Positions 1 through 64,000 of a stretch of DNA of 64,000 bases are shown in pieces (within the stretch, counting starts at the first letter, position 1; each line of letters begins with the position of its first letter). A program made the position numbers and the translations under genes. Origin of the DNA: Eledone cirrhosa (taxonomy: Eukaryota); contig OZ024740.1 of the NCBI GenBank assembly GCA_964016885.1, positions 107,756,001 through 107,820,000 of the forward strand, in the 5' to 3' direction. The notes under the pieces were generated by a model. It saw only the letters and a list, made by a program, of their open reading frames with translations. It made no database searches and was not told where the DNA came from.

Positions 1-164
1 GGTTGGACAAGTTTATATAGACCAAGTTAGTACTGAAGTAGGGCTACTGACTTCCCAGAGAAGTCAAGAGGTCTGTATCCAGCTTACATATCTGTAATCT
101 AATTTTCAGGCAGAATCGGAATCAGTGTGACTCAATGTCTAATTATAGGAACAATCCATATGAG

Positions 165-322
165 GGGCTTCCACACAGTTTCTCTATCCTAATTAACATG
201 ACTTGAATTTACACACACAAGGCGATATATAGTAAATGACACTTGCCCAAGATGCTACGTGGTAAAATCAAACACAGGATTTTATGACTACAAAGCCAAC
301 TCCTTAACCACTTAACTATGCC
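165..322 (-). mobile_element. Degenerate tRNA-derived SINE
   Basis: Minus strand reads GGCATAGTTAAGTGGTTAAGGAG (A-box-like) ... CTTGGGCAAGTGTC (CORE-like). A related remnant lies at ~61695-61810. Confidence 0.55.
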
Positions 323-797
323 AGTAACCAATTGCAGAGATCCATACTAAACAGAGTTGTGTATGTTTGTGTGTTAGACTCCTTATTTCACTTCTCACTT
401 TCCAATCTTACTTTCTGTTACATCTTTCTCTCATTTTTTATTATATTTTTTCTTTGTCCCCTAATCGCATTTGATTTACTATTTCTATAACGTCGCTCCT
501 CTACTTTCTAAAGATACCATTTTTCGCCAACCTCCTCTGGCCTACTTTCGCACACATTCCTTAGAATTTGCCATGTAGATTTCACCTTCTACGCTTGACC
601 GGCTCTACCCACTCCCCTATCATTCTACAGGCAAGTTCAGCCACCCCACCCTGCACCCACTGCCATGATATAATTTTCAGTGTCCGCTACAAATTTTGAC
701 CAATCCCCTTAACAAATTACAATCTTCCCATATAAGGAAGTACCCTTGAAAAGTTCAGCTATTTATTAACCAGACTAAAAAAACTCTTACTTTAGTC

Positions 798-927
798 CAG
801 AAATAGCCGTCGAAATGGCTTGAGCTCTACCGTCGGGGTCATACTTTCTCCTATTACCCACTCTACTATCCTAAGTACTCTGGTGCGTTATGGTCCATCT
901 GGTTCCTTACCACAACTCCTCCGTTAT
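798..927 (+). repeat. Repeat X: probable Penelope-type pLTR fragment carrying the 3' half of a hammerhead motif
   Basis: Homologous to 38002-38130 (+) and 13407-13458 (-). Consensus GTC-GAAA-CGGCT-TGAGCTC-AGCCGT-C-GGGG. Confidence 0.6.
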
Positions 928-957
928 GTATATATGTATATATATATTATATATATA

Positions 958-1034
958 TATTTTGTTTCTGAATTTGTTTAGCAAGATTCTTTATCTGAAA
1001 ACGTGTGTTGAAACCGATATTGTTATACTTTGGG

Positions 1035-1040
<6 letters not shown>
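958..1040 (+). repeat. Repeat Y: pLTR-like fragment with a degenerate hammerhead-like core
   Basis: GAATTTGTTTAGCAAGATT...TATCTGAAAACGTGTGTTGAAACCGATATTGTTATACTTTGGGAGGG. Homologues at 59808-59870 (internally inverted) and ~20585-20608 (-). Confidence 0.45.
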
Positions 1041-1085
<45 letters not shown>

Positions 1086-1262
1086 TTAGTTAAGCAAAAC
1101 AAGACCACAAATTTCACAAGGAAGACATTATTAAAAGATTGTCAACATATTTTAGTTTGATGTAAAGAATGTAGAGAATAATAATATTAATAATAATAAT
1201 GTATATATATATATGTATATATATATGTATATATATATATTATATATATATATGTATATGTA

Positions 1263-1480
1263 TCATCATCATCGTTTAACGTCCATCTTCTACGCTAGCA
1301 TGGGTTAGACGGGAGTTGTGCCACTTGAGGCAAGGTTGGTCAGGTGACCGTGTCTCGCTCATATAGGACTATCTGTCAGGCTTTCTACGGCTAGATGCCC
1401 TTGCTAACACCAACCACATTTACAGTGTTGACCTGGGAACTTTTTACCGTGTTACCTACACGTCCACATTACAGCGTGGA
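1263..1480 (-). mobile_element. RTE LINE 3' UTR fragment with (GAT)n tail
   Basis: Diverged match to the RTE-B 3' UTR; ends GGACGTTAAACGATGATGATG on the minus strand. Confidence 0.8.
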
Positions 1481-1489
1481 TATATGTAT

Positions 1490-3990
1490 ATATTCTGCGA
1501 CGCCAATGACATGTCGATATGTAACACAAACTTCAAAAAACCCGACAACCACCTGATCACCTATAGATCAGGGGAGCATTCTAGTCAGATAGATTTTATC
1601 CTCATCAGAGGACGTGATAGATGGACGGTCGTAAACACAAAAGCCTTCCCTAGTGAGGAATGTACCTCCCAACATAGCTTAGTTGTCAGCGACCTCACAG
1701 TCAGAACTAGACGAACCTGGAAACAGAGGCCAACCTGGAGAAGAAAGATCTGGAGGCTGAAAGACCCCTCAGCCAGTAACAGATTTAAAGATATTTTACT
1801 CAACGCCTACGACAGTAAAGAAGAACAAATAGAGACATTCAATGTAGAAGAGCACTTACTAGAGGCGACAGATGAGGTCTGTGGCTGGAGTAAGACCACA
1901 AGCAGGAGGAGAGTGACTTGGTGGTGGAACAATAAGGTAGATGAGGCAGTTAAGGCCAAGAGAGAAGCATGGAAAGAATGGAAGAACGGGGGGAGCAGGG
2001 TACATTACATAGAGACCAAGAGGGAAGCTAGGCGACAAGTATACTTAGCTAGGAGGGAAGCAGAGGATAGAAAATTCAAGCATGTTTTGCAACGTGAGGA
2101 CCAGAAACAGGAGGTGTTCAAGATTGCGAGGCAGTGTGTCAGAGAAAATTGTGATGTCATTGGAGAGAAGTGTATCCAGAATGATAAAGGTGAGCTTGCC
2201 CTCACAAGTGCTGAGAAGAAAGATGCGTGGAAGAGTCATTATGATAGATTACTAAATGAGGAGAATGCATGGGAAGAAGAGACCCTACCCCAAGTAGACC
2301 CTATAGAGTGGCCAGCAGTACAATTCAGCAGCAGCGTAGTAAGTAAGGCAATCAAAGATATGAAGATGGGGAAGGCAACCGGTCCATCGGGTATAGCTGC
2401 CGAGATGCTGAAGGCATCTGGATCTGTAGGTCACACTATAACCACACGTATTGTTAACCAGGTAATACTAGAAGGTGTCATACCAAAAGATTGGTGCAGT
2501 AGCATCATTGTCAACTGCTACAAAGGTAAAGGTGATGCACTCGATAGAGGAAACTATAGAGGTATAAAGCTGATGGACCAGGTCATGAAAGTAACAGAAA
2601 GAGTTATAGCACAGTTGATTAGGGACCGGGTGAAACTAGATGAGATGCAATTTGGGTTTGTACCAGGAAGAGGCACCACTGATGCCCTCTTCCTTGTGAG
2701 GCAGTTACAGGAAAAGTACCTAGCTAAAAGTAAGCCACTCTACCTGGCATTCGTCGATCTCGAGAAAGCCTTTGACAGAGTTCCACGCGCTGTAATCTGG
2801 TGGGCTCTTAGAAAACTAGGAGTAGATGAATGGCTTGTGAAAGCTGTACAAGCCATGTATAGGGGAGCAGTCAGCAAAGTTAGGATTAGCAATGAGTATA
2901 GCGAGGAATTTAGCGTACAGGTTGGGGTCCACCAGGGCTCTGTTCTTAGCCCTCTCCTGTTCATCATAGTCCTGCAGGCAATAACGGAGGAGTTTAAGAC
3001 CGGATGCCCATGGGAACTCCTGTATGCTGATGACCTCGCACTTATAGCTGAATCTATGGTAGAACTAGAGAAGAAATTCCAAACTTGGAAGCAGGGACTA
3101 GAAAGAAAGGGTCTCAAAGTCAACATGACAAAGACTAAGGTCCTTGTAAGTAGACGAGAAAACAGAACCCAGATCCCCTCAGGGAAATGGCCTTGCTCAG
3201 TATGTAGGAAAGGTGTAGGTAGGAACTCCATTCTCTGTCCCAAATGCAAACAATGGGTACACAAGAGAGGTAGCGGGATCTCAGGAAGCTTAATTAAGAA
3301 TGTAGGCTTCACATGCAGCAGCTGTACTGGGACAGCAAGCAGCAAACAGCCACAGGAAACAAGTACCACCAATCTCTGGGAGGGCTCTGTAGAGACAGTA
3401 GACAGCTTCTGCTACCTAGGTGACCGAATTAGCAGCGAAGGTGGGTGTTCAGAAAGTACAATAACTAGGGTAAGAACGGGATGGAAGAAGTTCAGGGAAC
3501 TACTACCACTGCTAGCTGCAAAAGGCTTCTCCGTCAGAATGAAAGGCAGACTGTATGATGCGTGTATCCGAACAGCAATGTTACATGGTAGTGAGACCTG
3601 GGCGCTGAAGGTGGAAGACTTACTAGATTAGAGAGAAATGAAGCCTGCATGCTCCGATGGATGTGTAATAGTAATATACGCGAACGACAAAGCATAAATG
3701 AATTGAGATACTGAGCATAAGAGGAATCAAATGCTGTGTGCAGGAGAGGCGGTTGCGTTGGTATGGACATGTGATGCGTATGAAGGATGTCAGCTGCATA
3801 AAAAGGTGCAGAGCACTAGAAGTCGATGGAAAGCGCGGAGTGGGGAGACCCAAGACGACCTGGGATGAGGTGATAAAAACCGACCATACCCAATTACACC
3901 TCTCAAAGGCGATGACACACGACCGTGACCTCTACGTCACACAGTAATACAGAGTACCCGACCTTCCATGGGTACAAGCTGAAGCACATA
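1490..3990 (+). pseudogene. RTE-A APE-RT polyprotein, disrupted
   Basis: Frameshift at ~3620 and small deletions. The PHD Cys in HKRC is mutated to HKRG. The annotated ATG at 1484 comes from the TA tract. Confidence 0.9.
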
Positions 3991-4285
3991 GACAATATGC
4001 CCCCACACCCTTCCACTGCAAGGCGGTTGTGGCGGTGCCACCGCAAAAAAGCACCCAGCCCACACTGTTAAGTGGACGTGTAGGCGCCACGAAAAAGCAC
4101 CCAGCACTCACTGTAAATGAGGTTGGTGTTAGGAAGGGCATCCAGCTGTAGAAATCAAGCCAAATTAGTTCCTGTATGAGCAAGGCATGGTCAGCCGACC
4201 AGACACTGCCCACAACAGGACAACCCATATAACCCATGCTAGCGTGGAAGAATGGACGTAAAACGGTGATGTTGATGATGATGAT
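1490..4285 (+). mobile_element. RTE-clade LINE family A, 5'-truncated and frameshifted
   Basis: ORF 1484-3631 has the APE C-terminus (SQIDFIL, SQH), RT motifs ([32 protein letters not shown]) and RRLRWYGHV in the next frame. 3' UTR ends in (GAT)n at 4285. Confidence 0.95.
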
Positions 4286-4380
4286 ATGTATATATATATA
4301 TATATGTATATGTATATGTATATATATATGTATATGTATATATATATGTATATGTATGTATATATATATGTATGTATATG

Positions 4381-4457
<77 letters not shown>

Positions 4458-4485
4458 GTGTATATATATATATATGTATATGTAT

Positions 4486-4539
<54 letters not shown>

Positions 4540-4555
4540 GTGTATATATATATAT

Positions 4556-4557
<2 letters not shown>
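4286..4557. repeat. (TA)n/(TA)nTG microsatellite between tail-to-tail RTE ends
   Basis: Direct reading. Confidence 0.98.
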
Positions 4558-4589
<32 letters not shown>

Positions 4590-5244
4590 ACGTTTAACGT
4601 CCGTGTTCCATGCTTGCATGGGTTTGGACGGGGGTAGTCCCACTTGAGGCAAGAGTGATTGTCTTGCTCGCATAGGACTGTCTGGCAGGTTTTCTACAGT
4701 TGGATGCCCTTCCTAACACCAACCACATTTACAGTGTGGGTCTGGGAGGTTTTTACCGTGTTGCCTACACGGCCACATTACAGCGTGGACTGTGTGTTTT
4801 TTTGTCGTGACACTACACGATCTCATTTGTTTCGGCCTGGATGGCGCGGCACCAACATAACTTTACATAGAACGGGGTGGTGTGGATGGGGTGGGGGTGG
4901 TGGCGGGACGGGGTGTAGTTTGTTAGAGATGCCTACTGGCAAGGCGGGTCTTCTCTGTTACTGAGTACCGCCAAAGGTCACGGTCCAGTGACATTGTCTT
5001 GGAGAGGTGTAAGTGTGTGAGGTCGGAGTTTATCAGCTCATCCCATGTTTTTCTAGGTCTGCCTATTCCGTGGCTACCGTCTATCTTTATTGCCCTGCAC
5101 TTTGTAATACAGCTATCGACTTTCATGCGCATCACGTGTCCATACCAACGCAGCCTTCTCTCGAGTAAACAACATCTGATCCCTCTTATCTCTAATTTTT
5201 TCCTTAGTTCGTTTATGCTTTGCCGTTCACGTATATTACTGTTA
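4558..5244 (-). mobile_element. RTE family B, 5'-truncated
   Basis: Encodes [25 protein letters not shown]...RRLRWYGHV. The 3' UTR and (GAT)n tail match 38163-41426. Confidence 0.95.
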
Positions 5245-5297
5245 ATATATGTATATATATATATATGTATATATATATATGTGTATATATATATGTG

Positions 5298-5332
<35 letters not shown>

Positions 5333-5385
5333 GTATATATATATGTATATATATATATATATGTGTGTATATATATATGTATATA

Positions 5386-5446
<61 letters not shown>

Positions 5447-6051
5447 GTGTATATATATATAGTATATATATATGTGTATATATATATCTATATATATAAA
5501 GGGAAGATGGACATTGTTTAGTGTACCGAATTTGCATGCTACCCGTTCATCCAATTTTCATGAAACCTCACACATATATAAAACTCAACAGCCAATAAAA
5601 AATCGATAACTTGCTTATTAAGATATCGGTCAAAAAGAGAGATTGAATGTACTTTAGAACATTTTTTGAATATATTGTTCTTTTTGGCATGATATGTCAG
5701 AAATATAGCTACTATACACTTTGGTTATTTTTTGTAACTAAAAAACGGTTCCTTTTGGGTGGATACTTAACGAGAAAAATCCTAGGGTTTTGGACAAGTT
5801 TGTTTCAGGCGCTGTATAGACGCCTATTTTGTCACAGCTTGGTCATGAATTCGTATTCTTTTCCAATAGATATTTTCCGCTCTATAAGGCTCACCAGGAT
5901 ATAAGGCGTATCATTTAAAATCAGGTCCGCGCAACGGCGTGTAAGGCCAACCAGAAAATGCTATCTTCTTTACTTTTAGTCTAGATCTATTACTTCTGTT
6001 AGAGCCGTGATTGATTACCATTGTATTATTTATACACAAGGCTCACCGGTG

Positions 6052-6230
6052 TATAAAGCGCAGAGCTGTTTTTTTTATTAAATTTAATTATTTTAAGTGC
6101 AATTTATAGACGGGAAAATTCGGTAAGTTATTGTAATCATATTTCCAAACCTTCCCATTCACCAGTAACCATGCTAACGAATCTGGTGTCATCTCTCTCT
6201 GTATTTAATCACCTCTCTCTAACCTAACAG
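6052..6230 (+). promoter_or_regulatory. Candidate TATA box, non-coding exon 1 and 5' UTR intron of the Helitron mini-gene
   Basis: TATAAA at 6052-6057; donor CG|GTAAGT at 6123; branch/acceptor CTAACCTAACAG ending at 6230; AATAAA at 6782-6787 after the stop. Confidence 0.45.
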
Positions 6231-6247
6231 CTTCGTTACACGTCGTT

Positions 6248-6737
6248 ATGCCCACACGGAAACGTTCAAGACTTACCTCCAAAAAAGGTACAGCTATTGC
6301 TTTGAGACAACGAATTAGGCGTTCTCAGGTATGAGTTCATTCACAATTGATTAATCCTTTATGCAATATTCTCCCTTAATGTTAGCAAGTACTGCGTTTA
6401 TCCTAACTGTCACCACTTTTAAGCAACTACAACATTCTAATAGTAGTTATATTAAATTTATTGTCTTACCTTCATTCCCTTTTGTTCATGTTAGACTTTT
6501 CTCATTTACTATTGACATTGCCATTGGCTTAGCTAACCAGTAGAATTAATTAATTTTCTCTAGGAAACACCTGCTGAGCGCGAATCTCGACTCGCTGATA
6601 GACGTCTTTCCCGGCTAGTTGAGTCACCAACATCCCGTCAGACGAGGCTTGAGGCTGTGGCAAAGGGCAATAACCCTAGATACAATTTTGATCAACTTTT
6701 TTTCACCTATAGCAAATTTACCGGGACAGGTTTTTAG
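6248..6737 (+). CDS. Predicted spliced 84-aa peptide resembling a Helitron RepHel N-terminus with STPR-like repeats (coding exons 6248-6328 and 6564-6737)
   Basis: ATG at 6248; phase-0 intron GTATGA...GCTAAC...TTTCTCTAG (6329-6563). Joined frame MPTRKRSRLTSKKGTAIALRQRIRRSQ|ETPAERESRLADRRLSRLVESPTSRQTRLEAV...; TAG ends at 6737. Confidence 0.6.
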
Positions 6738-7244
6738 CTACTCAAATCTACTTCAGAGATCACGCATTGATGTAAAAAATCAATAAAACTGAAGCGGGGC
6801 TCAACTTTGCGCAAAAAAAAACAAGGCAAAGTTACACATGGGAAAACTTTTTACAGGAACGTCCTATATTCTTGAAAACTGTCACAAAAGACTCGCCATT
6901 ATGCCGCGGTTAAGAAAAAGGCCCTTTTAATTCTTCTTCTGCACATGTGAGCGCAAAAATTGTAAAAAAAAAAAAACCCTGAAAGTAATCGACATTTTCA
7001 CCCTGCTTTAAATTAACTGAACATTCAATATCAAGCGATTTTGACGTCCGTCAGTCGCGCAGAGAACAATTTCGACGATACACTGTGTAACTACAATTAA
7101 TAAATTACACACCTGTGTCTACTAACCTATTTTTTTCCATTGAAGTTCGAAGTTTTGAACCTGTGATGCGCGGAAAGTAACTTTCACACATTCTAACAGA
7201 CCAAAGGTCGACTTACACCCGGGCAGCGCCGGGTACTTCTGCTA

Positions 7245-7284
<40 letters not shown>

Positions 7285-7304
7285 TTATTAAAATAACAGA
7301 TTAA

Positions 7305-7355
7305 AGTTTAAGCAAAGAATCGCTGCTTTCACCCTTAACGGGATCTTCTGAACCT
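7305..7355 (-). ncRNA. Minimal hammerhead ribozyme variant (CAGAAGA core) in the 3' pLTR
   Basis: AGGTT-CAGAAGA-TCCC GTTAA GGGT-GAAA-GCA..TGC-TT-AAACT. Confidence 0.55.
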
Positions 7356-8277
7356 AACAAAGTCAATCTGTAAACGCAGAACTGGATATTTCAAAAAACG
7401 TTGCAACCGGAGGAAGACAGGAAGACGATACTTTGGTTCGTGGTAACGTTCGCTGGCAAAGAACGGGAAAAAACGAATAATACGTCATTAATAAGAGCGG
7501 TGAAAAACAATTACGCGCAAAGACAGAACCACGTTTATCGTATAAAAGAGGTCGTAGACTAATGTTCACTTAGGTGGTGCATAGAGACGTTCTCTGGCAA
7601 TGAACGAAAAAACGAAGATAATAAGTCATATGTGGAGCGTGGAGAACAATAGCACGCAAAGACAAAATCACGTAAATGGTATAGCAGAAGTCGTAGATTC
7701 TAACTAGGAGACCAAATGAATCTCCGCTACAGAGTTAAGAACAAAGTAAATAAATACAATACAGAAGTAATAGGAACAAATAAATACATACACGCAAACA
7801 GATACGTACATACACAAGCATACGCAAAACCTTACCAAGGGTATACAAGACCACGCACATATAAATATGTGTGTGTGTGTATGCTTGTGTCCAAATAAAT
7901 AAATAATTATATAAACGTATATAAGCAAATAAATACGTATATAACAAGCGCACACGCATACCTACATATAAATACACGAATGTTCGGAGACGTAAGTCAA
8001 CTAAAACAAGAAGTACACATATACACACACCCACCATACGTACGAACCTGCACACTCACGCAGACGCAAAACTCCTGTATACACATAGCCAAACCCTAAA
8101 TACCAGAATTTGTAAAAATTATACGCTATAACAGTCAAATATACATACGAGAAGGTATACATACCTTCACAAAACATACGGGTAATATATACTTACCTAT
8201 GCAAATAAGTAAAGGAATAAACAAAACATATACTTAGCTCCCACATCAAGACGTAAAATATCCACGTATAGATCGTG

Positions 8278-10407
8278 CTATCCGTTAGGGTATAACGTGG
8301 GGCTGTAATACAGGAAAGTTTTGTGCAATTTATGTTTACAAGCCGAAATTGCCTCAGATTTTTTGTTTAAGATGTGGTCTGTAGCGTAGAGTATTTCCAG
8401 AGCCTCAACGGCGCAGAGGTCACATGGTCTTTTATTACCGTTATACGATCTAGCCCTAGCTAGGATCTCCCAGTGTAACTTATATTGGGTGTGGTTGTCT
8501 TTTAGACTCCAGATATAAGCTGAAAGTGACGTCATATTCCTTCTTAGAGGGTAACGAAAAGAATGGATATGCATGTAAAGACGCTGCTTGAAACTATTGG
8601 CGGTTAACCCTATGTAGGCCCTACGGGACGTGGGTGTTACAACCTTACATTTGTAGACAATGTTACTAGAGAGGCATTTCCCGGATAGGGGGCAATCAGC
8701 CCGATTCCTACAATTACAGTTAGTACTACCTACAGGGTTGCACGTGTTCCTACGGCTAGGTAGTTTAGCTAAATTTGAAGCTGTGATGTTATGTGCAAGG
8801 TTAGGAGTCGTAGAGTAAGAAATTATAATAGTATTTCTATTAAAAATGTTACTATATTTATGTGTAGGGGGAAAATGCTTCGTAATAAGGGAAAGAAAGA
8901 TCTTAGCTAATGGTGTGGTCACCTCCATATTATATGGTGGGTTAAACCAACAAATGCGACGGGATCTATTTCTTCTAGGTCTATTTTCGTACTCTGTATA
9001 TGCTACCTTATCGACAAATCCACTTCGAGCAAGAGCTTCATTGTAATAAGTGGAATGGTCGTTGAAAATGCGCTCGTTTGTGGAAAGACGGGAAAGCCTC
9101 AACGAAACGTTTCTTACCAGGTTCTTGGTTATGCTGGCAGGATGGTTGGAATGCTTACTTATGTAATTAAGCGTATCATTCGGCTTTCTATACGGGTAAT
9201 ACAACCCATTCAATAAATTGAGGGTAACGTCGAGATAATTAACGACCGAGAGATTGGCCTCAACCTGTATAGAGAGGTTGAAACTTTTAAAGAAGGCTGT
9301 GAGTTCTTTTCTGAACCTGTCGCAAGCACGAGGTTCGCACTTAGTCATGGTCAAAAGACCATCGTCACGGTACAAACCACCGCCCGCGTTGGGGAATTCG
9401 TCCTTGATAGAGAAAAGAAGGAAAAGGCCAATAAGATCAGTAACCTCCGCAGAGTCACTGGCGCCCATACTCACGTCGAATGGGGTACTATTGGATTTTT
9501 TAATCCAAATAGAGTCGTCGAAATTAATCACCGACTTTCGGGCATTAAGGATGACATCAACTTCAAAATCCTTAACCACTGTGAGTGTTTTAGCGAAATT
9601 GATAGCTCTAAGGAGAAGTGGTAAAGTGATGGAGGAGTAGTAATTGTTGATGTCGAATTGGATAAAACGACAATGTTCCTTGTTACATATGCCGTTGAAC
9701 CAATCAATCACCGCGAAAGAATTGTTCCACAGTGCGAGAAGGGCCAAAATTCTAATTTCAGGTATAATTCTATCAAGAATCGTTTTACTAAGTCTACCTA
9801 AATCGGACTTCGTAGGGTTAATAAGCCGAATAGAGGGGTTGTTCGGAAAATTGGATTTGTGATCCTTCAGGGTAAAGTGGGGAGAGATAGGGTCCAGAGG
9901 TTCGGTCCGGTCCAGGATGTTGAGATTAGATGTGATTTTAAACCCAGCATCGTTGATTTCATTGATGACGCACCGATTAGTTTTACGGTAATCCTTAGTT
10001 ACAGCATTATGTAGTAGTTGATGGTAAGTACTGCGTTCCACTTGATATAGGTTGCCAGTTTTGTCGGAATGGACGTGCACGGCGTTAGAATCCTTAATAG
10101 AACGGATTCTATTCATCAGGTCTTGCTGGAAGGAATTGCTCCTATTCCGAAATTTGATATTCCGAATGAGTTCCAAGACATCATTTTCGAAGAGTAGCAA
10201 TGCTGGGTTCCACGGAGGGTTATTATAAGTTTTAAATCCAAATTTATCCTGTTTGTTGTCTGCTTTTCGCGGATTATCGAAATAAAAGGCACGCCAACGC
10301 AACCTTTTAATGAACGCGTCTGTTTTCTATATCAGGAGTTTTAGGTATGTTTTCCTGCTTGGTACGGGTATGTTCTTTGTAGAAATATTCAGATGTTGTT
10401 TCTGCAT
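8278..10407 (-). pseudogene. PLE RT/GIY-YIG protein (~709 codons) with one premature TAG at codon 27
   Basis: In-frame ATG at 10407 (MQKQHLNISTKNIPVPSRKTYLKLLI*KTDAFIKRLRWRAF); stop at 10327-10329; open from there to 8278. Confidence 0.85.
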
Positions 10408-10689
10408 GATGAATATAAGTCAGTAATCTTCGTATTTTCGTTCATTGCCAGAGAACGTCTCTATGCACCACCTAAGTGAACATTAGTCTACGACCTCTTT
10501 TATACCATAAACGTGGTTTTGCCTTTGCGCGTAATTGTTTTTCACCGCTCCTATTAATGACGTATTATTCGTTTTTTCCCGTTCTTTGCCAGCGAGCGTT
10601 ATCACGAACCAAAGTATCGTCTTCCTGTCTTCCTCCGGTTGCAACGTTTTTTGAAATATCCAGTTCTGCGTTTACAGATTGACTTTGTT

Positions 10690-10740
10690 AGTTTCAGAAG
10701 ATCCCGTTAAGGGTGAAAGCAGCGATTCTTTGCTTAAACT
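10690..10740 (+). ncRNA. Minimal hammerhead ribozyme variant (CAGAAGA core) in the inverted pLTR
   Basis: Stem I AGTTT/AAACT, stem II CCC/GGG, GAAA, stem III AGCA/TGCT, UU cleavage site. Confidence 0.6.
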
Positions 10741-10892
10741 TTAATCTGTTATTTTAATAAATATTTGCTCTACGGTTCTTATATATTTGATATATATTTT
10801 CATTATCGAGCCCTCTTTGGATTTTATTATTATTACTATATTATTACTATATATATATATACATTATATATATATATACATTATATATATAT

Positions 10893-10957
<65 letters not shown>

Positions 10958-10968
10958 TATATATATAT

Positions 10969-11444
<476 letters not shown>

Positions 11445-11477
11445 ATGTATATATATATATATATATGTGTGTATATA

Positions 11478-11588
<111 letters not shown>

Positions 11589-11589
11589 G

Positions 11590-11621
<32 letters not shown>

Positions 11622-11710
11622 TATGGGTATATATATATATATGTATATATATATATGTGTATATATATATTAATATATATGTATATATATATATAATGTA
11701 TATATATATG

Positions 11711-11759
<49 letters not shown>

Positions 11760-12076
11760 GTGTATATATATATATATTAATATATATGTATATATATAAT
11801 GTATATATATAATGTATATATATATATAATGTATATATGTATATATATAATGTATATATATATATAATGTATATATATATATGTATATATATTTGATTAT
11901 ATATATATATGTGTATATATATATGTATATATATGTGATTATATATATATATGTGTATATATATATGTATATATATATGTGTATATATATATGTATATAT
12001 ATGTGATTATATATATAGGTATATATATATATGTGTATATGTATATATATATGTGTATATGTATATATATATATAG

Positions 12077-12310
12077 TTAGTCCAGGGTAGTACAATAAGC
12101 AAGGCAATCAAAGATATGAAGGCGGGTAAGGCGGCTGGTCCTGAGATTCTGAAGGCATCTGGTTCGGTGGGACACACCATGGTCACCCGGATAGTTAACC
12201 AAGTCGTACAGAATGGGGTTGTTCCGAAGGACTGGCGTATCAGCATCATCGTTAACTGTTATAAGGGAAAAGGAGATGCCCTAGATAGGAGTAACTATAG
12301 AGGCATTAAA
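12077..12310 (+). mobile_element. Internal RTE-B fragment
   Basis: Encodes [14 protein letters not shown]...NYRGIKL. Confidence 0.85.
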
Positions 12311-12854
12311 TTACATGTTATCCATGTGCTACCTGCAGTATTTTTCTCTATATTTTAATACATATATTTACCACTGCGATTCTGTGTTTTTCTCTCTCTC
12401 TCTTACTGTTCCCCCATTCTCTCTGTTTCTCCCCCTCTGTCATGTCCGTTAACTCTTCCTCACACTTTCACTCACTCACTGTTTTTCTCTCTCTTCTCTT
12501 CATTTCATCCTGCACACCACGAACGCTATTTTTCTCTCTCTGCTCATAGTCTTCGCTCGTGTAGGATCTATTCTCTAAGCGCTCATATATTCACCTAGCT
12601 TATGCTAAACAGAATAATTTTTGAAGCTTGTTTCTTTCCCCCGGTTAGCTTTACTCTGTTGTTCTCCTGTCTCACTCGCTTTACGCGTTTTAATTGTCCT
12701 AATAACTTATTTGGGTTATTATTGCACCGACGTGAGATATATGATTTTTAATGCAATGAAATATCTATGATCTTCGGCAAATCACTGATGAGGGACTTAT
12801 TTTATTACATGTTATCCATGTGCTACCTGCAGTATTTTTCTCTATATTTTAATA
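12310..12854 (+). repeat. pLTR-like element bounded by a 51-bp direct repeat, with a broken hammerhead
   Basis: 12310-12360 = 12804-12854. CTGATGA-GGGA at 12785 is not followed by GAAA. Confidence 0.5.
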
Positions 12855-12914
12855 TATATATATATATATGTATATATATGTATATATATGTATATATATG
12901 TATATATATATATG

Positions 12915-12975
<61 letters not shown>

Positions 12976-13002
12976 GTATATATATATGTATATATATATA
13001 TG

Positions 13003-13033
<31 letters not shown>

Positions 13034-13044
13034 GTATATATATG

Positions 13045-13077
<33 letters not shown>

Positions 13078-13248
13078 GTATATATATGTATATATATATA
13101 TATGTACATATATATATATGTATATATATGTATATATATATATATGTATATATATATATGTATATATATATATGTATATATATATGTATATATATATATG
13201 TACATATATATATATGTATATATATATATATGTATATATATATATGTG

Positions 13249-13279
<31 letters not shown>

Positions 13280-13322
13280 GTATATATATATGTATATATA
13301 TATATATATGTATATATATATG

Positions 13323-13373
<51 letters not shown>

Positions 13374-13374
13374 G

Positions 13375-13406
<32 letters not shown>

Positions 13407-13458
13407 ACAAGTAAGACCCCGACGGCTGAGCTCAAGCAGTTTCGACGGCTAATTCTGT
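13407..13458 (-). repeat. Repeat X fragment
   Basis: Reverse complement CAGAATTAGCCGTCGAAACTGCTTGAGCTCAGCCGTCGGGGTCTTACTTG. Confidence 0.7.
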
Positions 13459-13467
13459 ATATATATG

Positions 13468-13539
<72 letters not shown>

Positions 13540-13540
13540 C

Positions 13541-13584
<44 letters not shown>

Positions 13585-15969
13585 TGCACCTCCCAACATA
13601 GACTGATAATTAGCGACCTCATAGTCAGGACGAGACGTACTCGACAGCAGAAGAGGACTATCCTCAGGAGAAAAATATGGAAGCTAAAGGACCCCACAGC
13701 CAGGAATAAATTTCAAAGCATATTACTTGATGCTTTCGACAGTAAGGAAGAACATTTAGAGTCGGACAATATAGAGGGAGAGTGGGAATTTCTGAAAGCA
13801 AACCTGCTGTTGGCGACAGACGAAGTCTGTGGCTGGAGCAGGCCTGTAGGCAGGAGGAGAGTAAAATGGTGGTGGAACAGTAAGGTGGAGGGGTCAATTA
13901 AGGCCAAAAAGCAGGCTTGGAAAGTATGGCGGGATGGGGGAAGTAGAGAAGACTATCAAGTGGCCAGGAGGGAAGCTAGGAGACAAGTGTACTTAGCAAG
14001 AAGGGAAGCTGAGGAAAGAAAGGTCAAGCATGTTCTACAATGCGATGACCAAAAACGTGAGGTGTTCAGGATTGCTAGGCAATGCGTCAAGGAAAACCGT
14101 GATATTGTCGGGGAGAAGTGTGTACTAAACGATGATGGCACACTTGCCATCACCGACGCTGATAAGAAGGTAGCTTGGAAGTGTCACTATGAAAGGCTAC
14201 TAAATGAGGAGAATAAATGGGAGAAAGACAGTCTCCCCCATACCGACCCAATAGAGGGACCAGCAGTGTTAGTCGAGGGGAGTATAATAAGTAAGGCTAT
14301 CAAGGATATGAAGACGGGTAAGGTGGCTGGGCCTTCGGAAATAGTTGCTGAGATGCTGAAGGCATCCGGCACGGTGGGACACACCATGGTCACCCGCATA
14401 GTTAACCAAGTCGTACAGAATGGGGTTGTTCCGAAGGACTGGTATAGCAGCATCATTGTTAACTGTTATAAGGGTAAAGGAGACGCCCTAGATAGGAGTA
14501 ACTATAGAGGCATTAAATTAATCGACCAGGTCATGAAGGTCACGGAAAAAGTAATAGCACAACTAATCAGAGAGAGAATTGACCTAGATGAAATGCAGTT
14601 CGGGTTTGTGTCAGGCAAAAGTACCACAGACGCTCTTTTCATTGTACGACAACTACAGCAGAAGTACCTAGCTAAAGGTAAACCCCTCTACTTAGCTTTT
14701 GTCGACTTGGAGAAAGCCTTCGACAGAGTCCCTCGCTCCATTATCTGGTGGGCTCTTAGAAAACTGGGCGTTGACGAATGGCTTGTGAGAGCTATACAAG
14801 CCATGTATAAAGAAACAGTCAGCAAGGTTAGAATTAACAACGAATATAGTGAAGAGTTTAGCGTAAAAGTTGGCGTCCATCAGGGCTCTGTTCTCAGCCC
14901 CCTACTATTTATTATTGCCCTTCAGGCTATAACAGAGGAGTTCAAGACCGGCTGCCCATGGGAATTCCTATACGCAGACGACCTGACACTCATAGCGGAA
15001 TCAATGGCCGAGCTAGAGAAGAAATTCCAAACATGGAAGCACGGCCTAGAATCAAAAGGCCTTAAAATTAACCTGGCTAAGACTAAAGTTCTAGTTTGTA
15101 GGAAAGAAAATAAGGCGGCGGTCCCTTCTGGGAAATGGTCGTGCTCGGTGTGTAGGAAAGGCGTAGGTAGAAACTCCATTTTATGTCCTAAATGCAAAGT
15201 ATGGGTGCATAAAAGATGTAGTGGGATCACAGGTAAGCTAACTAAGAACATAGATTTTACATGTGGCCGGTGCTCTGGTGCAATAAGTAGCAGCAAGTGC
15301 CCACAAAATACTAGCTCTTTCAATTGCGCAGAGGGTTCTATAGAAATAGTGGACAGTTTCCGTTACCTGGGTGATAAAATCAGCAGTGGGGGAGAGTGCT
15401 CTGAAAGTACAGTAGCTAGAGTCAGAACTGGTTGGAAAAAGTTCAGAGAGCTTATACCACTATTAGCTGCTAAAGGGTTCTCCCTAAAAATGAAAGGCAG
15501 GTTGTACGATGCCTGCATACGAACAGCAATGTTGCATCGCAGTGAGACCTGGGCATTGTGTGCAGAGGATATACGCAGACTAGAGAGGAACGAAGCTTGC
15601 ATGCTCCGCTGGATGTGTAACAGTAATATACGTGAACGGCAAAGCATAAACGAACTAAGGAAAAAATTAGAAATAAGAGGGATCAGATGTTGTTTACTAG
15701 AGGGAAGGCTACGTTGGTATGGACACGTGATGCGCATGAAAGTCGATAGCTGTATAACAAAGTGCAGGGCAGTAAAGATAGACGGTAGCCACGGAATAGG
15801 CAGACCTAGAAAAACCTGGGACGAGCTGATAAACTCCGACCTCACACACTTACACCTCTCCAAGACAATGTCACTGGACCGAGACCTTTGGCGGTACTCA
15901 GTAACAGAGAAGACCCGCCTTACCTAAATACATAGTAAAACCTACTACAGCCAGTAGGCATCTCTAACA

Positions 15970-15973
<4 letters not shown>
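13585..15973 (+). mobile_element. RTE family B, 5'-truncated, open RT frame, 3' UTR cut short
   Basis: Open frame from CTSQH to a stop at 15927 with YADD and the PHD finger. The 3' UTR ends ~45 bp after the stop with no (GAT)n tail. Confidence 0.95.
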
Positions 15974-20282
<4,309 letters not shown>

Positions 20283-20430
20283 ATATTTGATGAACATTTA
20301 CATGTTATAGTTGCAATTGACTAATAAGATCGCTAGAGTGAAAAATCTTAATTCTGTTGAATTAAGATTATTCACTCTAGCGATCTTATTAGTCAATTGC
20401 AACTATAACATGTAAATGTTCATCAAATAT
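20283..20430. repeat. Near-perfect palindrome (72-bp arms, 4-nt loop)
   Basis: 20283-20354 vs 20359-20430, one mismatch. Confidence 0.95.
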
Positions 20431-20603
20431 TAATTTATATATATATACATATATATATAGCGGCGATGAATTAGTTTTGCGAGTAAGTTAGATCGCAGAT
20501 ATATATATATATAAGACAGCGAGAAGCGAAAACCAACCAAACAGTGAGTGTGTTCTGTTATTAATTCTGGCAATATTACGCAAATATGACCCTCCCCAAA
20601 TAT

Positions 20604-20693
<90 letters not shown>

Positions 20694-20765
20694 CATATAT
20701 ATATACATATATATATACATATACATATATATATACATATATATATACATATACATATACATATA

Positions 20766-20843
<78 letters not shown>

Positions 20844-20899
20844 TATATACATATATATATACATATATATATACATATATATACACATATATATATATA

Positions 20900-23800
20900 T
20901 TTACTCTTTTACTCTTTTACCTGTTTCAGCCATCCGGCTGAGGCCATGCTGGGGCACCGCCCTTGTTGCTACACATTTTATCTCCAGCCTGTATAGGTTG
21001 GCCACTGGTGTAGGATGGAGTATGTTGCTGCTGCCCTTAGGTTTCCCTCGTGTCTTGCTGTGGGCTCATCCGGGATCCTGGATAACAAGGTGTCGAGATG
21101 TTTCTTAAAGACATCCACCTCCACGTCATGCAAGTCTCTCAGATGCCTCGGCAGCCTGTTGAAGAGTTGAGGGCCCTTGAATTCCAGGCTATTGCAATAC
21201 CTGCTCCTTATTCTAGATGTGGAAGACGGGACCTTTGGCACCACACAGTGACGTCCTGTTCGACGGTTGGTCCAGCTCCCAATGCCAAAGTTTGGTGCTA
21301 GTCCCTCCAGGATTTTCCACATGTAGATCACTGCGTATCTCTCCCGTCTTCGCTCCAAGGAGTAGAGGTTCAGTTCCTTTAGCCTCTCCCAGTAGCTTGT
21401 CTCCCTCATCTTGGCAATCCTCTTGGTGTAGCTTCGCTGGATTGCCTCAAGCTCCGTGGTTAGTTTGACACTATGGGGTGACCACAGCTGGGAGCAGTAG
21501 TCCAGGCGGCTTAGGACAAAAGTCCTCCACAGTGTCAACATGGTGTCTCGATCTCTTGTAAGGAAAGTCCTCAAGATCCAGCCAGCGAATCGTCTACATG
21601 TTGTCGCCACCTTCATGATGTGTGAAGAAAAAGATGCATCATCGCTCATGTCTATGCCCAGGTCTCGTATCGATTTTGACACGGGGATATCGGTCCCTCC
21701 TGGTCCTGTGTAGCTGTGTTCCACTATATTTGTGTTTGCAGGTTTGTATTGTAGGGCTTGGAATTTGCCAGCATTAAACTGCATGTTGTTTTCTTCCGCC
21801 CATCTGTATATGGCATCCAGATCCTGCTGTAAAAGGGCAGCGTCAGCTGGGTTTTTGATTGCATAGCATAGCTAGTGAGGGATGTTGTTGCATGCACCAC
21901 AGAGGGCATGTCCGAGAGAGCCACCAAAAACAGTAGTGGTCCCAGGACTGTCCCCTGGGGCACCCCACTTGTTATTGGTGTTTCCCTCGAGAGGGCCCCA
22001 TTTGCTGCGACTGCCTGGCTTCTGTCCCTTAGGAAGCCATGCAGCCACTCACCTACTTTTCCAGTTATGCCGAGTCCGTGTAGTTTGTGACATATCATTC
22101 CGTGGTCGACCTTGTCAAAGGCCTTCGCAAAGTCAAGATATATCATGTCCACATGTGAGCTGTCTAGTAGTTGTCTCAGTACCCAGTCGTAGTGATGTAG
22201 CAGCTGTGTAAGGCAGCTTCTTCCTGGGCGGAAGCCATGTTGCGTGCTAGTCAGGCGGTCATTTTCTTCGAGGAAAGTGATTAGTTTCTTTCTGACGACT
22301 CGCTCCATGACCTTACTGATATGTGACGTCAGGGAGACTGGCCTATAGTTCTTGGCCTCCGCTCTACTACCTCCTTTATGGATAGGGCATATTGTGCCTT
22401 CTTTCAGCTCCCTGGGTAGTACACCGCTAGCCAAGGAGCTTCTGAAGAGCATCTTCAGTGGAGTTGCTAAGGCCCGCTTACATATTTTTAGGAGAACTGC
22501 TGGGAATCCATCAGGTCCAGCAGCCGAGTCTGTTCTAATTTCATCAATGGCGTACACCACATCCTCCTCCGTTATGTCTATGTGATTGATGGTTGCCATT
22601 TCTTGATGTAGTGTTGTGGCATCAAAGAACTCCTCTGGCTTCGTTATTTGCATGTGCCTCAGTGGACATGTGAAGACACTTTTGTACTGTTCGTTCAGTA
22701 TTTCACATATCTCTTGGGGGTTTTCGGTTAATGAACCGTCCGTGTGGAAGAGTGGTCCGATCTTGCAGTGTACTGAGGCAGTTTCTTTTGCAAATTTAAA
22801 GAAGGCCTTAGGGTTTGTTTTAATGTTTTCTATGGCCCTGTTCTCTTTCTTTGCCCTCTCATTCTCATGTGAAAGTTTGAGTGCAATCTCGGTGTCAAGT
22901 AGTGCACGTTTCAAATAGGATTCCTTCTTGTTTTTGTTTTGTTGACTATTCAACTGGTTTGAGAGTTTAGTTCTACGTCTCATAAGGATTTTCCTATCTC
23001 TGGGAATAAGATTTTTGTGTCTGTTTGCCTCTTTCTCCGGGACAGACTTTTTGCATATGGTGTATATCGTTGTCATGAAGTGTTGAAATTGTGTGTTAGT
23101 GTCTTGTGTGGCGGTGTTTTCACTCCATGTTTGCTTCCGGATTTCACTCTTAATCTTTTTCCAGTTAGCCTTGTAGAAGTTAAGGTTGGATAGCGTCCCG
23201 GAGCTTCTTGGTGGTTTTGTCTCTGTTGGTTCTCTTGGACCACATATCATTAGCTCTACTAAGTTATGATCCGAGAGAATTGTTGGTGTCACCTTTACAT
23301 TGTGGATGAGCACTTCGTTGTTTGTAAAACAGAGGTCCAGGACATTTTCGTCTCTTGTTGGGAGGAGTATTGCTTGCTCCATGAACAGCCTGTGTGTGAG
23401 GGCCAGCAGGGATTCCGTCTGTCTCTGTTCCATTGACGTCATTCAGGGGAGGAGGTGGCCCTCAGGCCATTTGACCTTTGGTAGGTTGAAGTCTCTCAGC
23501 AGTAGGATGTTGAGACCCTGGTCCAGTTTGTCAAGGACCTCTTCTATCCTACTTAGGCTATCCTCAAATTTACCCTCATGACTGGGGGCATCGGGTGGCC
23601 GATATGTGACACATATTACCATCTGGAGTTGCTTCATATGTATTATCAGTGTGTCACAGACTGAGTTTGAATGTGTCAACAGTACAATTGGTGTGATATC
23701 TTCACGGATATACAGAGCAACCCCACCATGAGTTCTCACCTTCCTGTCCGAACGAAATACAGTATATTTCGGTATATGTATTTCTGCATCTGCTATACTG

Positions 23801-24478
23801 CTTGTCAGGTGCGTTTCGGTTAGTGCCATGCATAGTGCTTGGTTGCTTATGGCTAAGTCTCCCAGGTAGGAAATTTTACTCATGTTGCTGAGTTTCACCA
23901 GGCCCCTGACATTCAGCAGCAGCACTGGTGTGACTTTTGGGGCGCCAGTAATGGCTGTCGGTATGACACCTGGTCTGGTGTCAGCGGCGGCCACTCTGGG
24001 TCCCTTAACTGCGGTGGTCTCGAGTGCTGGTGTGGATGACCCTGGCTCTGGAGACGATGCAGCCAGGTCAGCTGTCCCACAATCTTCTCTGCCACCACTA
24101 AAAAATTTTTCTGATCTGCTGCTGCCATCTGTATCTCGTCGGCATGTGCGTGCCTTCTCCTTGTTGGTGCAGCACGCGCGACATCAGCATACTTCTGGAG
24201 CGGCTTATTTCGGCTTTGGCTGGGGCATGTTGCGCGAGTATGATGGGCATATTTCGTTTCAGACCTAGGGTGGGCGAATCTACATCCCATCCCTGTCTCT
24301 CCATGCCAGCATGTCCCGTTCTTGAAAAACTTGCACATTACTTGGGGTTTTTTGCTCCCAGTGTCTCGGTGCTTTCTGTTCTTCCTTTGAACAGTTGTCC
24401 ACTGGTCCCTCTGCGCTTGGTTCTCCTTCGGAAGGTGATTTCGCTTTTCACCTTTGCCCTTAGCTTGTCAGTTGCCCA
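20900..24478 (-). mobile_element. CR1-superfamily LINE family D, near full length, inactivated
   Basis: ORF1 remnant with a CCCH finger ([22 protein letters not shown]). ORF2 APE (LNVRG, LTETHL, GGVALY, SDH) and RT. In-frame TGA at 23443 and a deletion of DD from YADD at ~21865. Tail (GTAAAAGA)n. Confidence 0.92.
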
Positions 24479-24481
24479 TAC

Positions 24482-24684
<203 letters not shown>

Positions 24685-24698
24685 CATATATATATGTA

Positions 24699-24760
<62 letters not shown>

Positions 24761-24777
24761 TGTATATACATATATAC

Positions 24778-24848
<71 letters not shown>

Positions 24849-24857
24849 CATATATAT

Positions 24858-24973
<116 letters not shown>

Positions 24974-24980
24974 GTATATA

Positions 24981-25040
<60 letters not shown>

Positions 25041-25041
<1 letters not shown>

Positions 25042-25772
25042 GTGAACGGCAAAGCAGAAACGAACTAAGGAAAAAATTAGAGATAAGAGGGATCAGATGT
25101 TGTTTACTCGAGAGAAGGCTACGTTGGTATGGACACGTGATGCGCATGAAAGTCGATAGCTGTATAACAAAGTGCAGGGCAATAAAGATAGACGGTAGTC
25201 ACGGAATAGGCAGACCTAGAAAAGCCTGGGACGAGCTGATAAACTCCGACATCACACATCACACACTTACACCTCTCCAAGACAATGTCACTGGACCGAG
25301 ACCTTTGGCGGTACTCAGTAACAGAGAAGACCCGCCTTACCTAAATATATATAGTAAAATCTACTCCAGCCAGTAGGCATCTCTAACAAAATACACCCCG
25401 TCCCACCACCACCACCCCCACCCCATCCACACCACCCCGTTCTATGTAAAGTTATGTTGGTGCCGCGCCATCCAGGCCGAAACAAATGAGATCGTGTAGG
25501 CCGAAACAAATGACATCGTGTAGGTGTCACGACAAAAAAACACACAGTCCACGCTGTAATGTGGCCGTGTAGGCAACACGGTAAAAACCTCCCAGACCCA
25601 CACTGTAAATGTGGTTGGTGTTAGGAAGGGCATCCAACTGTAGAAAACCTGCCAGACAGTCCTATGCGAGCAAGACAATCACTCTTGCCTCAAGTGGGAC
25701 TACCCCCGTCCAAACCCATGCAAGCGTGGAACACGGATGTTAAACGTTGATGATGATGATGATGATGATGAT
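25041..25772 (+). mobile_element. RTE family B, 5'-truncated
   Basis: C-terminal coding region, 3' UTR with a ~24-bp tandem duplication, (GAT)n tail. Confidence 0.95.
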
Positions 25773-25784
25773 ATATATATATAT

Positions 25785-25978
<194 letters not shown>

Positions 25979-25979
25979 G

Positions 25980-26159
<180 letters not shown>

Positions 26160-26166
26160 TATATGC

Positions 26167-26198
<32 letters not shown>

Positions 26199-26213
26199 AT
26201 ATATATATGTATG

Positions 26214-26301
<88 letters not shown>

Positions 26302-26329
26302 TATGTATGTATATATATATATATATATG

Positions 26330-26501
<172 letters not shown>

Positions 26502-26503
26502 TG

Positions 26504-26623
<120 letters not shown>

Positions 26624-26635
26624 TGTATACATATA

Positions 26636-26672
<37 letters not shown>

Positions 26673-26683
26673 GTATACATATA

Positions 26684-26720
<37 letters not shown>

Positions 26721-26722
26721 GT

Positions 26723-26777
<55 letters not shown>

Positions 26778-26780
26778 GAA

Positions 26781-27111
26781 GGCACATGGCTTAGTGGTTA
26801 GAGCATTGGCCTTGCAATCAAAAGGTTGTGAGTTCAATTCTCAGACCGGGTGATGTGTTGTTTCCTTGAGCAAGACACTTTATTTCACATTGCTCCAGTT
26901 TACTCAGCTGTAGAAATGAGATGAGAGGGACTGGGGACCCTATCATTCCACTGCAAAGTGGTCGTGGAGGTGCCACCGCAAAAAAACACCCAGCACTCAC
27001 TGTAAATGAGGTTGGTGTTAGGAAGGGCATCCAGCTGTAGAAATCAAGCCAGCATCAGTTCCCGTCCCACCCTTGCAAGCAGGGAAAAGTGGACGTAAAA
27101 TGAAATGATGA

Positions 27112-27113
<2 letters not shown>
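26781..27113 (+). mobile_element. tRNA-derived SINE family 1
   Basis: A/B boxes, CORE-like body, RTE-type tail. Confidence 0.9.
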
Positions 27114-27148
<35 letters not shown>

Positions 27149-27202
27149 CATATATATATACATATACATACATACATATGAGATCGTGTAGGTGTCACAA
27201 CA

Positions 27203-27235
<33 letters not shown>

Positions 27236-27237
27236 GT

Positions 27238-27298
<61 letters not shown>

Positions 27299-27333
27299 CA
27301 TACATACATATGAGATCGTGTAGGTGTCACGAC

Positions 27334-27369
<36 letters not shown>

Positions 27370-27371
27370 GT

Positions 27372-27412
<41 letters not shown>

Positions 27413-27445
27413 CATACATATATATATATATATACATACATACAT

Positions 27446-27703
27446 ATGAGATCGTGTAGGTGTCACGACAAAAAAACACACAGTCCACGCTGTAATGTGG
27501 CCGTGTAGGCAACACGGTAAAAACCTCCCAGACCCACACTGTAAATGTGGTTGGTGTTAAGAAGGGCATCCAACTGTAGAAAACCTGCCAGACAGTCCTA
27601 TGCGAGCAAGACAATTACTCTTGCCTCAAGTGGGACTACCCCCGTCCAAACCCATGCAAGCGTGGAACACGGACGTTAAACATTGATGATGATGATGATG
27701 ATG

Positions 27704-27704
<1 letters not shown>
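27446..27704 (+). mobile_element. RTE-B 3' UTR fragment with a triplicated 5' junction
   Basis: ATGAGATCGTGTAGGTGTCAC at 27178, 27310 and 27446; (GAT)n tail. Confidence 0.9.
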
Positions 27705-27796
<92 letters not shown>

Positions 27797-27800
<4 letters not shown>

Positions 27801-28298
27801 AAGTTATATTTAAAATTGTTGGGTTACAACTAGTAAATATTTATAACTGATATAAAAGCACTCGACAAATACTTGGAGTATATTTACAATATTAAATAAA
27901 TGGAAAACTATATTTATAAAACCATATTTATTTCATTATATATATTTCGGGGATATCATATTAACAATATGCTATGCCTTCATCAGACAAAATACAATAT
28001 AAACAGTTTTATAGATAAATATATTCGACATACCGTAATAAACATCAACTTCATTTGAAGAGGTTCACTCTAGCAGTCTAGAGTGAACCTCTTCAAATGA
28101 AGTGAACTGCTAGAGTGAACCTCTTCAAATGAAGTTGATGTTTATTACGGTATGTCGAATATATTTATATATAAAACTGTTTATATTGTATTTTGTCTGA
28201 TGAAGGCATAGCATATTGTTAATATGATATCCCCGAAATATATATAATGAAATAAATATGGTTTTATAAATATAGTTTTCCATTTATTTAATATTGTA
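27797..28298. repeat. pLTR-like fold-back: 193-bp inverted arms, each with a hammerhead-like motif
   Basis: 27885-28077 vs 28106-28298. CTGATGA...CCCC-GAAA at 28197-28238 (+) is mirrored on the minus strand. Confidence 0.85.
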
Positions 28299-28317
28299 TA
28301 TATATATATATATATAA

Positions 28318-30993
28318 AATTTCAGGTTATCAATAATGTAGTGATAATATATCATTACGTTAGAGATGAACAGCGTACGTGCAGGTTTGCTCAACAAGTA
28401 TAAATTATATTCCGGAGAAAATGTAGAAAGGATGAATATAAAATAAAAGTGCTTTTGTTAAAAAAGGAATTTATTAGGTATTGACATATGTTTCTGTAAC
28501 AGACCGAATACCTATGTATCGCTGCTTGCATAATCATATAATGTTAGCAAGTATTCGATAGCAAATGTATAATCAGTTGTCACTTCTTCAGAGATTTTGG
28601 ATAAACTGGATAAAATCAGAAAAATTGAAGTATTTATATTAGTAAAATAGGAAGGAACAGAGGGGATAGTATATGACAGATGGTAAAATAATTTACTGCT
28701 AAACAAGTATATGATGGGTTTCTAATGAGAATCCCATGAGTAAATCTAAATAAGAATTTTGGGAGTGCCAATTTTAATCTCTACTTGACCAACTGGACAG
28801 TGGACAGGGCTGGTCATTTGGTGCAGTAGTATTAATTATAAAGTGTCTATTGGGGAAGGGGGAGATTTCGATTGCTACTAAATAACATCAATGCTAGTAG
28901 CCAGCTGGTATATGCATTAGGGAATTGAATCAAGAAATCAGAAATCTCATTTTATCTATAGCAGTTTGTATTAAAAGGTAAATAATAGAAGAGTTGATAG
29001 AATTAAGACTAATAAAGAATGTTCATATCTATTTTGACAATCAAACGGGGATAGAGACAGGCGTTCAATCCTGGTAGTATTTATAATATGAAAATGTAGA
29101 TTTTAAGCGATGGTTACAGTATAACGATCGCTCTATTCTGTTATTTAATAAAATGTTTTTGGATTTCATAATACAAAATAATTCTACATTACATAATTTA
29201 CAAAATTCCTGTCCATGGAAATATGGGGGGGCAGCCACTATTATATCCCATTTTAGGTGAAATTGTTGGTTATTTTCACGCAGCTGCCAAGCCTTGTCTG
29301 CGAGTGTTGTTACATAACGCTGGTTTTCATGTTTTATTGAGTAACGATGTCTATAAAGGCGTGATTTGAAGGAGGTGGCTGTAGATCCCACATAGTACCA
29401 CTTCTGTCTATCCGATTCGATAGTACATTTGTATACGATGTTGCGTTCAAGACACTGATTGTTCAACAGACACATTCCTGGTTGGACACAGTTGCAATTA
29501 TAATTTTGCGTTGTTGTATTGCCATGGATGGGTTGATGAGGTTGCTTAGGTATGACAGGATGTTGTTTGTTGTTTTGTGATGTTATAGCTAATGTTTTAC
29601 GTGTATTGTTATGTGTTGGAAGGCGTTTATACAACCGTTTTGCGTTAAGCTTTTTTATATGTTGTTCAATATTAGGGGCGGTTGAATATGAAAGTCGAAT
29701 AGTGTTAGGGTTTAAGATTTTATTATATTTATGTGATGTTGGAAAGTGTTTTCTAACTAATCTAAAGAATTTTGAGGGTAGATTGGTTTTAATAGAGTTG
29801 TTATAGACCGGGTTGTACCAGATATACTCCTTACATCGCCTTCTGTTTGGTGGTGTGCGACTATTATTGTGTCTATTGCGGTAGTGTATGTATGGTGGTG
29901 ATTCTGTGCTGTTTCTACTCCTATGTGATTTATTTTGGGTGTTTTGGTGATCTTTGACAATATACTCTATATTATCTAGGTGACCGGCTTTCCTAAGTGC
30001 ATCATCATAATACTCGGCATGTTCTTTGAAGGTGTGCTGGTTGGACGACAGACGGGAGATCCTAAGAGAAACATTTCTAGGGATGGATTTAATTATAGAG
30101 AGTGGATGGTTAGAACTCGTATTTACATATTTAAGGTTCTCATTTAGTTTATGGAACGGTTTAATCGTATCTGTATTGAGATTGAAAGTAACATCAAGGA
30201 AATTGAACTCTTTGAGGTTATATTCAAATGTAATATTTAATCCTAGTTCCTTAAAAAACTTTCTGATATTTTTACGCATCCTTTCTAAATTCGGGTTATT
30301 CATATGCTTAACTAATAGGAGCGCATCGTCACGGTAAATTCCACCGTGGAGATCCTTGAATTTTCCTTGTAATCTGTGGGTGATATAAATTCCCACAAGA
30401 TCTGTTACTTCCGCCGAATCATTAGAACCCATATATATCAAAATTAGAAGGTCTATCTTTGCGAACCCAGTAGCTATCATCGAATTTAACTATAGTTTTT
30501 CTCGCTTCCATAATAATTTTAATTTCAGCATCCGTAAGGTCGGAATTATCCTTAGCGAACGAAAGAGCTTCATGTAGAGTATCAGGTGAAATTGAGGAAT
30601 AATATTCATCAATATCAAACTGAATAAATTTTGATTTTTTCTTATCAGTAATGTTATTAAACCATCTTATTGCTTCATGAGTGTTACCCCATAGTTTAAT
30701 CTCTACTTTAACCTTAACTTGGGGGATAATTCTGTCTAGTATATATTTGCTAATTTTACCTATATCAGATTTAGAGGGGCATATAAGTCTAATATTAGGG
30801 TTAGTATCGAAGTTTACCTTGTGGTCCTTCAGGTTGAAGGATGGTATAGCTGGTGTTAAGGGTTGCGTTCTATCGTCAATACAAAGTTTTTTAACGATAT
30901 CACATGCCGAGTTGTTGATGTTTTTAAGTGTGGCTTCATTAGTTTTCCTGTATTTTTTATGCAATTCCTTACGGATGAAGTTATTGTAAGTGT
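28318..30993 (-). mobile_element. Penelope-like element 2 (Naiad-like, GIY-YIG), 5'-truncated and frameshifted
   Basis: [32 protein letters not shown]-x5-C-x5-C, IVY...YVG...FKSRLYRH. Frameshift within a short TA run at ~30435. Confidence 0.92.
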
Positions 30994-35865
<4,872 letters not shown>

Positions 35866-37092
35866 CATCATCACCGTTTTACGTCCGTTCTTCCACGCTA
35901 GCATGGGTTAGACGGGTTGTCCTGTTGTGGGCAGTGTCTGGTCGGCTGACCATGCCTTGCTCATACAGGAACTGATCTGGCTTGATTTCTACAGCTGGAT
36001 GCCCTTCCTAACACCAACCTCATTTACAGTGAGTGCTGGGTGCTTTTTCGTGGCGCCTACACGTCCACTTTACAGTGTGGGCTGGGTGCTTTTTTGCCGT
36101 GGCACCTCCACGACCACCTTGCGGGGGGGGGGGGGCATATTGTTTATATGCTTCAGCATGTACCCATGGGAGGTCGGGTACCCTGTATTACTGCGTGACG
36201 CCAGAAGTCACGGTCGTGTGTCATTGACTTTGAGAGGTGTAGTTGGGTAAGGTCGGCTTTTATCACCTCATCCCAAGTCATCTTGGGTCTCCCCACTCCG
36301 CGGTTTCCATCAACTTCTAGTGCTCTGCACCTTTTTATGCAGCTGTCATCCTTCATACGCATCACATGTCCATACCAGCGTAACCGCCTCTCCTGCACGC
36401 AGCATTTGATTCCTCTTATGCTCAGTCTCTCTCTCAATTCATTTATGCTTTGTCGTTCACGTATATTACTGTTACACATCCATCGGAGCATGCAGGCTTC
36501 GTTTCTCTCTAATCTACGTAAGTCTTCCACCTTCAGCGCCCAGGTCTCACTACCATGCAACATCGCTGTTCGGATACACGCATCATACAGTCTGCCTTTC
36601 ATTCTGAGGGAGAAGCCTTTTGCAGCTAGCAGTGGTAGTAGTTCCCTAAACTTCTTCCATCCCGTTCTTACCCTAGTTATTGTACTTTCTGAGCACCCAC
36701 CTCCGTTGCTAATTCGGTCACCTAGGTAGCAGAAGCTGTCTACTGTTTCTACAGGGCCCTCCCAGAGATTGGTGGTACTTGTTTCCTGTGGCTGTTTGCT
36801 TGCTGTTTCAGCACAGCTGCTGCATGTGAATCCTACATTCTTAATTAAGCTTCCTGAGATCCCGCTACATCTCTTGTGTACCCATTGTTTGCATTTGGGG
36901 CAAAGAATGGAGTTCCTACCTACACCTTTCCTACATACTGAGCAAGGCCATTTCCCTGAGGGGATCTGGGTTCTGTTTTCTCGTCTACTTATAAGGACCT
37001 TAGTCTTTGTCATGTTGACTTTGAGGCCCTTTCTCTCTAGTCCCTGCTTCCAGGTTTGGAATTTATTCTCTAGTTCTACCATAGATTCAGCT
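35866..37092 (-). mobile_element. RTE family A, 5'-truncated
   Basis: ORF 36153-37082 is highly similar to the C-terminal half of 1490-3990, with an intact PHD finger and tail. Confidence 0.95.
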
Positions 37093-37115
37093 ATATATAT
37101 ATATATATATATATA

Positions 37116-37178
<63 letters not shown>

Positions 37179-37199
37179 GTATATATATATATATATATA

Positions 37200-37254
<55 letters not shown>

Positions 37255-37306
37255 GTATATATATATATATATATATAAAATGTGTATATATATATATATA
37301 TATAAA

Positions 37307-37346
<40 letters not shown>

Positions 37347-37347
<1 letters not shown>

Positions 37348-37925
37348 GTGGTCTCCCCACACGAAACAAAGTATCATGAAACTTGAAGCTCCTCAAAGGG
37401 CAATCACGAAAAAGATAAATGGCATGTCAGACCTTGACTACTGGGGTCGACTAGAAAAGCTGAAACTTTACTCACTCCAACGTCGCCGTGAGCGTTATAT
37501 TATCTGCATGATGTGGAAAATGTTCCCTCATCACTGCCCAAATGATGTTGGCATCGCCTTCAAGATACACCCAAGGCTTGGGCCCCGTGCTATCCGTCCC
37601 ATTCAAAAATCTAAATCACAACTCATAACAACAATACGGCACAATTATTTCACCTCAATCGGCCCTGCTCTCTTCAACATCACACCAGGACACGTCAAAA
37701 CAGAAACTGACCACACAAAATTCAAGAAGTCTTTGGACAAATTCCTCCAAGTAATCCCGGACAAACCACCCACACCCGGATATGTCTCCGCAAACAGTAA
37801 TTCTCTTCTCGAATGGGCCATGGTGCCCAAATCCTGAATTGAAAGACTTCGCCAGGTGGTGCTATTAAGTTAGACATGGCCTGGGCCAATACTGGCCAAA
37901 ACATTTCAAAGTTATTCAAAGTTAT
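37347..37925 (+). mobile_element. CR1 family C 3' fragment
   Basis: WSPHTKQ...EWAMVPKS plus tail; matches 17640-18211. Confidence 0.95.
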
Positions 37926-37950
37926 AATGTATATATATATATATATATAT

Positions 37951-38127
37951 ATAGGAACCAGTAAGACCCCCGACAGCTGAGCTCAAGCCGTTTCGACGGC
38001 TAGCCGTCGAAACGGCTTGAGCTCAGCTGTCGGGGTCTTACTGGTTCCTATTACCCACTCTACTACCTCAAGTATTGAGTACTTTGGTGCGTTATGGTCC
38101 ACCTGGTTCCTTACCACATTTCCTTCG

Positions 38128-38130
<3 letters not shown>
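37951..38130 (+). repeat. Repeat X with a loopless 5' snap-back palindrome (37951-38051)
   Basis: ~50-bp arms centred on GACGGCT|AGCCGTC. Confidence 0.9.
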
Positions 38131-38162
<32 letters not shown>

Positions 38163-38165
<3 letters not shown>

Positions 38166-41100
38166 TCATCATCATCATCATCATCAACGTTTAACGTCCG
38201 TGTTCCACGCTTGCATGGGTTTGGACGGGGGTAGTCCCACTTGAGGCAAGAGTGATTGTCTTGCTCGCATAGGACTGTCTGGCAGGTTTTCTACAGTTGG
38301 ATGCCCTTCCTAACACCAACCACATTTACAGTGTGGGTCTGGGAGGTTTTTACCGTGTTGCCTACACGGCCACATTACAGCGTGGACTGTGTGTTTTTTT
38401 GTCGTGACACCTACACGATCTCATTTGTTTCGGCCTCGATGGCGCGGCACCAACATAACTTTACATAGAACGGGGTGGTGTGGATCGGGTGGGGGTGGGG
38501 GTGGTGGGACGGGGTGTATTTTGTTAGAGATGCCTACTGGCTGGAGTAGGTTTTACTATATATTTAGGTAAGGCGGGTCTTCTCTGTTACTGAGTACCGC
38601 CAAAGGTCTCGGTCCAGTGACATTGTCTTGGAGAGGTGTAAGTGTGTGATGTCGGAGTTTATCAGCTCGTCCCAGGTTTTTCTAGGTCTGCCTATTCCGT
38701 GACTACCGTCTATCTTTATTGCCCTGCACTTTGTTATACAGCTATCGACTTTCATGCGCATCACGTGTCCATACCAACGTAGCCTTCTCTCGAGTAAACA
38801 ACATCTGATCCCTCTTATCTCTAATTTATTCCTTAGTTCGTTTATGCTTTGCCGTTCACGTATATTACTGTTACACATCCAGCGGAGCATGCAAGCTTCG
38901 TTCCTCTCTAGTCTGCGTATATCCTCTGCACACAATGCCCAGGTCTCACTGCCATGCAGCATTGCTGTTCGTATGCAGGCATCGTACAACCTGCCTTTCA
39001 TTTTTAGTGAGAACCCTTTAGCAGCTAATAGTGGTATAAGCTCTCTGAACTTTTTCCAACCAGTTCTGACTCTAGCTACAGTACTTTCAGAGCACCCTCC
39101 CCCACTGCTGATTTTATCGCCCAGGTAACGGAAGCTGTCCACTATTTCTATAGAACCCTCTGCGCAATTGAAAGAGCTAGTAGTTTGTGGGCACTTGCTG
39201 CTACTTATTGCACCAGAGCACCGGCCACATGTAAAATCTATGTTCTTAGTTAGCTTACCTGTGATCCCACTACATCTCTTATGCACCCATACTTTGCATT
39301 TAGGACATAAAATGGAGTTTCTACCTACGCCTCTCCTACACACTGAGCACGACCATTTCCCAGAAGGGACCGCCGCCTTGTTTTCTTTCCTACAAACTAG
39401 TACTTTGGTCTTAGCCAGGTTAATTTTAAGTCCTTTTGACTCTAGGCCGTGCTTCCATGTTTGGAATTTCTTCTCTAGCTCGGCCATTGATTCCGCTATG
39501 AGTGTCAGGTCGTCTGCGTATAGGAGTTCCCATGGGCAGCCTGTCTTGAACTCCTCTGTTATAGCCTGAAGGGCAATAATAAATAGTAGTGGACTGAGAA
39601 CAGAGCCCTGATGGACGCCGACTTTTACGCTAAACTCTTCACTATATTCGTTGTTAATTCTAACCTTGCTGACTGTTTCTTTATACATGGCTTGTATAGC
39701 CCTCACAAGCCATTCGTCAACGCCTAGTTTTCTAAGAGCCCACCAGATAATGGAGCGGGGGACTCTGTCGAAGGCTTTCTCCAAGTCGACAAAAGCTAAG
39801 TAGAGGGGTTTACCTTTAGCTAGGTACTTCTCCTGTAGTTGTCGTACTATGAAAAGAGCGTCTGTGGTACTTTTGCCTGACACAAACCCGAACTGCATTT
39901 CATCTAGGTCAATTCTCTCTCTGATTAGTTGCGCTATTACTCTTTCCGTGACCTTCATGACCTGGTCGATTAATTTAATGCCTCTATAGTTACTCCTATC
40001 TAGGGCGTCTCCTTTACCCTTATAACAGTTAACGATGATGCTGCTATGCCAGTCCTTCGGAACAACCCCGTTCTGTACGACTTGGTTAACTATGCGGGTG
40101 ACCATGGTGTGTCCCACCGTGCCAGATGCCTTCAGCATCTCAGCAACTATTTCCGAAGGCCCAGCCGCCTTACCAGTCTTCATATCCTTGATTGCCTTAC
40201 TTATTATACTCCCCTCGACTAACACTGCTGGTCCCTCTATTGGGTCGATATGGGGGAGACTGCCTTTCTCCCAATTATTCTCCTCATTTAGAAGCCTTTC
40301 ATAGTGACACTTCCAAGCTACCTTCTTATCAGCGTCGGTGATGGCAAGTGTGCCATCGTCGTTTAGTACACACTTCTCCCCGACAATATCACGGTTTTCC
40401 TTGACGCATTGCCTAGCAATCCTGAACACCTCACGTTTTTGGTCATCGCGTTGTAGAACATGCTTGAACTTTCTTTCCTCAGCTTCCCTTCTTGCTAAGT
40501 ACACTTGTCTCCTAGCTTCCCTCCTGGCCACTTGATAGTCCTCTCTACTTCCCCCATCCCGCCATACTTTCCAAGCCTGCTTTTTGGCCTTAATTGACCC
40601 CTCCACCTTACTGTTCCACCACCATGTTACTCTCCTCCTGCCTACAGGCCTGCTCCAGCCACAGACCTCGTCTGTCGCCAACAGCAGGTTTGCTTTCAGA
40701 AATTCCCACTCTCCCTCTATATTGTCCGACTCTAAATGTTCTTCCTTACTGTCGAAAGCATCAAGTAATATGCTTTGAAATTTATTCCTGGCTGTGGGGT
40801 CCTTTAGCTTCCATATTTTCCTCCTGAGGATAGTCCTCTTCTGTTGTCGAGTACGTCTCGTCCTGACTATGAGGTCGCTAATTATCAGTCTATGTTGGGA
40901 GGTGCATTCTTCATGGGGGAGGGATTTAGTGTTAACAACAGACACTCTGTCACGTCTTCTGGTAAGGATATAATCTACCTGGCTTGTGTGTTCCCCGGAT
41001 CTATAGGTGATCAGGTGATTGTCACGTTTTTTGAAGTTAGTGTTACAGATAGTTAGGTTATTTGCATCACAGAATTCCAGGATTCTGGAGCCTTCCTCAT

Positions 41101-41426
41101 TTCTAGTACCAAACCCATAGCCTCCATGGATTTCGTCGTAGCCGTCACAATGTTGTCCAACGTGACCATTTAGGTCGCCTGCGATAATTATATAGTCACT
41201 GTCGGATATTTGGGAGGTAGTTAGCATCAGTGTCTCATAGAATCTGTCTTTTATAGTGCCGGGCAGTCCGGATTGGGGTGCGTACGCAGATATTACTGTC
41301 ACCGTAGTTCTATTGAGGACAAGTCGTATTTTAATTATTCTGTCGTTCACTCTATTTACGTCTATTATCTTATCTGCCCACTTTTCTGCTACCATGATTC
41401 CTACTCCACCCAGCCCATCGTCGTTA
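38163..41426 (-). mobile_element. RTE family B, near full length, young
   Basis: Uninterrupted ORF, complete 3' UTR and (GAT)n tail; the 5' end is truncated into TA within the APE N-terminus. Confidence 0.97.
38564..41395 (-). CDS. RTE APE endonuclease-reverse transcriptase (943 aa) with an internal PHD-type finger
   Basis: [25 protein letters not shown]; [24 protein letters not shown]; CSVC..CPKC..HKRC..CGRC; FRYLG; RRLRWYGHV. Lacks the first APE motifs. Confidence 0.93.
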
Positions 41427-41441
41427 TATATATATATATAT

Positions 41442-41520
<79 letters not shown>

Positions 41521-41521
41521 C

Positions 41522-41554
<33 letters not shown>

Positions 41555-41555
41555 C

Positions 41556-41680
<125 letters not shown>

Positions 41681-41686
41681 CATACA

Positions 41687-43180
<1,494 letters not shown>

Positions 43181-43181
43181 T

Positions 43182-43761
43182 ATAACTTTGAATAACTTTG
43201 AAAATGTTTTGGCCAGTATTGGCCCAGGCCATGTCTAACTTAATAGCACCACCTGGCGAAGTCTTTCAATTCAGTATTTGGGCACCATGGCCCATTCGAG
43301 AAGAGAATTACTGTTTGCGGAGACATATCCGGGTGTGGGTGGTTTGTCCGGGATTACTTGGAGGAATTTGTCCAAAGACTTCTTGAATTTTGTGTGGTCA
43401 GTTTCTGTTTTGACGTGTCCTGGTGTGATGTTGAAGAGAGCAGGGCCGATTGAGGTGAAATAATTGTGCCGTATTGTTGTTATGAGTTGCGATTTAGATT
43501 TTTGAATGGGACGGATAGCACGGGGCCCAAGCCTTGGGTGTATCTTGAAGGCGATGCCAACATCATTTGGGCAGTGATGATGGAACATTTTCCACATCAT
43601 GCAGATAATATAACGCTCACGGCGACGTTGGAGTGAGTAAAGTTTCAGGTTTTCTAATCGACCCCAGTAGTCAAGGTCTGACATGCCATCTATCTTTTTC
43701 TTGATTGCCCTTTGAGGAGCTTCAAGTTTCATGATACTTTGTTTCGTGTGGGGAGACCACA
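43182..43761 (-). mobile_element. CR1 family C 3' fragment
   Basis: Same extent as 37347-37925, opposite strand. Confidence 0.95.
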
Positions 43762-43812
43762 TTATATATATATATATATATACACATTATATATATATAT
43801 ATATATATATAC

Positions 43813-43853
<41 letters not shown>

Positions 43854-43874
43854 TATATATATATATATATATAC

Positions 43875-43944
<70 letters not shown>

Positions 43945-43945
43945 T

Positions 43946-44010
<65 letters not shown>

Positions 44011-44052
44011 TATATATATATATATATATATACATTATATATATATATATAC

Positions 44053-44093
<41 letters not shown>

Positions 44094-44302
44094 TATATAT
44101 ATATATATATATATACATTATATATATATATATATATATACATTATATATATATACATTATATATATATATACATTATATATATATATACATTATATATA
44201 TATATACATTATATATATATATACATTATATATATATATATACATTATATATATATATATATACATTATATATATATATACATTATATATATATATATAC
44301 AT

Positions 44303-44338
<36 letters not shown>

Positions 44339-44508
44339 ATATACATACATTATATATATATATACATTATATATATATATATATACATTATATATATATA
44401 TATACATTATATATATATATATACATTATATATATATATACATTATATATATATATATATACATTATATATATATATACATTATATATATATATATATAT
44501 ATATACAT

Positions 44509-44542
<34 letters not shown>

Positions 44543-44585
44543 GATATATATATATACATATATATATATACATATATATATATAC

Positions 44586-44622
44586 ATGCTGATGATAGCT
44601 AACAAGCTTGAAACTAGTACAT
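44586..44622 (+). ncRNA. Minimal hammerhead ribozyme with canonical core
   Basis: ATG-CTGATGA-T-AGCT AACA AGCT-T-GAAAC TA GT-A-CAT; palindromic ACTAGT in stem III. Confidence 0.7.
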
Positions 44623-44931
44623 CGTTCCTGTGTCAGTGTTGAACAAAAAGGTGACATGGTTGCCTTAACACCGTGCAGCATAAATTCAGGCTGTTCAGTT
44701 TGTTTACAAACGAACAAAGCGGGCGCTATAATAAGCGTCCGCTAAACTGATGCGTACATATATGTATGTGTACCTGTATGTATATATATATATGTATATA
44801 TATATATATGCATGCTACTGTACGTCTGTATACATATATGTATGTACGTATACATACATACTTACATTTAAGTAAGTGCCGTACTAAGAGTGAGAAATGA
44901 AATTTCATTTTCCTTTTATTACAACTCTCTA

Positions 44932-45115
<184 letters not shown>

Positions 45116-45118
45116 CAC

Positions 45119-45235
<117 letters not shown>

Positions 45236-45256
45236 GATATACTTATATATATATAC

Positions 45257-45295
<39 letters not shown>

Positions 45296-45297
45296 CT

Positions 45298-45329
<32 letters not shown>

Positions 45330-45368
45330 CATATATATATACATATATATATATACATATATATATAC

Positions 45369-45403
<35 letters not shown>

Positions 45404-45408
45404 CATAC

Positions 45409-45491
<83 letters not shown>

Positions 45492-45540
45492 CACATTATA
45501 TATATATATATACACATTATATATATATATATATATACAC

Positions 45541-45657
<117 letters not shown>

Positions 45658-45791
45658 TATATATATATATACATTTTATATATATATATATAATATATAT
45701 ATATATATATACACATTATATATATATATATATATACACATTATATATATATATATATATACACATTATATATATATATATATATATACAC

Positions 45792-45828
<37 letters not shown>

Positions 45829-45883
45829 TATATATATATATATATATACACATTATATATATACATTATATATATATATATAC

Positions 45884-45971
<88 letters not shown>

Positions 45972-46106
45972 TATATATATATATATACATTTTATATATA
46001 TATATATATACATTTTATATATATATATATATAATATATATATATATATATACACATATATATATATATATATATACACATCATATATATATATATATAC
46101 ACACAT

Positions 46107-46139
<33 letters not shown>

Positions 46140-46206
46140 TATATATATATATATATACACATTATATACATATATATATATACATTATATATATATATAT
46201 ATATAC

Positions 46207-46245
<39 letters not shown>

Positions 46246-46337
46246 TATATATATACATTATATATATATATATATTATATATATATACATTATATATATA
46301 TACATTATATATATATATACATTATATATATATATAT

Positions 46338-46410
<73 letters not shown>

Positions 46411-46412
<2 letters not shown>

Positions 46413-46665
46413 CGTTTCCACGAACCAAAGTATCGTCTTTCTGTCTTCCTTCGGTTGCAACGTTTTTTGAAATATCCACTTCTGCGTTTACAGATTGACT
46501 TTGTTAGTTTCAGAAGATCCCGTTAAGGGTGAAAGCAGCGATTCTTTGCTTAAACTTTAATCTGTTATTTTAATAAATATTTGCTCTACGGTTCTTATAT
46601 ATTTGATATATATCTTCCTTATCGAGCCCTCTTTGGATTTTAGTCTTCAATTTTATTATTATTAC
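46411..46665 (+). mobile_element. Solo pLTR of PLE-1, with the CAGAAGA hammerhead variant at 46506-46556
   Basis: Near-identical to ~10597-10845. Confidence 0.9.
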
Positions 46666-46765
<100 letters not shown>

Positions 46766-47669
46766 CGGGTTGGATGTTTTGTTACAGACCAGGTCAGTAT
46801 TTAATCAGAACTATTGTCCTCTTAAAATGGTTAAGAAAGTATATTTCGCTTGGTTTGTTTCTACAGCTGCACGCCTTTCCTAATACCAACCAGTTTACAG
46901 AGTGTACTCAATGTAATTTACTGTGGCACCAGTATTAAGGAGGTTGTTGTATTCTTGATGGGACTATATAGTCCTCTCAACCCCTTTTTTAGCGTGATTT
47001 CTATAGCTAAATGCTATTCCTAATGCCAACCATTACATAGAGCATACTGGGTGCATTTTATAGTGGCAATAGCATTAGAGTAGTTGTTATCTCTTCACCA
47101 GTCATAACTTTGTCTGCCAACCATATGTATGTATACACACACATACACACATAAAGAGAGGAGCCCATAAATAGATTCAGTAGAAAAGTATAAAATATGG
47201 AAGTAAAATCCTAAAATATTTGACATTCCTCTTCCCAATTTCTTCAAGTAGGATGTTATACAATTGGCTCAAATGACTGCAACAATTTGAACTCTTGGTG
47301 TTGACCTTCAACCTTGATGTTGTTACTGTGACACACCAGCCTTAATGTTACTGTTGTTACAGCTCACACTTATATAGGTTTACTGGGGTTGCATTTCATA
47401 AAGGCTTCTCAGCTGTTTTAATGACAGGGGTCCCAGTCATACCCTAAAAAGCAATAGGAAATAATGCGCCTCATTCAAAAACACAGTGCACCACCTGGTC
47501 TGAGTATTGAACCCACAACATTAGTAGCATAGACTATCTATCTTACCTCCCCTCTAACAATTCCACAACTGTGTCATGATGGCTCGTCCTACATCAGATT
47601 ATATGAAACATTTTCTAAGTGGTGATCGTGTGTGTATCTAAGACGTCATCAACATTCTCATCCACACCT

Positions 47670-48130
47670 ACATCATCATCATCATCATCACCATCATTAT
47701 TGTTATCACCATCATCATCATTACCATCATTATTGTTATCACCATCATCATCATCACCATCATTATTGTTATCACCATCATCATCATTACCATCATTATT
47801 GTTATCACCATCATCATCATCACCATCATTATTGTTATCACCATCATTATTGTTATCACCATCATCATCATTACCATCATTATTGTTATCACCATCATCA
47901 TCATTACCATCATTATTGTTATCACCATCATCATCATTACCATCATTATTGTTATCACCATCATCATCATTACCATCATTATTGTTATCATCATCATCTC
48001 AAACATTACCATTACTACATCAACATCATAACCATTATCATCATCATCTTTATCACCAGCACCAGTATCTTTATCACCACCACCCCACCATCATCATCAT
48101 CCTTACCATCATCATCATCACCAACATCAT
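47670..48130. repeat. (CAT)n-derived minisatellite with a 33-bp unit
   Basis: CACCATCATCATCATTACCATCATTATTGTTAT repeated. Confidence 0.95.
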
Positions 48131-49448
48131 TATCATTTACCACCAATTGTTCTTTTCTTGTGTGGGTTAGATAAGCCTGTAGATATATAGCACACCCCCT
48201 CCTGTTGATACTCTCAACTCCTCTATTTGACTCAATATCTTTGGATCTGACTTCCTCCACCTTCACCCCTCCTCAGTTCTTTCTTGGTTGGTCTTCTTCT
48301 TGCTTCATATACTTCTCATTGCCAGATCTTGGCACTCTTCCCGTCATCCATTCACACACACACACACACATAAGTAGATAAACATGTTACTTTCTACCTG
48401 GTCCCCCAACGATACCCCTCTCCACTCTATGGCACCAACAATAAAGATTCAGGGTTACACATGTATTCCTATAAGGATGATACTCCTGAATGGCAGCCAT
48501 TATAATCCCACCTAACTTCTTAATGGGACACATCACAATGTCCAGTAAAATGGTTATGACTACCCTCATTTCAACCACTCCCTGTGATATGTTTATACAA
48601 CCTCCTCACCACCACCATCACCTCCATAGGCACTGTTATCACCTCCACTGTGCTGAATTCCAGTCCTAAACACCCCTTGCAAAACTTCAATATGCTGATG
48701 ACACGGGGCATTTCACATACTGACTTATTGCAGAAAAATTCAGTGAAGAGATATAACCAATAGTCCCAATATTTTCCCTCCTAATCATAGAGCTACCACA
48801 CTACCCTCACTACCTCCAACACTACTTTATCTAATGTGTGTCCATCTCTGCTTTTTGTTATAGTTAACCCACTGTCTCTGTAAACCTAAAGTCTACTGAA
48901 AACTTCTTTTAATCTTCTGGGCGCTCTAGGCGCCTTATGTCGTTGATAGAGTAATCTCCCCTTAATACATAATGCGGTGTCAAGAGAAGCAATTCATTAA
49001 AAAAATTCAGCATGCTAAAGGTTAAGTTCATCTAAAATGTATAATCCTAGATGGTTGCATAGTTCCACACTGTCATACAATCCCATACTTATGTCAAAGG
49101 TGGAATCTTTCTAAAAAAATAAAAAAAGGACTTTCATAGCATGCAATATGACCTCTATAGCATTGTCATTTGCTGATATAGTTAGTAGCAAGTTCTATAT
49201 TAAGGACTTGCAAGGGTAGGTTCAAAAGTTCATAGGCTGACTATGAATGAGTGATGGTAGAGCTGTAAAATCTTACGTACATTAATTTCAACTCTTATTA
49301 TTAACTACATTGTTTGTCATTCCATGAGAATATCTTGGTCAGCCAATGAACATTTCAGCTGACTCTCGTAGATACTTATGGGTGCAATTTCAACCACGAC
49401 AAATTGAGTGGATCAAGTTATGTACTTAGTATTAATATTATTAAATTA

Positions 49449-49785
49449 TTGGCAGTATCAGTAGAGCGTCGGACACCATGCTTTGCAGCATAGAGTTATG
49501 GCTCTTTATGATCCGAGTTCAAATCTTGCCGAGGTTAACTTTGCTTTACATCCTTACGGGGGTCGATAAAATAAAGTACCAGTCACGCACTCGGGTCGAT
49601 TTAATCGACTTCCCCCTCCCTCAAAAATATGCTGGCCTTGTGCCTATATAAGAAACCATTATTAAATGAGTTCAAATCCCGCCGAGGTTAACTTTGCCTT
49701 TCATCTTTACGGGCTCGATAAAATAAAGTACCAGTAATACACTGGGGTAACTGCTGGCCTTGTGCCTAAAGTAGAAATAATTATT
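49449..49785 (+). mobile_element. SINE family 2, one full and one partial tandem copy
   Basis: TTGGCAGTATCAGTAGAGC...GAGTTCAAATC (B box)...GTCGATAAAATAAAGTACCAGT...GCTGGCCTTGTGCC. Confidence 0.8.
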
Positions 49786-49815
49786 AAATGAGCTTATGCC
49801 ATCTTTACTCACCAG

Positions 49816-49924
49816 ATAGTCCTATGCGAGCAAGACAACCACTCTTGCCTCAAGTTGGAAAACTCCCGTCCAAACCCATGCAAGCGTGGAAGATGGATGT
49901 TAAACGATGATGATGATGATGATG

Positions 49925-49927
<3 letters not shown>
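49816..49927 (+). mobile_element. RTE-B extreme 3' end
   Basis: CCCATGCAAGCGTGGAA...TTAAACGATGATG. Confidence 0.85.
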
Positions 49928-49974
<47 letters not shown>

Positions 49975-49976
<2 letters not shown>

Positions 49977-50581
49977 TGGTTGCCAACTCGTTTTCGAGTA
50001 TGGCCACTACTTTATGTCCATGTAGGAGAACCCCTACCAATGCACTGAACAAGTGTGACTTTTTAGTCCAGCCAGCGTCTTGAAAACTCTGGTACAAACA
50101 CTACACTTGTGACAATTATTGACACATAGTGCTGGGCCCATGGTACCATGTGACGACAAGTGCAGAGAAATCTCCAGATATAAAGCAATGCCTGTACCAT
50201 GAAGCTTTTATAATGAGCAAAGGCACTGCACAAAGCCATTCCCACTCTCTTAACCAAGATGATATTTACCAAAAAGAAGAACAAGTCAACATCATTGGAT
50301 ACCATCAGGGTTGCAGGTGTTACATCAGAGTTTTCCTTCTCCTAGAATTCTGCCTTGACAAAGACTAAGGTGTCATCTCTCCCGGTGATTTTGGATGGCC
50401 ATTGACTCTTAAGAGCTCCTTTGCCCTTTGACAAGTTTTGTTTTTAGTCCTGCAGGATGTCCAAAGTCACACTCCTCACCAAGAAACCATGGTGGGGTTG
50501 CCAGTTTAGTCGCCAACGACCCGACCATGAGACAGGTTGTACTGGGATACATGTTACCAGTAGCACCAACTGGTGACCTGA
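49975..50581 (-). mobile_element. Non-coding repeat Z (RTE-5'-UTR-like, structured head), copy 1
   Basis: Homologous to 52002-52616; contains CTAGGAGAAGG and GGCGACTAAA motifs. Confidence 0.55.
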
Positions 50582-50600
50582 CATACATATATATACATAC

Positions 50601-50631
<31 letters not shown>

Positions 50632-50705
50632 CATATATACATATATATACATACATATACATATATACATATATATACATACATATACATATACACATAT
50701 ATATA

Positions 50706-51858
50706 TGGCCATGCTCAGTGTGTAGGAAAGGCGTAGGTAGAAACTCCATTTTATGTCCCAAATGCAAAGTATGGGTGCATAAAAGATGTAGTGGGATCAC
50801 AGGTAAGCTAACTAAGAACATAGATTTTACATGTGGCCGGTGCTCTGGTGCAATAAGTAGCAGCAAGAGCCCACAAAATACTAGCTCTTTCAATTGCGCA
50901 GAGGGTTCTATAGAAATAGTGGACAGCTTCCGTTACCTGGGCGACAAAATCAGCAGTGGGGGAGGGTGCTCTGAAAGTACAGTAGCTAGAGTCAGAACTG
51001 GTTGGAAAAAGTTCAGAGAGCTTATACCACTATTAGCCGCTAAAGGGTTCTCCCTAAGAATGAAAGGCAGGTTGTATGATGCCTGCATACGAACAGCAAT
51101 GTTGCATGGCAGTGAGACCTGGGCATTGTGTGCAGAGGATATACGCAGACTAGAGAGGAACGAAGCTTTCATGCTCCGCTGGATGTGTAATAGTAACATA
51201 CGTGAACGGCAAAGCATAAGCGAACTAAGGAAAAAATTAGAAATAAGAGGGATCAGATGTTGTTTACTCGAGAGAAGGCTACGTTGGTATGGTCATGTGA
51301 TGCGCATGAAAGACGACAGCTGTAAAACAAAGTGCAGGGCAATAAAGATAGACGGTAGCTACGGAGTAGGCAGACCCAGAAAAACCTGGGACGAGCTGAT
51401 AAATTCTGACCTCACACACTTACACCTCTCCAAGACAATGTCACTGGACCGAGACCTTTGGCGGTACTCAGTAATAGAGAAGACCCGCCTTACCTAAATA
51501 CAAAGTAAAACCTACTACAGCCAGTAGGCATCTCTAACAAAATACACCCCCCCCCATCCACACCGCCCCTTCAATGTAAAGTTATGTTGATCCAGGCCGA
51601 AACAAATGAGATCGTGTAGGTGTCACGACAAAAAACACACAGTCCACTCTGTAATGTGGCCGTGTAGGTAACACGGTAAAAACCTCCCAGTCCCACACTG
51701 TAAATGTGGTTGGTGTTAGGAAGAGCATCCAGCTGTAGAAAACCCGCCAGACAGTCCTATGCGAGCAAGACAACCACTCTTGCCTCAAGTGGGAAAACTC
51801 CCGTCCAAACCCATGCAAGCGTGGAACATGGACGTTAAACAATGATGATGATGATGAT
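50706..51858 (+). mobile_element. RTE family B variant, 5'-truncated
   Basis: ORF to 51497, 3' UTR, (GAT)n tail. Confidence 0.95.
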
Positions 51859-51962
51859 ATACATATGCATATATATACATACATATACATATACACATAT
51901 ATATACATACATATACATATATACATATATATACATACATATACACATATATATATACATAC

Positions 51963-52000
<38 letters not shown>

Positions 52001-52001
52001 G

Positions 52002-52616
52002 ATGGCTGCCCCCTCGTTATTGAGTATGGCCATTGCACGATATAACATTATTAATAATTATTAATTAATTCTATCGTACAATGCTTGTGCATGAAGATAT
52101 TTTTTTAAAGTGAGGAAAGACTGTGCACTGATCCAATCCCACTCTCTGAGCGACAGTAGCTATAACCCGAAAAGAAGAAAAGATCAACATCATCGTTAAC
52201 TACTGAGCCGCAGGTTTTATATTGGAGTTATCCCAGTTTCCTGAGATGCCTTCTCCTAGAAGAATGCCCTGATAAAGTCTAGGGGTCCTTCACTCCCAGT
52301 GGTTTAACCGCGCGATCGGGTGTCCAGCCCGACTATTTTTATTTCCCCGCGTATATACACACACATGCACCCATGTATATACACATATACATATGTACAA
52401 GTGTATATACATATTTACACACTTTTGGATGGCCGTTGACTCTTATGAGTTCTTCCGCCCTTTGTCAGGTTTTGTTTTTTGTCCTGCAGGGTGTCCAAAA
52501 TCACCCTCCTCACCAAGTAAACTTGGTAGGGTTGCCGGTTTAGTCGCCGACAACCCGACCATGCGACAGGTTGTACTGCGTTACATGTTACCAGTAGCAC
52601 TCAAGAGTGACCCAAC
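52002..52616 (-). mobile_element. Non-coding repeat Z, copy 2 (interrupted by a TA/CA tract)
   Basis: Diverged homologue of 49975-50581. Confidence 0.55.
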
Positions 52617-52635
52617 ATATACATACATACATACA

Positions 52636-52668
<33 letters not shown>

Positions 52669-52980
52669 TCTCAAACATGCATACATGTCTAGACTCACAG
52701 CACACATACTTAGAAAATATGTTTCATTTGTTTTGCGTGTCTTTTTGTATATTCATCTTCTCTTTCGCCACCCCCTCGCCTACCACCATCACCACCACCT
52801 CTACCACCACCCACACACACTTGCTACTGACACCCAATAACAAATGCGTCTGTGTAATGATGAAGACAGCAACAATATTAAGCATCACACCAACCCTTTA
52901 GTGATTAACAGCACCATGTAATATCTCTCAGAATAACTGCAAAAAATACATTTGGGCAGTTCTCCAATGACTGATGTGTC

Positions 52981-53014
<34 letters not shown>

Positions 53015-54983
53015 GATAGAGGGAGAAAGAGGGGGGAGCACTGTAATTATACACAACAAGTCCTTTTGGGAAAGATCTAGAAAGAACATGAAATGATATT
53101 AAAATCAGTTAGGAGACCAATATAGAAAATTCCTCAACTTTATATTCTTGAATGAAGTGTTTAACAGAAGAATTCTGCCAAACCTCCAAACATACCCAAC
53201 ATCATTAAGACTTCTATTAACATTTTATACCACAGACAAATATTCAAACATACACAATTACACCCACACTCTCATATCATCACCATCATCATCATCATCA
53301 TCATCATTACACCTGCTTTTCCATTTGATGAGTCTTCTCCAGTACAGTTTTCCTCCATTTGTGTTGTTCCATCATTTCACACCACTTCTGCCTAGCTTTT
53401 CTTTTGTTTTCCTCTTCTGCAGCTTCCTTTCACTTGAAACTACTGGCACTTCTTCACCTAATGATTATCATCCATATACATCACATGTCTGTACCAGCGT
53501 AATCTATTCTCTTGCACACTACATCTGATTCCCATCATGCTTTATTTTAGCTTTAACTCATCTGTACTTCATTAGTCATGCACACTAACATTACACATTC
53601 AACAAAGCATTCTATCATCATTTCTTTCTAACCTCCGCACATTCTCTGTGTATCATTTCTTATCATCAACAACATCATTTTACGCCTGTATTTTTTTCAT
53701 GGTGACATGGGTTGGATAAGTCTTACAGCACTTGTCATAATACTTCATCTTCTGGCACACAAAACAAAGAAAGCTGTTAATTTTTGTTGTTATGTGTATG
53801 TTGTGCCTTTTGTTTTATTTTGGAGCATGGCTTTTAAGAGTCGGACATCCTTTCTATCAATAGTCAGCTTATAGTACGCACTGGATGTATTTTATTGTGA
53901 AACCAACACAAGAAAGGTTGTCTGCATAAGACTAAAAGAGTCCCTTCTATGTTGTATCAGTTTTAATTGTGACTTACTACTCTAGTGTTTCACATATTTG
54001 AATAAGTTAATTTACTGTTTTATTTTCCCTATAACACTTTTTCCAAAGTAACTTGCTGTTTGATATATCTATCTACCTTAGACACAACTATAGCTTCTAT
54101 ATCTGTTTTTGCTTCTCAGTGTATATCAATTAAGAATCATGTGAAAAATATTTCCCCACCCTACTACCCATTTTAAGTCAACCTTTTTGATACAGAACCA
54201 CCTTTAACTGTCCCTGGTTCTACAAATACTAAACTGTTTATTTTAAAGTGTTTATATTATTTAAGAACTTTCAATCATAATTTTATGTAAGAACATTTTG
54301 TAAGTCACTTTCCAGACACCAGTTTAATAGTGAGAAAGTTAGTTATTTTACTAAATTCTTCCAAATTTTTGATTATTTTCAAAATTATAGGCAGTATTTT
54401 TCATTAGAAATATAGTAATATAAAGGTTAATAGGCCATAGGTATTGCAAATAAGAAGATTCCAACTAATCATAACAAATTTATGAATTGTATAAGATGAC
54501 CCAATTACTGCTATTTATAGCAGAGAAAATGTATGTAGCTATGTAACTAGGTGGACTGACCCACCACTACTGAGTATTAAGTAGTTTGACCAGCAATAGG
54601 AACGGTATATAAACAAGAACAGACTTAAAGTTATTTGTTAAGAACTCCTTGAACCTGTAACCTAAATGAAATGACACACAGATCTGTTTATAATTATGGG
54701 TAATGAAGCAAAAGAACTGGGAAAATACAGATTCAAACAAGCAAAACCTTATAAAAGTTCTCTGATATTTTCACAAGTGAGAGAGCAAAGAACACATTTC
54801 ATTGTTTATAGAATCGCAAACACTGAAATAGTGGTAACTATTTCTGTAGAGAGAACAAGTAGTTACAGATTGAAATGTGTGCATTCTTTAACACTTTCGT
54901 GACCATATTTCTAATAATAAAAATAACACTACCTATGATATTCAAAGAAATTTGAAAATGATCAAGACATGATCGTGTCATGG

Positions 54984-55175
54984 ATTGGTAGTATCAGTAG
55001 AGCATTGGACAACATGCTTTCTGGCATATAGTTATGAGTTCAAATACCACCATGGTTAGATTTGCCTTTCATCCTTACAGGGTTGATAAAATAAAGTACC
55101 AGTAATGCACTGGGTCGATTTAATCGACTTTCTTCTCCCAATTGCTTGCCTTATTCCTAAATCAAAATCCATTAT
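54984..55175 (+). mobile_element. SINE family 2 inserted in an older TTAA-flanked MITE-like repeat
   Basis: Matches the 49449 copy. The host repeat (CCATATTTCTAAT motif) recurs at ~54150-54430 (-), ~56055 and ~58750. Confidence 0.65.
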
Positions 55176-56713
55176 TAAGCTGGTATTTGGAACATAACAA
55201 AGAATTATGATGAAAGACCTTTAGATGAATATAACCAGTTAAACAGCTTTGTATCATAAAACCAGAGGCAGTTTCAGAAGGTTTAATTAAAAGGAATATT
55301 CTGATAACTAATACAACATAAAGATTAGTATTTTTTTATACAACAATATTACATAAATTGATTTCTAAAATCAAGAGAGGAGTTTGGGGATAAAAATAAC
55401 AAATGAATAAATGAAAAGCAATCTGAGTCAGATAAAAACATTGCAAATTAAATACTGTTTGTTTTAAGTGTCATATGAATACAGAGAAGAAAGCTCTGGT
55501 TGGTCAAGTGGCTAGTCAGCATGCTGGCCTAATAACTGAAGGGTCAAGATTTCACATCCCTTCGCTATTGCTGTTAGTTAAATCTACGGCTATCACTTAT
55601 AATTGAGTATGACATGGTAGTATGTAACATGCTTTCACTAAAGGTTTCATGTACCCATGTAGCTGCAAGCAGACACAGACACCCTTTCAACCCTCCCTCC
55701 CTCCCTTGGTACAGCAGAACATCCTAGATGTGATAGCTGGAAGAGCATGTTGCACCAGCACTGGGTTAACATTTTCTTTAATGACCTCAAAAGGATGAAA
55801 GGTAAAGTGGATCTCAACATGCTATGAGTGCAGAGAGCTAATATCCAAAGCGCTAATAACTCTGCCAAATAGACCACCTTAATAGTAACTTATCCCTGGA
55901 AAAAAGATGATATTCACCAGCTCAGTCCACTCCAAAAAAATGTAAGCCACAACTGCAAGAAGTGTCAAACTTGTATGAGTACTTTATTTGATTTTTCAAT
56001 GTCTATGAGTGACATTTTTAACTGGTTTCTTTCTTTTTAAGTTATTTCTTTATTTAACCATTCCAATACCATATTTCTAATGAAAAACACTGCATATGAT
56101 TTTCAAATAATTTTGAAAATAAATAAGAATTTGGAGGGATTTAGTAATATAACTACCTTATTAGCTGATCTTTGTAGCATAGTTAAAGAAAAGTTCTTAC
56201 ATAAAATAGGTAACATAACCCATGCTAGCATAGAAAATGGATGTTAAATGATGATGATGTGAAGGTGTGTGGCTTAGTGATTAGGGAATTGGATTTACAA
56301 TCATGAGGTTATGAGTTCAATCACAGACCAGGCAATGCATTATGTCCTTTATTTCACATTGCTTCTTCTGTCGGGAGTTTTTACCGATAGACAGTATCAG
56401 TAATCGAAAGATCAATGGAAATATTGTTTCCTTGGTCTGATTTGACAGTAAACAAATGATATCGGAACTTGTTGATTATTTCAAAATAAAAATATGAAAC
56501 AAAAGATGGTTTCAGATAGTCTAATATCAAAAGGGTTAAACTATGTCACTACCACCCGCTTTTTGTTTCATTAGATTTTCTTGTTTCTGGGGATATTTCT
56601 TTGAATGCTACCAACATTCCCCACTGGCATTATTTCGTGGTTAAAAAGTTTGCTAGGAAAGATATGGCTAAAGATAATGGAGGAGGAAATTCTTTTCCTC
56701 CTCCATTATCTTT

Positions 56714-56895
56714 CGGTGGATTGGCAGTATCAGTAGAGGGTCGGACGCCATGCTTTCCAGCATAGTTACGTCCCTTTACGATCTGAGTTCAAATCCTGCC
56801 GAGGTTGACTTTGCCTTTCGTCCTTACGGGGTCGATAAAATAAAGTACCAGTAATGCACTGGGTAATTGCTGGCCTTGTGCCTAAAGTAGAGACA
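56714..56895 (+). mobile_element. SINE family 2 with a 9-bp TSD (ATTATCTTT)
   Basis: TSD copies at 56705-56713 and 56896-56904. Confidence 0.85.
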
Positions 56896-57890
56896 ATTAT
56901 CTTTAGCCATATCTTTGGCCATATCTAGGAATTTAAGAAAGAGTGCACAGATGGTAGGACAAACTTGTCATGGGACCTGCAAAGCTAAGCCTGCTTTAGC
57001 GGGGAAAATGGTCATAAAACACACACACATATAGGCATGTGGTCTTATGGTTAAGATGTCAGACCCACAATCATAAGGTTGTAGGTTTGATTCCTAGACT
57101 GAGGCCCCTTATCATTAAAATACCAAAGGAACCTCCTGAGATGTAATCTCATAGGAAGCCAGCTAAACCTGCATGGGTATCAGTTGTAAATTCCATTTTT
57201 TCATTTCATATATCTACATATATGTGTGAGAGAGGGGTGAGGAGAAATTTAAAAAAAATGAAATTTACAGATCATTTTCTCATATTAAAATATTTATAAA
57301 TGTAACCAACAATTATCAGAGAATTCCTTCTTATTTTAACCATAGGAAAGAAAGAGCTGAACCTTAGATCAAACCAAGAAATAATATTTCCAGTGGTCTT
57401 TCCATTGCCGATACCATTTGTCATTTATTAGATCAAACCAAGGAAACAATGTTGCTGATACTATCTGACAGAATAAAAGGGCAGAATTTGAATTCAAAAC
57501 GTACAGAGCCAGAACACATTCCACCAATCCACCATCCCTGCACTAGTACTTTATTTATCAGCCATAAAATGTTGAATGGCAAAAGTTGAATGACCTCAAC
57601 AGGATTTTAATTCAGGGCACAGAAAGCCAGAAAAAAATGTTGCAAAGCAACGAGTCTGATCTTCTCATGATTCTGCTAATTCTCCATCTACTAATTTCCA
57701 TTAACATCCTGTACCACATGAGACCACATTAGCAAGACATTCTTGAAAAATACAAAACAGCACTAAGACAGTATTACATTAAAAATTGAAATCTTTACTC
57801 TAATTCTTCAAATTTTCACAAAGATCTGTCCATTATAAATATTTGAATTAACAAACCTGTTTGTAAGTATTCTAGATACTTGCTAAATCA

Positions 57891-58097
57891 TTACAGGGTG
57901 TTAAGAATTAAACAATTAGATAATCGCCCCCTTCTCAGGCATTGTAGGTCAGTGGTTATGGCTTTTGGTCCTTCATTCAAGGTTTCAAGTATGTATGGAC
58001 CTGTAAATCCTGATAGAGTTGTAAGGGTGCTGTCGTGACATACAGCATGTCTAGGACATTTTTTAAAAACCTGTCCGAACTCTTCGCTTCTCCATAT
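57891..58097 (-). other. Possible host terminal coding exon
   Basis: Pyrimidine-rich tract and TTCAG acceptor, then a non-repetitive open frame IWRSEEFGQVFKKCPRHAVCHD...NTL*. No recognised homology. Confidence 0.25.
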
Positions 58098-59455
58098 CTG
58101 AATGTAGGTGATTTCTTGCAGAGAACGAGTGAGAAAGAGTAAGAGAAAGGAAGTGAGAAAGAGATATAGAGGAAGAATCAATCCTAATACTAGACTGGTA
58201 CTTTTTTTTATCAACCTCCAAAAGATGAAAGGCAAAGTTGACCTCAACAGGTTTGTAACTCAGAGAGCTGGAATGAATACCACAAAGCATTCTATCACAC
58301 ACTCCAATGACTCTGTCAATTCGCTGCCTATCAAGGTTTCATATAGTCTTTAATTTTCTGATTAGGTGAGAAAACCACAAATTTAACAGAAGAGAAATCT
58401 AAAGAAAATATATGATGTGTATTACTTTCCCCAAGAACATTTTCAGTATAAATGAAGTGAATTGTCTTTAACAAATAACCAAAACTGAGCCAGAGACTCA
58501 TCTGATCTAGAAACAGTAAGAAATTCTAGGAAGAGTTCAACTGCAGGTCTTCAGAGAAAAACACACTCCAATTCATGCAAGAGATCTGGACCATAACTCT
58601 TTAAATTTTAAGGGGCCAAGCTGCATCAATGTCATAACACCTGGGAGCTCTTTTCAACCATTGACTATCATTTCATGTTTCTACAATATTACTGTATTTT
58701 GGGGGATTAATATAAAAGGGTTGAGCTCAGCATAAATAGAAAGGCTTTAATACATTTTTGCCATATTTCTAATGAAAGCATAACAAAATTTCTTAGATAA
58801 AACTATGATAGAAGCTTTAAAGCTTTCATATGAAGACTTTAAAACAAACATGTTTGTATCATAAAATCAGGGCAATTTCAGGTAGTTTGATATTATAATG
58901 GTTGATATAGCCATGTTGGGTTTAATATAGCTAGGATGGGTGTAGTGTAGCTAGTTTGGCTTATGCATTATCACAACTTCAATTGGGGAATAAAATAGTT
59001 ATATCTCTGTGTTTTAAACTTTGTAATAAAACTAAATCACATTGTGGTAGAGCCATTTAAAACATATGTACTATTACAAAATTAGGCAATGGTAAATAAA
59101 AGTTTATCTGTACATTTTAAATAGAACTTAAATTACTTTACCATGATTCATCCTATTTATCTCTAAATGTAATTTAAATAAACATAGTAAATACTAATTA
59201 CCTTGAATGTAATTTATATAAACATAATAAATATAAGTTTCAAATCTTACTTAGATTTAAGTTTTTTCTTTAGAGACATATATAAATAAATTTATGCCAA
59301 GTCATTACAATGACACCCACACATGTACACACACAAACATACATACATACACATTTATCTTAACCAAATGCATGAACACAAGCACACATATATTCACAAT
59401 CACATACAGAAAATCCTCCCCCATACCCACATATTAAATACGTATACAGACACAC

Positions 59456-59486
<31 letters not shown>

Positions 59487-59733
59487 TACACATGCGTGCA
59501 CACAGACTCCTTCCTGTGCATGCCCCAAAAATCTCCCACTACTAAAGAGTAAAAGGAAAAAAAACAGAGACAGCCAACAGTATATATATATATATATAAA
59601 CTTACATATATGCATGCATATATATACATACATATATATATATTTACATATATATATATAAACTTGCATATGCGTATGTGTATATATATATATACACGCA
59701 TACATACATATATACTTACATATATGTACATTT

Positions 59734-59809
<76 letters not shown>

Positions 59810-59879
59810 CTTTATTCTTGAATTTGTTTTGCAAGATTTCTTATCTGACCTTCCCAAAGTATAACAATATATATATATG

Positions 59880-60655
59880 TAAGGCAGACTGTATGATGTG
59901 TGCATACGAACGGCAATGTTGCATGGTAATGAGACCTGGGTTGCTGTGTGCAGAAGACTTGCGTACATTGGAAAGAAATAAAGCTTGCATGCTCCGTTGG
60001 ATGTGTAATAGTAATTTATGTGAACAGCAAAGCATAAACAAACTGAGAGAAAAACTAGGCATAAGAGGAATCGGATGCAATGCGCAGTAGAGGAGATTGC
60101 ATTGGTATGGACATGTGATGCGTATGAAGGATGACAGCTGTATAAAAAGATGCAGAGCACTCAAAATTGATGGAAGCCTTGGTCGGAAGACCCAGGAAGA
60201 TTTGGGATGAGGTAATAAAAGCTGACCTTGCTCAATTGCACCTCTCAAAAACAATGACACAGACTGAGATCTAGCATTATGCAGTAATACAGAAGACCTG
60301 CCTTCCCATGGGCACAGGCAGAAGCTGAAGCATATATATAGTGTGCACCACCTCCACCCCACCCTCCCATGAGGACAGACTGTAGCATACATCTAGAGAA
60401 GCCTCCAGCTCATACTGTAAAGTGGTCGTGATGGCGAAAGAACAAAAAATTCCTAGCCCACACTGTAAAGTGGTCGTGTAGGTGTCATGACAAAAAGCAC
60501 CTAGCCCACACTGTAAATGTGATTGGCATTACGAAGGGCATCCAGCCATAGAAACCAAGCCAGGAACAATTCTGAGTGAGCAAGACTCGGACACCTGACC
60601 CAACTTGCTTCTAACCCATGTTAGTGCGGAAAAATGGACGTTAAACGGTGATGAT
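59880..60655 (+). mobile_element. Older RTE 3' fragment with stops
   Basis: [16 protein letters not shown]...WYGHVMRMK; 3' UTR with three subrepeats; ends GGACGTTAAACGGTGATG. Confidence 0.88.
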
Positions 60656-60963
60656 ACTTATATGCTGGACTGGATATAATGGTGGCAAATGGGACAATTT
60701 CCCCTGGCCCCCTGCAGTGGTGCTGAGGGGGGGGGGGCACTGTCAGCCATAGCAATTTATTTGTGTCCTCAGCTGGGCTTTTTAGTTTTAATATCGTTAG
60801 AATTTTTTAATTTAATACCTGTATGTATAACATTTCAATTCCAAGCTGACTTTGATATGTAAAATTGGGGGTTTGCTGTGTATACATATATACTTACATA
60901 TATAATTTTTGTGTATGCTTCAACCAATGCAGAGGGGAAGGTGGGTATGTATGTATGTATGTA

Positions 60964-61100
<137 letters not shown>

Positions 61101-61101
61101 A

Positions 61102-61350
61102 GGCATATGGCTTAGTGGTTAGAGCATTGGGCTTGCAATCGAAAGGTTGTGAGTTCAATTCTCAGACCGGGTGATGTGTTGTTTCCTTGAGCAAGACACT
61201 TCATTTCACATTGCTCCAGTTTACTCAGCTGTAGAAATGAGATGATAGGACTGGGGTCCCTATCATTCCACTGCAAAGTGGTCGTGGAGGTGCCACAGCA
61301 AAAAAAGCACCCAGCCCACACTGTAAAGTGGATGTGTAGGCGCCACGGAA
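61102..61350 (+). mobile_element. SINE family 1, 3'-truncated
   Basis: Same head and body as the 11075 and 26781 copies. Confidence 0.88.
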
Positions 61351-61354
61351 AAAA

Positions 61355-61545
61355 ATAATGTAATTTTGATTTGATATATTACAAAAAATAATGTTTTCCA
61401 ATTTTTCATGCATTACATTTTACATTGAGTAATATTGAAATGCAGAGTTTTTCTCCATAAATTATTTCACTGATTTTTTTACAAAATATCATTTTCTTAC
61501 AAAAAGAATGTGTGAAACGCAGCAAGGCGCGGGTAATTCGGTTAG
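61355..61545 (+). mobile_element. Degenerate Helitron 3' end
   Basis: ACGCAGCAAGGCGCGGGTAATTCGGTTAG|T resembles 7217-7246, but has TTAG for CTAG and an imperfect hairpin. Confidence 0.4.
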
Positions 61546-62244
61546 TATATATATAAGATTAATATAGAAACAGTTCTGATCCTGTAGAAGCCATTTCTAT
61601 ATTAATCTTGTATATACTCTACTAAGTATTGGGTAACTTACTTACTATGGTTACCGCCGATTGAACCCAGAACTCATATATATATATATATATAATGGGC
61701 TTCCTAACAGTTTCTGTTTATTAAATTCCAATCTCAAGGTAGTGGTAAATCAACCCAAGGCTGCAGTAAAAGCGAACTCCTTAACTACTCAGTTATACCT
61801 GTGCCTAATAATATTTTATACAACAGTGCTACTACATGCTTCAGCTATCATAAATACTATATTAATATAAGAGAAACAAAATAACTCCAGTAGTAATGCT
61901 TCATCCTGTGTAGAGAAAAGATTGTAGGTAGGAGAGTTAATCTTCTGTCTGTAGAGGATGATAACTAACCTCTTCACTAAACAAGTAGCTTTTATTAAAG
62001 GTCAGAGCAACAATCATAGCCAGTATACACCCAATGTAAAAACATTGAGGAGATAGGAAAAGATTATCACAAAGTTAATAGGCTACAGATTTTAAATATC
62101 ACCATTTTGGCAAATTTAATCAGTTATTGTGAAAATGACAGTAATTCTATGGAGGTTTCCTTGCATACATATATATATAAGAGGGTGTATGTGAGAGAGA
62201 AAGAGAAAGAGAGAGAGAGAGAGAGAGAGGGGGGAGAGAGAGAG

Positions 62245-62287
<43 letters not shown>

Positions 62288-62556
62288 TTATAGTTATCTT
62301 TTTAAAAACATCTTTCAGAAAACTTAAGGATATAAACACTGGTTTTAGTAGATAACTTCCGTGATGTTATGGGTGTCAATTCTGTGTAATAGTCATGTGA
62401 CATTAACCAGACAGACACAATCCAATGAGCTCAAGGTATGAGACTCTGTGTGAATGTCAGTGTTTTCGACAAATACTTCATGAGCTCTCATCATCTTCAT
62501 CATACTTACCCAAATAGGAGAAGACACCAAGATAAAATATTAATACATATATATAA

Positions 62557-62988
62557 GGCGCATGGCTTAGTGGTTAGAGTATTGGGCTTGCAATGGTTGA
62601 GAGTTCAATTCTCGGACCGGGTGATGTGTTGTTTCCTTGAGCAAGACACTTCATTTCACATTGCTCCAGTTTATTCAGCTGTAGAAATGAGATGATAGGA
62701 CTGGAGTCCCTATCATTCCACTGCAAAGTGGTCATGGAGGTGCCACGACATAAAAGCACCCAGCCCACACAGTAAAGTGGACGTGTAGGCACCATGGAAA
62801 AAAAGCACCCAGCACTCACTGTAAATGAGGTTGGTGTTAGGAAGGGCATCCAGCTGTAGAAATCAAGCTAGAATCAGTTCCCGTATGAGCAAGACAAGGT
62901 CAGCCGACCGGACACTGCTCACAACAGGACAACCCATCTAACCCATGCCAGCGTGGAAGAACGGACGTAAAACGGTGATGATGATGAT
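62557..62988 (+). mobile_element. SINE family 1, long form with the full RTE-A 3' UTR tail
   Basis: From TTCCACTGCAA onward it is colinear with 4011-4285. Confidence 0.92.
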
Positions 62989-63127
62989 ATACATTTATGT
63001 TTAGTGGTTCACCATTGGATAGAACTGGTCATTCCATTTAGATAACCATGATGTAATAGTAGGAAAAGTACTCTACATTATACAACTCATCCATCATTGA
63101 TGTTGAATCCCATGACTGGTACAGGAA

Positions 63128-63487
63128 CAGAGTTAAATATTTATTTGATTAAAACAACAGGAGGCCGGGATATTCTTTTTAAGATTTATTGCTGCAAAAT
63201 ACACTCTTTATATTTCAATGGCCTGGTTACATTCAGAGATGGTCTACTACACCAATTTTTCAGGCCATCTCCAAATCAAATATTTTCTCTATTCTTTGTT
63301 TGAGTTCGCCATAATTCCTTTTATTGATTAACTAAATTATGCAATCCGTACCTGATGATGTCACCAAGTTTACATAAGTAACCAGGCCATTGAAATATAT
63401 ATAGTGATTTTTGCATCAATAAAACTTTGTAAGGATATCCTCAGTCCAGCCTGCTGCTGTTTTAATCAAATATATGTGTTAACTCTG
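63128..63487. mobile_element. MITE with ~105-bp imperfect TIRs (Tc1/mariner-like ends)
   Basis: CAGAGTTAA...ATTTCAATGGCCTGGTTAC versus GTAACCAGGCCATTGAAAT...TTAACTCTG|TA. Confidence 0.75.
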
Positions 63488-63664
63488 TATTTACTCTGGA
63501 CGATAATGTATTAACTTTTCACTCCATTGAGTGCTTTTTGATTGTTTCAAACAAATCAAATAGTTCATGCTGTACAGCATCTACAACTTCAGTATATATA
63601 AGCAAAATACAGTTCTGTTTGAGAAAGGTATGGCATGGCAAACTGGCCAGACTTGCCTCATAAC

Positions 63665-63833
63665 GTGGACAACCTATCTAACCCATGCAAGCATGGAAAA
63701 ACAAACCTTAATTGATGATGATGAGACATCATCATCATCATCACCATTTTACATCCATTCTTCCACGATAGCATGGGTTAGATGGGTTGTCTTATTGTGG
63801 GCAATACCAGGTCGGATGACCTTGTCTTGCCCA
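63665..63833. mobile_element. Two tail-to-tail RTE/SINE 3' ends
   Basis: AACCCATGCAAGCATGG...(GAT)n abutting (CAT)n...GCATGGGTTAG. Confidence 0.7.
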
Positions 63834-64000
63834 TATATATATATCATCATACACACACATATACATTTGCCAATATTAAAAACAAACTTACTCTGACAAT
63901 TTGCCCATCCATTGAGCTGTTTTTCTTGTGGATTGTGCAAATGTTCAGAAACTGAAAGTAAAAAAAGACATTTGTTATGATATTTCTTATGACAGATTTT

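Follow-up and report, generated by a model that had tools for sequence, protein, structure and literature searches.

A complete-looking mini-gene in a non-autonomous Helitron of Eledone cirrhosa is most likely a truncated RepHel 5′ end carried as a neutral passenger

The question raised by this locus is whether a short three-exon gene, complete in appearance and lying inside a non-autonomous Helitron of Eledone cirrhosa, is a gene in its own right. The first-pass annotation had proposed that it may still yield an AT-binding micro-protein with STPR-like repeats. According to our analysis of the window, the whole 64-kb stretch of DNA in which the element lies, the mini-gene is very probably the 5′ end of a RepHel gene, fused by an internal deletion to non-coding 3′ DNA and carried as a neutral passenger in about 200 copies.

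Sequence inspection and genome search identified the element as a copy of a non-autonomous Helitron family, here called family A, with a standard length of about 2.52 kb. It is flanked by (TA)n arrays on both sides, and a second copy is absent from the 64-kb window. Its outline is the following.

5487..7245, plus strand: non-autonomous Helitron copy of family A, from TC to CTAG, in a (TA)n array (sequence and copy alignment).
5588..5589, plus strand: site of a deletion of about 690 bp relative to standard copies, private to the window copy and upstream of the promoter (comparison with family copies).
7218..7245, plus strand: 3′ hairpin (7218-7233) located 8 nt before the CTAG terminus (7242-7245) (sequence and copy alignment).

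The same ends, starting with TC as at position 5487, were found in most of the 26 full copies. The TC/CTRR termini, the 3′ hairpin, the insertion between A and T, the lack of Rep and helicase, and the ends held in common with an autonomous RepHel element are those of a non-autonomous HLE1 Helitron. Used as a genome query, the element retrieved copies at 94-99% identity (40 of 1064 candidates scored), and a 19-nt pattern across the internal junction of family A gave 197 exact matches, with 0 for the reversed control. Set against 1064 candidates, these 197 matches indicate that the candidates include other families sharing parts of the element. An Rfam search of the loci L001, L013, L081 and L191 produced no match at the gathering score, and thus no hammerhead. 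Elsewhere in the window, degenerate (TA)n arrays of great length (1.7-4.9 kb) are located at 30993-35865, 43763-46411 and 15972-17640. Copies of another short repeat, with internal tandem units of 48-112 bp, lie at 4560-5245, 41792-42049, 51613-51709 and 60407-60517, and one of them adjoins an (ATC)n run on the immediate left side of the Helitron.

The gene anatomy read by the first-pass annotation, from the TATA box through two GT-AG introns with CTAAC motifs (6219, 6224 and 6533), the ATG and the in-frame splice to the stop and AATAAA, is present in full and at the same positions.

6052..6058, plus strand: TATA box TATAAAG, likely the RepHel promoter of the parent element (motif; also in most parent and family B copies).
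6123..6230, plus strand: predicted 5′-UTR intron, GTAAGT...CTAAC...CAG (motif quality only).
6248..6328, plus strand: first RepHel coding exon, ATG at 6248, 81 nt or 27 codons, phase 0, with a basic N-terminus (comparison with the parent and distant families).
6329..6563, plus strand: phase-0 RepHel intron, 235 nt, GT-AG (same position in distant families, absent from intronless ones).
6564..6651, plus strand: start of the long RepHel exon, a 19-aa repeat and a 10-aa half repeat, with a 69-bp unit lost within 6621-6651 (copy alignment).
6649..6651, plus strand: deletion junction with TTG microhomology, where about 5.6 kb of the parent, including Rep and helicase, are lost (alignment to the parent).
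6652..6737, plus strand: 28-codon tail and stop (TAG, 6735-6737), from the non-coding 3′ region of the parent (alignment to the parent).
6782..6787, plus strand: AATAAA from the 3′ region of the parent, one of five in a standard copy (sequence and alignment).

The spliced frame of the window copy encodes the basic product that had been described, 84 aa long, in which RKRSR occupies residues 4-8 and the E(T/S)PxxRxxRL motif occurs twice. The standard of the family is a 107-aa frame with three such repeat starts, found in 18 of the 26 full copies aligned, and the window copy, short of one 69-bp unit, is left with about 1.5 repeats.

In regard to the origin of these parts, DNA contigs showed a loose end at 6649, and a pattern search with that end gave 132 matches, one of them 4 kb behind a Rep domain. 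The parent located in this way (L080 and L081) is an 8.18-kb RepHel Helitron, represented by about 12 near-full copies in the 110 candidates that were scored. A standard family A copy consists of the first 1915 bp of the parent (96.2% identity) and its last 602 bp (96.7%), joined at a TTG common to both sides, a microhomology of 3 nt. The description of the element as a deletion derivative is thereby confirmed. Parent copies carry the same TATA box, introns and 27-codon exon, followed by an exon that stays open for up to 687 codons before a break. This exon 3 matches Helraiser (7lcc) from Helraiser residue 25 onwards (E 5e-22) and continues into Helitron_like_N and PIF1, so the repeats are, as had been suspected, the STPR-like start of RepHel; an independent accessory gene next to RepHel was considered and rejected, as the exon runs straight into RepHel. 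None of the 11 fetched parent copies has an open frame of more than 979 codons, roughly 1500 being expected. RepHel contributes the first 79 codons of the product in a standard copy and 56 in the window copy; the remaining 28 codons, together with the stop and the AATAAA, derive from parental DNA located 1.4 kb past the stop codon of RepHel. The anatomy of a complete-looking three-exon gene is real; the gene in its own right is not, its tail being an accidental read-through into non-coding DNA.

The parent and its relatives show some further structures. A hairpin with CTAG lies inside the parent at 7459-7486 (approximately L081:1175-1200; G000:C4:257238174-257238197), about 690 bp before the real end, and the mini-gene tail and AATAAA are located behind it. 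The same downstream DNA continues in all 20 matches examined of 24, none of which uses it as an end, and it looks like a bypassed relict end. Another family of the same genome holds an uninterrupted RepHel frame of 1718 codons with 11 STPR stretches, Rep and PIF1 (L068:3158-8311, plus strand). On C16, C19, C20 and C27 of G000 (L041-L055), dozens of near-identical Rep matches form same-strand runs with a spacing of about 100-200 kb, which suggests that a Helitron forms part of a tandem or segmental repeat of great length.

Majority sequences of family A and of the parent differ in two of 78 codons, both times by an amino-acid change, and median divergence from the own majority is 1.0-1.1% in family A and 1.2% in the parent. 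By these values the two are equally young, family A outnumbering the parent about 16 to 1 at the same age. We infer that a single deletion, probably during repair or replication at the 3-nt microhomology, would have created a short element with both ends intact, which RepHel from full-length copies would have moved in trans in the same burst as the parent. Its gene-like look would be owed to the inherited promoter and introns, with a stop and AATAAA lying by chance downstream in A+T-rich DNA. The window copy then lost one unit of the repeat, the likely cause being slippage or recombination among its units. Such a loss fits the variable repeat number seen in L192 and L228; the number of N-terminal RepHel repeats varies widely among copies and families, with several extra 69-bp units in L192.

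Whether the frame has been maintained was evaluated in 100 of the 197 junction matches, taken as the first by position, with junction codons excluded and the neutral expectation taken from the element's own non-coding parts. Distinct substitutions comprised 161 amino-acid changes, 15 stops and 53 silent changes, at a neutral silent share of 0.232. The resulting omega (dN/dS) of the 107-aa frame is 1.0 (95% CI 0.73-1.39), with 0.96 for the repeats and 1.03 for the tail. Stops were not depleted (15 of 229, against 5% expected), and neither were frameshifting indels (16 of 20 within the frame, against 166 of 194 outside). The 20 variants common to at least three copies include no stop, an uninformative count with about one expected. 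Fully intact copies, with TATA, splice ends, ATG, 107 codons and AATAAA, make up 53 of the 100, while the frame or start is broken in 34 and the region is partly missing in six. Among the 94 scorable copies, the TATA box is lost in three, the ends of intron 1 in two and the ends of intron 2 in four. The splice ends are intact in most copies. The mini-gene frame shows no constraint and decays neutrally, as in a young family, and selection on a handful of copies could go unseen in such a comparison.

Transcription was inspected in five sequencing runs that contain contigs of the stretch. For a TCTP exon used as a control, the X1 contig coincides exactly with the exon, has a loose end at either border and leaves the unique parts of the introns without coverage, so X1 behaves as spliced RNA; the X2 and X4 contigs span exon and intron. 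At the element, a 1421-nt X1 contig that begins some 640 nt upstream of the TATA box crosses both predicted introns unspliced. The contigs of X1, X2, X3 and X5 showed no joint at 6122/6231 or 6328/6564, contigs being a form in which rare variants are dropped and X1 representing one sample, so that spliced forms may occur elsewhere. The X1 contig fits read-through of one copy inside another transcript.

Furthermore, the repeats themselves are reduced. With exon 3 only, the Pfam STPRs model (PF21107) gives 12.8 bits for the window copy, 15.9 for the standard copy and 26.8 (E 7e-6) for the parent, at a cut-off of 27, and other RepHels of the genome reach up to 166.9 bits in the same frame as Rep (L068, L075). 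The parent lies just under the cut-off and the window copy well under it. Repeat lengths are 19 and 10 aa in the window copy and 19, 23 and 10 aa in the standard copy, falling short of three or four tandem 23-aa repeats. In the portions of the FMBP-1 study available to us, the silkworm protein binds DNA with three or four 23-aa helices, 4 bp each, through R6, R9, L10, M13, S14, Y16, A17, R20 and L21, and its STPR binds (atat)n and (tata)n at 97-340 nM (PMC4856987). The repeats of family A retain E1, T/S2, R6, R9 and L10; M13, S14, Y16, A17 and R20 are not kept in the one full repeat, where L21 is. A PDB search gave no match up to E 10 for exon 3 of the window copy, and for that of the standard copy only FMBP-1 at E 0.85; a homologous-protein search with the standard exon 3 gave 17 candidates (lengths 44-140), none at E 1e-3. 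The available text on Helraiser states that the N-terminal 489 aa are required for DNA binding (PMC4778049), and the family A stub amounts to only the first sixth of that region. Specific DNA binding by the 84-aa product of the window copy is unlikely, and weak binding by the basic 107-aa form would be possible. With neutral decay in 100 copies, a tail read by accident from non-coding DNA, 1.5 sub-threshold repeats and an unspliced RNA-like contig, the reading as a complete or maintained gene for an AT-binding micro-protein is not supported.

A related possibility, which we regard as improbable, is a repressor comparable to KP, the protein of a P-element deletion derivative. Intact copies would be transcribed from the RepHel promoter, probably in the germline, and the 107-aa peptide would bind (TA)n or the TA-rich left end and compete with RepHel, thereby damping the family. 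The layout, with a promoter, a truncated N-terminal part and a short new tail, is that of KP as far as the consulted text describes it (PMC5427502). The 53 intact copies in 100, the abundance of a single deletion variant with 197 junction matches, the binding of silkworm STPR to TA repeats (PMC4856987, in the part cited above), the retention of the gene start in two independent families and the lack of a frame above 979 codons in all 11 fetched parent copies all speak in its favor. However, the frame is unconstrained at an omega of 1.0 over 100 copies, and the repeats are cut to 19, 23 and 10 aa or 19 and 10 aa, against the three or four complete helices of FMBP-1. The one full repeat lacks Y16, R20 and the M13/S14/A17 pocket. 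What remains of the N-terminal domain in RepHel, the CxxC...CC segment included, has been deleted, and the RNA-like contig is unspliced. In its boldest form, to which we give equally little credence, family A would be the Helitron counterpart of KP, with about a hundred intact copies giving rise to a spliced germline mRNA; its product, an STPR-like peptide of 107 aa, would sit on TA tracts and on the left ends of Helitrons, compete with RepHel and have contributed to the end of the burst. A peptide that is made and active would represent a self-encoded Helitron repressor, and the literature searched, mostly outside subscription papers, holds no report of a truncated Helitron transposase as a repressor.

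As the source of a truncated product able to bind DNA, family A could be surpassed by family B, which arose by an independent, older deletion (2.3% divergence; about 40 rows counted by eye, nine fetched). In all nine fetched copies (L195-L203) family B keeps the promoter, the introns, 3-7 repeats and the CxxC...CC segment. An intact product would measure at least about 236 aa, and of the 3′ end only some 100 bp remain. On the other hand, L093, L095 and older elements of 2-3.5 kb have lost the whole gene start. Retention of the gene start in families A and B and its loss in other derivatives indicate that it is recurrent and unneeded for spread.

It is also conceivable, with about the same small likelihood as a repressor, that the peptide is irrelevant and that the retained promoter and splice donor are active, the elements acting as mobile promoters or exon traps, or transcription of the left part aiding movement. 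Promoter and donors are intact in most copies, exon trapping by a promoter and donor has a precedent in HelibatN3 according to the text available (PMC4778049), and such activity would account for two families keeping the region. Against it, the core promoter and exon 1 accumulate mutations no more slowly than the DNA in front of them (singleton rates of 0.56% and 0.54%), promoter-less derivatives have also spread, and the RNA-like contig starts upstream of the TATA box.

The splicing history of the gene start was followed in distant RepHel families, nine copies of which were fetched at about 45-53% protein identity (L231 was left unscored). In L227, L228, L229, L232 and L233, a 27-codon basic first exon has its GT donor at the same codon, and introns of 93-129 nt, unrelated in sequence, have their AG end before the first repeat. 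A related first exon with a longer and less clear intron is present in L225, L226 and L230. Three other RepHel families are intronless, with a homologous N-terminus in one piece. As the 27th-codon position recurs in distant families and the N-terminus is contiguous in intronless ones, the status of intron 2 as a genuine intron of the RepHel gene is well supported, and intron 1 and the transcription start are predicted from motif quality alone. In addition, the exon 3 frame starts directly behind a stop, so the parent needs the splice. The splice model of the first-pass annotation is therefore sound, the same exons joining in frame to the long RepHel exon of the parent and the 27th-codon intron being found in families of about 45% identity. 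A phase-0 intron after codon 27 occurs in some RepHel families (L227-L233) and not in others (L068, L069, L072), with unrelated intron sequences, a distribution pointing to intron gain or loss inside Helitrons. The idea that the gene signals are a chance pattern without splicing history, for which the absence of a spliced contig and the frequency of AATAAA (5) and TATAAA (2) in a standard copy could be quoted, can practically be discarded, since it is refuted for intron 2 by the distant and intronless families and since the parent requires the splice.

The reading of the mini-gene as a neutral passenger has to face several objections of its own. Most copies of any transposon are expected to decay neutrally after insertion, and a few copies or the source copy may be under selection. 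About half of the copies keep every signal, so that some transcription and translation are plausible; family B also kept promoter, introns and repeats; and family A outnumbers its parent about 16-fold. As a passenger, the mini-gene is an example of a deletion turning the start of a transposase into a perfect-looking small gene, and a warning for gene prediction, which would annotate about a hundred copies as intact genes of 107 aa. The comparison also provided the exon structure of RepHel 5′ ends in the Eledone cirrhosa genome.

A more promising lead on Helitron target choice is the STPR-like arm of the parent, together with the strong tie of the insertions to TA runs. A T follows the 3′ end in 83 of the 86 copies with a readable end, and an A precedes TC. 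In 71 of these 86, a TA run of at least eight letters follows the 3′ end, against a rough background, not a genome sample, of about 10% of A|T sites in long fetched loci and 33% in the window. Taken with the known affinity of STPR for (TA)n, this preference makes the repeat arm of the complete transposase a candidate targeting module, which, if true, would aim these Helitrons at TA microsatellites. All RepHel families seen in the genome carry such repeats, leaving no contrasting family. No report of TA targeting by Helitrons appeared in the literature searched, again mostly outside subscription papers.

In comparison with known systems, non-autonomous Helitrons have already been described, for example HelibatN1-N3 with Helibat1/Helraiser (PMC4778049; PMC11417382). 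As in HelibatN1-N3, in so far as the available portions describe them, family A has TC...CTAG ends and a 3′ hairpin, inserts between A and T, lacks Rep and helicase, and exceeds its parent by far in copy number. In contrast to them, it keeps its own promoter, two introns and the first 79 codons, not a captured host promoter, and is strongly tied to TA runs. The Bombyx FMBP-1 STPR (PF21107; PDB 5d23) shares with family A E1, T/S2, R6, R9 and L10 per repeat and the 23-residue step, judging from the portions consulted (PMC4856987). Family A differs in having 1.5 (window copy) or 2.5 (standard copy) repeats, one of them shortened to 19 aa, a sub-cut-off score and other residues at the second-half contacts. 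The HELIANO study, in its available part, reports STPRs as stably carried, almost only in HLE1, and counts them with the domains encoded by ORFs separate from that of the transposase (PMC11417382). Here, however, they are found in the RepHel frame itself (L068, L075) or behind a short first exon.

A case similar to the Drosophila KP is the maize En-I102 repressor. For KP, the text available describes a protein shown to repress (PMC5427502). Likewise, family A is one abundant internal-deletion variant with a potential transposase N-terminus and a short new tail; unlike KP, it has an unconstrained frame and lacks most of the N-terminal domain, the two being likened by layout alone. From its sequence, the element can be regarded as a member of the non-autonomous HLE1 class with a KP-like layout.
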